From: Vicinamibacterales bacterium
GTDB taxonomy: Bacteria > Acidobacteriota > Vicinamibacteria > Vicinamibacterales > JAMQPK01
Length of the DNA: 64,000 bases
Direction of reading: 5' to 3'
Assembly: GCA_963821395.1 (NCBI GenBank)
Contig: CAWGDY010000034.1
Coordinates: 61,963-125,962 of the forward strand
Below the pieces are notes generated by a model, which did not search any database, was not told the DNA's origin, and saw only the letters and a program-made list of their open reading frames with translations. Positions 1 through 64,000 of the stretch are shown piece by piece (within the stretch, counting starts at the first letter, position 1; every line of letters starts with the position of its first letter). The position numbers and the translations under genes were made by a program.

Positions 1-224
1 GGGTCGTCGGCGACGAGCCTGGCCATGACGGTGAGCGCCTGCAGAAAGGTGGCGCACTGTTGATCGACCAGCGCGCCCGCTTCGATGAGCCCCCGCTGCA
101 GCTCGGCCTCGGCCTGTCGCGTGGTGGTACGGCTGACGAAGTACACCGCGGCGGCAATCGAGACCACCGCCAGCGCGGCGCTGGCCAGAAAGATGCGATT
201 GGTGAGCGATCCCAGGAGCTTCAC
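1..224 (-). CDS. N-terminal fragment of a membrane-anchored sensor/signalling protein (continues off the left edge)
   Basis: Reverse strand from GTG at 224 reads VKLLGSLTNRIFLASAALAVVSIAAAVYFVSRTTTRQAEAELQRG.., i.e. one TM helix then a soluble segment. It is open to position 1 and starts 7 nt after the stop of the preceding gene (231). Confidence 0.4.
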   Translation of the reverse strand, partial: MKLLGSLTNRIFLASAALAVVSIAAAVYFVSRTTTRQAEAELQRGLIEAGALVDQQCATFLQALTVMARLVADD

Positions 225-230
225 GCGTGG

Positions 231-956
231 CTACCGCAAGGTGAAGTCTGCTTCGACCGGCCCGCCCTCATCTGGAATGACGATGGGGCGCGACTCGCGT
301 ATCGAGCCCTCGTTCCAGGCGACCAGGTTGTACCGGCCGGGAGGGACGCGGCCAATCTGGTAGCGGCCGTCGGCCGCGGCGACCGCGAAGAAGCGATGGT
401 TGAAGACGAGAATGAACGCGCTCATGTGCGAGTGAATTTCGCAGAACACACGCACGATGCCGGGGCGATCGAACCGGACCGATTTCGATCGGCCCGCCGC
501 GTAGCGGCCGAGATCGAACGGCCGCGGACCGCGCAGCGAGAACACGTTGTGGTAGGTGTTGTCACTGTTGGGAAAATCCACGGTGGTGCCGATGGTGATC
601 GCCAGCACGTGGGGCACGAAGGTCTCGTTGCGCTGATCCATCGTCGCACGCTGCGGCTCGCTGTCGGGAAACGCGAGCGCCGGCGCCGATTCGAGATAGA
701 CCACCGGCCGCCGCAGGTCCTGCGGGTCCTGGCCCGGATGCATGCCGAGATCGTTGACGTTGGGCCGTCGTTCGACGTGCGTCGTGCGGGGTACCTCGAC
801 ACGGCCCCGGATGATGCCCATCGGTGTTTGCGCCGACAGGACAGGGCTAAAGCCCTGTGCCACCGAGATGGCACAGCGATGCGCGCAGGCTAGCCCTGCC
901 GCAACGGCAAATCGGTAGCGCAGGGCTTTAGCCCTGCCCCTGCCCGCCGCCACCAC
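231..956 (-). CDS. cupredoxin-like protein with C-terminal carboxypeptidase-regulatory-like beta-sandwich
   Basis: Frame of ORF 231..1238. AGGAAG lies 8 nt before GTG at 956, just after the upstream stop at 970. Contains an HNVFS...CEIHSHM His/Cys/His/Met pattern and the tail GRYQIGRVPPGRYNLVAW. An alternative ATG is at 821. Confidence 0.6.
   Translation of the reverse strand: MVAAGRGRAKALRYRFAVAAGLACAHRCAISVAQGFSPVLSAQTPMGIIRGRVEVPRTTHVERRPNVNDLGMHPGQDPQDLRRPVVYLESAPALAFPDSEPQRATMDQRNETFVPHVLAITIGTTVDFPNSDNTYHNVFSLRGPRPFDLGRYAAGRSKSVRFDRPGIVRVFCEIHSHMSAFILVFNHRFFAVAAADGRYQIGRVPPGRYNLVAWNEGSIRESRPIVIPDEGGPVEADFTLR
841..946. repeat. REP-like family A, inverted pair (GGTAGCGCAGGGCTTTAGCCCTGCC)
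   Basis: cagggctaaagccctg at 843-858 and ggtagcgcagggctttagccctgcc at 915-940 are in opposite orientation. The same element recurs at 23654-23682 and 35613-43. This copy lies in the 5' end of the cupredoxin-like ORF. Confidence 0.65.
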
Positions 957-969
957 ACGAAGTTCTTCC

Positions 970-2166
970 TCACAGCCAGAAATGCAGCTGCAGCGCCACG
1001 AGGCCCTTGCTGCGGATGAGCCCACCGTCACGCCAGTTGTGCTGGTACGCGAGCTTGGCGAGAAAGTTGCGGCGGATGTAGTAGCCGGCACCCGTCTCGA
1101 GCCGCGTGACGGGCGCATCCCACGTCGGACTGTTGAGCGAAGACGGCAGCGCGCCGAAGTTGAGCCTGTCGAAGCGGCTCGCCACGAAAAAACCCGGCGA
1201 CACTTTGTAGCTGCCTTCCACGAAACCGCTGGTCGCATCGAGACTGTGCGCCAGGGTTGGCACCTGCCATTGATTCCAGATCAGCTCGCCTCGCACGAGC
1301 CAGTGATCGCGCGAGAGCTCCACGTCCAGGCCCAGCGCCTGCTGGATCGATCGCACATCGCCGGCGGGAAACGTGACCGTGGCCAGCGCCTCGTCAGAGA
1401 CATAGGGGCCTCGTGCCGCCGATCCGCCCAGTATGAGCCCCGCATTGGGCCTCCACTCGGCGCGTCCGATGATCTGTTTGCCCCCGTTGTTGTCGCGCGT
1501 GCGTGGATCGGACGCCGTGCCGGTGGTCACCGCGACGGCCGCGTTCAGCGACTCCGGGCCGACGCGCACCTGCACGCCGGTGTCCCATCGAAACGCGGTA
1601 ATCAGCGGCATGCCTGGCGCGATGTTGAGCGAACCGAGCGGATAGCTCGGCCGCCAGCCGCGCGCGCGCATGCGGATGACGTCTTCGTTCGACGCCGGCA
1701 GCGCATCGGGCCGCACGGTCGTCAGGTACTGATAGGCAAGCGGGTACCCGATCAACGGATTGCCGGCGCCGTAATCGCGCCGCGCAAACGCGCCGAAGGT
1801 CGGCGGAATCCGTCCCGCCTGAATGTCGATCGGCCGATCGCGCCACGGCCGCACGCGCAGATACAGCGCGTACGGCTTCACGCCGTCGCCGTTCTCGCTG
1901 CGGATCTCCGTGAGCACCGAGACGCGGCTCGTGACGCGCACGTCGGCCGTCACGCCTATCCTGAACAGGCGCAGCGCGTTGTGCTCGTAGTCTGTGTAGT
2001 TGAACCACGCGCCGTCGGTGTCATCCTGCGGCGTGGCTGAGACGGCGATATCCGATCCGAGCGTCACGACGCCGTTCGCAAGCGACACGGGACCCGAGAG
2101 GAAGTCCTGCGCGCGCGCAGGCGTTGCGAGGCTGAACGCCAACGCCGCGGCCACGGCAATTTTCAT
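970..2166 (-). CDS. outer-membrane beta-barrel protein, unknown function
   Basis: Signal peptide MKIAVAAALAFSLATPARA/QD, alternating strand-like sequence, aromatic C-terminus ..LQLHFWL. ORF 970..2178 with ATG at 2166. Confidence 0.65.
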   Translation of the reverse strand: MKIAVAAALAFSLATPARAQDFLSGPVSLANGVVTLGSDIAVSATPQDDTDGAWFNYTDYEHNALRLFRIGVTADVRVTSRVSVLTEIRSENGDGVKPYALYLRVRPWRDRPIDIQAGRIPPTFGAFARRDYGAGNPLIGYPLAYQYLTTVRPDALPASNEDVIRMRARGWRPSYPLGSLNIAPGMPLITAFRWDTGVQVRVGPESLNAAVAVTTGTASDPRTRDNNGGKQIIGRAEWRPNAGLILGGSAARGPYVSDEALATVTFPAGDVRSIQQALGLDVELSRDHWLVRGELIWNQWQVPTLAHSLDATSGFVEGSYKVSPGFFVASRFDRLNFGALPSSLNSPTWDAPVTRLETGAGYYIRRNFLAKLAYQHNWRDGGLIRSKGLVALQLHFWL

Positions 2167-2228
2167 GTCGATGCCCATACTATAATCGCCACGGTCCAGC
2201 TGAAGCTGGGCCCTGCGTACTTTGCATC

Positions 2229-2489
2229 ATGGCGTACATCATCACAGAGCCCTGCGTTGGAACCAAGGACACGGCCTGTGTCGACGTGTGTCCGGTCGAC
2301 TGTATCCATCCACGCAAGGACGAGCCCGAGTTCGCGGCCGCCGAAATGCTCTACATCCACCCCGACGAGTGCATCGACTGCGGCGCGTGCGTGCCGGCGT
2401 GCCCGGTCGAGGCCATCTACTCGCTCGATGAAACGCCCAGGAAATGGGCCAATTTCATCCATTTGAACGCAAAGTACTATCAACGTTAG
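2229..2489 (+). CDS. fdxA: 7Fe-type ferredoxin ([3Fe-4S][4Fe-4S])
   Basis: [27 protein letters not shown]...[16 protein letters not shown]; cysteine spacing is typical of FdxA-type ferredoxins. Confidence 0.9.
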
Positions 2490-2500
2490 AATACGAACTA

Positions 2501-3037
2501 ATGGGACTGATCGACCACAAGTTCGAAGACAATTTCATCACCACCAACGTCGACAAAGTGCTCAATTGGGCACGCCAGAACTCGTTGTGGCCGATGGGGT
2601 TCGGGCTGGCCTGCTGCGCGATCGAGATGATGGCCGCGTCGGCCTCGCGGTTCGACATCGCGCGCTTTGGCGCCGAGGTGTTCCGCGCCTCGCCGCGGCA
2701 GTCCGATCTGCTGATTGTGGCCGGCACCGTCACCAAGAAAATGGCGCCGGTGCTCCGCCGGCTGTACGACCAGATGCCCGAACCGAAATGGGTCATTTCG
2801 ATGGGCAGCTGCTCGAACGCCGGAGGCCCCTTCCCGACCTACAGCGTGCTGCAGGGCGTCGACAAGATCGTGCCCGTCGACGTCTACGTCTCGGGCTGTC
2901 CGCCGAGGCCCGAGGCGCTGCTGTACGGGCTGATGCGCCTCCAGGACAAGATTCGCAAGGAGAACACCGTGCTCCGCAAGGAGCGCGTCATCATGGCCGG
3001 CACATCGGAGCCGATTCTCGTCGGCGAGCGCTCATGA
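2501..3037 (+). CDS. nuoB: NADH-quinone oxidoreductase subunit B (N2 cluster subunit)
   Basis: [50 protein letters not shown] at 2501 inside ORF 2444..3037. Confidence 0.9.
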
Positions 3038-3495
3038 CCAAGCTGCTGCGGACGATTTTTCTCGTCGACCTGCTGAAGGGGCTGTGGCTCACGTTGAAGT
3101 ACACACCCCAGCCGGCCTTCACGTTCCAGTATCCGGCCGAGCGGCGGCCGGTTGCCCCGCGGTTCCGTGGCGTGCTTCGCCTGCAGGTGGAGCCCGAATC
3201 GGGCGCGCAGACCTGCATCGTGTGCGATCAGTGCGCCAAGGCCTGTCCCGACGACCTCATCGCGCTTGGCGGACACCGCGAGCCCGGGCAGAAGATCAAG
3301 ATCCTCGACTACTTCGACTTCAACCTGTCGCGGTGCAGCTTCTGCGGCCTCTGCTCGGAAGTGTGCCCCACCAAGCCCATCAAGGCGCTCATCATGAGCG
3401 AGGATTACGAATTGGGTACCTACAGCCGCGAGACCCAGATCCTCCGCATCGACGAGATGTACGACGGGGTTCCCATCGAACAGTACACGCGCTAA
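3034..3495 (+). CDS. nuoI: NADH-quinone oxidoreductase subunit I (2x[4Fe-4S])
   Basis: [12 protein letters not shown] and [12 protein letters not shown] motifs. ATG at 3034 overlaps the nuoB stop (ATGA). Confidence 0.85.
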
Positions 3496-3523
3496 CGCGC
3501 GTGTACACCGCGCGTTAGCGCGT
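3487..3523 (+). terminator. perfect 15-bp stem hairpin spanning the nuoI stop codon
   Basis: acgcgctaacgcgcg / tgtacac / cgcgcgttagcgcgt. The TAA at 3493-3495 lies inside the left arm. No U tract follows. Confidence 0.5.
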
Positions 3524-3526
3524 GTA

Positions 3527-3567
3527 GGTTCCAGAGTTCCTGGTCCGGTTCCCGTTCTGGTTCCGAG
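3527..3567. repeat. GGTTCC-family low-complexity array
   Basis: ggttccagagttcctggtccggttcccgttctggttccgag; same unit family as 33022-33180 and 36172-36330. Confidence 0.6.
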
Positions 3568-3671
3568 TAATCCAAGATCGCGGATACACCCGGGCCCGAA
3601 TCAGCTTGCCCGCCCGCCCGCCGACCCCTACAATCCAAGGTAAATCGACTCAGGTCAACCCGAGAGGGGCT

Positions 3672-5198
3672 ATGTACTCAGTCCTCAGGCTGGTTCCCTT
3701 GGCTGCCGCCCTGGCGGCGGTTGTTGCGCTTTCACCCTCCGCCGCGGCCATTTCGCCCGAAGCTGCCGAGGTGCAGCTGCAGCTGGCGAGGTTGCTCTTC
3801 AACGACGGCCGCTATGTCGAATCCTTCAACGCCTACGAGCAGGTCAAGTCGACCGACGATCCTCGAATCAAGCGCGAGTCGCTGATTGGCGCGGTCAAGA
3901 CCGCCCTGCGCCTGGGCGACTTTTCCCATGCGTATGCCGACGGGCAGATCCTTTCCCGCGCGTTTCCCAGAAACCCCGATGCTATCGCCAACTACGGCGA
4001 TGCGCTGTGGGCCGTCGGGCTGTTCGAAGAATCCGAGAAGACATTCCAGGACGTGCTTTCCCTTCAGAAAGATCACGGCCGGGCGCTGCACGGCCTCGCG
4101 CGCAGTCTGGCCGCGCGCAACCGGCTGAACGAGGCGCTCGACACGGCCCAGTCGGCCCTCACCAAAGATCCGCGCGACGCCGAATTCCACCACACGGTCG
4201 GGTCGGTGTACGAGCGCATGAAGCGCTACGAAGAGGCGGCCAACGCCTACGGGAGCTACATCAACCTGCTGCCCAACAAGGACCGCAGCGCGAAGGCGGC
4301 GTGGGCGCGGGCCGAAGTGCGCTTTCTGAAGGCATTCGGCGCGCGGTCGCCGATGTACATCGATCCTGCGACCGCGGGCAAGCTGCACACCGTCCCGTTC
4401 CGCGTCATCAACGAAAAGATCATCGTGAAGGCGAAGGTGAACAAAGGACCGCAGATGGACTTCGTGCTCGACACCGGGTCGGAGCAGACGGTCATCTCGC
4501 GTGAGACCGCGGCGCGCATGGGCGTCCGTCCCATCGTCAACATCCTGAGCGCCGGCGTAGGCGATCTGGGCGTGCGCGAGCTGGAGCTGACCCGCCTCGA
4601 CGAGCTGGAGATCGGCGGTTCGCTGAAGATCCAGAACGTGCCGTCCATCATCAAGAATCCGCCGCTGCATGGTCTGCCGACGCGCGAGATGGAAAGCTTC
4701 TCGCCGCTGGCCCTCGGCATGTCGGTCATCATCGACTACGATCGCAACCAGCTCACCATGGGCGCGCAGCTGCCGGCCGAAACGGCCGACGTCGAGCTGC
4801 CGCTGCGCATGCATCGGCTGGCCATGGTGCCGGGCCACGTCCAGGGCGGGCCGGCCAGCTTCATCCTCGACACGGGCGGGCAGGTGATCTCGATCAGCAC
4901 CGACACGGCCAGCGGCCTCGAGCGCGGCGAGATGCGAAACATCCCGCTCAAGGTCTACGGCGCGTCAGGGTGGGATCGCGATGCGTTCCTGATGCCCGGC
5001 GTGAACCTGAATTTCAACAAGATCGAATATCACAACCTGTCGGTGGTGGTGCTCAACCTGCGCGCGCCGAGCGTGCTGCTGGGCTTCAGGCTTGGCGGGA
5101 TTGTCGGCTACAAGTTCCTGAGCCGCTACCGGGTGGCGATCAACCTCGACAAGAGCATCGTGCAGCTTCAGGCGCGCGACGCCAAACGCGCGAACTAG
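3672..5198 (+). CDS. secreted TPR-repeat protein with two retropepsin-like aspartyl-protease domains
   Basis: Signal MYSVLRLVPLAAALAAVVALSPSAAA, then TPR-like helices, then two D-T-G sites (FVLDTGSEQTVIS, FILDTGGQVISIS). ATG at 3672 in ORF 3606..5198. Confidence 0.75.
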   Translation: MYSVLRLVPLAAALAAVVALSPSAAAISPEAAEVQLQLARLLFNDGRYVESFNAYEQVKSTDDPRIKRESLIGAVKTALRLGDFSHAYADGQILSRAFPRNPDAIANYGDALWAVGLFEESEKTFQDVLSLQKDHGRALHGLARSLAARNRLNEALDTAQSALTKDPRDAEFHHTVGSVYERMKRYEEAANAYGSYINLLPNKDRSAKAAWARAEVRFLKAFGARSPMYIDPATAGKLHTVPFRVINEKIIVKAKVNKGPQMDFVLDTGSEQTVISRETAARMGVRPIVNILSAGVGDLGVRELELTRLDELEIGGSLKIQNVPSIIKNPPLHGLPTREMESFSPLALGMSVIIDYDRNQLTMGAQLPAETADVELPLRMHRLAMVPGHVQGGPASFILDTGGQVISISTDTASGLERGEMRNIPLKVYGASGWDRDAFLMPGVNLNFNKIEYHNLSVVVLNLRAPSVLLGFRLGGIVGYKFLSRYRVAINLDKSIVQLQARDAKRAN

Positions 5199-5290
5199 AA
5201 ACAATAACAAGAGAGTAAGAGACTAAGAGAACAGAGGCAGGGGAATTCTGATCAAAAAGAATTCTCCTAGTCTCCTAATCTCTTGTTTGA
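5199..5290. repeat. AT-rich periodic-arm hairpin between convergent genes (AAGAG/CTCCT family)
   Basis: Left arm aacaagagagtaagagactaagag, right arm cctagtctcctaatctcttgtt, with an inner gaattc..gaattc hairpin. Related to 53150-53240. Confidence 0.65.
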
Positions 5291-5763
5291 CTACTGATCC
5301 GCCGTGCGAGATGTTCTTTGCGCCGCGTCTCAGCGGCGGCGTGCTGCGCCTTCTCTTCATCCGTGCTCACCAGGAGCGGCGGCACTTCCTCGCGCTTGCC
5401 GTCGCGTTCGAGCGTGACGAAGGTCAGATACGCGCGGCTCGTCATCTGCCGGCGTCCCGTCAGCGCCTGTTCTGCGTAGACGAGCACTTCGACCTCCAGC
5501 GACGTTCTGAACGTTGCCGTCACGCGCCCCTTCAGCACGATGAAGTCGCCGACTTTGATCGGATTCAGAAATTCGAGGCTGTCGACGGCCGCGGTGACCA
5601 CCAGCGCCCTCGCGTGGCGGAACGCCGTAATCGCCCCCGCGATGTCGATGAGGTGCATCACGGCGCCGCCGAGCATGAACCCCATCGGGTTGGCATCGTT
5701 CGGCAGCACCACCTGCACCATTTCGGTGGCCGATTCCGACGGAGGTTTGGGAGCGGCGGGCAT
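5275..5763 (-). CDS. acyl-CoA thioesterase (hotdog fold, YciA-like)
   Basis: VQVVLPNDANPMGFMLGGAVMHLIDIAGAITAFRH.. is a typical acyl-CoA hydrolase core. Confidence 0.85.
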   Translation of the reverse strand: MPAAPKPPSESATEMVQVVLPNDANPMGFMLGGAVMHLIDIAGAITAFRHARALVVTAAVDSLEFLNPIKVGDFIVLKGRVTATFRTSLEVEVLVYAEQALTGRRQMTSRAYLTFVTLERDGKREEVPPLLVSTDEEKAQHAAAETRRKEHLARRISSQTRD

Positions 5764-5779
5764 CGTTGTCGGGATGCGA

Positions 5780-6014
5780 TCAGTTGGTCGTGCGGGCGTC
5801 GAGAAACGCCTTCAGCTTCAGCCGCAGTTCCTCGGGGAGGTCGTCGTCATTGAGCGACTGCAGAAGCGTGATGGTCGACTGGAACGTACCCTACGAACGC
5901 CGTGCACTCGGAGCACCCGTTGAGGTGCTGCTCGAGGTCGCGCCGGACATCGGCGGGGAGACGCCCTTCGATGTAGTCGGAGAGAAGTTCGATGATACGG
6001 GAGCAGGCGGGCAT
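5780..6014 (-). pseudogene. small zf-HC2 (anti-sigma-type zinc finger) protein with a +1 frameshift
   Basis: Own translation gives MPACSRIIELLSDYIEGRLPADVRRDLEQHLNGCSECTAFVG.., then the next frame gives ..FQSTITLLQSLNDDDLPEELRLKLKAFLDARTTN*. Span is 235 nt (3n+1), with the shift near 5881-5895. Confidence 0.55.
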
Positions 6015-6023
6015 GTCATGCAG

Positions 6024-6108
6024 ATCTAGAATCGCAGAATGCTAAAACCTAGAATCTGAAATCTTCCAGATTCTAGATTCTAGATTCTAGCATTTCAGAT
6101 TCCAGGTT
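6024..6108. repeat. periodic-arm hairpin (AGAATCT units)
   Basis: tagaatcgcagaatgctaaaacctagaatctgaaatc faces gattctagattctagattctagcatttcagattc. It starts immediately after the stop of the Omp85-like gene. Confidence 0.65.
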
Positions 6109-9100
6109 CAGAAGTCGTAGCCGATCCAGACGGCGAACTTGACCTTGCGGAATTCCTCCTGAGCGGCGGCGCCCAGGATGTACCGCTCGTAGTCTTCGTT
6201 GAACATCGTCCGGTACGACCAGTCGAAATGCACCGGGAAGCCCAGCGCGAACGTTTCGAGCCCGATGCCGTACGACGCGCGGGCGTCGATCAGGCGGAAG
6301 CCGTCGATCCTCTGCGCAGGCCTGATGACGATGCCACCGGCGGTCGTGTCGGGCAGGGAACGTCTTCGTCCCGCTCTCCCACGGTTTGAACGTCTGGCCA
6401 TCGAGGCCCGCCCCGCCGATGTTGAAGAAGAACACGCCGCGGATGCCTCCCAGCACGCCGATCGGTGTGGCCATGGCGTTAATCAGCGGGTAGCGCAGCT
6501 CGGCGTTCCCGTAGAACGCCTTGTGACCGACGAACTGCCGGTAGTCGTAGCCGCGCATCTCGGAGTTGCCGCCGAAGAACATGTAGCCCGGCGAATCGCC
6601 AAAGCTCTTGAAGCCCACGGCACGCAGCGCGAACACGCCGTTGGCGCCGATTCGCGCGTAGTAGCGCGCGTCGGCGTCGATGGTCTGGCGCGACAGCGTG
6701 TTGCCGATCTTCGGCGCGGTTTCGAACGACAGCCGCATCGTGCTGCCCGAGAGCGGTCCGTATTCGCGGAACACGGTCGTCTCCTGGACGAACGAGACGC
6801 CCAGCGGCACCATCATGCCGCTGTTGAAGAGCCTGGTCCCGAACTCTTCTTGCTGATACCGATCGGCTTCGTCCTGAAGCAGCGGGTCGGCGAATTCCTC
6901 GTTGTAGTTGACGAGCCCGCCCGAGAACTCGACGCGGCGATACATGCTGAACGGGTAGATGCCGAACGCCGATCCGCCGCGCACCGTCTGCGTGGCGAGC
7001 GCGTCTTCGCGCCTGATGTACGGCGCCAGCGCCGGATCGTAGAAGTAGCTCGCCAGCTGCCCGTAGAAGAACTGCGTCTGCGAGTAGCCCTGCAGCGCGA
7101 ACTGCATGCGCCGCGACAGGTTGACGTACGAGAACGACAGCGTCTTGTACTGCTGCACCGACGAGGCGTACATGCTGAACTGCTGATCGCCCAGAACGTC
7201 GGTGAACGACACCATCGATCCGCCGAAGATGTCGCCGCCGCTCGTGACGCCGACGTTCACCGGCGGGCGTCCGTCGAGGAACATCTTGTCGAAACGGCCC
7301 TTCTTCGACACGTTCTCGGCGACGAGGGTGTGCTGCAGCGGCGGCTGGAAGTCGGTAATCGGCCCGGGGCTCCCGAAGTCGGCCGACGCGGCCGTGTGCA
7401 GCGGCTCCTTCAGATCGAAGGTGTGCAGGCTGTAGCTGCCTTTGTAGTAGTCGACAAACGCCAGGCGCGGATTGGCGCCGTCTTTCGACAGGACCACGGG
7501 CGAGAGCACGCCGCCGAGCGCGTCGGTGTACTGCCGCAGCTCGCCGGTCTTGAGGCTCAGCGTCCACAGGTTGAAGATGTTCCCGTTACGCGCGATTTCC
7601 GGCGACAGCGGCGTCGTCGGGTCGGTGGCCGTCGAAGAGAAGATGATCGTGTCGGTGTTCAGAAACTTGGCCGCGGCCTCGTCCTGCGTGCCGAAGGTGA
7701 GCTGCGTCTTGGCCCCTGTGTCGACATCCAGGCGGAAGAGCTTCTGCGACCCGCTGATGCGCGCGATATAGACGATGAAGCGGCCGTCGGGCGAGTAGAC
7801 CGGGCCGTAATCGCCGAACTCGTCGTTGGTGAGGTTCGTGACATCGCCGCTCGTGACATCGAGCTTGAAGATGTCGCCAATCGCGTTGCGAAGGCCGCCG
7901 AAGATCACCGAGCGGCCGTCGGGCGAGATGTTGGGCGACTCGGGATTGTCGACGCTCGCCAGGTTGAGACGCTGCTCGATCTTGCCCGTGAGCACGTTCT
8001 GCACGATGAGCGTCTTGTATTTTTCCTGACGGACGAAGTAGGCGAGGCGATCGCCCACGGGCGACCACGACATCCACCCGACCATGTTGCTGAGGCTCGG
8101 GTACGCGAGGTACTCGAATCCGCGGTCCATGTCGAAGCCGGGCGTGAGGTTGCGCACGACCGCACCGTCTTTGGCCGACACGAGAATGATGTCGAGCTCC
8201 TGATCCTTGCGGTTGCCGGTCGTCATCGCGATGAGATCGCCGGACGGGGACGGCTCTATCGAAATCGCGCCCGTATACTGCGAGCGCTCCGGATCCGGAG
8301 ACAGATCCTGTCCGTAGTCGGCCGGCCGCTCTTTGTCGCGGAACGCCTTGAACCGATCCTTCAGATACTTTTCGAACTGCTGGTCGAATTCGCGCGAGCT
8401 GATCTGAAAGGCGTCTTCGTAGGGGCTCGAGCCCCCGCCGATGGCGCTGCGCCGCAGCGAGAAGAGGAACTGCCGCACGCCGTCCTTGCCCCAGCGCGCT
8501 TCGATGAACTCGTAGAGCGCGTGGCCGAGGTTGTACACGAGGCGCGGGTTGTTGAACTCGCCGTAGCCCTCCATCTCGCTCATGCGCGGGATGATGTCGG
8601 CGACGGCGGCGTCGCGCACCGTCATGAGGTCGAGCGGATCCCAGATGCCACGCTCGTACTCGGCGCCGCCCTCGTGTACCCACAGCGGCATGTTGCGGCG
8701 GATGAGCGAGGTCGGGATGATGTCGTACTGGAACACGTGCGTCAGCTCGTGCACGATCAGCCCGTAGAGCAGGTCTGACGGGAGATCGATCGGCAGGACC
8801 ATGCGATGGCGCTCGCCTTCGGCGAAGGCCAGCACGCCTTCGGTCGAGGCGCCGGGCGCGATGTTCTGCTGCTCGAACTCGCTGTGGGTCTTGAAGATGA
8901 TGAGCGGCACGCGCTGGGCGAGGTCGTGCCGCAGGTCGGAGCTGACCTGCTGGTAGGCGCTTTCCGCGTAGCTCGCGACCCGCGCCAGGTGCTGCTCGTT
9001 CTCGGGATAGAAGTAGATTTCGAAGTGGTCCGTCTTGTACGTGTGCCACTCGAACTGGTCGTAGTGAATCTGGTTCTTGCCGTAGTACGGCGCGAACTGG

Positions 9101-9291
9101 GACTGCTTGTTGACGGTGGTGCTTCCGCTGTCCTGCGCGTTGACGGTGGAATTGCCCTGCGCGTAGATCTGCGCCCAGGAGCACATCAGATCGGGCGACA
9201 GGCGTTGCGCGTGCGACTCACCTGCAGCGGCCAGCACGAAGCCTGCGGCCAGCAACCAGATGAAAGCCCTGCGGGGGGCGCGGGTGCGCAT
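6108..9291 (-). CDS. large Omp85/surface-antigen-family outer-membrane protein with N-terminal HExxH peptidase-like and TolB-like beta-propeller regions (frameshifted near the 3' end)
   Basis: Signal MRTRAPRRAFIWLLAAGFVLAAAGESHA, HELTHVFQYD, repeated PDGR..I.F propeller motifs, FFGGNSEMRGYDYRQF. The true C-terminus ..KFAVWIGYDF lies in the frame of ORF 6108..6401. Span is 3n+1, with the shift near 6355-6375. Confidence 0.8.
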
Positions 9292-9537
9292 AGGATTACC
9301 TCGCGAAATTAGTGGGGTGCCACCGTGAGATTCACGCGATCTTACTGTGATTACACAGCTATCGCAACGAGGCCGCAGGAGCAAGAGCCATACCACAGAG
9401 CGCGTTCGAATTCGTTCGAAAACCGCCACAGCCTCTTCGGCCATTTACGCTTTTCGGCCTGATTTGGACACAGCGCGTCGACCGGTTCGGAGGACAATCT
9501 CCGAAGCTCGCTATACTGCGGCAAGGTCTCGTTCAGA

Positions 9538-10074
9538 ATGCCGTCCGCCTTCGAAACCGACGCGCTGACACATCTCGACAGCCTGTATGGCACCGCGCTC
9601 CGCCTGACGCGCAACGAGGCCGATGCCCAGGACCTCGTGCAGGACACCTACGTCAAGGCGTTCAAGTCTCGAAAGCAGTTCCGTCCCGGGACGAACCTCA
9701 AAGCCTGGCTGTTCACGATTCTCCACAACACCTACCGCAACCGGCGGCGCGACATCGGGCGCGACCCGGTTGACGTCGACAGCGATCGCGTCGATCTGGC
9801 CGCGCCCGCCGACCCGGCCGATACGCCTGAGGAAAGCCTGCTGCGCGGGGCCATGGAACCCGAGCTGCAGGCGGCCCTCGATTCGCTGCCGGAAGCGTTC
9901 CGCGAGGCGGTCTGGCTGCGCGATGTCGAGGAATTCCCCTACGCGGAGATTGCAGAAATGTTAGGGATTCCGGTAGGAACGGTCATGTCCCGGATCTCGC
10001 GCGGCCGTCGTATGCTCTATGACAAAATGGTGCCAAAACATGTTGAACCGGCGGACCGGAAAGTCTCGTCCTAA
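9538..10074 (+). CDS. ECF (sigma-70 family) RNA polymerase sigma factor
   Basis: Region 2 [30 protein letters not shown] and region 4 [26 protein letters not shown]. Confidence 0.9.
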
Positions 10075-10085
10075 AGGCAGCCTCA

Positions 10086-10820
10086 ATGCCTAGTTGCCGG
10101 GAAATCGATCCGCTGTTTGCCGCCTATGTCGATGGCGAGGCCTCCGCCGACGAGCGGGCGGCCGTCGATGCGCACCTGAAGGCCTGCCCGAAGTGCCGGC
10201 ATCAGACGGCTCTCCAGACCGTCGTGCGCGACACCGTGCGCGAGAAGCTGTGTCGACCGGCGGCCCCGGAAGCGTTGCGGGCGCGCTGTCGCGCCGCGGC
10301 GCACACCGGAACCCTTCCATTTGGTATCACTCGATCCACTCTTGCATCGCTCTCCATGGTCGCCGCCCTCACGTTGGTCCTGGGCGGCGTTTTGTTGTAC
10401 AGCCTCACGGGTCTTTCTCCCACGGTGCTCGCGGCGCAACTGACGCTCGATCACGTGTCGTGCTTCACCTTCGGCAGTTCGGAGACGCCCCTCGACGCCG
10501 CCGCGGGCGAAGAATCGTACGCGCGCAACTACGGGCGCGAAGTCCACTTGCCTCGCGCCGCGGTGGAGGGGCTTCAGCTCGTGGGTCTTCGCCGATGCTA
10601 TTGTGGGGAAGGGGGCGTGGCCCACGCCCTGTACCGGCTGGGCGGCAAGCCGCTCTCGCTGTACGTGATTCCCGATGTCAACCGCGAGCGCGCGTCGACG
10701 GACGTCTTCGGGCACGATGCGGTCATCTGGTCGAAGCGAAATGTCACCTACGTGCTGGTCGGCAGGGAGTCCAGGGAAGAGCTCGAGAGGCTGGCAGGGG
10801 TGATGGAGAAGTCGCTGTAA
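10086..10820 (+). CDS. membrane anti-sigma factor (zf-HC2)
   Basis: N-terminal H-x3-C-x2-C (DAHLKACPKCRH), a TM helix LASLSMVAALTLVLGGVLLY, and a position directly after the ECF sigma gene. Confidence 0.8.
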   Translation: MPSCREIDPLFAAYVDGEASADERAAVDAHLKACPKCRHQTALQTVVRDTVREKLCRPAAPEALRARCRAAAHTGTLPFGITRSTLASLSMVAALTLVLGGVLLYSLTGLSPTVLAAQLTLDHVSCFTFGSSETPLDAAAGEESYARNYGREVHLPRAAVEGLQLVGLRRCYCGEGGVAHALYRLGGKPLSLYVIPDVNRERASTDVFGHDAVIWSKRNVTYVLVGRESREELERLAGVMEKSL

Positions 10821-10826
10821 AGAACA

Positions 10827-10865
10827 TAGGGATTAGGGATTGGGGATTAGGGATTAGGGATTAGA
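10827..10865 (+). repeat. TAGGGAT 7-mer tandem array (G-quadruplex motif)
   Basis: tagggattagggattggggattagggattagggattag contains five G3-4 tracts with 3-4-nt loops. Copies are at 17975-18015 and, inverted, at 19081-19113; 26331-26363 is partial. Confidence 0.75.
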
Positions 10866-10871
10866 AGACTG

Positions 10872-11462
10872 ATGGCGACTGGCGTGCTTCGAGTCGTGGG
10901 TGTGATGGCCGCGTTGGCGTTCCTGTTGCTCGCCGTGCCGCTCGAGCACGTCGATGAGCTCAGGACGGTGGACTTGTCCACCGTAGCGCCGTTAGGCGCG
11001 AAGGTGGAGGCCGCGCAGTCGCCGGCGTGCGACGCAAATCCGAAGGCCGCCAACCTGAACTTCGTGCTCAAGGATTCCAGCGGCAAGGACTTCAATCTCG
11101 CCTCGCTCAAGGGGAAAGTGATCCTGCTCGATTTCTGGGCGACGTGGTGTCCGCCCTGCAAGGTCGAGATTCCCTGGTTCGTCGAGTTCCAGCAGAAATA
11201 TGGGCCGAAAGGCCTAATCGTCGTGGGCGTGTCGGTGGACGACCCCGCGGCGGCGCTCGCGCCGTTTGGTGAAAAGTTCAAGGTGAACTACCCGCTGCTC
11301 GTCGGCGACGGCCGAGACGATATCAAGGGGCCGCGCGGCTACAACGCGGCGTGGGGCCTGCCAAAAACGTTCGTGATCGGCCGCGATGGAAGGATCTGTA
11401 AGACACACATCGGTTTGTCCGTTAAAGAACATTTCGAGCAGCAGATCAAATCGCTCTTGTAG
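10872..11462 (+). CDS. TlpA/ResA-like periplasmic thiol:disulfide oxidoreductase
   Basis: KVILLDFWATWCPPCKVEIPW is a thioredoxin-fold CxxC motif; an N-terminal hydrophobic anchor is present. Confidence 0.85.
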   Translation: MATGVLRVVGVMAALAFLLLAVPLEHVDELRTVDLSTVAPLGAKVEAAQSPACDANPKAANLNFVLKDSSGKDFNLASLKGKVILLDFWATWCPPCKVEIPWFVEFQQKYGPKGLIVVGVSVDDPAAALAPFGEKFKVNYPLLVGDGRDDIKGPRGYNAAWGLPKTFVIGRDGRICKTHIGLSVKEHFEQQIKSLL

Positions 11463-11477
11463 TAAGCTCAGAGGCAG

Positions 11478-11702
11478 ATGGCAAAAGGCTTCACACATGC
11501 CCGCCTCGCCTGTGGCTGCCGCGTCGCGTTTCGCGATGGCCTCGATGGAAGTCCGTACACCGTCGTCGTGTCCGACAAGGCCCCGGGCTGCCAGATTCGT
11601 CTCCACGTCCGCGATCTTCCGATCTACGACTACCGGGAAGCGCTGCGTCCGTCCACGCGCATCAGCCCCGCGGAGCACGAGGATTTCGAAGAAGAGACCT
11701 GA
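11478..11702 (+). CDS. hypothetical small Cys-containing protein
   Basis: 74-aa ORF MAKGFTHARLACGCRVAF..; weak RBS and no recognisable family. Confidence 0.3.
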   Translation: MAKGFTHARLACGCRVAFRDGLDGSPYTVVVSDKAPGCQIRLHVRDLPIYDYREALRPSTRISPAEHEDFEEET

Positions 11703-11708
11703 GTCGCT

Positions 11709-11816
11709 CGAATCTGAACAGAAGATCAGAAGGTCAGAAGAAACTTGAATCTGGAAGATCAGTATCAGTCAACTTCTGATCTTTAGATCTTCAGTTTTAG
11801 TTTTTAGATCTTCAGG
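11709..11816. repeat. periodic-arm hairpin (AGATC/GATCT units) between convergent genes
   Basis: gaacagaagatcagaaggtcagaag..ctggaagatcag faces cttctgatctttagatcttcag..tagatcttcagg. Confidence 0.65.
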
Positions 11817-11817
11817 C

Positions 11818-12555
11818 CTACTCAAACCCCACGCGCAGCTCCGCAAGAAACGGCAGATGGTCCGAGGCCATCAGCGATTTGCGCGTTCGCGGAATTTCGA
11901 CGCCTGCAATGTCGACCAGCCCTTCGTAGTAGATGTGATCGAGGTGCAGCAGAGGTAAGAGACCGGGGTAGGTCCGCCGCCGGCGCAGGTGCGTCCTGAG
12001 GTCGATCGCCTCGAGCCGTCTGGTGAGCTCCACGGTGGCGAGGCCGCCGCTCCACTCGTTGAAATCGCCCAGAAGGATTTTCGGCGGATGCACGCGGCCA
12101 TCGTGCACGATGGTGGCGAGCCGGCCTGCCTGATCCTTGCGCTCGCGATAGGCGGTGCCGAGGTGCACGTTGAAGAGGTGCAGCGTCCGGTCGTCGATGA
12201 GGATATCGGCGCGCTGGCAGCAGCGCGGCTCGCAGGTGCGCCACGACAGGTCGTACTGCACGTGCTGCCGGATGGGATAGTGCGAGAGGATCATGTTGCC
12301 GAATTGATGGCCGCGCAGGTGGCGCACCGAGGCCATCACCCAGCCCATCCCCAGCGCCGCGCCGATTTCCTCGGCGTGTCCCGAGTCGTTCGGGCCCGCA
12401 CCGATCACTTCCTGCAGCGCGATGACGTCGGCGTTCAGGCTGGCCAGCACCTGGATGGTGCGGTCGGGCACGGTCCGCCCGTCCATGCCGCGGCACCGAT
12501 GGATGTTGTAGGTGACGATTCTGAGAGTCTTATGATGGACCGGCGCGCGCATCAA
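11818..12555 (-). CDS. endonuclease/exonuclease/phosphatase (EEP) family protein
   Basis: LRIVTYNIHRCRG..LNADVIALQEV and the C-terminal SDHLP motif. Confidence 0.85.
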   Translation of the reverse strand: MMRAPVHHKTLRIVTYNIHRCRGMDGRTVPDRTIQVLASLNADVIALQEVIGAGPNDSGHAEEIGAALGMGWVMASVRHLRGHQFGNMILSHYPIRQHVQYDLSWRTCEPRCCQRADILIDDRTLHLFNVHLGTAYRERKDQAGRLATIVHDGRVHPPKILLGDFNEWSGGLATVELTRRLEAIDLRTHLRRRRTYPGLLPLLHLDHIYYEGLVDIAGVEIPRTRKSLMASDHLPFLAELRVGFE

Positions 12556-12827
12556 TCCAGGTCGAAGTCGCGCGTGGGCTTCGTAATCGGTTCTTCCTTG
12601 GCCTGTTTCAGCGCTTCCTCGAATCGTCTGGAGAGCGCATCACCCTTCGTGCGCTCGGTGTTGAACGATTGTTCGAACGCCGCTTCGCGGCGCGCCTTCT
12701 CGTCGGCGAGGATCCGTTGCGCGTCCGAGAGCTCGATGTTGAGCCCGGATGCCGGTTCCTTGTGGGCAACGACGCGTCCGAGATTCAGATCGATGACGAG
12801 CGTGGCGCCGCAGCAGGGACAGAGCAT
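12552..12827 (-). CDS. small zinc-ribbon protein (CPCC..), unknown function
   Basis: MLCPCCGATLVIDLNLGRVVAHKEP.. followed by a charged helical tail. Its stop overlaps the EEP start by 4 nt. The longer ORF N-terminus (to 12929) is repeat-derived. Confidence 0.5.
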   Translation of the reverse strand: MLCPCCGATLVIDLNLGRVVAHKEPASGLNIELSDAQRILADEKARREAAFEQSFNTERTKGDALSRRFEEALKQAKEEPITKPTRDFDLD

Positions 12828-12887
12828 CTCGCGCTCGGATTGAAGTCGAGCCGTATCTTTCGCAGCCACGGGACCATCATACTCTGG

Positions 12888-12948
12888 CCCGCCTTCGCGC
12901 GCATCCGCCTTCGCGCCGTCTGCGCACATCGCTACGGCGAGACAGGCC
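12888..12948. repeat. dispersed repeat family B (reverse orientation)
   Basis: The reverse complement ggcctgtctcgccgtagcgatgtgcgcagacggcgcgaaggcgga matches copies at 39287-39405. Confidence 0.65.
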
Positions 12949-12961
12949 TGAGCAAAGGCAC

Positions 12962-13687
12962 CTAACGCGCCAGGAAGTGTTTAGGTATCGGCGTCCACGC
13001 GTGGCGACCTTCATAGAAGAGCGGCTTCCGATTGGGATGTCGCTCCTTGAATTCGCGATATCGCCGCCGGAACTCGCGGAATCGTGCGTCCGGCATCCCG
13101 AGCGGCTGGTGCCTGGTGTCGAGCAGCATCCGCTCCACTTTCCACACGTTCCTTCCGGACAGGCGCCAGTCGTAGGCACCCATCACGCGAAGATCGACCA
13201 GCGCGAAGGCCGTGATGCGTCCGGTGAGGTCGACGTACTCGTCGAGGTAGCTGGCGGCCAGCGCCCGCGGCGTCGCGAAGACCGGCTTGCGTCCGTGCAG
13301 CCCCGGGTCGCGCGACCGCGCGACGGAGCCCCAGCAAACATCGTCGATCATCGATCGGCGATCGTCCATCGTCTGGGGCGCCGACGATGGACGATGGACG
13401 ATGGACGATGGACGATGTTGGTACACGAAAATCACGTGGTCGAGCTCGTCGATCGATTCGAAGCTGATGACGAGCGGCGGATACCCGTGCTGCTCGAGCA
13501 CCGTTGCCGCAAACAGCGCCGCCTCGAGGCAATGCGCCGTCCGATGACGGACGACGCCGCGGAAGCTGCGCAGCGTCGCGCGACCGGGTGGCGGCTCCGT
13601 GTTGTAGGGGAGCGCGTTGAGGTAGCGCTGGACGGCCAGCGGCGTCCGCAGCCTGGCGACGAGCCGACGCTCGGCGCGTGATGTCAG
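12962..13687 (-). CDS. conserved hypothetical, possible papain/transglutaminase-like thiol enzyme (AHCLEAA motif), carrying an in-frame palindromic insertion
   Basis: The frame stays open from the SCO1 stop: (L)TSRAERRLVARLRTPLAVQRYLNALPYNTE..RTAHCLEAALFAATVLEQHGYPPLV.. No ATG/GTG/TTG occurs before 13501; CTG at 13687 is the best start candidate. Family assignment is tentative. Confidence 0.45.
   Translation of the reverse strand: MTSRAERRLVARLRTPLAVQRYLNALPYNTEPPPGRATLRSFRGVVRHRTAHCLEAALFAATVLEQHGYPPLVISFESIDELDHVIFVYQHRPSSIVHRPSSAPQTMDDRRSMIDDVCWGSVARSRDPGLHGRKPVFATPRALAASYLDEYVDLTGRITAFALVDLRVMGAYDWRLSGRNVWKVERMLLDTRHQPLGMPDARFREFRRRYREFKERHPNRKPLFYEGRHAWTPIPKHFLAR
13337..13420. repeat. 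intragenic imperfect palindrome (GATGGAC tandem arm), 84 nt, in frame
   Basis: acatcgtcgatcatcgatcggcgatcgtccatcgtc / tggggcgcc / gacgatggacgatggacgatggacgatggacgatgt. It encodes ..QHRPSSIVHRPSSAPQTMDDRRSMIDDV.. inside the ORF. Confidence 0.7.
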
Positions 13688-13717
13688 CGCGCCTCGGCCC
13701 TTCGACGCTGAAGGGCG

Positions 13718-14566
13718 TCAGAGCAGGCGTTCCAGTTCGGTGACGAGATCCGTGGCTGTCCAATCGGCTCCAGCGTAGCTCTTGACGATTCTGCCGTCGC
13801 GACCCACCACGGTCGTCCGCAATGTGTGGCCGATCTCTTCCGGGTTCGCCGCCTGGCCTCTCACGAGCGTGACGAGCATGTTCGTGGCAAACCGATCGAT
13901 CGCCTCGCGCTCGCCGGTGACGAAATTCCACACTCGTGGATCGGATCGGAGTTTCTGCGCATGCGCCTTCAACACCGCGGGCGTGTCGTTCTTCGGGTCG
14001 AAGCTCACCGACAGCAGCGCGGCTTTGCCCGTGAGACCTTTCTCCTTGATGAGCGCCTGCGCTTCGGCGAACTGGCGATCCATCGCGGGGCAGAAGGTCG
14101 GAATCGGACACTTCGTGTAGATAAAGGTGATCGCGATGGGCCGGCTGGCGCGAATGGTATTGAAGTCGCGCTCGCGTCCCTCCTCGTCGACGAAGACCTG
14201 GTTGGGCACTTCGTCGCCGGGCATCAGGTATTTCGCGCCCGGCGCCGTTGGTGCCGGTGGCGGCACATCCGGTTTCGCGGTGCCCGTCTTCGTGATTTTC
14301 GTGACGACGGCCTGACTGCCGTCGACTTCGATTTCGCTCGTGATCAGGTCGCCGGCCTCGAGGGTGTCGAGCATGTTCGCCGTCCGCACTTTCCACGGCA
14401 TCGTCATCGCCGGCATGAGGCCCTTGATGTCCTCGTGTTTGACGAGAATCTCCATCTTGTCGCGGTTCACGCCGAGAATCTGGCCGCGCATTTCGTACGT
14501 CTTGGCGCTCGTGCACGCGGCCGCCAGGACGAGCAGCGCGGCGGCGCGAAAACCCCGGGATTTCAT
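13718..14566 (-). CDS. lipoprotein fusing a CusF-like Cu(I)-binding domain to a SCO1/SenC copper chaperone
   Basis: Lipobox LAAAC; HEDIKGLMPAMTMPWKV (CusF-type Met motif); thioredoxin-like FIYTKCPIPTFCP plus a later conserved His (GHTLRT). Confidence 0.8.
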   Translation of the reverse strand: MKSRGFRAAALLVLAAACTSAKTYEMRGQILGVNRDKMEILVKHEDIKGLMPAMTMPWKVRTANMLDTLEAGDLITSEIEVDGSQAVVTKITKTGTAKPDVPPPAPTAPGAKYLMPGDEVPNQVFVDEEGRERDFNTIRASRPIAITFIYTKCPIPTFCPAMDRQFAEAQALIKEKGLTGKAALLSVSFDPKNDTPAVLKAHAQKLRSDPRVWNFVTGEREAIDRFATNMLVTLVRGQAANPEEIGHTLRTTVVGRDGRIVKSYAGADWTATDLVTELERLL

Positions 14567-14594
14567 ACGTTAATGCTATGCTTTCCCGGAAGAC

Positions 14595-16176
14595 ATGAGC
14601 AAAGGGAAAACTCGTCGTATCGAGATCATGGATACGACGCTTCGCGATGGCGAGCAGGCCGAAGGCATCTCGATGATGCCCGAAGAGAAGCGCACCATCG
14701 CGCAGCGGCTGCTCGAGTCGGTCAAGGTCGATCGCATCGAGGTGGCCTCGGCGCGCGTCAGCGAAGGCGAACGGCGTGCGGTGAAGGCGATTATCGATTA
14801 CGCCGAGTCGAAGGGTCTCGCGAGCCGCGTCGAGATTCTCGGATTCGTCGATGGCAACCGATCGGTCGACTGGGCGAAATCGGTGGGCGCCCGCGTGATC
14901 AATCTTCTGACGAAGGGCTCGCTGCATCACTGCCGCGAGCAGTTGAAGAAGACGCACGAGCAGCATCTCGACGACATCCGCAGGACGATCGAGTACGGCG
15001 CGAAGAACGGCATCACGTTCAACGTCTATCTCGAGGACTGGTCGGGCGGCATGCTGCACTCTCCCGACTACGTGGTCGAGCACATCGACGCGCTCACCCA
15101 CATGCCCGTGCGCCGCATCATGCTGCCCGATACGCTCGGGCTGCTGCGCCCGGCGCAGGTGCGCGATTTCGTGAGCCAGATCATCCGCCGGTTTCCCGGG
15201 CCCCATTTCGACTTCCACGGCCACAACGACTACGGGCTGGGCACCGCCAACACGCTCGAGGCGGCCACTCGCGGGCGCCCACGGCGTGCACGTCACCGTC
15301 AACGGGATGGGCGAGCGCGCCGGCAACGTGACGCTCGACGAGGTTGTCGTCGCGCTGCGCGATCATGCGGGCATCAGAACGGCGGTCGACGAGCGATCGT
15401 TGTCCGAAGTCAGCAAGCTCGTCGAAGTGTTCTCGGGCCGCCGCGTGCCGGCGAACAAGCCCATCGTCGGGGAGAACGTGTTCACGCAGACCGCGGGGAT
15501 TCACGCCGACGGCGACATGAAGGGCAATCTCTACGAGAGCCGGCTCACGCCCGCGCGCTTTGGCCAGCACCGCACCTACGCGATGGGCAAGCTGATGGGG
15601 AAGGCGAGCCTCGACTTCAACCTCGAGCGGCTGAACATCGCGCTGTCGGCCGAGCAGAAGCAGCAGCTTCTGGCGCGCATCGTCGAGCTGGGGGATCAGA
15701 AGAAGAGCGTCACGCAGGCCGATCTGCCGTTCCTGATTTCAGAAGTGCTGCAGACCCGCGAGCTGCGCGTCTTCGAGGTGAAGGACTACTCGGTTGTCAC
15801 GAATCGCGGACTGCGGCCGACCGCGACGCTGCTCGTGCGCTACCGCGACCGCGAGCTGCACGCGACCGGATTCGGCGACGGCGGCTACGACGCCTTCATG
15901 CAGGCCCTGAAAAGCATCGAGAAGCAGCTGGGCTTCGAGCTGCCGAAGCTGCTCGATTATGAGGTTAGAATCCCACCGGGCGGCAAGACCGACGCCCTGG
16001 TGGAGACCACCATCAAGTGGGAAGGGGGCATGAAGACCCGCGGCGTGCACAGCGATCAGCTCGCGGCGGCGATTCAGGCCACGGAACACGCCATTAACAT
16101 GATCGCGCTGCGGAGCGCGCCACCTGCGAAAGGCACGGGTCACGGGCCAAGGGGCGAGGGGCGCTCAGAGGGATGC
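14595..16176 (+). CDS. cimA: (R)-citramalate synthase, Leptospira CimA type (one +1 frameshift; no stop of its own)
   Basis: IMDTTLRDGEQ, VDRIEVASARVSEGE, ILGFVDGN, NLLTKGSLHH, HFDFHGHNDY, then the next frame gives VNGMGERAGN, LVEVFSGRRVPANKPIVGENVFTQTAGIHADGD, YEVRIPPGGKTDALVET. An extra G lies near 15272 (cgcgggcgcc). Confidence 0.8.
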
Positions 16177-16596
16177 ATGGCACAGCTCAGCACAAAAAAA
16201 TCGCTGAATCTCGACGCGGCTAAGGCCATCGGCAATGCGGCCGAGGCCAAAGCCCGCGAGCTGAACTTTACCAACTGCGTCGCCATCGTCGACGATGGCG
16301 GCAACCTGATTTATCTCGTGACGATGGACGGGACCCAGGTGGGCAGCATCCACGTCGCGCAGGAGAAGGCGCTGGCGGCCCTCCGCTTCAAGCGCTCGAC
16401 CAAGCTGTTCCAGGACATGGTGACCGGCGACAAGCCGCACATGGCATTTCTGCCGGGCGCCGTGCCCGTGGAGGGCGGGCTGCCGCTGTTCGTCGACGGG
16501 CAGATCTACGGTGCGATTGGTGTCAGCGGAATGCCGTCAGACAAAGACGGTATCGTCGCCCAGGCGGGCGCCGACTTCGCCGCGACGCTGAAGTAA
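16177..16596 (+). CDS. GlcG/HbpS-like (DUF336) heme-binding family protein
   Basis: MAQLSTKKSLNLDAAKAIGNAAEAKARELN..VAIVDDGGNLIYL..GGLPLFVDGQIYGAIGVSG; in frame with cimA with no intervening stop. Confidence 0.75.
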   Translation: MAQLSTKKSLNLDAAKAIGNAAEAKARELNFTNCVAIVDDGGNLIYLVTMDGTQVGSIHVAQEKALAALRFKRSTKLFQDMVTGDKPHMAFLPGAVPVEGGLPLFVDGQIYGAIGVSGMPSDKDGIVAQAGADFAATLK

Positions 16597-16630
16597 GGGC
16601 GCCGGCGACCCGGCCCTGCTTGATTTAAGG

Positions 16631-16660
16631 TTGACAGCCCCTTCGGAACCGGTCTATTTT
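16631..16660 (+). promoter_or_regulatory. candidate sigma-70-type promoter for the RRM gene
   Basis: TTGACA (16631-36), 18-nt spacer, TATTTT (16655-60); this predicts a ~130-nt 5' UTR. Confidence 0.35.
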
Positions 16661-16791
16661 CACGCCTTCCAGATAGATGCAGTTCCAACCATCTTACCAA
16701 CCGGTAGTGTCCGGTTTGCGCTTCCATCGGGCTTCGGCGAGACCCGCCGCAGTGGTGAAGCAAGCCCGCCGGACCGAGGAGCGGACAGACC

Positions 16792-17163
16792 ATGGGTCGC
16801 AGGCTGTATGTCGGCAATCTCCCCTACAAAGCCACCGATGAAGATTTAATGTCGCTGTTCAGCACGGTCGGCGACGTGGCAAGCGCCCGCGTCATGCGGG
16901 ACATGGCCACCGGCCGGGCGCGCGGATTCGGCTTCGTCGAAATGACGACGGACGAAGCGGCACAGAAAGCGATTGAGAAGCTACATCAGCACCAGATGGA
17001 CGGGCGCGCCATCGTGGTCAACGAGGCGCAGCCAAAACCGGCGGGCGGCGGACGGCCGTTCGGCGGCAGTGGCGGCGGCTACAATCGTGGCGGCGGCGGC
17101 GGCGGCCGCGGCGGCGACGATTACGGCGGCTCCGGCGGCGGGCGTCGGGAACCTCGCTGGTAA
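16792..17163 (+). CDS. RRM-type RNA-binding protein with Gly/Arg-rich tail
   Basis: RNP2 LYVGNL, RNP1 RGFGFVEM, tail GGGYNRGGGGGGRGG..GGGRREPRW. Confidence 0.85.
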   Translation: MGRRLYVGNLPYKATDEDLMSLFSTVGDVASARVMRDMATGRARGFGFVEMTTDEAAQKAIEKLHQHQMDGRAIVVNEAQPKPAGGGRPFGGSGGGYNRGGGGGGRGGDDYGGSGGGRREPRW

Positions 17164-17173
17164 AGACATCAGG

Positions 17174-17285
17174 GCATCATTGGCAGATTGGCAGAGTGGC
17201 AGATTGGTAGAGTCGCTCACTCACGCCTCGGACATATCCGCTGAGTCCTGCGAGCTCTTAGCCAATCTGCCAATTCCGATGATCC
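17174..17285. repeat. periodic-arm hairpin (GGCAGATT units)
   Basis: catcattggcagattggcagagtggcagattggtagag faces cttagccaatctgccaattccgatgatc. The right arm contains the DUF72 start codon. Confidence 0.6.
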
Positions 17286-17993
17286 TGCGTCGGCACTTCC
17301 GGCTACAACTATCCTGAATGGAAGGGGAGCTTTTACCCGGCCGATCTTGCGGCCGCGAAGATGCTCCCTTACTACGCGGCGCGGTTTCCCACCGTCGAGA
17401 TCAACTACACGTTCTACCGGATGCCCACGGAGAAGCTGCTCGCGGGGTGGACCAGGCAGGTACCGCCCGCGTTCAGATTCACGCTGAAGGCTCCCCGGCG
17501 GATTACGCACGACGCGAAGCTGGTCAACTGCGAGAAGCTGACTGCCGAGTTCTGCCACGTCGCCGGCACGCTCGGCGATCAACTCGCCGCGCTCCTGTTC
17601 CAGCTGCCGCCGTCACTGAAGAAAGATCTCGCACGGCTCGACGCGTTCATCGACACCCTGCCGCCGAAAGCGCCGGCGGCCTTCGAGTTTCGCCATCCGT
17701 CGTGGTTCGACGAAGAGGTGTTCGGCCGCCTGCGAGACCGGGGCCGGGCGCTGTGCGTGGCCGACAGCGAGAAGCTGGAAACGCCGCTCGAGGTGACCGC
17801 CGACTTCGGCTATTTCCGCCTTCGCGATGAAGGCTACCAGGCGGATGACATCAAGGAGTGGGCACGGAGGATTGGCGCGCTCGGCGATCGCTGCAGGGAA
17901 ATCTACGTGTACTTCAAGCACGAAGAGCAGGGCCTCGGGCCGGAGTTCGCCCGACAGCTGATGAAACATCTGGGACTGGGGAGTGGGGATTAG
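17278..17993 (+). CDS. DUF72 (YecE-like) family protein, +1 frameshift at codon 3-4
   Basis: ATG ATC C[T]G CGT.. Removing one nt gives MIRVGTSGYNYPEWKGSFYPADLAAAKMLPYYAARFPTVEINYTFYR, the canonical DUF72 N-terminus. The stop TAG lies inside the TAGGGAT array. Confidence 0.8.
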
Positions 17994-18056
17994 GGATTGG
18001 GGATTAGGGATTGGGTCAGTCGCAAGTCACAAGTCGGCAGTCAGAAGTCGCAAGGC
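17975..18056. repeat. left composite arm: GGGATT array + AGTCGCA-type array
   Basis: ggggattagggattggggattagggattggg + tcagtcgcaagtcacaagtcggcagtcagaagtcgcaagg. An inverted counterpart is at 19030-19113. Confidence 0.7.
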
Positions 18057-18264
18057 GAACCGGTCGTCCCACAGTTCGACGTAGCGCAATCCGATGTGTG
18101 CCTTCGGGCGGACAGGTAACGCTAGGCGACTAAGCATTACTGATGGCGTAAGCTTCGCCTGTCACTAGCGTTCTGAGGGGATTGCTTCGCACTGGCAGGG
18201 CGTGAGCGATGTTCTGGGTAACGGATTGCCGAACGCCACGAGTCTCATCAGAGGAGGCAACCGA

Positions 18265-18627
18265 TTGAAGTGGTCGCTGACCACACTGCCGTTGTTGGCG
18301 CTGTTCGCTTTCGTTGCAGGATGCCAACAAGCTGGGGGGCCGGCCAGAGCGACCGCGCGTCAGCAGGTTCACGAGTTCACGCCAGCTGCCTTCTACAACG
18401 AGTTCTCTCCCACGACGCCGCCAGTTCTTCGTGTCGCGCGGAGACACGAGCGACCAGGACTGACGCAGCCGGGATCGGCCGTGTGTCGGGGACCAGGGAC
18501 ACCAGTCGCAGTGCTGACCGCGCATCGTGTGAACCGCGCCGTCGCCGTCGTGCAACGACACGCGCGCGGCTCGGGTAAAGAAGGATTCCGGAACGAGGCG
18601 TTGAGGGGCGACCCAGCCGCTGATTGA
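18265..18627 (+). pseudogene. decayed lipoprotein gene remnant (possibly acetamidase/formamidase-like N-terminus)
   Basis: GAGGAGG lies 7 nt before TTG at 18265, followed by a lipoprotein signal (M)KWSLTTLPLLALFAFVAGC and ..FYNEFSPTTPPVLRVA. After that the sense is spread over three frames (RGDT / TRTDAAGI..). Family guess is weak. Confidence 0.35.
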
Positions 18628-19029
18628 GCTCGGTCATCACCCATGATCGAGCCCGTAGCGACGAATACACAACGCGCCAAGGGGCGGGGAGCTGAACAAC
18701 GGTCGCGACATTACCAGGGGCGGAGAGGAGTTCAACAAGCCTATCAATCACAACATGAGGGTCTACCTCAAGACCTCAGTGGATCGTGCCAACGCCGGGA
18801 GAAAATCTCGAACGCGCCTCTCTGCTCGACGTTTCAGGGTAGCCCGCTTACTCTCTGGCCAAATGGCTGACGCGCACCTTCACGATGGCGGGGAAGTCTG
18901 GACCTCGATAACAGAGGCGAAGCCGCTCGATAGAGATAACTCCCGATAAACGCCGCTGCGTTTACCGACCGAGTCCCGCCCTCTGTTGTCGCTAAATGGG
19001 TGTAAAGCGCGCCAGCGCATGTGCACACA

Positions 19030-19113
19030 AGGTGCGACTTCGACTTGAGACTGTCGACTTTCGACTTGCGACTTGAGACTGCTAATCCCCAATCCCTAAT
19101 CCCCAATCCCTAG
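19030..19113. repeat. right composite arm (inverted): AGTC-type array + CCCTAAT array
   Basis: The reverse complement tagggattggggattagggattggggattag + cagtctcaagtcgcaagtcgaaagtcgacagtctcaagtcgaagtcgca mirrors 17975-18056. It ends 4 nt from the hydrolase stop. Confidence 0.7.
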
Positions 19114-19116
19114 TTT

Positions 19117-20097
19117 TTAAGTGTGGTGCGTCAGAAAGTCCACGATCTCCCGCTCCGCCCAATACCCGTCGTACCCATTCCGCGCCTCTTCGACAAATCC
19201 GCAATGCCCGCCATGTGCCGTGAGCCGTACCGTGACGTGCGGGTTGCCGATGACGGCGCGCTCCTTGAAAGGTCCGGGCGGAACAAAGGGATCGTCCGCG
19301 GCCGTGATGATGAGCGCCGGCACGTTGATCCTGTCGACGACGCGCATGGCACTCGCGCGGTGGTAGTAGTCGGCGGCATCGCGGAAGCCGTGAAACGGCG
19401 CTGTGTACGCGTCGTCGAAGGCACGAATCGATGTGATGCCGGGCAAGGCGTCCAACGACCACTTGCCCGGCCACGCCCTGGCCTTGCGCCGCATGCGCCG
19501 CTTGAGGTTCCTCACGAAGTGCCACTGGTAGATGGCGTTTTGCCGTTCCTCGAGCGCATCCACGCACACCGCGAGATCCATGGTCGGCGAGACGGCGCAG
19601 ACGGCGCGCAGTTCGCGCGGCGGGTTCGCGCCGAAGTCGCCGGCCAGCTTCAGCGTCAGGTTGCCGCCCAGCGAATAGCCGGCGATCGCAAAGGCCGGAA
19701 GCCCGTCGACCTCGACGAGCTCGCGCATGACGGCGAGCGGATCGCCGGTCAGGCCGGAATGATACAGACCGTCCGACAGACGCTCCGTGCCGCCGCAGTT
19801 ACGCTGGTTGAGGCGAACGGCGTTGAAGCCGGCGGCGAAGGCCTTGTCGGCCAGTCCGCGCACGTAGTGCGCGTCGCTCGAGCTCTCGAGGCCGTGCAGC
19901 GCGATCAGTGTCGGGTGCTCCCACGGTTTCGGCTGCCAGTGACAGTGTGCGAGCACGCGTGTGCCCGGCGCCACATCGAACAGACGAGGTGTGGGGGGCG
20001 GCAGCGCGGGAAACGTGCGCGGGTTGCCCCACGCGTACAACGTCATCCAGTGCCCGCCCTTCCAGCGCGGGAGCGGCGAAAAATCAGCGGAGCTCAT
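19117..20097 (-). CDS. alpha/beta-fold hydrolase (YheT-like)
   Basis: Nucleophile elbow GYSLGGN, later D and H (..AHGGHCGF); length is typical. Confidence 0.85.
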   Translation of the reverse strand: MSSADFSPLPRWKGGHWMTLYAWGNPRTFPALPPPTPRLFDVAPGTRVLAHCHWQPKPWEHPTLIALHGLESSSDAHYVRGLADKAFAAGFNAVRLNQRNCGGTERLSDGLYHSGLTGDPLAVMRELVEVDGLPAFAIAGYSLGGNLTLKLAGDFGANPPRELRAVCAVSPTMDLAVCVDALEERQNAIYQWHFVRNLKRRMRRKARAWPGKWSLDALPGITSIRAFDDAYTAPFHGFRDAADYYHRASAMRVVDRINVPALIITAADDPFVPPGPFKERAVIGNPHVTVRLTAHGGHCGFVEEARNGYDGYWAEREIVDFLTHHT

Positions 20098-21556
20098 AGA
20101 TGCGAAACTGCCCGTTGCGATAGCTCATCGGAAGGTCGACGTCGCGATCGATCACGAGGTAGTCGAGATCGTATTCGGCGGCGAGACGTCGCAGCTGGTC
20201 GGGTGTGAACGTGTCGAAGCCGTGTACGTCTCGAATGCGCCGGAGCAATTCGATCGCGACCTCTCGTGAATATAACGCCAGCGCCAGATCCTTGACTTCT
20301 TCGAGATAGACGTCTCGCTCGCCCGCCACGCGCACGCTCGTCCCGTACTTCCATGCGTGGCCGGGATCGGCCAGCACGTAGGTGTCGGCGGGTGTGCGGG
20401 CGATCCACTTCATGGCATCGTGCCAGTTGTCCTGCGGAAGTCCGACGCGCACGATCGCATTGCCGGCATGCTCGGCGCGGAAGACGTAGACCCCGCGCGC
20501 GACCGCCGCGGCCAGAAGCACCACCACGATGACGCGGCGAGCCAGCCGCGATTCGGCCGACTCGGCCAGGAGCCACGCAATGTAGATGGCCGCGAGGAAG
20601 TCGAGCATCCAGAACACGCGCGAAATCTGCACTTGCAGCGCGAGCGCCACCCCCGCGACCATGAGCGGCCACACCAGCAGAAACAGCACCAGGAGCGCCG
20701 CACCTCCGGCGAGCAACCCGACCTCGCGCGGCAGCGCGACGCCGCGACGGCGCCTCATGTTATGTATGACGCCGGCGACGGGCAGATAGCTCATGTTGAC
20801 GAGCCAGAACGACGCGTTCCAGTCTGCGGGAAAGATGTAGTCCTTGCCCGCCATGGCCGACGCCCACTGCGGGTCCATCGTGATGAGGTGGCCGCGCAAG
20901 GGTCCGAGCGTGACGGCCCACGCCGCGGCGATCGCGGCGGCACCGACGCCCGCGGCGACGGGTATGCGCCACCGGCGATCCGAAACGAAGAGCGCGACGC
21001 CGATCCAGATGCCAAACCAGAGTGCCGTCGTGGGATGGATCGCAAACGCGATCACGACCAGCGCGACGGCCACCGCGTTTCTGCCGCGCAGGTAGGCGGC
21101 GATCGCGGACGCACCCAGCGCGAACGCGAGCATTCTCGGCTGGAAATACGCCTCGAGCGAGTTGGCTCCGGTCTGCGTGATGCGATGGCGCAGCGTCATC
21201 AGCGTGGCAAAGAGCACGACGGTCCACCACGATCGGAACAGCACACCTCCGATGGCGGCAATGGCGCCGAAGAGCACGATGAGGCCGGCAAGGTAACCGA
21301 TGAAGAACAACACGGGAACCGATGTGCCGGTGGCGCGCGCGATCGCCGCGATCGCATCGTCGTAGAGCATGAGCCGATCCTGCGCGTGCAGGATGCCCCG
21401 GTCGCGCGGGAAGAGCTGGGGATCGAGGTGCTGGACGACCGCCGGCACGTAGAACGCCTGATCGCCGACGCCGTAGCGGTAGCCGCCGCAGTTGAGGATC
21501 GCGACCAGACAGAACGCCGCGCAAGCCGCGGCCAGCGCCAGTTTGTGCGTGAGCAA
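20084..21556 (-). CDS. polytopic membrane protein with C-terminal soluble domain (GT-C-like architecture, function unknown)
   Basis: About 10 hydrophobic helices after (M)LTHKLALAAACAAFCLVAIL. TTG at 21556 is the first start after the upstream hairpin. The N-terminal ~280 aa of ORF 20084..22408 is an out-of-frame overlap with the next gene. Confidence 0.6.
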   Translation of the reverse strand: MLTHKLALAAACAAFCLVAILNCGGYRYGVGDQAFYVPAVVQHLDPQLFPRDRGILHAQDRLMLYDDAIAAIARATGTSVPVLFFIGYLAGLIVLFGAIAAIGGVLFRSWWTVVLFATLMTLRHRITQTGANSLEAYFQPRMLAFALGASAIAAYLRGRNAVAVALVVIAFAIHPTTALWFGIWIGVALFVSDRRWRIPVAAGVGAAAIAAAWAVTLGPLRGHLITMDPQWASAMAGKDYIFPADWNASFWLVNMSYLPVAGVIHNMRRRRGVALPREVGLLAGGAALLVLFLLVWPLMVAGVALALQVQISRVFWMLDFLAAIYIAWLLAESAESRLARRVIVVVLLAAAVARGVYVFRAEHAGNAIVRVGLPQDNWHDAMKWIARTPADTYVLADPGHAWKYGTSVRVAGERDVYLEEVKDLALALYSREVAIELLRRIRDVHGFDTFTPDQLRRLAAEYDLDYLVIDRDVDLPMSYRNGQFRIYELR

Positions 21557-21607
21557 CGCTGGCGATTCTATCGGGGTCGGGAGGGGTTTTCCCAATATCG
21601 CGCGGAT

Positions 21608-21653
21608 AAAACGGGGTCGGCATCGCGCGCAAAACCCCTCCCGACCCCGTTTT
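21608..21653 (-). terminator. intrinsic-terminator-like hairpin with U tract, plus competing long-range pairing
   Basis: The minus-strand RNA reads AAAACGGGGUCGG-(20 nt)-CCGACCCCGUUUUAU directly after stop 21652. The first arm can instead pair perfectly (19 bp) with 21572-21590. Confidence 0.55.
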
Positions 21654-22611
21654 ACTCGACCAGATGACAGTGATAACAACCGACGGCCGCGCGCGAGCGG
21701 TTGTATCCGTACGATCGGGCGAAGTCGTAAGCGGGACGGTGCATCAGCTTCGCCATGCCGGGGAGCACGACCTGGCGCATGTAGGCCGCGGTCGACTGGT
21801 TGCTCTCCTCCGCGAGATATCCATAGACGGCGTTGCGCATCTGCGGGTCGAGCCACGACCGCGCCCGCTCGAGGCCCGCGAGGCGGAGCTCGGGTTCGGG
21901 AAGCGCCCGCACGCCGGGCATCCGCCAGTCTTTCTGGCGCGCGTCGATGCCGTGGCACGTCTCGCACGTCACGTTGTCGGCTCCGCCGACGAGCGGCGCG
22001 AGCACGCGCCGCGCGAACGGCATGACGTCGTGCTCCATGAAGGCGGAGATTTCCTCGGTGGTCCGGTGATGGCCATCCGGGAAGATCGGATCGTCGGCGG
22101 CATACACGACCGGTGGCAGGGTGGTGTGCCGGACGAGTCCGACGAGGCCGAAGAGCGACGCACACAACACGGCGGCGGCGAGCGTCAGTCCCCGATGGGG
22201 ATGCAGAATCGAGGGCGCACCAGGGCCGAGCGCCCGGCGAAAGAAATCGGCGTCGAGGTTCCGCCGGTCGTCCCCGAAGAGCTCGGTCGCACGCAGCTGA
22301 AGGATGAGGGCGAGCTCCGGCCCATGGTGAATATTGGCGAGTTCGAGCCCCTCGTCGTCGCGGCGCGAGGCAATCCGAACGGTGCTCGTGCCCAGGGCAC
22401 GTTGCCACCAGGATTGCGACAGGGTGACGCTCTCGATGTCCTCGAGCGCAAGCTCGCTGACCGTACGGTTCTTACGCCGGATGACGATGCGAAAATCTGT
22501 GAACGCGTAGCGCGTGCGCGGCTGCGAGAGCGATGCGGGGAAGTCCGGACGGGAAGACCAGAGCACCTGCTCCCACGGAAGGGGGAAGATTTCCTCGGTC
22601 TTCATGGTCAT
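21652..22611 (-). CDS. bPH (DUF304/YdbT-like) domain - TM - c-type cytochrome (two CxxCH) fusion protein
   Basis: YAFTDFRIVIRRKNRTVSELALEDIESVTL (bacterial PH-like), TM LTLAAAVLCASLFGLVGLV, heme motifs CETCH and CYHCH. Confidence 0.6.
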   Translation of the reverse strand: MTMKTEEIFPLPWEQVLWSSRPDFPASLSQPRTRYAFTDFRIVIRRKNRTVSELALEDIESVTLSQSWWQRALGTSTVRIASRRDDEGLELANIHHGPELALILQLRATELFGDDRRNLDADFFRRALGPGAPSILHPHRGLTLAAAVLCASLFGLVGLVRHTTLPPVVYAADDPIFPDGHHRTTEEISAFMEHDVMPFARRVLAPLVGGADNVTCETCHGIDARQKDWRMPGVRALPEPELRLAGLERARSWLDPQMRNAVYGYLAEESNQSTAAYMRQVVLPGMAKLMHRPAYDFARSYGYNRSRAAVGCYHCHLVE

Positions 22612-22706
22612 TTCCAATTTACGCCACCGCCCAGACACGTGGCAAGGCACGAAAGTGCGCAAACTCCCTGCAGTCCTACGGAAGACTGCCGATAGACACG
22701 AATGAC

Positions 22707-22922
22707 ATGATGTGGATTTTTGAACGCCAGGGCGAACACATGCGGTGCGAAATCCGCCGGGACGGCAACGGCGCGGGTTACGAGATGGTGGTGACCCACC
22801 CCGACGGGTCCGAGCGCATGGAGCGGTTCGACGACACGACCGATCTCATCAAGCGCTCGCTCGATCTGCAGCGCGAATTGCTCGAGACCGGCTGGCGGCA
22901 GCCGATGCCCTCGATGCCCTAA
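22707..22922 (+). CDS. hypothetical small protein
   Basis: MMWIFERQGEHMRCEIRRDGNGAGYEMVVTHPDGSERMERFDDTTDLIKRSLDLQRELLETGWRQP; protein-like composition, no family recognised. Confidence 0.45.
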   Translation: MMWIFERQGEHMRCEIRRDGNGAGYEMVVTHPDGSERMERFDDTTDLIKRSLDLQRELLETGWRQPMPSMP

Positions 22923-23478
22923 AAGCTAACCTTAGGGGCCTGCCGCGCCGACTCCGGCGCTTCGAACAGCGGATAATCCTTGAAACTGAAGACCTTGGCG
23001 GTGACGATGCCCGGAAACTGGCGCCGGCTCGTGTTGTACTCCTGCACGCGCTCGTTGTAGCGCATCCGTTCGACCGCGATGCGGTTCTCGGTGCCCGACA
23101 GTTCGTCGGACAGGCGGTTGAACTGCTCGTTGGCCTTGAGGTTGGGATAGTTCTCGACGATGACGAGCAGCCGCGCCAGGGCGGCGCTCTGCTGATTGGC
23201 CGCATTGATCGTGTCGGCCGGCGTCTGCGCGCCCGACAGCTTCGAGCGCGACTCGGCAATCTGCTGGAACACTTCCTGTTCGTGTGACGCGTAGCCCTTC
23301 ACGGTCTCGACGAGGTTCGGGATGAGATCGTTGCGGCGCTGCAGCTGGTTCTGCACCTGCGCCCACTGCGCCTTGACCCCTTCTTCCTGGGAGACGAAGC
23401 GGTTGTAGGAACAGCCGGACAGGAGCGTCGCTGCCACAGCACTGACAGGAGCGCGATGCGTCGAGTGAACATTGCCAT
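22919..23478 (-). CDS. lemA: LemA family protein (probable 1-nt deletion in the signal-peptide region)
   Basis: NQLQRRNDLIPNLVETVKGYASHE..VENYPNLKAN..RMRYNERVQEYN. The upstream frame encodes MAMFTRRIALLSVL, which joins VAATLLSGC (lipobox) only after a frame change near 23437. Confidence 0.8.
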
Positions 23479-23653
23479 ATCATGATTCTACCGTCATAAT
23501 CCCGCCGAATGAACCGCGGCGATGCGGTGGGACGATATCGCATCGAATCGCCGCTGGGCGGAGGCGGGATGGGGCCTGGTCTTTCTCGCCGAAGACCTCA
23601 CGCTGGGCCGCAGACAACAAGCACGTCGTGTTTCTCTCTATTCAAGGCGCAAG

Positions 23654-23682
23654 CCAGGCAGGGCTGAAGCCCTGCGCTACCG
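23654..23682. repeat. REP-like family A copy (reverse orientation)
   Basis: ccaggcagggctgaagccctgcgctaccg. Confidence 0.65.
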
Positions 23683-23704
23683 AAGTCACAGTCGCCGGTG
23701 TTCC

Positions 23705-23785
23705 GCAATCTTGCCGTCAGCAATCTTCAATCAATCTGCCAATCTACCAATCTCACAATCTGCGAATTCACGATTCACCAACTCG
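23705..23785. repeat. CCAATCT-family array at the 3' end of the TPM gene
   Basis: caatcttgccgtcagcaatcttcaatcaatctgccaatctaccaatctcacaatctgcgaattcacgattcacc. Confidence 0.6.
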
Positions 23786-24614
23786 CTCCACCTCCACCAC
23801 CGCCGCTCCGTCCTCCACCGAATCCGCCAAACCCGCCTCCGAACCCGCCGCCGCCGATGCGTCCGCCGCCGCCGAACGGGCCGGCGCCGCTGTTCCAGCC
23901 GCTCCACGATCCGCCGCCCCAGTAGGGCGGTCCGCGCCGCATGCGCGATCGGCGGCCGCCGCCACCGCTGTTGCTGATCACGATGATGAGGATGATGATG
24001 GCGAGAACGACCCACGGGCTCACCTGGCTCACGCGCGGGATGACCTGGTTCGCCGGCTGCGGCACGCCGGTCAGCGTCACGCCGCGTCCCTGCGCGATGC
24101 GCGCGATGATGCGTGTCGCGCCGGCCAGCAGGCCAGGGCCGTACTCCCCGCGCACGAAGTACGGCCGCATGTCGTCGCGGCTCACCTCGCCCGAGAAGCC
24201 GTCGGTGATGAACTGCTCGACGTCGTAGCCGACTTCTACCCAGACGTCGCGATCCTTGACCGCAAGCAGGATGAGCAGGCCGTTGTCTTTGCCCTTGGCA
24301 CCGATGCCGCGCCCGCGGTTCTCGAACATCCTCACCGCGTATGCGCGAATGTCGGCGTACGGCGCGAACGTGTCGATCGTGGCGACGACCACGACATCGC
24401 CGCTCGCTTGCTTCAGGGCCAGGATGCGCCGCTCGATTTCCGCTTCGCTGTCAGCATCGATGACGTTCGCGAAATCGTTCACCGGGCGCGTCAGCTCCGG
24501 TGGCGGGCGTTGCGCGTAGACAGATGCGATGAGTGCGATAGGTGCGAGCACCGTCAACGTGATGCACGCGACATCGACGCCGCGAGCCGCGATGCGCGGG
24601 TTCGGCTGCAGCAC
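23775..24614 (-). CDS. TPM-domain (YgcG-like) membrane protein with Gly-rich tail
   Basis: VNDFANVIDADSEAEIERRILALK..GLLILLAVKDRDVWVEVGYDVE, a TM helix, then a GGGGxGG tail. Adjacent to lemA, the usual pairing. Confidence 0.85.
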   Translation of the reverse strand: MLQPNPRIAARGVDVACITLTVLAPIALIASVYAQRPPPELTRPVNDFANVIDADSEAEIERRILALKQASGDVVVVATIDTFAPYADIRAYAVRMFENRGRGIGAKGKDNGLLILLAVKDRDVWVEVGYDVEQFITDGFSGEVSRDDMRPYFVRGEYGPGLLAGATRIIARIAQGRGVTLTGVPQPANQVIPRVSQVSPWVVLAIIILIIVISNSGGGGRRSRMRRGPPYWGGGSWSGWNSGAGPFGGGGRIGGGGFGGGFGGFGGGRSGGGGGGASW

Positions 24615-24662
24615 ATATCCCGAATCCCGAATCCCTCAATCGGCCTGGCGTCAGAATCATCA

Positions 24663-25251
24663 TCAATGGCTCCACCGATCGACGTATTCGACGATGCGCT
24701 CGGCGGCGCGGAGGGCGTCGGGAAATCCCTTTTCGAAGTTCTCGAGCGCCAGCTGGGTGACCAGCGCCTTCGGCGCAATCCCTTCGAGCCGGGCCACGTT
24801 GGTGACGAGCGCGCGAAACGGCTCGACCGCGGCCGCCACGAGCCTTGTGATGGCCTTCTGGTCGCCGGCGGCCTCGATGTAGCCCTCACGCAGATGCAGG
24901 ACATGGCCGCGTGCCTGCACTTCGCACGCGCGCCGCAGTTCCTGTTTTGGAATGATGACGTCGGTCGAGCACGTCGGTACCGGCGACCACCCGGCGCGTG
25001 GCGATGATCTCGCTCAGCTCGAGCGGAAACACATCGAGCGCGCGCGGCAGCTCCTCTTCGACGATGAACAGCGGCACTTCCAGTCCGAGCTTGTTCCATT
25101 TCGATCCATGCTCGGCGCAGCGATCGAGGTCGTCGAGCGTCAAAGTCTGCACGATCGCGCAGGTGTGGGTATGACCGCCGAACGACGCGACCATCTTGAG
25201 CCGCTCGCCGAAGATGTCCTTCAGCTGCGCGGCCAGCGTGTCGATGCTCAT
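24663..25251 (-). CDS. nucleotidyltransferase-like (KNTase-type) protein, +1 frameshift
   Basis: ORFs 24886..25251 and 24663..24920 join as ..RRVVAGTDVLD|DVIIPKQELRRACEVQARGHVLHLREGY.. after removing one C near 24962-66. Span is 589 nt (3n+1). Family call is tentative. Confidence 0.5.
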
Positions 25252-25267
25252 AAGTGCATTTAGTATG

Positions 25268-25318
25268 TTCAGTCATCGGTTATCAGTCATCAGTTATCAG
25301 GCGTCAGTCGTCAGTTGC
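25268..25318. repeat. direct tandem array (CAGTCATC/CAGTTATC units) in a divergent promoter region
   Basis: ttcagtcatcggttatcagtcatcagttatcaggcgtcagtcgtcagttgcc; no inverted partner seen. Confidence 0.55.
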
Positions 25319-25346
25319 CGATCGGCAGGCACGGTAAACGGTTAGA

Positions 25347-26318
25347 ATGCTTCTCTCGATGAAGATGCGGCAGCTGAACGTCGGGTGCTTTGGCGGTGGC
25401 ACCGGTCTGCCCAGCCTGCTCGGCGGTCTGAAGAACAATCCCTGGCTGCGCCTGAACGCGGTTGTGACGATGTTCGACAGCGGCGGCAGCTCGGGGCAGC
25501 TGCGCGACGAGCTGGGTGTGCTGCCGCCGGGCGACGTGCTCAAGTGTGCGCTGGCGCTTGCGCGTAACGAAGCCGAAGCCCGCCGCGTGCTGCTGTCACG
25601 CGTGCCCTCGATCGACCCGCGGCTCGCCGGTCACACCGGCGGCAACCTGCTGTTGTCGATGATGGAGCGGTACAGCGGCGACTTCCTGTCGGCGGTCGAC
25701 GGGTTGCGCGCGCTGCTGGGCTGCAGCGGCAATGTCTGGCCGGTGACCGTCGAGCGCGCCAGCGTCTGCGCCGAGTACAGCAACGGGACGCAGACCCGCG
25801 GCGAGGTGGAGGTCGATCGCGGTCAGAGCAGCGGGCAGTTTGTCCGGCGCATCTGGCTCGAGCCGGCGGTCCAGATTCATCCGTCCGTCAACGAGGCCAT
25901 CCGCGAGTTCGACGCCGTCATCATCGGGCCGGGCAGCTTCTATACGAGCCTGATGCCGATCTTCCTCGTCGAGGGCGTGCGCGACGCGCTGCAGCAGGTG
26001 CACGGGCCGGTGATTCTCGTGGCCAACCTGCTGACCGAAGGCAGCGGCATGAACGGATTTACCGCCGGCCATGCCGTGCGTCAAATCGCCGACGCCATCG
26101 GCCGGCCGGTCGATGTGGTCATCCAGAATGCCGCCGTACCCTCGCTCGACGTGCTGGCGCGCTATGCGGCCGAAGAGAAGCATCCGCTGCAACTGGGCAC
26201 GTTGCCGGAAGAGACGGAGTTGATCGAGGGCGACTTCTGGCAGGACGAGATCGCGCGCCACGGACGCAGAAGGCTCTCGACGGCCGTGTGGCTGGCGTTG
26301 GGGAATCGGTTGCTATAG
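25347..26318 (+). CDS. YvcK/CofD-family (UPF0052, gluconeogenesis-factor-like) protein
   Basis: GCFGGGTGLPSLLGGLK..VVTMFDSGGSSGQLRDELGVLPPGDVLKC. Confidence 0.85.
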   Translation: MLLSMKMRQLNVGCFGGGTGLPSLLGGLKNNPWLRLNAVVTMFDSGGSSGQLRDELGVLPPGDVLKCALALARNEAEARRVLLSRVPSIDPRLAGHTGGNLLLSMMERYSGDFLSAVDGLRALLGCSGNVWPVTVERASVCAEYSNGTQTRGEVEVDRGQSSGQFVRRIWLEPAVQIHPSVNEAIREFDAVIIGPGSFYTSLMPIFLVEGVRDALQQVHGPVILVANLLTEGSGMNGFTAGHAVRQIADAIGRPVDVVIQNAAVPSLDVLARYAAEEKHPLQLGTLPEETELIEGDFWQDEIARHGRRRLSTAVWLALGNRLL

Positions 26319-26353
26319 ACACAGGAAAATAGAGGATTGAGAAGGATTAGGGA

Positions 26354-27163
26354 TTAGGGATTCAGAGATGTTTCTCGAAGCTCGCTTTGCGCTACGTGCG
26401 TTGCTTTTTCCCTCTTCTTTTTTCCTTCTTCCTTTCTTTCTTCTTCCTTTTTCCTTTTTCCTTTTTCCTTTTCACTTTCCACTTTCTCTCTCCTCAGCAC
26501 CGCCGCCCTTCGGATGATGTCCTCCAACATCTTGCCGGTTGTGCCGCCTTTGGCGGGACGGTTCGATGTCCAGATCGCTGGTGTATCCGACGCGAGGATC
26601 TCGTGGAAGTCGCCGCCGCTCTTGACGCTGAGCGGCGCAAACTCGGCGATGTCGACCGGGCCGGCCCAGTCGTCGCGATGCTTGATGAGCAGCCAGCTTT
26701 TTCCCTCGCCGTAGGACGGACCCTTCGTGCGCACGAGCACCCACGAGCCTTTCAGCTTGTAGCCGTCGAGCGTGAACTTGAGGTCCCCCTTCTTGAGGGC
26801 GGCGTCGATGTCGTCGCTCTCCGGCTTCCAGGTACCGCGATCCCACAACATGACGATGCCCGCGCCGTAGCCTTCGGGAATGACCCCTTCGAAGTCGCCG
26901 TATTCAATCGGATGATCCTCGACGTGCATGGCGAGCCGCTTGATCGAGGGATCGAGCGACGGACCTTTCGGCACCGCCCACGACAGCAGCACACCGTTGT
27001 GCTCGAGGCGGAAGTCGTAATGCAGATGGCTGGCGAGGTGTTTCTGGACGCAGAAGAACAGGCCGGTTTTCTTGTCGGCCGCCTTGCGGGAGGCCACGAG
27101 CGAGCCCGCGGGCTCGGGGGTTTTCTGAAAATTGCGTTTCTGCTTGTACTTGTCTAAAGGCAT
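26354..27163 (-). CDS. stand-alone DNA ligase D 3'-phosphoesterase-domain protein with K/E-rich tail
   Basis: YKQKRNFQKTPEP..FCVQKHLASHLHYDFRLE..LLSWAVPKGPS..HVEDHPIEYGDFEGVIPEGYGAG. The tail REKVESEKEKGKRKKEEERKEEGKKKREK is encoded by the polypurine tract. Confidence 0.8.
   Translation of the reverse strand: MPLDKYKQKRNFQKTPEPAGSLVASRKAADKKTGLFFCVQKHLASHLHYDFRLEHNGVLLSWAVPKGPSLDPSIKRLAMHVEDHPIEYGDFEGVIPEGYGAGIVMLWDRGTWKPESDDIDAALKKGDLKFTLDGYKLKGSWVLVRTKGPSYGEGKSWLLIKHRDDWAGPVDIAEFAPLSVKSGGDFHEILASDTPAIWTSNRPAKGGTTGKMLEDIIRRAAVLRREKVESEKEKGKRKKEEERKEEGKKKREKATHVAQSELRETSLNP
26401..26495. repeat. ~95-nt polypyrimidine (plus strand) / polypurine (minus strand) tract
   Basis: ttgctttttccctcttcttttttccttcttcctttctttcttcttcctttttcctttttcctttttccttttcactttccactttctctctcctc, with only about 3 purines. 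Confidence 0.8.
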
Positions 27164-27171
27164 TCACGGAC

Positions 27172-27323
27172 GGTTCGTCAGGTTCGTCAGGTTCGTGAAG
27201 TTCGTGAGGTTCGTTGGTTCGTCGGTTCGTCGGTTCGTGGAGTTCGTAAAGTTCTGAGGTTCGGCCAACTTGTCGAACCTGCGAACCTACGAACTCCACG
27301 AACCCAACGAACTTAACGAACCC
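27172..27323. repeat. ~150-nt periodic-arm hairpin (GGTTCGT / ACGAACC units)
   Basis: About 12 GGTTCGTn units, then cgaacctgcgaacctacgaactccacgaacccaacgaacttaacgaacc. It follows the stop of the second RRM gene. Confidence 0.75.
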
Positions 27324-27328
27324 CATTC

Positions 27329-27667
27329 CTACCACCTCGGTTCACGCCGGCCGCCGCCCCCGCCGCCGCCACCGCGATTGCCGCGCTCGAAGCCGCCGCC
27401 ACCACCCCCGCCACCCATCGGCTTCGGCCGCGCCTCGTTGACGACAAGCGGTCGACCTTCCATCTTGAACTCGTTCAGCTCCGAGATCGCACGCTGGGCC
27501 TCTTCGTCGCTGGCCATCTCGACGAAACCAAACCCGCGCGCGCGGCCCGTCGCCATGTCGCGCATGATGCGCGCGCTCTCGACGGTGCCGGCCCGGCTGA
27601 AGAGCTCGGTGAGCTCGGTCTCCCCGGTTTGATATGGAAGGTTTCCCACGTAGAGCTTGCGACCCAT
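27329..27667 (-). CDS. RRM-type RNA-binding protein, paralog 2
   Basis: MGRKLYVGNLPY..RGFGFVEM..GGGGGGGFERGNRGGGGGGGGRREPRW. AAGGAG RBS; ATG at 27667 in ORF 27329..27733. Confidence 0.85.
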   Translation of the reverse strand: MGRKLYVGNLPYQTGETELTELFSRAGTVESARIMRDMATGRARGFGFVEMASDEEAQRAISELNEFKMEGRPLVVNEARPKPMGGGGGGGGFERGNRGGGGGGGGRREPRW

Positions 27668-28020
27668 AACACTGACTCCTTGGTCCCGACTGACGGGACA
27701 CGAAAATACCCGGCGCCGGCCGGATGGCCGCACCGATCGCTTGCGAGACCCATGGTTCGGCCGTTACACAACGAGCGTTGGCGAGCTTCGCCGAATGGCA
27801 TCGCCGGGACGCGGAGAGGGGTTGTATGCGGAGTGTGAAGACTGAGTCTGGGGTAACAACTCGATCGGCACTGCGCAGAAACGGTCGGTCACGCGCACGA
27901 TACCGCCCAGTATACGCCTGCGCAGTCGTTCACGGTTCTGCGTTCTTTAAGAGGCCTTCACGATTTTCCGATAGGGGTCAGTACTAGTGGCGACGTGTAA
28001 AAAATCACTACGGTCATCAC

Positions 28021-28287
28021 CTATTCTGGTTTGTACTCGGGCGGCAGCACGTCCGTTCCACCAAAGAAGAAATCCTCCATCTGCTTGGCCATCAGCTGCT
28101 GCGCCTCTTTCTGCCACGGCATCAGCCGATATTCATTGAGGATCATCTTCATGCGGTCCTCCCACATCTTCCAGGCCTGCGCCGAGACGCTGTCGTAGAT
28201 GCGTTTGCCCAGCTCGCCTGGCCACGGCACTTCGTCGAGTGCGGGGAGGTCCTTTTGCAGTTTTGCGCAAAACACGGTACGTGCCAT
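28021..28287 (-). CDS. yggX: Fe(2+)-trafficking / oxidative-damage protection protein YggX
   Basis: MARTVFCAKLQKDLPALDEVPWPGELGKRIYDSVSAQAW..MILNEYRL. Confidence 0.85.
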   Translation of the reverse strand: MARTVFCAKLQKDLPALDEVPWPGELGKRIYDSVSAQAWKMWEDRMKMILNEYRLMPWQKEAQQLMAKQMEDFFFGGTDVLPPEYKPE

Positions 28288-28304
28288 GGGGTAATCCTAT
28301 CAGA

Positions 28305-28364
28305 GGGCTTAGGGCTGAGGGCTGAGGGCTGAGGGCTGAGGGCTCAGGGCCGAGGGCTTAGGGT
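28305..28364 (+). repeat. GGGCTGA 7-mer tandem array (about 9 units; strong G-quadruplex motif)
   Basis: gggcttagggctgagggctgagggctgagggctgagggctcagggccgagggcttaggg, between divergent yggX and gdh. Confidence 0.8.
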
Positions 28365-28367
28365 GTC

Positions 28368-28373
28368 TATAAT
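28368..28373 (+). promoter_or_regulatory. consensus -10 hexamer TATAAT 10 nt upstream of the gdh start
   Basis: gtcTATAATcgagtctatATG; no good -35 (that position lies inside the G-array). It would imply a leaderless or near-leaderless mRNA. Confidence 0.3.
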
Positions 28374-28382
28374 CGAGTCTAT

Positions 28383-29797
<1,415 letters not shown>

Positions 29798-29825
<28 letters not shown>

Positions 29826-31909
29826 CGCACCATTGGTAGATTCGCAGATTGGTAGATTGGGAGATTACGAAGAAGTTCCTTGCGCCTTTGTGTCTTTGCG
29901 TTGAGACGAAGCATTTCCAGTAACGCCACTTGCACGCGCGCGTCGTTGAAGCACGCGCCGCCGCCGAGATCGGTCAGCGAATCGGGGACGAGCGTGTTGG
30001 CGGTCGACTGATTCCAGGTGCTCTTCCGCCATAACCCCTTCGGCAGCGAGACGGTGCCTTCCCGGATCGCGTCGTCTATTTTCACCGCGCATTGCACTTC
30101 GCCCAGCTCGTTGAACATTCTGATCGGATCGTCCTGTTTCAGGCCCCGCGACGCGGCATCGGCCGGGTTCATCACGACCGCGACTCCGGGCCGTGGCAGC
30201 TCGCCGAGCGTCGAGCTGATGGTTTTGTCGCTCGCCGGCGAGATGAGCGCGAGCGGAAACCGTTCCGAAGACGGATCGTCCTGGTAGGTGTACAACCCGG
30301 TCGGCGCTTCCGCTTCGAGCGCCTCCGGGAAGAGATCGACTTTGCCGTCGAACGTCCTCGGCATGACGTCGACGAACTGAACGGGGCGCAATCCAAACGG
30401 GGGGACGGCCTGGCCCGTGTCGCCGATCTGCGTGCCGGCATCGCCCGGCAGCGCCTTGAACACCTCGAGCAGCATGTCGAGCTCGTTGTCGGTTTCACCG
30501 GATTCGAGCAGGTCCATGCGTTTCGCGAGCTCGCCGAAGACCTCGGGATTCGATCGCGACTCGCCCACGGTGTCGATGACCGGCCTCACGAGCTGCAGGC
30601 TCAGCGGCCCGTACCCTTTCGCGAAATCGTACGCTTCGAGAAATGTGGTGGCCGGCAGGATGACGTCGGCGTATGCCGCCGTGTCGGTCATCACCTGATC
30701 GAAGACGACGGTGAAGAGATCGTCGCGTGCCATGCCCTGGAGCACGCGCTGCTGATCGGGCAGGGTCGCGACCGGGTTGGCGTTGTACACGAACATCGCC
30801 TTGATGGGCGGATCGGAGGGTTCCGTCAGCGCGCGTCCGAGCTTGTTCATGTTCACGATGCGCGTGGCCGGTTCGGGGCCCAGCCAGGGCTTGGTGATAT
30901 TCCAGGCGCTGGAATTGCTCATCGAGTAACCGCCGCCGCGCACGCCGAACTTGCCGGCCACCGCCGGCAACGCCAGAATCGCCATCGCCGCATTTCCGCC
31001 GTTGCGATTGCGCTCGAGTCCCCAGCCGCAGCGCACGAGCGCAGGCGACGTGCTCGCGTAGTCCTGAGCCAGCTGGTGGATCGCGGCCTCCGGGACGCCC
31101 GATATTTCGGCCGCGCGCTCGATCGTCCATGCCGCCGCTCGACCGCGGAGACGCTCGGCGCCCCTGGTGTGCGCCGCGATGAACCCGGCGTCGGCAAGCC
31201 CTTCCTCGAACAGATAACGATGCATCGAGAGCGCGATGGCGACGTCGGTGCCCGGTCTGGGTGCGATGTGGAGATCGGCCTGACGCGCGAGCGGCGTCGC
31301 ACGCGGATCGATGACGATGAGCCGGGCGCCCTGCTTCTGCGCCTGCCGGACGTACGGCACCAGGTGAATGCCCGAGGTCGAAGGGTTGACGCCCCAGAGA
31401 ATGATGAGGCGCGCTTCAGGGTAGTCCTCGTAGGTGACGCACGGCATCTTTCCGTACATCGCCTGTGCCGCGGTGCCCGTCGGCGCCGCGCACACCGTGC
31501 GCCCCAGACGGGACGTGCCGAGGCGCCGGAACAAAATCGCGTCCAGCGTGTCCTGCGTCAGCAAGCCGTTCGAGCCGCCGTAGGAAAACGGCAGGATCGC
31601 TTCCGGGCCCCACTTCTCCCGTACCTCATTCAGACGACCGACGATCATCTCGAAGGCTTCTTCCCAGGTCACGCGAGAGAAACGGGCCTGGCCTTTCGGG
31701 CCGCTGCGCACGGCGGGATGGCGCAGCCGCGCCTCGCCGTACACGCGGTCGCCGAATTTCCTGACCTTCGCGCAAATGTATCCGCCCGTCGGCGCGTTGA
31801 GCATCGAGCCGTCGATGCTGACGAGGCGTCCCTCGCTGACGGTGACGGCGAGACTGCAGGAATCAGGACAGTCGAGAGGACAGGCGGTGTCGACGACGAC
31901 GTTTTCCAT
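29798..31909 (-). CDS. molybdopterin (bis-MGD) oxidoreductase, DMSO-reductase superfamily
   Basis: N-terminal 4Fe-4S motif [11 protein letters not shown], then molybdopterin-binding blocks throughout. The last ~45 aa (..[18 protein letters not shown]..) are read from the repeat spacer and overlap gdh by 28 nt. Confidence 0.85.
29832..29868. repeat. TAGATTG/CAGATTG array
   Basis: attggtagattcgcagattggtagattgggagattacg. Confidence 0.6.
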
Positions 31910-31936
31910 TCCGTGTCAGCATAAAGCATCCACGGC

Positions 31937-33008
31937 ATGCGGCGCGCGTTCAAAATCGGGCTCGTTCTCGTGGCGGCCGTTCTGGCGGCGACACCGCTTC
32001 CGCGCGGCCGCGTCGAAGCGGTGTATTCGCGTGGCCTGTATCCGGCGATTCAACCCTGGCTCACCTCGGTCAGCAACGTCGCGCCGTTCGCGTTGTTCGA
32101 TTGTCGTCGTCGTGTCCGTCACCGTCGGCGTCCTTCTGTTGTGGACGATCCGCCTGCGTGGATGGCGGCACCGGAACGGAAAGGTGGCCACCGTCGGCGG
32201 GCTCGCGCTCGACACGGCAGCCATCGCCGCGGCCTTGTATCTGTGGTTTCTTGCGGCCTGGGGATTGAACTATCAGCGCCAGCCGCTTCGCGAGCAGCTT
32301 GATTTCAACGAAGAGCGCGTGACCCGCGACGCGCTGTATAGCTTTGCCACGCGCAACATCGACTCGCTGAACGCGCTCTACCGCGATGCGCACGCCGCGG
32401 GATGGCCGGAGCTGGCCGACACCGGACGCGTCCTCCAGCCGGCGTTCGTGGCCGCTCAACGCGACCTGGCGATGACCTGGACGGCAGAACCGGGGCATCC
32501 CAAACGGACGCTCTTCAATTTCTATTTCACGCGCGTGGCGATCGAAGGGCTGACCGATCCGTTCTTTCTCGAGACGCTCGCCAACCAGAGCATGCTGCCG
32601 TTCGAGCGCGCGTCAACTGTCGCGCACGAGTGGAGCCATCTGGCGGGGTACGCTGACGAGTCGGAAGCGAACTTCGTGGGGTGGCTGGTGTGCATGCGCG
32701 GAAGCGCGCCGGTGCAATACAGCGGATGGCTGTCGCTCTATGGCACCGTGATGAACGCGCTGCCGCGACCCGACCGCGAGGAACTGTCACGCCGGCTCGA
32801 GCCGGGACCTCGCACCGATCTCATCGCCATCTCCGAGCGCATCCGATCGCAGATGATTCCGATCGCCAACCGCGCCGGTTACGCGGTCTACGATCGATAT
32901 CTCAAGGCAAACAGGGTGGAGGCAGGCATTCGCAGCTACGGCGACGTGGTACGCCTGCTGCTCGGGACTCGCTTCACTGAAGATGGCGTGCCTCTGCGCC
33001 GATACTGA
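31937..33008 (+). CDS. DUF3810-family membrane metalloprotease-like protein, +1 frameshift
   Basis: MRRAFKIGLVLVAAVL..EAVYSRGLYPAIQPWLTSVSNVAPFALFD, then the next frame gives IVVVVSVTVGVLLLW..STVAHEWSHLAGYADESEANF. Span is 1072 nt (3n+1), with the shift near 32095-32100. Confidence 0.75.
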
Positions 33009-33021
33009 CGCAGAGGCCTCG

Positions 33022-33180
33022 AGGTTCCAGAGTTCCTGTTCCGGTTCCTGTTCTGGTTCCGGTTCCGGTTCCGAGTTCTGGTTCCTGTTCCGGGTTCGGT
33101 TCCGGAATCGAGTTCTGGCTCCAGAACCGAACAGGAATCGGAACCAGAACTGGGAACTGGAACCGGAACCCGGAACCGGG
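33022..33180. repeat. ~160-nt periodic-arm hairpin (GGTTCC / GGAACC units) between convergent genes
   Basis: ggttccagagttcctgttccggttcctgttctggttccggttccggttccgag.. faces ..ccagaaccgaacaggaatcggaaccagaactgggaactggaaccggaacccggaaccgg. Confidence 0.75.
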
Positions 33181-33198
33181 TGCGAAGCGGTTACAGAG

Positions 33199-33456
33199 CT
33201 ATGACGGTAGTTGAACGTCGTCCAATGGAAGCACTTGTTCCATCGACGTGTCCGCGCTTGCCGCGGGTGCGGGGGCCGGAGCACGACGCGGCGCGCTGCG
33301 GCGCGGCGCCGCACGTTTCGCGCTGCGCTTGGCCGGACGCTTGGCGGAACGCTTGGCTGAACGCTTTGCGGCTTTCTTCTTGGACGCTTTCTTACTCGTG
33401 GGCTTGCGAGACTTTGACGTCTTCTTTTTTGCCATCTTGCGGCGTTTCTTGGCCAT
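33199..33456 (-). CDS. Lys/Arg/Ala-rich histone H1-like basic protein with acidic tail
   Basis: GGAGGAG lies 6 nt before the ATG. MAKKRRKMAKKKTSKSRKPTSKKASKKKAAKRSAKRSAKRPAKRSAKR.. then ..MEQVLPLDDVQLPS. Confidence 0.5.
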   Translation of the reverse strand: MAKKRRKMAKKKTSKSRKPTSKKASKKKAAKRSAKRSAKRPAKRSAKRAAPRRSAPRRAPAPAPAASADTSMEQVLPLDDVQLPS

Positions 33457-33514
33457 GCGCGCTCCTCCAGGTAAATGGGCGCGCGTATTCTAATCTGATA
33501 ATCTGGTCGCCTGC

Positions 33515-34105
33515 GTGCTGATTCTTCGTTTCTTCCTCGCATTTCTGTTCCTCGTCGCGGCTTCCCGTCCGGCAGTCGCGCAATCCGAGGAGCTCCCGAT
33601 GCCCTTCCAGAAGGGCACGGTCGAAATCACCGTGCTCGGCGGCACGTCGCTTCCCGTGTCCTGGTTCGAAGCGAACAGCGAGCACCAGTTGAGCATGGTG
33701 TCCCTGTCGATCGGCCGGGTCATGGCGGGCGGTCCTGGCCACGGCAGCCTGGAGATGATGGTGGACGTGACGCCGTTCGTGCAGGTGCGTCAGCCGGAAC
33801 CCGTCAGGGGCTGGTCGGTTTCGCCCCTGTTCGTGCGGTGGAACTTTCCGCCGATAGGGTCGAGGGTCCGGATTTTCGGCGAAGTGACCGGAAGCCTGCT
33901 GTTTACGACCGACCCCGTGCCGGCCCGCACGACGACCTTCAATTTCAGGGATGAGGCCGGTTTTGGCGTCCGCATCGCGCAGAACCACCGCCGCGCCTGG
34001 CTGGTGGGCTACCGGTTTCAGCACATTTCCAACGCGGGGCGGGTGAAGCCGAACCCGGGCGCGAATTTCAATTTCGTCTACCTCGGCCTCAGTTTTCTGC
34101 GATAG
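33515..34105 (+). CDS. acyloxyacyl hydrolase / lipid A 3-O-deacylase (PagL)-like outer-membrane protein
   Basis: Signal FLFLVAASRPAVA/QS; GYRFQHISNAG..NPGANFNFVYLGLSF (H-x-S-N catalytic pattern of PagL-like barrels). Confidence 0.7.
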   Translation: MLILRFFLAFLFLVAASRPAVAQSEELPMPFQKGTVEITVLGGTSLPVSWFEANSEHQLSMVSLSIGRVMAGGPGHGSLEMMVDVTPFVQVRQPEPVRGWSVSPLFVRWNFPPIGSRVRIFGEVTGSLLFTTDPVPARTTTFNFRDEAGFGVRIAQNHRRAWLVGYRFQHISNAGRVKPNPGANFNFVYLGLSFLR

Positions 34106-34380
34106 GCCAAAAACCGTCGGTTCCGGGCTGTCATCAGACAAATCTGTCGATTACGGTACGCCCGGCGCGACCGCCAATAGCCTTCAGGCCTCGCCGGCGA
34201 TCGACACCGTTGTGGCCTTCACCTGACACCTGCACAGGAATGTAGGACGCCACGCGCGGCCGCGGGCAGCGTCAGACCGGACTCTCGGAAAACCTCAACA
34301 AATCCAGCCATCTCGACCGGGGACCTCGTCGCGCTGCGTGGTACGGCGCTTGCTATTCCATCTGGCGTGAATAAAAGGCA

Positions 34381-34550
34381 CCCCGATCTTCCCCGTGTGA
34401 CGGCGCGGGCGCGCGCCAGAGCCGCACTAGTACTGCTACGTCGGAACCTCTTTACGCACTCATACCTTCCAGCGTAACGCTTCTCTCAGATCAGCGACCA
34501 ACGCCGCTCACACGGGGAAGATCGGGCAAGCTGCCGACGGCAGCTTGCCC
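34381..34550. other. paired inverted repeats in a 550-nt ORF-free region (candidate structured RNA)
   Basis: ccccgatcttccccgtgtga (34381-400) versus tcacacggggaagatcgggc (34508-27) match at 19/20. Directly after comes a perfect 12-bp hairpin gggcaagctgcc-gac-ggcagcttgccc (34524-50). Confidence 0.5.
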
Positions 34551-34654
34551 GACCGTTCCTTCGCGTCATCCCTCGCGACAACTTCCGCGCCAGATCGCCA
34601 AGATGCTAGGATAGGCGCTCATTTTCAACGCAGGATTCGCGAAGGAGTTGCATC

Positions 34655-35551
34655 GTGTCCAGCAAAATCGGATTCATTGGTCTCGGCATCATGGGCAGGC
34701 CCATGGTGAAAAATCTGTTGAAAGCCGGCCACCAGGTGACCGCGTACGACATCGTGCCCGCGGGGCTGGAGGACGTCGTCGCGGCCGGGGCGCAGAAGGG
34801 TTCGTCGCCGAAGGATGTGGCCAGTAAGACCGACATCGTCATCACGATGGTGCCGGATGGGCCCGAGGTGGAGCAGGCCGTCCTGGGCCCCAACGGCGTC
34901 CTCGAAGGCGTGAAGAAGGGCTCGACGGTGATCGACATGAGCTCGATCAGCCCGATGGTGGCGCAGAAGGTGGGCGCGGCCCTCGAGGCCAAGGGCGTCG
35001 ACTTTCTCGATGCGCCCGTCAGCGGCGGGGAGCCCAAGGCGATCGACGGCACGCTGGCCATCATGGTCGGGGGCAAGAAAGAGGTCTTCGACAAGATGGA
35101 GCCGATCCTGAGGACGATGGGGGCGACCGTGACGCTCACGGGCAAGGTGGGTGCGGGCAACGTGACGAAGCTGGCCAATCAGATCATGGTCGCCGTCAAC
35201 ATTGCCGCGATGAGCGAAGCCCTGGCGCTGGCGACCAAGGCGGGACTCGATCCGGAAGTCGTGTTCAATGCCGTCAAGGCCGGTCTGGCCGGCAGCACCG
35301 TGCTGAACGTGAAGGCGCCGATGGTGTACTCGCGCAACTTCAAGCCCGGCTTCCGCATCCGCCTCCATCAGAAGGACCTGCGCAACGCGCTCCTGGCGGC
35401 CGAGTCGCTGAAGGTGTCGCTGCCGCTGACCAGTACCGTGCAGAACATGCTCATCGATCTGATGAACAACGGCAAAGGCGACCTCGACCATTCGGCCATC
35501 GTGCAGGTCATCGAGCAGGCCTCGGCGGTCGAGGTGAAGAAGCCGAGTTAG
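34655..35551 (+). CDS. NAD(P)-dependent 3-hydroxyisobutyrate / tartronate-semialdehyde reductase family oxidoreductase
   Basis: GTG start; IGFIGLGIMGRPMVKNLLKAGH..DAPVSGG..AG.G...K..NQ pattern of the 6-PGDH-like beta-hydroxyacid dehydrogenases. Confidence 0.85.
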   Translation: MSSKIGFIGLGIMGRPMVKNLLKAGHQVTAYDIVPAGLEDVVAAGAQKGSSPKDVASKTDIVITMVPDGPEVEQAVLGPNGVLEGVKKGSTVIDMSSISPMVAQKVGAALEAKGVDFLDAPVSGGEPKAIDGTLAIMVGGKKEVFDKMEPILRTMGATVTLTGKVGAGNVTKLANQIMVAVNIAAMSEALALATKAGLDPEVVFNAVKAGLAGSTVLNVKAPMVYSRNFKPGFRIRLHQKDLRNALLAAESLKVSLPLTSTVQNMLIDLMNNGKGDLDHSAIVQVIEQASAVEVKKPS

Positions 35552-35643
35552 TCGCAAGGCGCAGGTCGAAAGTCGGGAGGCGCAAGGCAAGTCGGAAGGC
35601 GCAAGCGGGAATGCGGTAGCGCAGGGCTTTAGCCCTGCCAGGG
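35550..35643. repeat. GCAAGG/AGTCG array followed by a REP-like family A copy
   Basis: gtcgcaaggcgcaggtcgaaagtcgggaggcgcaaggcaagtcggaaggcgcaagcg + gcggtagcgcagggctttagccctgccaggg. Confidence 0.65.
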
Positions 35644-35658
35644 TCGACGGCTTACTGA

Positions 35659-36096
35659 TTGGAAATCACTGAATCGCTCGACGCGCTCGTGGCTGCCTTC
35701 AACCGAGGCAGCCTCGACGTGCCGGCGAATCTGTTCACACCTCGCACGACCTTCTCGCTGAACGGCCGGTCGTATGAATCCATCCTGGGCGGATCCGCTG
35801 ACGATCCGCTCATCCGCCTCCTCGCGCGCGGCGCGGCGGGGTATCGGACCGCCGCCAAGGCGCTGCAGTATGCACTGCAGCGCCCGACGGTGACGGTCGA
35901 GTCGTTGTCCGACCCCGATGCCTCAGGTTTGCGCACGGCGTCGATTCGCGTGCAGGGCGAATTGCGCCATCCGGCTGAGCCATTTGCCGGCGGTGCGACG
36001 CTTCGACTCACGTGCCACCACAACGAACTGACGTCGGTCGAGGTGATCTGCGCCGAAGATGATCTGAAGCGGATCGCCGCAAGCCGGCTGGCCTAA
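35659..36096 (+). CDS. hypothetical protein (possibly NTF2/SnoaL-like)
   Basis: 145-aa ORF with TTG start and protein-like composition; no motif I can name with confidence. Confidence 0.45.
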   Translation: MEITESLDALVAAFNRGSLDVPANLFTPRTTFSLNGRSYESILGGSADDPLIRLLARGAAGYRTAAKALQYALQRPTVTVESLSDPDASGLRTASIRVQGELRHPAEPFAGGATLRLTCHHNELTSVEVICAEDDLKRIAASRLA

Positions 36097-36171
36097 CAGC
36101 GCTCGTTGAAGTGCGTCTCGTTCCCACATGTAGGGGATAACGCTGGAAGGGGTGGGGGTGAACAGAGGGGG

Positions 36172-36462
36172 GCCGGTTCCGGTTCCGTTCGGGTTCCGGT
36201 TCGGGTTCCGGTTCGGTTCCTGTTCCCGGTTCGGTTCCTGTTCCCGGTTCGGTTCCCGTTCCCGGTTCGGTTCCCCTTCCGGGTTCGGTTCCCGTTCCGG
36301 GTTGGGTTCGCCGTTCCTGGTTCCTGGTCCGTGGTGCGGGCCCACGAACCTACGAACCGATCACGAACCCAGAACGAACTCCACGAACTCCACGAACTCC
36401 ACGAACCGACCGAACCAGAACGTTCCCGGAACCGGGATTGGAACCGGAACCGGAACCCGTCG
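36172..36462. repeat. ~290-nt composite low-complexity block: GGTTCC-type array, CGAAC-type array, GGAACC array
   Basis: 36172-36330 (cggttccggttccgttcgggttcc..), 36340-36420 (cacgaacctacgaaccgatcacgaaccc..cacgaactccacgaactccacgaacc), 36420-36460 (ggaaccgggattggaaccggaaccggaaccc). Confidence 0.75.
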
Positions 36463-36943
36463 TCAGGGTTTCATGTCAGCGATGAAACAGCCGACGGCCT
36501 GCGTTCGTGGCGGCACGATCGGCTTGCCGGCGACAAGCGCGGAAAGGGCGTTTCGCAGGTCGTGCTCGGTGGCGGCCGGCCGCTCGCGTCCAAGCTCGAC
36601 GAAGCGGTTGTCGATGCGCCCGAGATAGACGAGGCGACCGTTCTTGTCGAACACCGCCGCTTCGGGGGTGATCGTCGCGCCCGCCTGCTTGACGAGCCGA
36701 TGGTCGGGGTCGCGTTCGCCAACCGGCGGCAACCGAAAACGCGCGGATGTGCGTGTCGATCGCCGCGGGCGTATCGAGGGGATTCGGGTAGACCAGCCGG
36801 AAGCGAATGCCCTGCGGCGTGAACTGCTCGTAGAGACGGACGATCTCGGGCGCGTACCGGTTCGAGACGGGGCAGTCGGTGCTCACGAAGAGCAGCACGG
36901 TAAGGGCGAGCGCGGCGGTCATGCCGTCCCCGGCCGCTGACAC
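36463..36943 (-). CDS. thioredoxin-fold (redoxin-like) protein, +1 frameshift; N-terminus unresolved
   Basis: ..TVLLFVSTDCPVSNRYAPEIVRLYEQF..IDTHIRAFS, then the next frame gives LPPVGERDPDHRLVKQAGATITPEAAVFDKNGRLVYLGRIDN..AVGCFI. Span is 481 nt (3n+1), with an extra G near 36731-34. Confidence 0.65.
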
Positions 36944-37047
36944 GGTGTCGCGCGAAGGCGACGCCTGCGCGCGCGATCCATGCGTTTTCTCCGCAATTCC
37001 GCTACGTTTGACATGGTACGGCCGTTGCTCGAAGCAGGATCGTCAGC

Positions 37048-37794
37048 GTGTCACTCCGGAGGCTTGCATTCGTGCGTCATCGATCACGTGTCGCGATCTA
37101 CGGCGCGCTCACCATCTGCGCGTTGTCTGCGGTGTCGGCTCATGCCCAGGACCATCAGGGCAGGCACATCGCTCCTTATTATCCCGGCTTTGCGCAGTGG
37201 TACCCGTATCCGTACCCGATTATCGGATATCCCGGACCCGTCCCGGATCACGCCGTGGCGCTGCGGCTGCAGGTCTCGCCGCGCGAGGCGTTCGTCTACA
37301 TTGACGGCTTTGCCGCGGGAGTCGTGGACGATTACGACGGCGTATTCCAGCGCCTGCGTCTTGTGCCGGGACCACACGAGATCGTGATCTATCACGCCGC
37401 GCATCGCACGCTCCGGCAGAACGTGTACTACAACCCTGGGTCCTCGCACACGATCCGATACACGCTCGCGACCCTCGCACCGGGCCAGGCACCGGAGCCG
37501 CAGCCCGTGCCCCGCATGATGCCGCCGCCAGGCATGCCGCCCCAGGCCGGCGCGCCACCGACCCAGACGTCGCGCTCCGGCACGCTGTCGCTGGGCGTGC
37601 AGCCCGGCGATGCCACGATCCTCGTCGACGGCGAATCGCAGAGAGGCCCCGAGCCGGGGGAGCGGCTGATGATCCAGGTTTCCGAAGGGCCACACCATGT
37701 GCGCGTCGAAAAGAACGGATTTCAACCGTTCGCGGTCGATGTCGACGTGCGCGCCGGAGAAACCGCGAGCTTCAACGTCACGCTCGTTCCCTAG
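37048..37794 (+). CDS. secreted protein with two PEGA domains and a Pro-rich linker
   Basis: Signal ..ALSAVSAHA/QD; LQVSPREAFVYIDGFAAG and LGVQPGDATILVDGES..HHVRVEKNGFQPF. Confidence 0.8.
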   Translation: MSLRRLAFVRHRSRVAIYGALTICALSAVSAHAQDHQGRHIAPYYPGFAQWYPYPYPIIGYPGPVPDHAVALRLQVSPREAFVYIDGFAAGVVDDYDGVFQRLRLVPGPHEIVIYHAAHRTLRQNVYYNPGSSHTIRYTLATLAPGQAPEPQPVPRMMPPPGMPPQAGAPPTQTSRSGTLSLGVQPGDATILVDGESQRGPEPGERLMIQVSEGPHHVRVEKNGFQPFAVDVDVRAGETASFNVTLVP

Positions 37795-37967
37795 TGTCGC
37801 GTCTCTGAAGTTCGTTGGCATTCGGCCGGCGCTGCATCCCGGCTGGCTGCGTTGCTCATCGCTCAAATACTCCCGGTATTCTCACTCTTCGCGCCTTGCC
37901 ATCCGGGTGCATCGCCGGCCTCGGTGCACAACGAACTTCACAGACGCGACACTAGCGTGACGCGGGG

Positions 37968-39278
37968 GTGGAATATACTTCCATCCTCGTGAGCGCCACT
38001 GCCCCTCAGACAACAGGCCGCGATCTTCTCGACGATTGCGTCCACTGTGGTTTTTGCCTGCCGACCTGCCCGACGTACTTGTTGTGGGGACAGGAGACCG
38101 ATTCGCCGCGCGGACGCATTCATCTCATGAAATTGCGGCGCGATGGCCGCGACATCGCCAGCGACAGCTTCGTCCGGCACATCGACAGCTGTCTGGGCTG
38201 CATGGCCTGCGTGACGGCGTGCCCGTCTGGCGTGCAGTACGACTCGCTGCTCGAAGCCGCACGTCCCCAGGTTGAGCGCGAAGCCAATCGGGGCGCCGGC
38301 GATCGTGCGTTTCGCAGTCTCATCTTCGCGTTGTTCCCGCACCCCTCGCGTCTGCGGGTCCTGTCGTGGCCGCTCGGCCTTTATCAGAAGCTGGGTATTC
38401 AACGGCTCCTTCACAAGACGGGCGTGCTCGGCCTGCTTCCCGCGCGGCTTCAGGCGATGGAGCGGTTGCTGCCTCCGATCACGTTCGGTGCGAGCCCGCT
38501 TCCCGCTCGCATTCCGGCGCAGGGAACCCAGCGCAGACGCGTCGGACTTCTGCTGGGCTGCGTGCAGCGCGTCTTCTTCGGCAACGTGAACGACGCGACG
38601 GCGCGCGTTCTTGCCGCGGAGGGCTGCGAGGTGGTGATTCCCCAGACCCAGCAGTGCTGCGGTGCGCTCGCGGAGCACGCCGGCGAAGAGAAGGACGCGA
38701 TGGAGTTCGCGAGACGCCTGATCGAGGCGTTCGATGCGAGCCAGGTCGATACCATCGTGATCAACGCGGCCGGGTGTGGATCTGCGATGAAGCGGTACGG
38801 TCACCTGCTCCGAAACGATCCGGCGTATGCCGCGCGCGCGAAGGCATTTGCCGCGAAGTGTCGCGACATCTCGGAAGTGCTGGTCGAGCTCGAACCGAGG
38901 GCGCCCCGAGGCACCGTCCGGTTGAAAGCGGCCTATCACGACGCCTGCCATCTTCAGCACGCACAGGGCGTGCGCGCGCAGCCGCGACGACTGCTCCAGG
39001 CCATTCCCGGCGTGGAGGTGCGCGAGATCGGCGAGTCGGAAATCTGCTGCGGATCGGCCGGCATCTACAACCTGCTCGAGCCCGGGCCGGCGACCGAGCT
39101 GCGCGATCGCAAGGTCAGGAACATTCTGAAAACCGACGCCGAGGCCATCGTCTCGAGCAACCCGGGCTGTCTGCTGCAGATCGCCACCGGGCTCGACGCA
39201 GCCGGCCGGCCGCTGCGCATCATGCATCTCGTCGAAGTCCTCGACCAGTCGATCCGTGAGGGTCAGCGACACACCTAG
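37968..39278 (+). CDS. glcF: glycolate oxidase iron-sulfur subunit
   Basis: CVHCGFCLPTCP, CLGCMACVTACP, then two CCG-type Cys-rich domains (QQCCGA, EICCGSAG). Confidence 0.85.
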   Translation: MEYTSILVSATAPQTTGRDLLDDCVHCGFCLPTCPTYLLWGQETDSPRGRIHLMKLRRDGRDIASDSFVRHIDSCLGCMACVTACPSGVQYDSLLEAARPQVEREANRGAGDRAFRSLIFALFPHPSRLRVLSWPLGLYQKLGIQRLLHKTGVLGLLPARLQAMERLLPPITFGASPLPARIPAQGTQRRRVGLLLGCVQRVFFGNVNDATARVLAAEGCEVVIPQTQQCCGALAEHAGEEKDAMEFARRLIEAFDASQVDTIVINAAGCGSAMKRYGHLLRNDPAYAARAKAFAAKCRDISEVLVELEPRAPRGTVRLKAAYHDACHLQHAQGVRAQPRRLLQAIPGVEVREIGESEICCGSAGIYNLLEPGPATELRDRKVRNILKTDAEAIVSSNPGCLLQIATGLDAAGRPLRIMHLVEVLDQSIREGQRHT

Positions 39279-39286
39279 GTGTGTTG

Positions 39287-39405
39287 GGCCTGTCGCGCCG
39301 TCTTGTCCGCCGTAGCACTTCGTGCGAAGGCGGAAGCGATGTGCGAAGATGGCGCGAAGGCGGACCTGTCGCGCCGTAGCGATGAGAAGATAGGCGCGAA
39401 GGCGG
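39287..39405. repeat. dispersed repeat family B, 2-3 tandem/partial copies
   Basis: ggcctgtcgcgccgt..gtgcgaaggcggaagcgatgtgcgaagatggcgcgaaggcggacctgtcgcgccgtagcgatg..ggcgcgaaggcggatg. Confidence 0.65.
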
Positions 39406-40191
39406 ATGCGGTTATCCAACCTGCCGGTGATCCTGCTGGCCTTACTCGTCACAATCGGTGCCTGGGTCTTCACCGTTCACAGCGCCCGTACCATGTCTTC
39501 GACGATGCCGATGCCCGGCGGGTGGTCGATGTCGATGGCGTGGATGAGCATGGGGAACCAGTCCGCGCCCGCGCACGCCGCCATGTTTCTCGTGATGTGG
39601 GCGGTCATGATGGTGGCCATGATGCTGCCGTCGGTGCTACCGGCCGTGCTTCTGCACCGCGGGCTTCTGGCCTCGCGCGTCGGCCGTGGCGACCAGGCCA
39701 ACGGCTCGCAGTGGCTGCTCGTCGCCGGATACTTTTCGATCTGGGTGCTGTTCGGTGCGGGTGCGTATGTCATCGGCATGGCGATCGCATCGGCGGCCAT
39801 GCGATCGATCAACGTCAGCCTCCTCGTGCCCGCGGCGACGGGGCTGGCGCTCGGAGCGTCCGGCGTGTTTCAGCTGACGAGCTGGAAGCAGGTCTGCCTG
39901 CGCCACTGCCGCTCGCCGCTGGAGTTTTTTGCGCAACACCCGATTCGCGGCGCCTCAGACTCCTGGCGATTCGGCTTGCACCACGGCGCGTATTGCGCCG
40001 GTTGCTGCTGGGGTTTGATGGTCATCCAGCTCGTGCTCGGCATCATGAGCGTGCCGCTGATGGCGGCCGTCGCGCTCGTCATCCTTCTGGAAAAGCAATG
40101 GCGGTACGGAGAAACGCTGGCGCGTGTGGTGGGCGCCGCCACGCTGGCGGCGGGCATTCTTCTCTTCCTTCAGGCTACAATCCACCCGTGA
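39406..40191 (+). CDS. DUF2182-family integral membrane protein
   Basis: MPMPGGWSMSMAWM..FLVMWAVMMVAMMLPS.. is the Met-rich signature of DUF2182; about 6 TM helices. Confidence 0.75.
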   Translation: MRLSNLPVILLALLVTIGAWVFTVHSARTMSSTMPMPGGWSMSMAWMSMGNQSAPAHAAMFLVMWAVMMVAMMLPSVLPAVLLHRGLLASRVGRGDQANGSQWLLVAGYFSIWVLFGAGAYVIGMAIASAAMRSINVSLLVPAATGLALGASGVFQLTSWKQVCLRHCRSPLEFFAQHPIRGASDSWRFGLHHGAYCAGCCWGLMVIQLVLGIMSVPLMAAVALVILLEKQWRYGETLARVVGAATLAAGILLFLQATIHP

Positions 40192-40233
40192 ACACGAACA
40201 GCTACGCGCAATTCGCGTCGATCGACTGGACCA

Positions 40234-41493
40234 ATGCCTGAAAGACTCCTGCAGACCGCCGTCACTCTGGTCGGTAGCGCTGGTGTTCGCCCTGGCGCGC
40301 CCGCAGATGCCATCGAGGGTGTCGTACCTGGCATTGTCGTCGAGCCGGCGTCCGTCGATGCCGTAGGAGGCCTTCTGGCGTGGGCCTCTCGCGAGAAGTT
40401 GTCCGTGCTGGCGCGGGGATCGGGCACGAAGCTTGGCTGGGGACCGGCGCCGCGTACGATTGATGTGCTGCTCTCCACCGCGAAGCTCAATGCCGTCGTC
40501 GCGCATCGCCACGGCGATCTCACGGCGACGATTCAAGCCGGCGCGACGCTCGGGGATGTGAATCGCACGCTCGCCCGGCACCGTCAGTGGATTCCGCTCG
40601 ATCCGCCATTCGCCGATCGCGCGACGATCGGGGGCCTCGTGGCCACCAACGACAGCGGGCCGAGGCGTCACCGCTACGGCGCTCCGCGCGATCTGATCAT
40701 CGGGATTGAATTCGTCAGAGCCGACGGCCTGCTGGCCAAAGGTGGCGGCATCGTCGTGAAGAACGTCGCGGGCTACGATCTGCCGCGCCTGCTCACCGGG
40801 TCGTTCGGCAGCCTCGGCGTCATCGTGACGGCCACCTTCAAGCTCTATCCACAGACGCCGGCATCTGGCACGCTGGTGGTGGATCTGAAGGATCCGAGCG
40901 ATCTCGCGACGCTCACCGGCAAGGTGCTGATGAGCCATCTCACCCCGACCGCGCTCGAGTTCGCCACGCACCCACTGCGCCTGATTCTGCGGTTCGAATC
41001 GATCGAAGCCTCGGTGCAGCAGCAGTCGCAGACCGCGGCACGGCTCATCGCCGAATGCGGATTCAACGCGCGATCGGTCCCGGGTTCCGAAGAGGATCGG
41101 TTCTGGTCGAGCCACGACGTGTTTGCCGAGGAGGATCGTTGCGCCTTGCTGAAGGTCAGCGTGCTGCCGACCGAACTGGCCGCGACGCTCGCGCTCATCG
41201 AACAGCTTGCCGGACCGCGGGGCTACGCCGCGGTGGGACGTGCGGGCGCCGGTGTGTTTCAGCTGTGCATTACCGGCGACGTCCAGTTGCAGAAACGCGT
41301 CATCAACGGGCTGCGCGATGCCCTGCCGCTTGGCCGGGGCAGCGCGGTCGTCGTGAAGAGCCCTCCGGAGCTACGGACGCACGTCGATGTGTGGGGCCCT
41401 TTGGGCGACGGCCTGACGCTGATGAAATCTGTCAAACAGCAGTTCGATCCAGTGGGAGTGCTGAGTCCCGGGCGCGGACCTGGAGGCTTATGA
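40234..41493 (+). CDS. glcE: glycolate oxidase FAD-binding subunit
   Basis: GSGTKLGWG..ATIGGLVATNDSGPRRHRYGAPRDLIIG..VVKNVAGYDLPRLLTGSFGSLGVI. Confidence 0.8.
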   Translation: MPERLLQTAVTLVGSAGVRPGAPADAIEGVVPGIVVEPASVDAVGGLLAWASREKLSVLARGSGTKLGWGPAPRTIDVLLSTAKLNAVVAHRHGDLTATIQAGATLGDVNRTLARHRQWIPLDPPFADRATIGGLVATNDSGPRRHRYGAPRDLIIGIEFVRADGLLAKGGGIVVKNVAGYDLPRLLTGSFGSLGVIVTATFKLYPQTPASGTLVVDLKDPSDLATLTGKVLMSHLTPTALEFATHPLRLILRFESIEASVQQQSQTAARLIAECGFNARSVPGSEEDRFWSSHDVFAEEDRCALLKVSVLPTELAATLALIEQLAGPRGYAAVGRAGAGVFQLCITGDVQLQKRVINGLRDALPLGRGSAVVVKSPPELRTHVDVWGPLGDGLTLMKSVKQQFDPVGVLSPGRGPGGL

Positions 41494-41502
41494 ACTGGCG
41501 CA

Positions 41503-41607
41503 CTATTCGCAGATTGGTAGATTGCGAGATTCGCAGATTACGAGGTTCGCGGAGTTCAATCTGACAATCAATCTGCGAATCTACCAATCTGCCAATCTGC
41601 GAATTCA
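41503..41607. repeat. periodic-arm hairpin (CAGATTGG / CCAATCTG units) between convergent glcE and glcD
   Basis: cgcagattggtagattgcgagattcgcagattacgagg faces caatctgacaatcaatctgcgaatctaccaatctgccaatctgcgaattc. Confidence 0.75.
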
Positions 41608-43056
41608 CATCCTCTCCGCCAAACCCGCCTTCTCCGCCGGATGCTGGCGATACGGGCCGGGCACTTCGCCGCAGAGACGCGGCGTGGGGAAGACCTTGCC
41701 GGGATTGCAGATGCTCGTGGGGTCGAACGCACAGCGCAGCATCTGCATCGTGTCGAGGTCGGCCGGCGAGAACATCTTCGCCATCGACGCCGACTTGTCG
41801 GCGCCGACGCCGTGCTCACCGGTAATCGAGCCGCCCGCTTCGATGCAGTACATCAGGATTTCCGACGCGACCTGCTCCGCAAGCTCGCCCTGGCCGGGAA
41901 CAGCCTCGTCATAGCAGATCAGCGGGTGCAGATTGCCGTCGCCCGCATGGAACACGTTGCCGATGCGCAGCCCCGATCGCTCTTCGAGCGCGCGGATCCG
42001 GCCGAGCACCTCGCCCAGCTTCGTGCGCGGAATCACGCCATCCTGCACGTAGTAATTGGGCGACACGCGTCCCATCGCCGCAAACGCGGCTTTGCGTCCC
42101 TTCCAGATGCGCGCGCGCTCCTCGTTGTTGCGCGCGATTTGTATCTCGGTGCCACCCGTGCGCCGGCAGATGGCTTCGACCATCTGGAATAACCCTTCGA
42201 CCTCCGATTGCGCACCGTCGAGCTCGACGATGAGCACGGCTTCGGCCTTGGGGAAGTTCGGGTGCACGGCGGCTTCGGCGGCTTCGACCGTCAGCCTGTC
42301 CATCATCTCGACCGCCGCCGGAATGATGCCTTCCGAAATGATTTCCGAGACCGCGACACCGGCGGACTCGGTCGATTCGAATGCCGCCAGAATCGTTTTC
42401 ACCGCCTCGGGCACGCGCACGACGCGCAAGGTGACCTTGGTCACGACCGCGAGCGTGCCTTCCGACCCGACGAGCGCGCCCACCAGATCGAGGCCGGGCG
42501 AATCGAGCGCCGCGCCGCCGAGGTGCACGATCTCGCCGCTCGGGAGCACCGCCTCGAGGCCGAGCACATGGTGCACGGTGAACCCGTACTTCAGACAGTG
42601 CGCGCCGCCGGAATTCTCGGCCACGTTGCCGCCGATCGAGCAAATCTGCTGGCTCGATGGGTCGGGTGCGTAGTAATAGCCGCTCGGCGCCACGCTCCGC
42701 GTCACCTCGAGATTGATCACGCCAGGCTCGACGGTAATCCTCTGATTGGGAATATCGATCTCGATGATGCGGTTCAGCCGCGACAATCCAATCAGGACGC
42801 CGTCCGGGCGAGGCAGCGCACCACCGGACAAGCCCGTGCCATGTCCGCGCGCGATGAACGGCACGCCGTGAGCGTGGCAGTGCCGCACGATGGCCTGGAC
42901 TTCGTCGACGGTGTGGGGCAGCACGACACAACCCGGTGTGGCCCTCAGGCGCGCCAGCCCGTCTGACTCGTATGTCAGCAGCTCGTTCGCATCACGAAGG
43001 AGTCCGTCCGGTCCGACGATGCGCTCGAGCGCGCCGATGAAATCGCTGTTCAACAT
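41605..43056 (-). CDS. glcD: glycolate oxidase subunit GlcD (FAD-linked oxidase)
   Basis: ARGHGTGLSGGALP, GGNVAENSGGAHCLKYG, C-terminal GEHGVGADK. Confidence 0.9.
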   Translation of the reverse strand: MLNSDFIGALERIVGPDGLLRDANELLTYESDGLARLRATPGCVVLPHTVDEVQAIVRHCHAHGVPFIARGHGTGLSGGALPRPDGVLIGLSRLNRIIEIDIPNQRITVEPGVINLEVTRSVAPSGYYYAPDPSSQQICSIGGNVAENSGGAHCLKYGFTVHHVLGLEAVLPSGEIVHLGGAALDSPGLDLVGALVGSEGTLAVVTKVTLRVVRVPEAVKTILAAFESTESAGVAVSEIISEGIIPAAVEMMDRLTVEAAEAAVHPNFPKAEAVLIVELDGAQSEVEGLFQMVEAICRRTGGTEIQIARNNEERARIWKGRKAAFAAMGRVSPNYYVQDGVIPRTKLGEVLGRIRALEERSGLRIGNVFHAGDGNLHPLICYDEAVPGQGELAEQVASEILMYCIEAGGSITGEHGVGADKSASMAKMFSPADLDTMQMLRCAFDPTSICNPGKVFPTPRLCGEVPGPYRQHPAEKAGLAERM

Positions 43057-43130
43057 GGGCCTGAGGTTTGGATAGTAGCATGGCAGGCGCGCCGTCCCGC
43101 CGCCCGGGAAACGGTTCCGGGATCCGTTTT

Positions 43131-43844
43131 CTAACGCTTCAGCTCGGCGAGCCTGCGCTCGGCCTCTCGGAGCGCCCGCTCTGCCTTTTCGATCTCGCGC
43201 GCACGCTTCTCCTGCTCTCTGCGCGCCTTTTCTTCGGCCTGCCGTGCTTTCGCTTCTGCCTGCTGTCGCGCGCGTTCTGCCTGCTTCTCGGCAAGCCTGT
43301 GCCGCTTGATGTCAACGGGCGAGGCACTGGTTTGACGAGCGGAGGGCTTCGCCTGTGGTTCACTCGTCCGTGGCTTGATGCCGGTGAGCAGACTGAATCC
43401 TGCCGGCGGCGGCTCGCGCGTGATCCGCCCTGGCGCTTCATCGGTCGGCAGTGCGGCCAGTGTACGGCGGACGGTATCGCGCACCGCGTCCGTCGTCCGA
43501 ACGCCGTTCTTCTCGGCGGCGCCGATCGACTGTGCGAAAGCTTTCTCCAGCGTCGTCTTGTGGAGCTCGCCGGCTTTGCGTGTGTCCGTGGCGCGTCCCG
43601 ACAAGGCGGCGCGATGCGCGGCCCGGAGTTTCTCGGAGGCATCGACGAGCGCCTGATAGGTCGGCTTGTTGTGCCAGTAGAGGTGGTTGATCACCCACAT
43701 CGCGAGCGAAGGCTTGACCAGCGAGGCGACGGCCTGCCTTTCGCGCCCGTCGAGCGTCTTGGCGAGCGCGTTGCGGGTTTTCGTGAACTCGTCGAGGGGC
43801 AGTCCGTACAGGTCGTCGATTTGCGCCTGGAGATTGGATTTCAT
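43131..43844 (-). CDS. hypothetical protein with C-terminal coiled coil
   Basis: 237-aa ORF with good coding composition; tail AEKQAERARQQAEAKARQAEEKARREQEKRAREIEKAERALREAERRLAELKR. Confidence 0.55.
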   Translation of the reverse strand: MKSNLQAQIDDLYGLPLDEFTKTRNALAKTLDGRERQAVASLVKPSLAMWVINHLYWHNKPTYQALVDASEKLRAAHRAALSGRATDTRKAGELHKTTLEKAFAQSIGAAEKNGVRTTDAVRDTVRRTLAALPTDEAPGRITREPPPAGFSLLTGIKPRTSEPQAKPSARQTSASPVDIKRHRLAEKQAERARQQAEAKARQAEEKARREQEKRAREIEKAERALREAERRLAELKR

Positions 43845-43848
43845 CGCG

Positions 43849-45600
43849 TCACACGTTCAACGGAGCATCGGCCGGTACCTTGTCGAACAGCTCGCGATGC
43901 GCGCGATCGCGCTCGCGGTCGATTTGTTCGGCGGTCGCGCCCAGCCGGTCGAGGATGCTTTCGGTCAACGAGAGCGCGACCTCGCCTTCGCCCGTGAACA
44001 CCCGGTCGGCACCGGCGGCGACGAGCGTCGGCAGGTCGCGGAGATACTGCGCGCGCGCGAGCACATGAATCCCGGGACTGATTTCGCGCGCCATGCGAAT
44101 CACCTCGGACGCGCTTCCCATCCCTGCCGACGTCAGAATCAGCGTGCCGGCCTCGCCGGTCCCCGCCGCCTCGAGCGTGTCGCGCTGCGTCACGTCTCCG
44201 TACACGGCGTCGATTCCCAGCAGCCGAAGATGCCGCACGGTTTCCATGTTCAGCTCGACAACGGTGGAAGTGATGCCGTTGTCGCGAAGCAGGCGAACGA
44301 CCGTCCGCCCCGTCGGCCCGTACCCGACGACGATCGCCCGCTCGCGCCGATCGGTGGGTCGCGCCGGACCCGCGGCGCCGCCGTCCACGACCCTCGGATT
44401 GAGTATCCGTGACCAACGCGGATGCGCCGGCCACCCATTTCTCGACACGCGGAACGAGCCGGTACAGCACGGGATTGAGGACAATCGAGACGATCGACGC
44501 GGCCACGAGCGTGTTGGTGGCTTCGACCGGCAGGATACCGAGGTCCGTGCCGATGCTCGACAGGATGAACGAGAACTCGCCAATCTGCGCGAGCGCGACC
44601 GAGATGGCCAGTGCGACCCGAAAGGGATAGCCGAGCATGCGCACGACGACGAGCGCGATGAGCGGCTTGCCGATCATGACCACCGCGAGCGTCGCCAGAA
44701 TCAGTCCGGGCGCTTCGAGAAGGTAACCGGGTGGCAGCAGCATGCCGACAGCCACGAAAAAGAGCACGGCAAAGGCATCGCGCATCGGCAGGGCTTCCGA
44801 CGCCGCGCGCAGGCTGTAATCGGATCGGCCGACGACGAGCCCGGCCAGGAACGCACCGAGCGCCATCGAGACGCCGAAGAGTGCGGCCGATCCCACGGCG
44901 ATGCCAAGCGCGAGCGTGAGGACCGTGAGCGTGAAGAGCTCCCGCGAGCCGGTGTCGGCGATGTGGTCGAGCACGAAGGGAATGACCCGCGTGCCGACCA
45001 CGATCGTGAAGCCGACGAGCGCGGCGACCTTCAGCGCGGTCACCGCCAGCGCCACCACGACGCTCGTCTCCGATCCGGCATCGGCAAAGAGGACGGGCAG
45101 CAGCACGAGCGCCAGCACGGTGAACAGATCCTCGACGACGAGCCAGCCGACGGCGATGTGTCCCGTCGGCGTATGAAGCTCGCGATGATCGGCCAGCACG
45201 CGGATGAGCACGACCGTGCTGGCGACCGCCAGCGCCATGCCGAAGACGATGCCCGCGGGCCAGCTCCATCCGAACCAGCGCGCGATGACGGCGCCGAGCA
45301 GGGTGGCGACGGCGCTTTGCGCGATCGCGCCCGGAATGGCGACGCGCCGCACCGCCAGCAGCTCTTCGATATGAAACTGCAGGCCGACGCCGAACATCAG
45401 CAGGATGACGCCGACCTCGGCCAACTGCTCGGCGATGTCGCGCGTTGGCCACGAAGCCGGGCGTGTGCGGACCCACGAGCGTGCCGGCCAGCAGGTAGCC
45501 CGACGATGGGCGAGAGGCCGGCCCGCTGCGTGAGGTAGCCGAGCACGAGCGCGGCGGTGAACCCGCCGGCCAGCGTCAGGATGAGATCAAGGTTATGCAC
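43849..45600 (-). pseudogene. CPA2 (Kef-type) K+/H+ antiporter with C-terminal TrkA-N domain, three +1 frameshifts
   Basis: MHNLDLILTLAGGFTAALVLGYLTQRAGLSPIVG | YLLAGTLVGPHTPGFVAN | DIAEQLAEVGVILLMFGVGL... | ..RAIVVGYGPTGRTVVRLL... The reading frame changes near 45490, 45437 and 44405-12. Confidence 0.8.
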
Positions 45601-45627
45601 GCGCGCCGCTTGCGGCTTCCCTCGATC

Positions 45628-46599
45628 CTACGCGACGTCGGCCTCTCGCGTCGGCATCGCGTCGCGTTGCGACTGTGCGAGCACGCGCTTGTACCACCAG
45701 GAGGTGAGGAGGGGAGTGAGAATCGCGGTCACGATCACCGATGCGGCCACCTGAACCGTGGCGGCTTCGGCGACCGGCAGGTAGGTGTTGTCGGCCATGG
45801 CCACTGCCTTGGGAACGGCCGCGGAATTCCCGGCTGTACTGGAGGCCGCGGCGCCGGCGATGCCCGAGCCGCCCAGCAGTTTGTCTGCGAGGATGCAGAC
45901 GAAGCCGGTGACCACGACCACCGTAACGCCGAGAATGACGCCCGGGAGACCTGCGGTGACCACCGACCTCAGGTTGATGGTCTGTCCGAGCGTGAACGCC
46001 ATGAACGGCACGATGATCGGCTCGTGCGATCCGAAGAACTCCTTGATGTCGTCGTCCAGGTTGCCGAGGATGGCGCCCGCGAGAATGGGGGCGATTACCG
46101 AAAGCATGGTGAGCCACGGAATCACGGCGAGCCCGGCGCCCACGAAAATGAGCATGGTGAGGAACGGTCCGGTCTCGACGCTCTGCACTACGTAGGTGCC
46201 CGAGTCTTCCTTGTTGCCCATCACGCTGGTCAGCGCGAGGAACATCCCGCCGTTGGTATCGCTCATCGCGACCATCACGGCCAGGGTGCTGAGCCCCAGA
46301 ATGCTGCCGCCGAAGTAGTTGGCGATGGCGAGGGCAAACAGCGTGGCCGTGCCCACCTTGGCCAGCAGGATCCCGCCGCCGCGCAGCAGCATGCGCGGCG
46401 CTGCGCGAAACGTCATTTTTGTGCCCACGGTGAACAGGTACATCCCCAGGACCGTGGGGTAGCCGACTCCCGTTAGTGCCTGAGTAAACCCGCCAATCCT
46501 CAGGAGATCGGGAAAGAACGTGTTGAGGACCATACCCAGGAACAGCGGAACGACCATCAGGCCGCCGGGCACACGATTGACGGTCTTGAAAATTTTCAT
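45628..46599 (-). CDS. kdgT: 2-keto-3-deoxygluconate permease
   Basis: MKIFKTVNRVPGGLMVVPLFLGMVLNTFFP.. is the KdgT-family N-terminus; about 10 TM helices. Confidence 0.8.
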   Translation of the reverse strand: MKIFKTVNRVPGGLMVVPLFLGMVLNTFFPDLLRIGGFTQALTGVGYPTVLGMYLFTVGTKMTFRAAPRMLLRGGGILLAKVGTATLFALAIANYFGGSILGLSTLAVMVAMSDTNGGMFLALTSVMGNKEDSGTYVVQSVETGPFLTMLIFVGAGLAVIPWLTMLSVIAPILAGAILGNLDDDIKEFFGSHEPIIVPFMAFTLGQTINLRSVVTAGLPGVILGVTVVVVTGFVCILADKLLGGSGIAGAAASSTAGNSAAVPKAVAMADNTYLPVAEAATVQVAASVIVTAILTPLLTSWWYKRVLAQSQRDAMPTREADVA

Positions 46600-46709
46600 G
46601 AGGGCCTATTCTACTTGCGCAAACGACGACAGAACGGTATAACACGGTCCCTCTGGAAAATCGACTAGCGAGTCCTCACCATTGGCTCCGCTTTGCCAAA
46701 TGGGCGAGT

Positions 46710-48356
46710 GTGTGCTGGATCATCGTCTTCTGGAAACTCGGCGCACCCGCGCTGATGGATCCGGATGAGGCGCACTACGCGCAGCTCACGCGCGAGATGC
46801 TGCGCGCGGGCAACTGGATGATGCCGTTGCTCGACGGCCTGCCCTACATCGACAAGCCCGTCCTGTTTCACTGGCTGCAGGGGCTGGCGATTGCGGTGCT
46901 CGGGGAAACCGAAACGGCGATGCGTCTGCCGAGCGCGATCGCCGCGCTCGCGCTCTTCTGGATGACGCGGTGGACCGGCGCGCAGTTGTTCGACGATCGC
47001 ATCGGCGTGCGCGCCTGGCTCATGCTGGCCACCGTGCCGATGACGTTCATGCTCGCGAGCATCGGCGTCTTCGACATGGTGTTCACGGCGTGTCTGTTCG
47101 GGGCCGTGGCGTTCGCGCTCGTATCGGCGCTGCGCGACCGGCCGCGCCTTCAGTACGTCGCGTACGTGCTGCTGAGCCTCGCTGTGATGACCAAAGGCCC
47201 GGTTGCCCTCGTCCTGGCCGGCCTCTTTTTCCTCGTGGGGATGGCGTGCGGACCGGAGTCCCGCCGCGCGCTGCTGTCGCTGCGCTGGGTCACCGGGGCT
47301 GTCATCTCTGTGGCGCTGTCGCTGCCGTGGTTCGTGTGGATGTACCACACGCTCGGCTGGCACTTCGTGCACCAGTACGTGCTGGCCGGCAACCTGTACT
47401 ACATCACGCAGCCGGCGTCGTTTTCCAATCGTGCGTTCAACCATACGTTGTACGTGTCGACGTTCCTGGCCGGATTCTTCCCGTGGAGCGTTCTCGTCAT
47501 CGGCGGCGCGATTGATACGGTACGCCGCTGGCGCCGGAGCGTGCGGATTCCGCCGGAGGAACTTCTGCTCTGGGCGTGGGCGGCCACGGTGTTCATCTTC
47601 TTCAGCCTGGCGCGGTTCAAGGTCGATCGCTACGTCTATCCCGCGGCGCCCGCCTGCTGTCTCCTGGCCGCGCGGGCCTGGATAAGCGTCAGCGTGTCGC
47701 GGCCCGATATCGCCGCGGCCCGCGACAATGTATTCGCGCGGTGGTCCGTTGCCACGCTGGGTCTCGTGCTGGTCGTCTTTAGCGCGGTTGGCGCGTACAC
47801 GCTGTTCGACCTCGGGCTCGATCTTCCGGCCGCTGCCATCGTCATTCCGATCAGTCTCGCGGCGGGCGGGGCGGCGCTGGCCGTCGTGACCTTCAGGCAG
47901 CGTGTCGTGTCGCCCACGCTGTTTACGTCCCTGCTCGTGGCGCTGCTCGTGATTTATGCATGCGTTGCGGCCATCGGTCTGCCTGTTCTTGAAAGCACCC
48001 GTCCCACCGCGGCCGTGGCGGCCGGCCTCAGGCCGAAGCTTGCGGCCAACGAACGTGTCGGGCTGTATCGTCTCGAGAAATGGCGCTTCAGCCTGCGGTA
48101 TTACCTCGAGCATCCCGTCAGCCGGCTGCAGAATTCCGGCGAGGTGAAGGAGTTCCTCAGCAACAAGGGCGGCTACATCCTGATGCTGGACGAGGACTTC
48201 ACGCGACTCCGGAACGACGGTGTGAAGCTGCGCAGCGTGGACGAGCGGCGCGCCGTGACGGGCACGACCGGGAAGGGCCTGCGCCGGCAGAAGTGGGGCG
48301 CGCTGGTCGTGGCGACGTCGGACGACACCCCTCGCACGGAAGAAAAGCCCCGGTAA
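46710..48356 (+). CDS. GT39/ArnT-like (PMT_2) membrane glycosyltransferase
   Basis: LMDPDEAHYAQLTREML..DKPVLFHWLQ..ETAMRLPSA, then a multi-TM body. The start is uncertain: the frame is open upstream and the first TM may be missing. Confidence 0.8.
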   Translation: MCWIIVFWKLGAPALMDPDEAHYAQLTREMLRAGNWMMPLLDGLPYIDKPVLFHWLQGLAIAVLGETETAMRLPSAIAALALFWMTRWTGAQLFDDRIGVRAWLMLATVPMTFMLASIGVFDMVFTACLFGAVAFALVSALRDRPRLQYVAYVLLSLAVMTKGPVALVLAGLFFLVGMACGPESRRALLSLRWVTGAVISVALSLPWFVWMYHTLGWHFVHQYVLAGNLYYITQPASFSNRAFNHTLYVSTFLAGFFPWSVLVIGGAIDTVRRWRRSVRIPPEELLLWAWAATVFIFFSLARFKVDRYVYPAAPACCLLAARAWISVSVSRPDIAAARDNVFARWSVATLGLVLVVFSAVGAYTLFDLGLDLPAAAIVIPISLAAGGAALAVVTFRQRVVSPTLFTSLLVALLVIYACVAAIGLPVLESTRPTAAVAAGLRPKLAANERVGLYRLEKWRFSLRYYLEHPVSRLQNSGEVKEFLSNKGGYILMLDEDFTRLRNDGVKLRSVDERRAVTGTTGKGLRRQKWGALVVATSDDTPRTEEKPR

Positions 48357-48396
48357 CCCTCCGTTTCAGTCCGCCGTTTGGACGTACCATAAGAAC

Positions 48397-48795
48397 ATGA
48401 CCAAGCGAACACGGCTGGCACTCATCATCGGTTGCGCGTTCGCGATCGGCAGCATCGCCGTTGCCGCCGAGCGGGAGTGGGTGAAGGCTACGTTGCAGGA
48501 TTACACCGTCGAGCGGCCGAAGATGGTCTTCAGCGCCGAGCCGCGCGACCCCAACAGCCACGTGCCTCGCACGACCGTGGCGCGCGAAACGCGCACGTTC
48601 GTGATCGACACGAGCACGCATCGTCTCGAGCTTCGCCAGGACGCGACGGTCGACACCCCTCGCGTCAATGTGCTCATCGGTCAGCCCGTGCTCATCGCGA
48701 TTGAAAAGAAAACGGTCTACGTGAAGGACGACGATGGCCGGGAACACAAGCTGACCCTGCGGAAACAGACCGAGCTCACGAAGGTCAAGGAATAG
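48397..48795 (+). CDS. hypothetical secreted protein
   Basis: Signal MTKRTRLALIIGCAFAIGSIAVAA, then a K/E/T/V-rich beta-type sequence. The antisense ORF over it looks like a GC-shadow. Confidence 0.55.
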   Translation: MTKRTRLALIIGCAFAIGSIAVAAEREWVKATLQDYTVERPKMVFSAEPRDPNSHVPRTTVARETRTFVIDTSTHRLELRQDATVDTPRVNVLIGQPVLIAIEKKTVYVKDDDGREHKLTLRKQTELTKVKE

Positions 48796-48805
48796 AGCGC
48801 GCAGA

Positions 48806-48823
48806 GTCCGGCTGAAGCCGGAC
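48806..48823 (+). terminator. short GC hairpin after the stop of the secreted-protein gene (REP-A-like loop)
   Basis: gtccggc-tgaa-gccggac, 11 nt after TAG 48793-95; no U tract. The loop CTGAAG is the same as in copy 23654-82. Confidence 0.35.
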
Positions 48824-48840
48824 ACTGACGTACTGATCGA

Positions 48841-49545
48841 CGCGCCCCTCATGAACACCGAAAGCGGGCGCCGCTGCGTGCCCCCGGCGTCGAAATTGTC
48901 CGGCGCGAGCCAGGCTTCGAATGCGGCCCTGCGCGCCGGCCATTCAGCGTCGGTCATCGAAAACCACGTCGTGTCGCGGCTGCGCTGCTTGTACACGATG
49001 GCCTGCCGGAACAATCCTTCGAAGGTAAAACCCAATCGCAACGCCGCCTGGCGCGAGGGCGCGTTCAGGCTGTCGCATTTCCACTCGTAGCGGCGATAAC
49101 CGAGCTCGTCGAATGCCCGCCGCAGCATCAGGTACATCGCTTCGGTGGCCGCCGCCGTTCGCTGCAACTGCCGCGAGAAGTTCAGGTGCCCGATTTCGAT
49201 GACGCCGTTCGCGCGATCGATCCGCATGTAGGCGGCAAGCCCGATCGCCCTTCCACCCGGGTTGACGATGGTGAAGAAGAGCGGGTCCTGGCTCAGCGCG
49301 GTTTTGACGAGCCAGTGCTCGAAGCCCTCTCGATGTTCGAACGGTCCGTACGGCAGGTACGTCCAGCGACCGTCGTGGTGTTCCGGAGCGCCGAGGCAGT
49401 CGTACAGATCGCCTGCGTGTGTCGTCGGATCCAGGGGTTCAACGCGGCAGAATCGGCCCGGAATCGAGGTGCGCGGCGGATGGGGCCGGGGGATCCAACC
49501 GGGAAGAGCATCCCCGATCGGCTGGCCGAAATCGTTCGTCGGCAT
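48841..49545 (-). CDS. GNAT (RimJ/RimL-like) N-acetyltransferase; homology ends ~48841 but no in-frame stop until 48199
   Basis: ..GVIEIGHLNFSRQLQRTAAATEAMYLMLRRAFDELGYRRYEWKCDSLNAPSRQAALRLGFTFEGLFRQ.. The ORF then reads through a hairpin and the antisense of two plus-strand genes. Confidence 0.7.
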
Positions 49546-49855
49546 CGACCAAGGCTAGCATTTCCTTCGACAGGACGATCACGTGCACCGCCGGCCGCCC
49601 TGCGTCCGGCAGGGCCACCGGCAGACCGTTCGCCTCGTACGGAAGCGCAGCCGCCGGTGGCCGGGAATCGAGCGCGTTATATCGGTGAAGCACCATCACG
49701 CCCAGCGCGACGGTTGCGATGGCGCCGACCAGTTGCGCCACGATGCGGCCGGTGAACGAAATCCAGGCCGAGCGCACCTTGTCCTTCTTTTCCTTCTTCT
49801 TCATCCCGTTGTCTTTGATCCCGTTGTCTGCGTTTGGCGTCTGTGTGTCTTCCAT
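49439..49855 (-). CDS. hypothetical single-pass membrane protein (3' end uncertain)
   Basis: MEDTQTPNADNGIKDNGMKKKEKKDKVRSAWISFTGRIVAQLVGAIATVALGVMVL..; overlaps the GNAT start by ~100 nt. Confidence 0.3.
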   Translation of the reverse strand: MEDTQTPNADNGIKDNGMKKKEKKDKVRSAWISFTGRIVAQLVGAIATVALGVMVLHRYNALDSRPPAAALPYEANGLPVALPDAGRPAVHVIVLSKEMLALVDADERFRPADRGCSSRLDPPAPSAAHLDSGPILPR

Positions 49856-49916
49856 GGTTGAGTAAACGCAGTTCACCGTGTAGTTCGAACACTGACACTC
49901 CGTCGTTAATGCTTAT

Positions 49917-51077
49917 GTGCGAGCGATGTTCCTCCTGGCGGTCGTCCTGGCCTCGGCGGCGCCCGCGGCCGCCCAATATCCTTCTGTAAAGGCCGGAGAC
50001 TGGCTGCGCGTGGATTTCCGCGCGAGGTTCCAGGGAGACGTGCGGCGGTCGGAAGCGTTGATCGCGGAGGACGACTCTACCCTCGACATCGCGCGGCGCC
50101 GCGTGGGCATCGAAGGGCGCCTGGGCCGGGCGCTCGACTACCAGGTGGAGTACGAGCTCGGCCTGAACGAGTGGCGCGACGTGTACATCGACTACCGCCA
50201 GCTCAAGGCGCTCCAGCTGAAAGCGGGCATCTTCAAGGTGCCCTTCGGCCTCGAGGAAAACACCAGCTCGACGAAGCTCGACTTCGTCTATCGCGCGCGC
50301 ATCAGCTCGCGGCTGGCGCCCGGACGCGATCGTGGCGTCAGCGTCCATGGCCGCGTGCTCAAGAACATCGTGACCTACGAAACGGGCATCTTCCGCCACG
50401 ACGGCGACAACGCGCAGCCGTCGGCGAGCGCACGCGTGTTCGGCGGACCGACCATCGCGCTGCGCGTCACGGCGGAACCATTTCGAGATCCCACGTCGAA
50501 GTTCAAGAGCCTGCAGGTCGGTGGCGCGGTCGCGTTCGCGAACCTGCCACTGGGATTTCCCGCCGTCCGCGCCCGCACGGTGTTCGGTGCGTCCTTCTAC
50601 AACTCGGATGTCTGGGTGCAGGGACGAAGACAGCGGACCGGGCTGGAAGCGCGATGGCGCCCGGGGCGGTGGTCGTTGCAATCCGAGTACATCAGGGTCA
50701 GCGACGAGCGGCGCGGCCAGAGCGTCGAGAACGGCGATTTGTCGCCGCTCGTGGCCCAGGGCTGGTATCTGAGCGCGACCCGCGCGTTGACGGGAAAACG
50801 CAGCCGCTTCGGCGTCGTTGAAGTGGCGTCGCGCTACGAGACGTTGCGCTTCGGCAGCAACGGCCTTGCCGGCGAACCGTCAACCAGCGCGCGCGCCGAC
50901 GTGGTTGCCGGCAACACCGATCGCGCCGTCACGCTCGGCGTCAACTGGCAGCTCAACAAATGGATCAAGGTTCAGGCGAACCTCGTCCGTGAGGACATCG
51001 AGCGTCCGTCGATTGGGCCCTCACCGGATCGGGCCGCGTTCTGGAGCCGCGTCTTCAGACTTCAGCTCACGATGTGA
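49917..51077 (+). CDS. phosphate-selective porin O/P family protein
   Basis: Signal LAVVLASAAPAAA/QY; GIFKVPFGLEENTSSTKLDFVYRA; C-terminal ..RVFRLQLTM. Confidence 0.75.
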   Translation: MRAMFLLAVVLASAAPAAAQYPSVKAGDWLRVDFRARFQGDVRRSEALIAEDDSTLDIARRRVGIEGRLGRALDYQVEYELGLNEWRDVYIDYRQLKALQLKAGIFKVPFGLEENTSSTKLDFVYRARISSRLAPGRDRGVSVHGRVLKNIVTYETGIFRHDGDNAQPSASARVFGGPTIALRVTAEPFRDPTSKFKSLQVGGAVAFANLPLGFPAVRARTVFGASFYNSDVWVQGRRQRTGLEARWRPGRWSLQSEYIRVSDERRGQSVENGDLSPLVAQGWYLSATRALTGKRSRFGVVEVASRYETLRFGSNGLAGEPSTSARADVVAGNTDRAVTLGVNWQLNKWIKVQANLVREDIERPSIGPSPDRAAFWSRVFRLQLTM

Positions 51078-51080
51078 CCT

Positions 51081-52265
51081 ATGCGCATGATTCTGCCGCT
51101 CATCGCGACTCTGTTGCTCGTCGGTGCGTCCCTCGCGGACGCGCAGACTCCGGACGACCTGTTCGACAGCCGGACGCTGCAGGAAGTGCGTCTGTACATC
51201 CACTCGAGCGATCTCGCGCAGCTTCGCGAGCGTTACCTCGAGGACACCTACTACCCGGCGGATTTCGAGTGGCGCGGCATCCGCGCGCGCAATATCGGCG
51301 TGCGCGTGCGCGGGCTCGCCACCCGCAGCCCGATCAAGCCTGGCCTCAGAATCGATTTCGACCGCTACGTCACCCAGCAGACCTTTCTCGGCATGAGCGC
51401 CCTGGTGCTCGACAACGGGTTGAAGGATCCGTCGATGATTCGCGAGCGCACGAGCATGGCGTTCATCAAGCGAATGGGGCAGCCGGCGCCGCGCGAATCG
51501 TTCGCCCGTGTGTTCATCAACGGCTCCTACGAAGGCGTGTACGCGCTGGTCGAGGTGATCGGCCCCGCGTTTCTGGCGCAGGCCTTTGGCGACGGGCTGG
51601 GATATCTCTTCGAGCACAAGTTCCAGAACGGATTCTACGGCGAGGATCTCGGCGACGACTACGAGCCCTACAAGCTGCGCTTCGCCGCCGCGACGCACCG
51701 CCTCGAGGGGGACTACACGCTGTATGCGCCCATCCGCGAGCTCTTTCGCGAGGTGAATCAGCCGGTGGACGGTGTCTGGCGCGAGCGCGTGGGGTGGTTC
51801 ATCGATCTCAACCAGCTCGTCACGTATGTCGCGATCGAAACGTTTCTCGCCGAGTTCGACGGGTTCCTGGGGGGATCGGGCATGGCGAACTTCTACCTCT
51901 ACCGTCCGGTGGCGACCAACGTGCACCGGTTGATCGCGTGGGACCGGGACACGACCTTCCAGGAGATCGAAGCGCCGATCTTCGCGCGCGTCGACGAGAA
52001 CGCGCTCTTCCAGCGCGCGTTGATGTTCCCGGACCTCCGGCGGCTGTTTCTCGACGTGCTCGACCAATGTGCGCGCGCGGCGGCGCAGGATCGCTGGCTC
52101 GAAGCGGAAATCTGGTGGACGCACCAGCTCATTCGCGACGCGGTCGGCCAGGACACGACTCGGACGTTTTCCAACGAGGAGTACGAAGGCGCTATCGGCC
52201 ACCTGCTCGCGTTCGCACAGCAGCGCCCGGGGTTCGTGGCGGGCGAGGTCGCGAAAGCGCGATGA
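51081..52265 (+). CDS. secreted CotH kinase-family protein
   Basis: Signal LLLVGASLADA/QT; ..LRIDFD..LVLDNGLKDPSMIRERTSMAFIKRMGQPAPRESFARVFINGSYEGVYALVEVI. Confidence 0.8.
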   Translation: MRMILPLIATLLLVGASLADAQTPDDLFDSRTLQEVRLYIHSSDLAQLRERYLEDTYYPADFEWRGIRARNIGVRVRGLATRSPIKPGLRIDFDRYVTQQTFLGMSALVLDNGLKDPSMIRERTSMAFIKRMGQPAPRESFARVFINGSYEGVYALVEVIGPAFLAQAFGDGLGYLFEHKFQNGFYGEDLGDDYEPYKLRFAAATHRLEGDYTLYAPIRELFREVNQPVDGVWRERVGWFIDLNQLVTYVAIETFLAEFDGFLGGSGMANFYLYRPVATNVHRLIAWDRDTTFQEIEAPIFARVDENALFQRALMFPDLRRLFLDVLDQCARAAAQDRWLEAEIWWTHQLIRDAVGQDTTRTFSNEEYEGAIGHLLAFAQQRPGFVAGEVAKAR

Positions 52266-53146
52266 GGCGGTATCTCGCCGCTTTGACGATCGGCATCGCC
52301 GCCTGCGGCGCCGAGATTACGTCACCCTCCGCGCCCGACATCGACGACGTCGCCGTGCTCGTCGGCGCCGGAGACATCGCGGTATGCGGTGCAGGTGGGT
52401 CGATGGAAACCGGACGTCTCCTCGATTCACAGCCGGGCACGGTCTTCGTTGCGGGTGACATCGCCTACACGGAGGGAACGGCCGAGCAGTTTCGCGCCTG
52501 TTACGATCCGGTCTGGGGGCGGCACAAGGCCCGGACGCGTCCGGCGCCTGGCAACCACGAGTACGGCTCGGCCGGCGCGGCGCCCTACTTTGCGTACTTC
52601 GGGTCGAACGCAGGTCCGAACGGCCTGGGCTATTACCGCTATCACAAAGGCTCGTGGCTCGTCTTTTCCCTCAACAGCAATACCGAGGGCGCCGAACGGA
52701 TGACGCAGCTCGAGTGGTTGAAGCGCGAGCTGGCGACCCAGACATCGGACTGCACGGTCGCCTACTTTCACCATCCGCTCTTCAGCTCTGGTCCGCATGG
52801 GACCGTCCCTCCGATGCCCGTTGTCTCTGATTTCTGGCGCGAGCTCTATGCGGCGGGCGCGGACGTCGTGATCACGGGCCACGAGCATTTCTACGAACGC
52901 TTCGCGCCGCAGAACCCGGACGGTGCGCCCGATCCGCGATTCGGGCTCCGGCAGTTCATCGTCGGCACGGGCGGCGCACCGATGACGCAGCCGGTCCGCC
53001 GAGTGGCGAACAGCGAGACCATCGTGCTGACGTTTGGTCTGCTTCGACTGACGCTCGAAGCCCAGTCGTACAGATGGGACTTTCTGTCTGTGGATGGCGG
53101 GGCAATCAGGGATTCAGGGACGGGCAACTGTCACGGGAAGCCTTAG
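52262..53146 (+). CDS. lipoprotein metallophosphoesterase (calcineurin-like)
   Basis: Lipobox GIAAC; GDIAY, PGNHEY, GHEHFYER metallophosphatase motifs. The ATG overlaps the CotH stop (ATGA). Only the last third of ORF 51074..53146 is real. Confidence 0.85.
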   Translation: MRRYLAALTIGIAACGAEITSPSAPDIDDVAVLVGAGDIAVCGAGGSMETGRLLDSQPGTVFVAGDIAYTEGTAEQFRACYDPVWGRHKARTRPAPGNHEYGSAGAAPYFAYFGSNAGPNGLGYYRYHKGSWLVFSLNSNTEGAERMTQLEWLKRELATQTSDCTVAYFHHPLFSSGPHGTVPPMPVVSDFWRELYAAGADVVITGHEHFYERFAPQNPDGAPDPRFGLRQFIVGTGGAPMTQPVRRVANSETIVLTFGLLRLTLEAQSYRWDFLSVDGGAIRDSGTGNCHGKP

Positions 53147-53149
53147 TCA

Positions 53150-53240
53150 CGAATACGAAAACAGGAGGTTAGGAGATTTGGAGAAAGACTTTCTTCGAAA
53201 AAAATTCTCCTAGCCCTCCTAGTCTCTTATTCTCCTGTTA
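53150..53240. repeat. AT-rich periodic-arm hairpin between convergent genes (AGGAG/CTCCT family)
   Basis: aaaacaggaggttaggagatttggagaaag faces aaattctcctagccctcctagtctcttattctcctgtt; shares attctcctag with 5199-5290. Confidence 0.65.
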
Positions 53241-53251
53241 ACGGACACGCG

Positions 53252-54013
53252 TCAGTTCCAGCCGGCGCGACGGGGCTGCCAGTGTTGCGACGTGTGCGCC
53301 GCCACCTTGTCTCGCCGCTCGAACAGTTTGATCAAGACGACGCCAGCGACGAAACCACCGATGTGGGCCCAGAAGGCGACGCCGCCGCCCTCCTCGCTCA
53401 ACGTGCTGCCGAAGCCCCCAAGTACCTGCAGGACCGTCCAGTAAATCAGCATGACCCACGCCGGAAGCGGCACGGTCGTGGCGTAGAAGCCCAACGGGAT
53501 GAGCGTGAACACCCGCACGCGCGGAAAGAGGACCAGGTAGGCGCCCATGACGCCACTGATGGCGCCCGATGCCCCGACCATGGGCACGGCTGATTGCGGA
53601 TCCGCATAGACCTGAGCGAGCGCCGCCCCGACGCCGCAGAGCAGGTAGAAGATCAGGAACCGCGGCCTCGTGGTCGAGTCTTCGATGTTGTTGCCGAAAA
53701 GCCAGAGGAACCACATGTTACCCAGCAGATGCATCCATGAGCCGTGGAGGAACATGGATGTGAAGACGTGAAGCGGCTCGCGGCCGGGATCGGTGACGCA
53801 CACGAGGCCGTTGCCCATGGGAAATTCGACGCCAGGCGGTAGAGAGGCGGTGAGCTCGGCCGGCACCAGACCAAGATTGCAGACCGACGCCGCTACCGTT
53901 TGCTCTGCACCCGCACCTTGAATGCCAATCCATACCAGCACGTTGAGGCCGATGAGCGCCATCGTGACGACCGGCGTTCGCTGCGTTTCGTTTTCGTCGT
54001 GATAGGGAAACAT
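53252..54013 (-). CDS. rhomboid-family intramembrane serine protease
   Basis: HGSWMHLLGNMWFLWLFG, GASGAISGVMGAY, and a later H (AHIGGF). Confidence 0.85.
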   Translation of the reverse strand: MFPYHDENETQRTPVVTMALIGLNVLVWIGIQGAGAEQTVAASVCNLGLVPAELTASLPPGVEFPMGNGLVCVTDPGREPLHVFTSMFLHGSWMHLLGNMWFLWLFGNNIEDSTTRPRFLIFYLLCGVGAALAQVYADPQSAVPMVGASGAISGVMGAYLVLFPRVRVFTLIPLGFYATTVPLPAWVMLIYWTVLQVLGGFGSTLSEEGGGVAFWAHIGGFVAGVVLIKLFERRDKVAAHTSQHWQPRRAGWN

Positions 54014-54019
54014 GATCCC

Positions 54020-54865
54020 TCAGGTCAGCCAGCCGCGCATCGTCTCGGCCAGTTCCGGCGAAGCCGCCAGAATGGTCACCTCGTTCGGCGACAGGGCAGT
54101 ATAGGGCTTGCCGCTCACATGCACGGCGGCGCCGCCCGCCTCGACGATGGCCAGTGCACCTGGCGCGTGATCCCACGGGTGCAGCCGGTAGTAGATGACG
54201 AACTCCTTCTCGCCTCGAAGAATCGCCGAGTACTCCGTGGCCGCCGCCCCCGTCGACAGGCGCGGCTCGTATTTTCCCTTCAGCTTGCGTTCGACCTCTC
54301 TGGCGCCGTCGGCGGGCATCATCCTCGTGTGAACGCTGCCCCGGGGGACGTCGGTCCTCTCGTACATCGTTCGCACGCTGGCGCCGTCGATGCGCGTGCC
54401 CTTGCCTCGTTCGGCGATGACGAGGTAGCCGGATGGGTGCGCTGCCGGGACGGCGATCCACGATGCGCGAGTCGTCCCGCGCTCAACCAGCGCCAGCATC
54501 ACACCGAAGTCGGCGCTGCCGCGCGCGAAATTCTTCGTGCCGTCGATCGGATCGATCAGCCACGCCGGGGATTCCGCAGACAGCGCCGACAGCAGTTCGG
54601 GGTTCTCCGCGACGGCTTCTTCGCCGACAAAGACCGCGCCGGGCACGAGGCCGCTCAACTGCTCGACGAGCGCACGCTCGGCCGCCTTGTCGACAATCGT
54701 GACGAGATCATCAGGATCTCCGGGAGTGTCTTTGGAGTAGATGTCTTCAGGCCGCAGGGCCCGAAAGGACGGCATGACAACGGACGAGACGACGTTCTGG
54801 ATAATGGCGGCGACGCGATCCAGGCTCAATCCATATAGTTTATCAAGACGTCTCCAGCGATACAT
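54020..54865 (-). CDS. inositol monophosphatase family protein
   Basis: VGEE, WLIDPIDGTKNF, and a later WD..AG motif. Confidence 0.85.
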   Translation of the reverse strand: MYRWRRLDKLYGLSLDRVAAIIQNVVSSVVMPSFRALRPEDIYSKDTPGDPDDLVTIVDKAAERALVEQLSGLVPGAVFVGEEAVAENPELLSALSAESPAWLIDPIDGTKNFARGSADFGVMLALVERGTTRASWIAVPAAHPSGYLVIAERGKGTRIDGASVRTMYERTDVPRGSVHTRMMPADGAREVERKLKGKYEPRLSTGAAATEYSAILRGEKEFVIYYRLHPWDHAPGALAIVEAGGAAVHVSGKPYTALSPNEVTILAASPELAETMRGWLT

Positions 54866-54917
54866 GGACTACAATCCACGCCGCATCGGCAAATCAAACA
54901 ACGCCATAGGAGGTCTC

Positions 54918-55388
54918 GTGCGACTGATTGTTCTATTGGTGGCGCTCTGCGCCACGCCGGCGTTCGCGCAGTCCAAGTCCGAGGTGATCTACTGGCCCGC
55001 GGCCAAGCTCAGCGGGTATTCGCCCACGCTGAAGGACCAGCAGACCGCCAAGAAGACGACGAGCGCGTCGCAGATCCTGTCGGACCTGGGGAACCACAAG
55101 TTCGAGATTCTTCGCCGCGATGGCAGCGGCGCGGGCGAACAGCACAACAACTGGACGGATATCTTCATCGTCCAGGGCGGGGAAGGCACCATCCTGTACG
55201 GCGGCAGCATCCCGGATGCGAAAGACACCGGCAACGGCGAGATCCGCGGGCCGAAGCACGTGGGAGGGACGTCTCAGAAGGTGACGGCCGGCGACGTGCT
55301 CGTCATGCCGCCCGGCGTGCCGCACCAGACGATCGTCGAACCGGGCAAGAATTTTTTTGTGCTGATCGTCAAGGTCGAAAAGAAGTAG
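54918..55388 (+). CDS. secreted cupin-domain protein
   Basis: AGGAGG then GTG at 54918; signal VRLIVLLVALCATPAFA/QS; DIFIVQGGEGTILYGG..GDVLVMPPGVPHQ. Confidence 0.6.
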   Translation: MRLIVLLVALCATPAFAQSKSEVIYWPAAKLSGYSPTLKDQQTAKKTTSASQILSDLGNHKFEILRRDGSGAGEQHNNWTDIFIVQGGEGTILYGGSIPDAKDTGNGEIRGPKHVGGTSQKVTAGDVLVMPPGVPHQTIVEPGKNFFVLIVKVEKK

Positions 55389-55391
55389 TCG

Positions 55392-55859
55392 CTACCACAA
55401 CGAGCGCGGCCCGGTGGCTTGTTCCAGCTCGAGCAGGAACCGCTTGCGTTCGAGTCCGCCACCGTAGCCCACGAGCGTGCCATTGCTGCCGATGACGCGG
55501 TGGCACGGCACGATGATGCTGATCGGGTTGCGGCCGTTGGCTGCGCCCACGGCCCGCATCGCCGATCGCTTGCCGATCGCATCCGCGAGCTGACTGTAGC
55601 TGCGGGTCTCGCCGTAGGGGATGGTCTGGAGCTCGCTCCACACACGCTGCTGAAACGTCGTGCCCACAGGCGCGATCGGAACGGTGAAGACCGTCCGCTT
55701 TCGTGCGAAGTATTCCTCCAACTCGTGGACGACGTCTTCGAACCCTGCGCTGGCCTGTGCCCCGAGCTGCTCTGTTCGCAGATCGGGATGGCCCATATAC
55801 AGGCCGCTGAGCACGCCGTCATTCTTCACGAGCGTCAGCGTTCCAATCGGCGATTCCAT
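55392..55859 (-). CDS. ogt: methylated-DNA--protein-cysteine methyltransferase
   Basis: IPYGETRSYSQLA..AVGAANGRNPISIIVPCHRVIGSNG (PCHRV active site). ATG at 55859 inside ORF 55392..56954. Confidence 0.9.
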   Translation of the reverse strand: MESPIGTLTLVKNDGVLSGLYMGHPDLRTEQLGAQASAGFEDVVHELEEYFARKRTVFTVPIAPVGTTFQQRVWSELQTIPYGETRSYSQLADAIGKRSAMRAVGAANGRNPISIIVPCHRVIGSNGTLVGYGGGLERKRFLLELEQATGPRSLW

Positions 55860-55879
55860 CAGGAAGTGACCTGGCACGA

Positions 55880-57499
55880 TCAGGCGACGGCTTCGGGTAA
55901 TGGACGCGCCCGCGCTTCCGGCGGCAGCTCCACGTACGCGCGTTCGCGGCGCCGCGCCTGTTGGAACCGTTCGAAGACGTTGCGCTGCGCCTCGAGCCCG
56001 ATCATGGATCGCAGGGTGGTTCCGGCAAAAACGTACCTGGTCATCTCGGGCCAATGCCGCAGCACGAACGATGGGCTGTGCAGGAATGCGGCGGGCAGGT
56101 GCTTCAGCTTCATCCACCGTTCCGCGCGCCATCGCATGAACTCCACCTCGGTCGCCGGCACATGTTTCGTGCGAACGACGGCGGTCGTCCCATCGTAGTG
56201 CGACATGTCTTCGTCGACGATCAGGCGGTCCTGGCGGAATTGCTGCGTCATGGGCGTGCGCGGATAGGGCGTCGGGTGCTGAATGTACGGCCAGTCCACG
56301 TACTGCCGGGCGAACTCGAGATTCGTCTCGATCGATTCGCGCGTGTCGTCGGGGTTGCCCACGATGAGCCCGCCGACGACGAAGAGGCCGTGACGATGGA
56401 GATGATCGATGGCTTCGATGGTGGCGTTCCCGCCTTGCCCGAGCCCGTGGCGCGCATTCTTCGCCCGTGCCTTGAGAAAATCGAGATCGCTCTCGAGGAT
56501 GTTCTCGATGCCAAGGAAGACGTACCGGAACCCCGCCCGCTTCATGAGCGGCGCGAGCGTCGCGCCGTGCTGCGCCAGGGGCGAGGTCATGGCCTGCACG
56601 AAATACTCGATGTCGTTCAGGCCGGCGTCGATAATCGCCTGACACAACAGTTCGAAACGCCGGATGTCGAGCGTGATGTTGTCGTCGACGAGGAAAATCG
56701 CCCGCGCACCGTGGTTGCGGGCGTCGGTAATGTCGGCGAGCACGCGATCGATGGAATAGACGTGAAAGTTGCGGCCGCGCATCTCGATGATGGAGCAGAA
56801 GCTGCAATCGTAGGTGCAGCCGCGCGACGTTTCCACGACATCCACCTGGCGGCCGAGCAGCGTGTAGCCCTCGAGGACTCGAGCCGCCCTGTTGGGAAGC
56901 CGCAACGGATCTGATTTCAGGTTCGTGATGGCCCTTTCCGGCCCGTGAACCCATCGGCCGGTGAGTGGCGGGTCTTGAAGTGCAAGACCCGCCCTACGTT
57001 CGCCGTGACTCGAGTAGGGCGGGTCTTGCTTTCCAAGACCCGCCATGCAGCGGCTCGAGAGCCCCGCGATTGACGGCAGGGGCCCGCCGGCTTCCAGTGC
57101 GCGCAGTAGATCGCAAAATGTCTGTTCGCCTTCGCCGCGGACCAGGAAATCCACGTCGTCGCACGATTCGTAGGCCGCCGGCGCGAGGCTGGGATCGTAC
57201 CCGCCCACCACAATCCGTGTCGCGGGGCTGAGGTGTTTGACGAGCCGGGCAATCTTGAAGGCGGTCGCCCGCTGAAACGTCATCACGGACATGCCGACGA
57301 CATCGGGCTGGTGCTCGCGCATCAACCGCTCGACGGTGGACACGACCCGGGACTGCGCGAGGATCAGATCGGCGATCGCGACTCGATGATGCGGGTCGAG
57401 ATTTCCGGCGATCGACGACAGCGCGCCGTTGGGCATGCGCACCACCATCGATGGCATGTGCTCGAAGGAATCGGGCATCGAGAGGAGGAGGATATTCAT
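55880..57499 (-). CDS. B12-binding-domain radical SAM protein carrying an in-frame 78-nt palindromic insertion
   Basis: N-terminal cobalamin-binding-like fold (DVVGMSVMTF..VVGGY), radical SAM CTYDCSFCS. The inserted peptide ..MAGLGKQDPPYSSHGERRAGLALQDPP.. lies between the two domains. Confidence 0.85.
   Translation of the reverse strand: MNILLLSMPDSFEHMPSMVVRMPNGALSSIAGNLDPHHRVAIADLILAQSRVVSTVERLMREHQPDVVGMSVMTFQRATAFKIARLVKHLSPATRIVVGGYDPSLAPAAYESCDDVDFLVRGEGEQTFCDLLRALEAGGPLPSIAGLSSRCMAGLGKQDPPYSSHGERRAGLALQDPPLTGRWVHGPERAITNLKSDPLRLPNRAARVLEGYTLLGRQVDVVETSRGCTYDCSFCSIIEMRGRNFHVYSIDRVLADITDARNHGARAIFLVDDNITLDIRRFELLCQAIIDAGLNDIEYFVQAMTSPLAQHGATLAPLMKRAGFRYVFLGIENILESDLDFLKARAKNARHGLGQGGNATIEAIDHLHRHGLFVVGGLIVGNPDDTRESIETNLEFARQYVDWPYIQHPTPYPRTPMTQQFRQDRLIVDEDMSHYDGTTAVVRTKHVPATEVEFMRWRAERWMKLKHLPAAFLHSPSFVLRHWPEMTRYVFAGTTLRSMIGLEAQRNVFERFQQARRRERAYVELPPEARARPLPEAVA
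56967..57044. repeat. intragenic double-hairpin palindromic element (78 nt, in frame)
   Basis: GGCGGGTCTTG-aagtg-CAAGACCCGCC CTAC gttcgccgtgactcga GTAG GGCGGGTCTTG-ctttc-CAAGACCCGCC. Confidence 0.8.
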
Positions 57500-57524
57500 G
57501 CGCGTTCGCGCCTCCTTGCAGATA

Positions 57525-58337
57525 CTAGCGCTTCGAGTCCGGCCAGGCCGGGCTGGTGAGCTCGATCCGCCAGATCGGCCCGCCGTAAAACAGAGGGCCT
57601 TCAGATTTCACGAACGCCGGTGCGGGGCCCTCGAGAATCCAGATGTGCGTATCGGGCGGCTGCTTGCCGACCAGCGGCGCCAGGAATCCGGCGAGGCCTC
57701 CGATCTCGGCCTTGAGGACATAGTGTGTGGCGCGGCGGCTGGAACCTGCAATCGAAAACGACTCGGCTCCCGCATCGGTGATCGCCAGCTTCACCGGGCG
57801 AGGATCCGGAGTAGCTGCCACGAACGATGCGCTGGCTGCAGTCGTTTTGGCGCCGAGGTTCTTCAGCACCGGGATGACCATGCCGTTGGCGACATCGGGC
57901 GCCAGGTCGAGCTTGCTGTTCTCGACTTCGTCTTCGTCGCCTTTCTCGCGGTGGCGCACCACCACCTGGCCGGTCTCCGTATTCATCGTCATGTCGAGCG
58001 TCCAGCGGAATGACGGTCCACGCTGCACCAGGTGATAGCTCACAAGACGAAGCACGTCGTTCTGGGAGAATACGGTGGTCTCGTCATGCAGCGAACCGTC
58101 CGAGAAACGGAAGATCACCTGGCTGGTGACGCGCCCGCCGCGAACGTTCTGAATCAGATCGCCGCTGGCCAGGGTCTTGCCGTCGAGGCCCTTGAGGACG
58201 AGGAACCCGTGGGCGAGACCTTCGGGGAAACGCACGGCAACGGGTTCGGCGCGCAGGAACGCCTGACAGGCCACTAACAGGCACATCACCCATCGCGCGC
58301 GCGACACAAATCTCCGCCGCATGGTCCCTCGTGGCAT
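57525..58337 (-). CDS. hypothetical secreted protein
   Basis: Signal RARWVMCLLVACQAFLRA/EP; 270 aa with good coding composition; no family recognised. Confidence 0.6.
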   Translation of the reverse strand: MPRGTMRRRFVSRARWVMCLLVACQAFLRAEPVAVRFPEGLAHGFLVLKGLDGKTLASGDLIQNVRGGRVTSQVIFRFSDGSLHDETTVFSQNDVLRLVSYHLVQRGPSFRWTLDMTMNTETGQVVVRHREKGDEDEVENSKLDLAPDVANGMVIPVLKNLGAKTTAASASFVAATPDPRPVKLAITDAGAESFSIAGSSRRATHYVLKAEIGGLAGFLAPLVGKQPPDTHIWILEGPAPAFVKSEGPLFYGGPIWRIELTSPAWPDSKR

Positions 58338-59839
58338 TCTACCGCCCCGCCGATTTCCAAACCACCGCGACCCGAGCGATCGGACACACTCTTGGTCCGG
58401 AACGTCGAGGCGGCACAGAATGTGCCGTGCAGGTCACCGTCGTCGATCTCCTTGCCCCGGTCGTCGGTGCGCTGTTCATTGCCATCGGCGCGTCTGCAGG
58501 CGCGATGGCGCTGAGTGCGCGCCCGCGCATCAATCGAACGGCTGGATGGTTCGCCGTGTTTTGCGCGATGTATGGCGCGCGTCTTCTTGCAGACGCAGAA
58601 CTCGTGCGAGCCGTCACTCCATGGACGGACAAGACCTTTGCGCATATCGTCGCCTCGATTACCTACACGATTCTCGTGCCCGCGACGCTATTCGTCGAGT
58701 CGCTCGTGGGTCCGGGCAGGTACGCGATCCTCCACCGCACCTGGCAGTTGCTCGTCATCTGCGCCGTTGGTGCCATTCTCACGGAGCTTGTCTGGGGTCG
58801 TCCGTACGCCGCCATCGCCCTCAACACGGCGCTCGTCATCATTGCGGTCGTGGTCTGGTTCGGGCATCTTGCGGTGTTTGCGAGAGAGCGACGGTGGTCG
58901 CGGGAAGTGCGTGCGATCGTGGTGGCTGGCGCCTTGCCGGCATTCACGGCCATCTACGAAACGGTGACCGATCGCGGGCTTTTCGGACCTGTCGAAGCAG
59001 AGCCTCTGGCCATCCTTGTGTTTTCCGCCACGCTCGGGTGGTTCGTTCTGACGCGCGCCCGGGAACAGGAGTCGAACTACGCGGCGCTGTCGCGAGAGCT
59101 TGACCTGGCTCGAACGATCCAGCAGTCGCTCTTACCGCGGAACATGCCCGACGTGCCTGGATTGCGCTTCACGGGTGCGTATCTGCCGATGAGCGCCGTG
59201 GCCGGCGATTTCTACGAGATTCTTCCGCGGGCGAACGGCCGCGTCCTGGTGATCGTGGCCGACGTCTCCGGGCACGGAGTCCCCGCAGCGCTCATCGCGT
59301 CGATGGTGAAAGTCGCGGTCGCTGCGGAAGCGGACCGCTACGACACGCCAGGGGAGATTTTGACGGGCATCAACCGCGCGCTGACGGGAAAGTTCGACCA
59401 GGCGTACGTCACGGCCTGCGGCGTTGTGATCGATTCCGGATCGTCAACCCTCCTGTATGCTCTGGCCGGGCATCCGCCGCCGCTGTTGATACGCGCCGAC
59501 GGCCGGATTGAATCGCTCGATCGTGGAGGCACGATCCTGACCTTCTCGGCGACCACTGCCTACGAAACGTCCGAGGCGGTGTTCCAGAGGGGCGATCGGC
59601 TCCTCATGTATACAGACGGTCTCACGGAAGCACGGGGCGCCGGGCGAGACGAGTTCTTCGGCGATGCAGAGCTTCCACGGGTGCTGACTTCCACGCCTGC
59701 GTCGGCGGATCTTCTGGACGCCATCCTCAAGTCGCATCGACGCTGGATCGGTGACGAGGCGCCGCTCTCGGACGACATCTCGGTCGTCCTCGTCGAGCGC
59801 GTCCCATTACAATTGACCAAACGGGAGCCACTGAGCTGA
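58331..59839 (+). CDS. membrane-bound PP2C/SpoIIE-family serine phosphatase
   Basis: About 6 N-terminal TM helices, then ARTIQQSLLP..AGDFYEI..IVADVSGHGVPAALIAS..LLMYTDGLTEAR. The start is uncertain (it overlaps the divergent gene). Confidence 0.85.
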   Translation: MAFYRPADFQTTATRAIGHTLGPERRGGTECAVQVTVVDLLAPVVGALFIAIGASAGAMALSARPRINRTAGWFAVFCAMYGARLLADAELVRAVTPWTDKTFAHIVASITYTILVPATLFVESLVGPGRYAILHRTWQLLVICAVGAILTELVWGRPYAAIALNTALVIIAVVVWFGHLAVFARERRWSREVRAIVVAGALPAFTAIYETVTDRGLFGPVEAEPLAILVFSATLGWFVLTRAREQESNYAALSRELDLARTIQQSLLPRNMPDVPGLRFTGAYLPMSAVAGDFYEILPRANGRVLVIVADVSGHGVPAALIASMVKVAVAAEADRYDTPGEILTGINRALTGKFDQAYVTACGVVIDSGSSTLLYALAGHPPPLLIRADGRIESLDRGGTILTFSATTAYETSEAVFQRGDRLLMYTDGLTEARGAGRDEFFGDAELPRVLTSTPASADLLDAILKSHRRWIGDEAPLSDDISVVLVERVPLQLTKREPLS

Positions 59840-60633
59840 TGACCGACGCTGTCAGACACGCGCTGAACGGGAAGGTCGCAATCGTGACGGGCGCAAGCCG
59901 TGGCATCGGAAGGGCGATCGCGTTGAAGCTGGCCGCACAGGGAGCCGTGACGGTTCTCTGCGCGCGTAACGCCGAGACGCTGCAGTCCGTTGTTCGCGAG
60001 ATTACTTCCGGTGGGGGACAGGGCGACGCGATTGCGCTCGATCTGCGCGCTCCGGAAGCTCCGGCGCTCCTGGTGGCCTTCGCGCTGGACAGGTTCAAGA
60101 CAGTCGACATCGTCGTCAACAACGCGGGCGCCACCAAGCGCGGCGACTTTCTGTCGCTCACCGACGACGACTTTCTCGACGGGTTCGCGCTGAAATATTT
60201 CGGAGCGGTCCGTCTGGTTCGCGCCGCATGGCCCCACCTGAAGGCGACGAAAGGATCGATCCTGAACATCGCGGGCATCGGCGGGCGCACGCCCGGTCCC
60301 GCGTTCACAATCGGTGGATCGGTCAACGCCGCGCTGCTGTCGTTCACGAAGGCGCTTGCCGCGATGGGTGTGGCCGATGGCGTGCAGGTGAACGCCATCA
60401 ATCCTGGCTCGATTCGAACGGATCGCCTGAAAAAGCGGCTGGCCGATCTCGCATCACGAGACGGCACCGGGTTGCTCTCGGCCGAGCATCGATTCGTCAC
60501 GGCAGAGCAGGTGACGCGCATCGGGGAACCCGCCGATATCGCCAACCTCTCGGCGTTCATCGTCGGACCGGAAGGCCGCTACCTTCACGGCGCGCTCATC
60601 GATATGGACGGCGGGGCCATGAAATCGATCTAG
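59839..60633 (+). CDS. SDR-family oxidoreductase (FabG-like)
   Basis: VTGASRGIGRAIA; NNAG; the ATG overlaps the previous stop by 1 nt. Confidence 0.9.
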   Translation: MTDAVRHALNGKVAIVTGASRGIGRAIALKLAAQGAVTVLCARNAETLQSVVREITSGGGQGDAIALDLRAPEAPALLVAFALDRFKTVDIVVNNAGATKRGDFLSLTDDDFLDGFALKYFGAVRLVRAAWPHLKATKGSILNIAGIGGRTPGPAFTIGGSVNAALLSFTKALAAMGVADGVQVNAINPGSIRTDRLKKRLADLASRDGTGLLSAEHRFVTAEQVTRIGEPADIANLSAFIVGPEGRYLHGALIDMDGGAMKSI

Positions 60634-60686
60634 ACGAGATGCCGGGTGCGGCTGACGGACGAATGTAATATGCTCGGCCGCACACC

Positions 60687-62225
60687 GTGCCGGACGCCAT
60701 TGTCCCCATCGCCCTGATGCTCACCGCCGGACTTGTGGCGGCCCTATCCCTGAGAGAGCGCATCATCAATCGCCGGCTGTCGAGCGATATTCGAGTCGCG
60801 CATCAGCGCCTTCGTCTCGCCCTCGAGGCGGGCAAGGCCGTCGCGTGGGACTGGGACGTCAAGAGCGGCCGCGACACCTGGTTCGGCGATCTGAAGACGA
60901 TGTTCGGCATCCCGGGCGACCTCTACGAGGGAAGGGTCGAGGATTTCCACGCGCGTGTCCATCCCGACGATCGGGAGCGCGTGGGGCAGGCCGTGGCGGC
61001 CGCCAGGCGCGATCGCGCGATGTACAACGCGACGTTCCGCGTGCGCTGGCAGGACGGAACGGTGCGCTGGGCCGCGGCGCACGGGCGGTTCTACTACGGC
61101 GCCGACGGCGAGCCGGTTCGCATGCTGGGCATCGCCGAAGACGTGACCGAACGCACGCGTGCCGAGGCAGCGCGAAGAGAGACCGAAGCGCGGTTTCAGT
61201 TGATGGCCGACGGGGCGCCCGTGTTCATCTGGCTATCGGATTCCGACAGGCGCCGCACCTACGTCAATCGCCCGTACCTCGAATTTACCGGCGGAGCGCT
61301 GGAGACGGAACTGGGCAGCGGCTGGACCGAGAGTGTGCACCCTGAGGACGTGAAGCACTGCGTGATGACGTACGCCCGGGCGTTCGACCGGCGCCGATCG
61401 TTCAGGATGGAGTACAGACTGCGACGGCACGATGGCGTCTATCGCTGGTTGCTCGACACCGGTGTGCCGCGATTGTCGGCAGACGGAGAATTCGCCGGCT
61501 ACATCGGTTCCTGTGTCGACGTCACGGAAGAGAAGCTGGCCAAGGAAGCGCTCTCGCGTCTGAGCCGCAGGCTGATGGAATCCCAGGAATCGGAACGTAT
61601 CGGGCTGGCCCGGGCGCTGCACGACGACCTGGCTCAACGCATGGCGCTCCTGACCATCGAGCTGGAAACACTCAGCCAGGTGTTGCCTCGCCCCAGCCAG
61701 TCCGACGACGTGCGCACCAGGTTTCGGGCGTTGAACACTCACGCCGTCGAATTGGGACGGGACATTCAGGCCATTTCTCAGCGGTTGCACTCGTTCAAGC
61801 TGGAGTATCTCGGCATCGCGGTAGCGGTCGAGGGTTTCTGCCGGGACGTCTGCAAGCAGGAACACGTGGAGATCGAGTTCAAGTCGTCGGGCATTGCCGA
61901 TGACCTGCCGAAGGATGTCGGACTCTGCCTCCTCCGCGTGCTCGAGGAGGCGCTGGCCAACGCCGTCAGACATGCCCGTGTGGGGCACTTCAAGGTCCTG
62001 CTGCGCGGGACCCGCGACGAGATCCAGCTCGAGGTCATCGATCGCGGCGTCGGCTTCGATCTGGATGAGGCGATGGGCAGCCACGGCCTGGGCATGACGA
62101 GCATGCGCGAGAGGCTGCGCCTTGTGAACGGCGCCATGGCGGTCGAATCGAGACCGGGCGCGGGAACGACCGTGCGCGCCCGCGTACCGCTGCGCTCTCC
62201 CGGTCGCGACGTCGTGCTGCACTAG
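60687..62225 (+). CDS. PAS-domain sensor histidine kinase (HisKA_3 / NarL-partner type), no adjacent response regulator
   Basis: One TM helix, two PAS-like repeats (..YRVRWQDGTVRW.., ..YRLRRHDGVYRW..), ESERIGLARALHDDLAQ, C-terminal HATPase (GLGMTSMRERL). Confidence 0.85.
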   Translation: MPDAIVPIALMLTAGLVAALSLRERIINRRLSSDIRVAHQRLRLALEAGKAVAWDWDVKSGRDTWFGDLKTMFGIPGDLYEGRVEDFHARVHPDDRERVGQAVAAARRDRAMYNATFRVRWQDGTVRWAAAHGRFYYGADGEPVRMLGIAEDVTERTRAEAARRETEARFQLMADGAPVFIWLSDSDRRRTYVNRPYLEFTGGALETELGSGWTESVHPEDVKHCVMTYARAFDRRRSFRMEYRLRRHDGVYRWLLDTGVPRLSADGEFAGYIGSCVDVTEEKLAKEALSRLSRRLMESQESERIGLARALHDDLAQRMALLTIELETLSQVLPRPSQSDDVRTRFRALNTHAVELGRDIQAISQRLHSFKLEYLGIAVAVEGFCRDVCKQEHVEIEFKSSGIADDLPKDVGLCLLRVLEEALANAVRHARVGHFKVLLRGTRDEIQLEVIDRGVGFDLDEAMGSHGLGMTSMRERLRLVNGAMAVESRPGAGTTVRARVPLRSPGRDVVLH

Positions 62226-62231
62226 AAAGGC

Positions 62232-62316
62232 AGTTTTCAGTTCTCAGTGGTCAGTCCTCAGTCTGAAGCCCACTGAAAACTGACGACTGAGAACTGACAA
62301 CTGAGAACTGACAACG
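62232..62316. repeat. periodic-arm hairpin (CTCAGT / ACTGAG units)
   Basis: 62238-62265 versus 62283-62310 is complementary at 25 of 28 positions by hand alignment. Confidence 0.75.
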
Positions 62317-62376
62317 ACCCGCCTTCCCCCACCCCCAACTTGCCGTCTCCGAGTCCCGGCGGCAGAATGACGGTCG

Positions 62377-63699
62377 ATGCGACGCATGCTGCTGGCCGTA
62401 ATGCTCGTCGCGGGGCCGGTGCTTTCCGTGTGCGCGAACGCGCAGACCTTCTTCTATACCGAGGTCGCAAAAGATGGTCGTCTTTACGTGTTTGCCGTCG
62501 CGTCGAGACATGACGCGTTCGTGAAGAGCGGCGGTGTGGAGACAGGGCCGGTCATCACGCGCCCCGGTTACGGCACGAACGGCGAAACGGTGGTGTTCGA
62601 CAGCGCGGATGCCGTCAACCTGTACAACTTCAAGCACGGGCTGCCGGGCGAGTCCTTCCCCGCGCCGGAGGAATCCTCCAAGTCCCAGTTCCCTGCCGGG
62701 AAGATCAGCGGTCTCATGTTCGGGGACTATTACTGGTATTACAGACGGCATCAGGATCAGGCGAGCAGTACCAACCCCACGTCCGTCGAGGGACAGCACG
62801 GGTTGTGGTTCAGGCGCATCTACTTCACCTACGACCTCGCGTTCAACGAGAGACTCAGCACGCGCTTCCGGCTCGAGATGAACAGCAACGGCGATTTCGA
62901 GGACAGCAATCTCGTGCCGTACGTCAAGGACGCCTCGCTGCGGTGGAAGTATGTTCGAGACCATCACGTGACGCTCGGCATCCAGCCTTCGCTGACGTTC
63001 GACTGGCTCGATGAATTCTGGGGCCTCCGCCACATCGAGAAGACACCGGCGGATTTGTATCGCCTGGATTCGTCGCGTGACTTCGGCGTCGCGGTCGGTG
63101 GTCCTGTCGCCGCCGGCGTGACCTACGCGGTGCAGCTCGGCAACGAATCCGGCACCGGGTCCGAAGCGCAGGAAGGCAAGATTCTGCGCCTCGAAGGCCG
63201 ATACGAACGGCCTCGCGTCGCGCTCGAGGGCTTCTACAGCTTCGGCACGCGGCCCGATGGTGAAGATCGTCACACCGCACAGACGATCGCGGGCGTGCAC
63301 GGCAAGGCCGGGCGCGCGGGTGGTCAATATCTGTGGCAGGCGCGCAGGTCGGGCGAGAACGATGCGCCCGATCAGACGATCGGCATCTGGTCCGGTTTCG
63401 CCGTGTGGGATGTGCGGCCGAAGAAGGCCGATCTGTTTTTTCGCATCGACGGCGTTGCGGGCCATCGCGGCGGTGTCGAGACTGGACTGCCAGGCGCCGA
63501 CGAGATCGACTACCTGCTCTTGAGCCCGCAATCAAAGTTCACGATGTGGATATTCGGCGGTGAGGTGTACCTGCATCCGGCGGTGCGTTTCAGCCCCAAT
63601 CTCGAGCTGGTGAAGTACGCCAGCGATCCCGATCCCGTGAATTTCCCTGGACGCGACCGGGATTCGATCGCCCGCCTCACGTTCTTCTGGACGTTCTAG
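62377..63699 (+). CDS. outer-membrane beta-barrel (porin-like) protein
   Basis: Signal MLVAGPVLSVCANA/QT, strand-rich sequence, C-terminal ..RLTFFWTF. Confidence 0.65.
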   Translation: MRRMLLAVMLVAGPVLSVCANAQTFFYTEVAKDGRLYVFAVASRHDAFVKSGGVETGPVITRPGYGTNGETVVFDSADAVNLYNFKHGLPGESFPAPEESSKSQFPAGKISGLMFGDYYWYYRRHQDQASSTNPTSVEGQHGLWFRRIYFTYDLAFNERLSTRFRLEMNSNGDFEDSNLVPYVKDASLRWKYVRDHHVTLGIQPSLTFDWLDEFWGLRHIEKTPADLYRLDSSRDFGVAVGGPVAAGVTYAVQLGNESGTGSEAQEGKILRLEGRYERPRVALEGFYSFGTRPDGEDRHTAQTIAGVHGKAGRAGGQYLWQARRSGENDAPDQTIGIWSGFAVWDVRPKKADLFFRIDGVAGHRGGVETGLPGADEIDYLLLSPQSKFTMWIFGGEVYLHPAVRFSPNLELVKYASDPDPVNFPGRDRDSIARLTFFWTF

Positions 63700-63711
63700 A
63701 GGAATCTGCCC

Positions 63712-64000
63712 GTGAGCCCCAATCCCTCGAGACCCGCGAATCAGACTGGATGGACGCGCTGGCTTCCAGGGCTGCAGACTCTCAAGGGGTACGAATCGTC
63801 GTGGCTGCGTCACGACATCGTGGCCGGGCTCGTGATGACCACCATGCTCGTCCCGGTCGGCATCGCGTACGCCGAGGCGTCGGGCGTGCCGGGCATCAAC
63901 GGGCTCTACGCGACGATCGTCCCGCTTCTCGCGTACGCCATCTTCGGTCCGAGCCGGATTCTGGTGCTGGGTCCGGACTCGGCGCTCGCGGCCGTGATTC
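63712..64000 (+). CDS. SulP-family anion transporter, 5' part (runs off the right edge)
   Basis: GTG at 63712: ..LKGYESSWLRHDIVAGLVMTTMLVPVGIAYAEASGVPGINGLYATIVPLLAYAIFGPSRILVLGPDSA. Confidence 0.8.
   Translation, partial: MSPNPSRPANQTGWTRWLPGLQTLKGYESSWLRHDIVAGLVMTTMLVPVGIAYAEASGVPGINGLYATIVPLLAYAIFGPSRILVLGPDSALAAVI

Follow-up and report, generated by a model that had tools for sequence, protein, structure and literature searches.

A hairpin doublet between two protein domains

The window, by which we mean the whole stretch of 64,000 nucleotides analysed here, carries a gene for a B12-binding/radical-SAM protein, in which Pfam places the B12-binding domain at residues 27-131 (7.2e-15) and the Radical_SAM domain at residues 222-397 (4e-15). 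A search of a protein collection returned 6970 homologues (best match 94% identical), and the local gene order is kept among relatives: a gene of unknown function (265 aa), the radical-SAM gene, and a gene for an MGMT-like methyltransferase. Two hairpins occupy the linker between the two domains, the position given in the preliminary description, and the features of the locus are as follows.

55880..57499, minus strand: B12-binding/radical-SAM gene, intact open reading frame of 539 aa
56954..57049, minus strand: expanded linker C151-R182, 32 aa, delimited by alignments and a linker census
56963..56997, no strand: REP2, 35-bp unit gagt-GGCGGGTCTTG-AAGTG-CAAGACCCGCC-CTAC, outer end decayed
56998..57013, no strand: spacer of 16 nt, in gene sense TCGAGTCACGGCGAAC
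57014..57048, no strand: REP1, 35-bp unit GTAG-GGCGGGTCTTG-CTTTC-CAAGACCCGCC-atgc, outer end decayed

As noted at the outset, both hairpins have perfect 11-bp stems; they are GGCGGGTCTTG-AAGTG-CAAGACCCGCC at 56967-56993 and GGCGGGTCTTG-CTTTC-CAAGACCCGCC at 57018-57044, each with a loop of 5 nt, and the sequence between them (56994-57017) reads CTAC-gttcgccgtgactcga-GTAG. Together they span 78 nt with a period of 51 nt. Exactly two matches to the hairpin are present in the 64-kb window, even when three mismatches are allowed, and shuffled sequences lead one to expect 0.00. The doublet can fold either into two hairpins or into a single long one, and its predicted stability is well beyond that of shuffled sequence, both as RNA (-76.4 kcal/mol, z = -10.6) and as DNA (-47.4 kcal/mol, z = -11.7). 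The CTAC/GTAG flanks had been recognized correctly in that they mark the conserved termini of the repeat unit; however, the window keeps only the inner ones (CTAC at 56994-56997 and GTAG at 57014-57017), while the outer ends of its two units have degraded to GAGT and ATGC. Similarly, the view of a single 78-nt element inserted in frame holds for the two perfect hairpins and the intact reading frame, but the actual unit is a palindrome of 35 bp.

REP1 is translated as (C)MAGLGKQDPPY and REP2 as RRAGLALQDPPL, and the peptide across the whole element is uninterrupted by stop codons and identical to the one first quoted. Its length had been put at 26 codons. It comprises 27 residues, given that the 78 nt are offset from the codon boundaries, and the net gain over insert-free orthologues is 28 codons (a linker of 32 rather than 4 aa), which places the inserted DNA at approximately 56963-57048. 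An AF2 model predicts coil with a pLDDT below 50 for residues 153-180, flanked by strands at 147-150 and 183-185; this model is of moderate quality (mean pLDDT of 62, alignment of 20 sequences), and we draw on it solely to describe the insert as coil of low confidence, predicted to form a disordered loop.

Known types of element with a similar appearance were also considered. An intrinsic terminator was rejected since neither hairpin is followed by a T-tract, with no T-run visible 3' of either on either strand. An Rfam scan of positions 56500-57500 gave no family above threshold, and the sub-threshold matches to eukaryotic miRNA precursors and sRNAs are those of generic long hairpins. The sequences flanking REP2, CACGGCGA and CACCGGCCGA, are too imperfect for a target-site duplication, and no such duplication recurs across the repeat family.

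A dispersed family of GTAG-tagged palindromes

The unit belongs to a family of repeats with the structure GTAGGGCGGGTCTTG-N5-CAAGACCCGCCCTAC, that is, GTAG-GGCGGGTCTTG-N5-CAAGACCCGCC-CTAC. A scan covering one genome per species recovered the exact hairpin in 96 stretches, nearly all from Vicinamibacterales metagenome-assembled genomes (MAGs), so that the existence of further copies, on which the preliminary description had made its reading depend, is borne out in related genomes. About half of the loci listed come from one MAG (MFD02360.bin.1.271), and the MAG that encodes one close orthologue (P0002, 93% identical; contig_28502) also carries the exact hairpin. The left flank is conserved over four positions (G.88 at -4, T.80 at -3, A.86 at -2, G.86 at -1) and near-random farther out, which gives the unit a sharp boundary at -4. 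Of 97 copies, 74 have GTAG on the left and 62 have its complement on the right; both are found in 48 copies and neither in nine. Loop sequences vary among family copies. REP2 shares 33 nt, including the loop and CTACGT, at 100% identity with copies at two other loci (L059 and L081). Given that the 64 kb examined of the window's own genome contain a single family locus, the abundance of the repeat is established for its relatives rather than for this genome.

The family comprises mainly singletons and nested copies, nesting being common, and it is rich in solo arms, with 251 arms compared to about 200 expected from complete hairpins. No direct repeats are visible at the flanks of the family. 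None of the other copies adjoins a spacer similar to the 16 nt of the window, and the doublet is therefore not itself a repeated element. Two exact hairpins occur together in 1 of the 96 stretches (L046), at a distance of 365 nt. The small gene between them was considered as a candidate transposase and rejected, as its Cys/His motifs suggest a Rieske-type ferredoxin-like protein; a REP end at this locus provides a stop codon and C-terminus.

The proposed scoring of coding against intergenic copies gave both classes: approximately 10 of 99 hairpins lie within coding sequence, and no coding-like open reading frame spans the remainder (~90%). Coding copies always lie in an open frame. The unit has two stop-free frames, ..RAGLxxQDPPY.. 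and ..VGRVLxxKTRPT.., while the third contains TAG, and both stop-free frames are used among the in-frame copies, which were found within known genes at at least eight other loci:

ABC transporter, TMD/NBD linker: read as RAGLxxQDPP
DnaE, HHH/OB linker: read as RAGLxxQDPP
DPP-IV, in two MAGs: read as RAGLxxQDPP
TolC-like OEP, between repeats: read as RAGLxxQDPP
Peptidase M49, N-terminus: read as RAGLxxQDPP
Sugar-kinase-like protein, SBD_N/NBD_C linker: read as GRVLxxKTRP
GT4 glycosyltransferase: read as GRVLxxKTRP

The short palindromic stem-loop, its terminal GTAG tetranucleotide and the many dispersed, mainly intergenic copies in related MAGs identify a GTAG-tagged REP-type family of the Vicinamibacterales (Acidobacteriota) that has not been catalogued before. 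Intragenic GTAG and CGTC REPs of several phyla were catalogued in 2013; dimers that encode 20-30 aa make up over half of them, and an insertion in DnaE is also on record (Di Nocera, De Gregorio and Rocco 2013, BMC Genomics 14:522; PMC3733652). The GTAG REPs of that study resemble the present family as short palindromes ending in GTAG that are dispersed, mostly intergenic and arranged as singletons, dimers or clusters; a minority lies wholly within open reading frames for known proteins, frequently as dimers of 20-30 aa and often in linkers, and REP ends can supply stop codons and C-termini, as at L046 (PMC3733652). In contrast, the stem is longer here (11 bp, or 15 bp with GTAG/CTAC, rather than mostly 6-9 bp), and the palindrome is perfect and has two heads, half of the copies combining GTAG and CTAC at opposite ends. 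Nesting is common here, whereas the word 'nested' does not occur in the text of the 2013 study, and neither do a Vicinamibacterales host or the motifs GGCGGG, CCCGCC and GTAGGG, a comparison that covers the searchable text rather than the consensus sequences of its Figure 1 (PMC3733652). A further difference is that no associated RAYT was found in the DNA searched, i.e. the window and 8 kb around each of the 96 copies. A RAYT is also missing for CGTC REPs and in certain species with GTAG repeats (PMC3733652).

REPIN-RAYT systems (Bertels and Rainey 2011, PMC3116915; Nunvar et al. 2010, PMC2817692) share with the doublet two inverted REPs, a short spacer, the potential to form one long hairpin, and a GTAG-type head. 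However, the spacer of the window doublet is unique, two exact hairpins share 1 of 96 stretches, the family consists mostly of singletons and nested copies, and the DNA searched yielded no RAYT, all of which sets the doublet apart from REPINs. The preliminary description had instead compared the element to the palindromic elements of Rickettsia (RPEs). This comparison is valid with respect to in-frame insertion and tolerance, but in-frame palindromes are not special to Rickettsia, and RPE-4 and RPE-6 have been equated with CGTC REPs (PMC3733652).

The likeness to RPEs is functional, an in-frame, translated and tolerated extra segment, rather than one of family. According to what Ogata et al. 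reportedly found in 2000, the RPE is a palindromic repeat that lies in frame in many unrelated genes, where it is surface-exposed and tolerated. RPE-1 measures about 100-150 bp compared to 35 bp here, RPE-4 and RPE-6 carry CGTC and not GTAG, and the hosts (Rickettsia versus Acidobacteriota), the sequence and the base composition are unlike, a statement made at the level of the element type rather than of aligned RPE sequences. The Vicinamibacterales repeat is probably outside any RPE family. Bacterial MITEs, such as Correia/NEMIS of Neisseria and ERIC of enterobacteria, are likewise small, non-autonomous repeats that at times lie in frame in genes and are tolerated there. They measure, however, 70-300 bp, carry inverted repeats at their termini and duplicate the target site, whereas the present unit of 35 bp is palindromic throughout, with near-random flanks beyond -4 and no direct repeats, and we did not assign it to the MITEs.

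Empty, single, double and nested states of the linker

Most orthologues have a 4-aa beta-hairpin turn (R-xxxG-W) at the linker site, including about 100 among the top 120 homologues and 45 of 47 parsed metagenome orthologues, and this empty site is the ancestral state. A scan of metagenome proteins added 80 orthologues, all of at most 81% identity, in which no REP was found at the linker site. An occurrence of the peptide in all orthologues, which would have spoken against an insertion, is thus not observed. The alignment had been predicted to show a clean gap of ~26 aa. While the 4-aa turn of most orthologues agrees with an insertion, the site presents a series of zero, one, two and nested copies instead, given that the two units of the window have different histories: P0001-P0006 have one decayed unit, the window has two units, and P0007 contains three that are nested.

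REP1 is the older copy, common to P0001-P0005 at the same position and probably to P0006 as well. The group formed by the window and P0001-P0005 has 100% bootstrap support. The REP1 loop (GGAAAG in gene sense) is identical in five relatives, while their stems have decayed, and the free energy of the hairpin is -22.7 kcal/mol in the window compared to -9.1 to -18.6 kcal/mol in the relatives. The first five nucleotides of the spacer (TCGAG) are common to the window and its relatives. REP2, which accounts for an additional 51 nt, is found in the lineage of the window only and is missing from all five close relatives. The peptide encoded by REP1 is highly variable (MAGLGKQDPPY, VAGLGKQSPSY, MAVLGKGSPPY, TAGFGKQSPLY, TAGLRNQDPPY and MTGPGKQSPAC) among host proteins that are 94-97% identical, and its DNA differs at 4-7 of 35 positions, compared to 3-8% across the remaining gene. 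The reading frame is kept throughout, and the constraint on the insert peptide is relaxed.

Among the six close genes, site patterns conflict in the nucleotide NJ tree, and the protein bootstrap gives 31% for P0001-P0005 to the exclusion of the window and 26% for the window with P0001 and P0002, so that REP2 may either have been gained in the lineage of the window or lost from its relatives. Farther out, two orthologues with REP-like inserts, identified at the peptide level, group with relatives that have short turns, P0036 with the 5-aa P0012 (99.5%) and P0009 with the 3-7-aa P0013, P0018 and P0021 (100%), while a single clade of all insert-bearing proteins receives 0% (identity distances, protein). 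The turn is therefore a repeated insertion site.

Origin and spread of the repeats

In our preferred reading, to which we assign a probability of roughly 0.8, the feature consists of REP-type units that are translated in frame as a passenger loop. Copies of the family would spread across the genome, chiefly into intergenic DNA, and a genic copy would survive if the net change in length is a multiple of three, if the gene reads the unit in either stop-free frame, and if the site is a surface loop or interdomain linker. In an ancestor of the window and P0001-P0005, one unit would have inserted into the beta-turn of four residues that separates the B12-binding from the radical-SAM domain, and a second unit would now lie 16 nt from the first in the lineage of the window. 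Against this reading, the 51 nt that set the window apart from P0001-P0005 correspond neither to a clean 35-nt unit nor to one simple insertion or deletion. Both would be transcribed and translated into a disordered Gly/Pro/Asp-rich passenger loop that has no function of its own. The selfish, mobile nature attributed to the element from the start agrees with the distribution of the copies, from which alone we infer it, and no transposase was found in the DNA searched. By analogy to what has been proposed for REPs and RAYT transposases, spread might follow a single-strand, hairpin-dependent route; a RAYT-type route, taken alone, is a serious candidate to which we give somewhat less than even odds. 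A crude probe, that is, tblastn with an approximate E. coli YafM query and an HUH...Y regular expression, revealed no RAYT/Y1 transposase in the 0.82 Mb formed by the window and 8 kb around each of the 96 copies (best score of 24 bits). The perfect stems of the window, as opposed to the decayed ones of its relatives, could mean that the copies are recent, that their stems were corrected or that the hairpin is under some selection, and intramolecular templated correction, or conversion from other copies, may have kept or restored them.

Alternatively, the doublet of 78-86 nt, two inverted REPs and their spacer, might have been the mobile unit, akin to a REPIN, with a single entry and later loss of one half in the relatives. 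Its units are indeed arranged head-to-head, as in REPINs and most GTAG REP dimers (PMC3733652), and can form one long hairpin; one loss would suffice if the window is sister to P0001-P0005 (the 31% grouping), and the peptide of P0009 resembles a decayed first unit followed by RGGLALQDPP, with the loop residues of REP2. However, the spacer is found beside no other copy in a family of mainly singletons and nested copies rather than fixed-spacing doublets, the two loops differ (GAAAG and CACTT), and no one 51-nt deletion converts the sequence of the window into that of the relatives. We consider this scenario unlikely.

Equally unlikely, in our estimate, is the generation of new copies by template switching or gene conversion, seeded at microhomologies to the arm (GGGCGG) or within hairpin loops. 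Such a process would suit the frequent nesting, including the triple nest of P0007, as well as the solo arms, the insertions of several lineages at the same turn and the RAYT-free search results. In addition, the two closest empty sites, TCGGGCGGATGG and CAGGGCGGCTGG, match the arm (G)TAGGGCGGG over 6-7 nt, and a GA/AG dinucleotide in the 3' arm is incongruent with the grouping of P0004 and P0005 (91% bootstrap), which suggests restoration of a perfect stem. On the other hand, GGC GGN are the Gly-Gly codons of the turn and the microhomology may thus be due to chance; most intergenic copies have no such flank, the RAYT search is a weak one, and selection on tolerated sites could by itself explain the recurrence. 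A stricter version, in which propagation requires no RAYT at all and a hairpin-driven templated process is directed to the loops of hairpins already present and to microhomologies that resemble the arm (GGGCGG), is slightly less probable still. If true, it would explain nested palindromes, the many solo arms, repeated hits at the turn and restored coding stems, and would mean that these Acidobacteria make and grow palindromic repeats independently of a transposase, which also provide proteins with new loops.

Selection for the hairpins as a cis-acting RNA or DNA structure, e.g. an interdomain translational pause, an mRNA stability element or a protein-binding site, appears very improbable. While the fold is very stable, both stems of the window are perfect, P0003 has one compensatory pair change as well as G-U pairs, and parts of the REP literature propose roles in mRNA stability and termination, the stems of P0001, P0002, P0005 and P0006 have decayed without compensation (about -9 to -12.6 kcal/mol), most orthologues are devoid of the hairpin, and neither a T-tract nor an Rfam match above threshold is present. 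We already strongly disfavour the explanation that RAGLxxQDPP serves a function as a protein motif, with the palindrome as its by-product: the motif occurs in at least six unrelated proteins, but the same DNA is chiefly intergenic, the second frame (GRVLxxKTRP) is used as well, and the peptide is hypervariable in close orthologues and predicted to be disordered. An assembly or sequencing artefact, which can produce palindromes and would fit with the absence of the exact window protein from the protein collection, has next to no likelihood given copies at the same codon in six independent assemblies, the intact frame and domain order, and 97 further copies in other assemblies.

Since in-frame REPs and RPEs were already established, the passenger-loop reading leaves the general picture unchanged. 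It adds a new REP family from an abundant, almost uncultured order of soil bacteria, in which approximately one in ten copies is translated within housekeeping proteins. With its empty, single, double and triple-nested states, one protein turn constitutes a natural experiment on the tolerance and accumulation of loops, and these graded states are also informative on how palindromic repeats grow. For Vicinamibacterales MAGs, such inserts can mislead gene callers, predictions of domain boundaries and alignments.

The hairpin pair and its host gene

Both hairpins that the preliminary description placed at 56967-57044 are present in the window, and the peptide it quoted is encoded exactly by the radical-SAM ORF that spans them:

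56967-56993, hairpin GGCGGGTCTTG-AAGTG-CAAGACCCGCC
57018-57044, hairpin GGCGGGTCTTG-CTTTC-CAAGACCCGCC
55880..57499, minus strand, B12-binding/radical-SAM host ORF, 539 aa
55392-58337, three-gene arrangement around the radical-SAM gene, conserved at loci L097-L105 of other assemblies

The hairpins are linked by CTAC-gttcgccgtgactcga-GTAG. The 111-nt region has a folding energy of -76.4 kcal/mol (z = -10.6) when modelled as RNA and of -47.4 kcal/mol (z = -11.7) when modelled as DNA, and because each unit is itself palindromic, the region can form two hairpins or one long hairpin. Given Pfam domains at residues 27-131 (B12-binding) and 222-397 (Radical_SAM), the element, at approximately residues 151-182, lies between the two domains, as had been proposed. 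In an AlphaFold2 model with a mean pLDDT of only 62, residues 153-180 are coil (pLDDT <50) between strands 147-150 and 183-185.

In the window and at L097-L105, a 254-283-aa protein without Pfam hit is encoded upstream of the radical-SAM gene. An MGMT-like methyltransferase (Methyltransf_1N and DNA_binding_1) follows directly downstream, with stop and start codons that sometimes overlap. Source annotations name the radical-SAM enzyme YgiQ-like or BchE-like (putative).

A dispersed 35-bp palindrome with GTAG ends

When one genome of each prokaryotic species was scanned for the exact hairpin, 96 stretches matched. Almost all of them belong to MAGs with the label Vicinamibacterales (Acidobacteriota), and one MAG, MFD02360.bin.1.271, accounts for about half of the loci listed. 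Further copies, which the preliminary description proposed to seek in the full genome, exist in related MAGs; the 64-kb window holds only these two when three mismatches are allowed (0.00 expected from shuffles). These stretches contain 97 copies, and a profile of their aligned flanks shows conserved positions -4 to -1 (G.88, T.80, A.86, G.86) and near-random positions farther out. This sharp edge at -4 defines the unit as the 35-bp palindrome GTAG-GGCGGGTCTTG-N5-CAAGACCCGCC-CTAC, whose anatomy matches the GTAG-tagged REP super-family. Both unit ends are intact in 48 of the 97 copies and neither in nine, loops vary (CAGTT/AACTG, n = 34; CACTT/AAGTG, n = 9), and no target-site duplication is visible at the aligned flanks.

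The 78-nt double hairpin is therefore not itself the repeated element, since its 16-nt spacer has no counterpart beside any other family copy, while 33 nt of the 56967 copy, loop and CTACGT included, match copies in L059 and L081 with 100% identity. The reported CTAC/GTAG flanks hold only at the inner ends, which makes the pair a head-to-head dimer; the outer ones are now GAGT and ATGC through decay. With the unit so redefined, the original interpretation is essentially right: the feature is real and was correctly spotted.

Many copies are nested (arm..arm-loop-arm..arm, an arm being one half of the 11-bp stem) or have solo arms alongside, and 251 arms were counted versus ~200 predicted from complete hairpins. 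Nested copies follow the pattern arm-spacer-arm-loop-arm-spacer-arm, up to three deep, and others have an additional solo arm at a single flank (L079 3100-3200, L003 6490-6590, L099 1510-1640 in the P0007 gene, and many others). Four MAGs share a dimer with the inner-head layout of the window's doublet, in which CTAC-spacer-GTAG joins a variant hairpin (GCCGGGTCT..AGACCCGGC) to a standard one; its position ahead of the same gene (..AATGGATACGGTCAAGGTCAC) is conserved (L017 ~6510-6600, L042 ~6390-6480, L043 ~2260-2350, L085 ~5250-5340).

Tandem arrays of 7-8-nt units (e.g. TAATCCC, CAGATTGG, CTACTTC) directly adjoin REP hairpins. At a strict threshold they accompany 7/99 copies (L027, L028, L056, L058, L062, L081, L092) versus 5/485 random positions; by eye, they were also seen at L053, L063, L072, L074, L076, L077 and L090. 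Hairpin and array may together constitute a composite intergenic element. The window has two further intergenic hairpins (3483-3570 and 13359-13440) with a similar look of hairpin plus 7-nt array, one with an 18-bp stem (GTACACGCGCTAACGCGCG/CGCGCGTTAGCGCGTGTAG) followed by GTTCC-rich repeats, the other with a 14-bp stem made of (GATGGAC)n repeats; neither stem recurs in the REP-bearing loci examined.

Probable recurrent insertion at one turn of the enzyme

The site was ancestrally empty. The turn R-xxxG-W has four residues in ~100 of the 120 best homologues versus 32 in the window, a net gain of 28 codons, and likewise four in 45 of 47 parsed orthologues from the metagenome scan (5-6 in the remaining two). 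The clean ~26-aa gap expected by the preliminary description is thus borne out as absence in most homologues, but not in its size or in the closest relatives, as P0001-P0005 (94-97% protein and 92-97% nucleotide identity to the window) and P0006 (~80% nucleotide identity) carry a single unit there, at an identical codon position. That of P0001-P0005 has the loop of the 57018 copy and decayed stems (hairpin dG -9.1 to -18.6 kcal/mol, versus -22.7 in the window). The second unit is carried on 51 nt extra in the window, a difference that alignment does not reduce to a single clean insertion or deletion. Trees of the six close sequences support no single branching order, so that this unit may have arrived in the lineage of the window or disappeared from the relatives; we favour a gain, since the unit shows no decay of its stem and matches other genomic copies exactly.

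Other homologues also have inserts at this turn: P0007 has three nested units in frame, and REP-like peptides occur in P0009 (..RGGLALQDPP..) and P0036 (..AGLEEQDAP..). In bootstrapped trees built with the insert left out of the alignment, the window groups with P0001-P0005 (100%), P0036 with the 5-aa P0012 (99.5%) and P0009 with the 3-7-aa P0013, P0018 and P0021 (100%), and monophyly of insert-bearers receives 0%. The turn was therefore hit several times independently, or gained the repeat once and lost it many times, which would be less parsimonious. It is either one of very few permissive sites in the enzyme or a preferred target. In the two nearest homologues with an empty site, the sequences TCGGGCGGATGG and CAGGGCGGCTGG resemble the repeat arm and are also plain Gly-Gly codons. 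Non-REP-looking expansions of 10-20 aa occupy the same beta-turn in P0046, P0103, P0078, P0099 and P0115 (e.g. ALQGRQGRQERQGPHRAVR, CPASGPAPGARPDERQRAAA), and length variation is thus tolerated there in general.

The evidence points to the insert being a passenger under relaxed constraint. The peptide encoded by REP1 (the unit at 57014..57048) differs in every close relative, the remaining protein being 94-97% identical, and 4-7/35 nt differ within the unit versus 3-8% in the rest of the gene. Stem decay is mostly uncompensated, with one compensatory pair in P0003, and a GA/AG dinucleotide pattern is at odds with the P0004+P0005 grouping; together, these may hint at occasional templated stem restoration. 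Comparison of 57018-57044 with L097, L102, L103, L104 and L105 gives CAAGACC in the 3' arm of the window and P0004, and CAAAGCC in P0001, P0002 (GGGAGCC), P0003 and P0005. This conflict with the well-supported P0004+P0005 pair suggests either a perfect stem restored by templated correction or conversion, or recombination among lineages. The reading frame is always kept, which argues for translation of the element as part of the host protein. Rfam returned no family above threshold for the hairpin region, and no U-tract follows the hairpins in the window.

Other coding copies, precedents and spread

For each of the 99 hairpins, we looked for an ORF that spans it and has codon-position GC like that of coding sequence, and candidates were checked against Pfam. 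In-frame copies within genes occur at eight further loci:

ABC transporter, between ABC_membrane and ABC_tran, read RAGLxxQDPP
DnaE, between HHH_6 and OB fold, read RAGLxxQDPP
DPP-IV, same position in two MAGs, read RAGLxxQDPP
TolC-like OEP, between its two repeats, read RAGLxxQDPP
Peptidase M49, after the signal peptide, read RAGLxxQDPP (least certain case)
Sugar-kinase-like protein, between SBD_N and NBD_C, read GRVLxxKTRP
GT4 glycosyltransferase, read GRVLxxKTRP

Approximately one in ten hairpins is thus coding, mostly in loops or linkers. The repeat survives in its two stop-free frames, and the third, which contains the TAG of GTAG, is never used in the coding copies found. At L046, copies at 3457-3483 and 3822-3848 lie at the 3' ends of two convergent genes and provide their last codons and stop region (one ORF ends ..VGRVL, a transketolase-like ORF ..GRVLSK); the small gene between them has Cys/His motifs that suggest a putative ferredoxin of Rieske type.

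The preliminary likening to Rickettsia palindromic elements is apt functionally, yet these are not the closest precedent, which is provided by GTAG REPs within ORFs. Di Nocera et al. 2013 (PMC3733652), who catalogued REP families of the GTAG and CGTC types throughout prokaryotes, report REPs wholly within ORFs in several species, most in Opitutus terrae (GTAG) and R. conorii (CGTC, their RPE-4/6). Dimers or groups encoding 20-30 aa make up over half of these intragenic inserts; DnaE is among the targets, and the authors suggest a flexible-linker location. The searchable text of PMC3733652 mentions no Vicinamibacterales host, GGCGGG, CCCGCC or nesting, and a literature search on palindromic repeats in Vicinamibacterales returned nothing except CRISPR mentions. 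On comparison with that searchable text, the repeat is a new family and new host of a known phenomenon. Less ordinary, if established, would be the recurrent hits on one beta-turn, in-frame nested growth and possible transposase-independent spread.

The route of spread is inferred. RAYT (TnpA-REP) tyrosine transposases, acting on single-stranded hairpins, are hypothesised to mobilise GTAG REPs (PMC3733652, PMC8266576). A crude probe of the window and of the 8 kb around each of the 96 copies detected no RAYT gene. Templated spread independent of a transposase is a live alternative in view of the nested copies and solo arms of the family. It would combine nesting targeted to loops, seeding at microhomologies and quasipalindrome correction, a mutational process already known.

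A MAG labelled 'uncultured Bifidobacteriaceae' (CAYHHH01) also bears the Vicinamibacterales repeat (L007, L014, L015, L037, L042, L056, L064, L065). Its label or binning is probably wrong; collinearity is seen between L037 and a locus from a Vicinamibacterales MAG, L012, and the flanks of the two are nearly identical.
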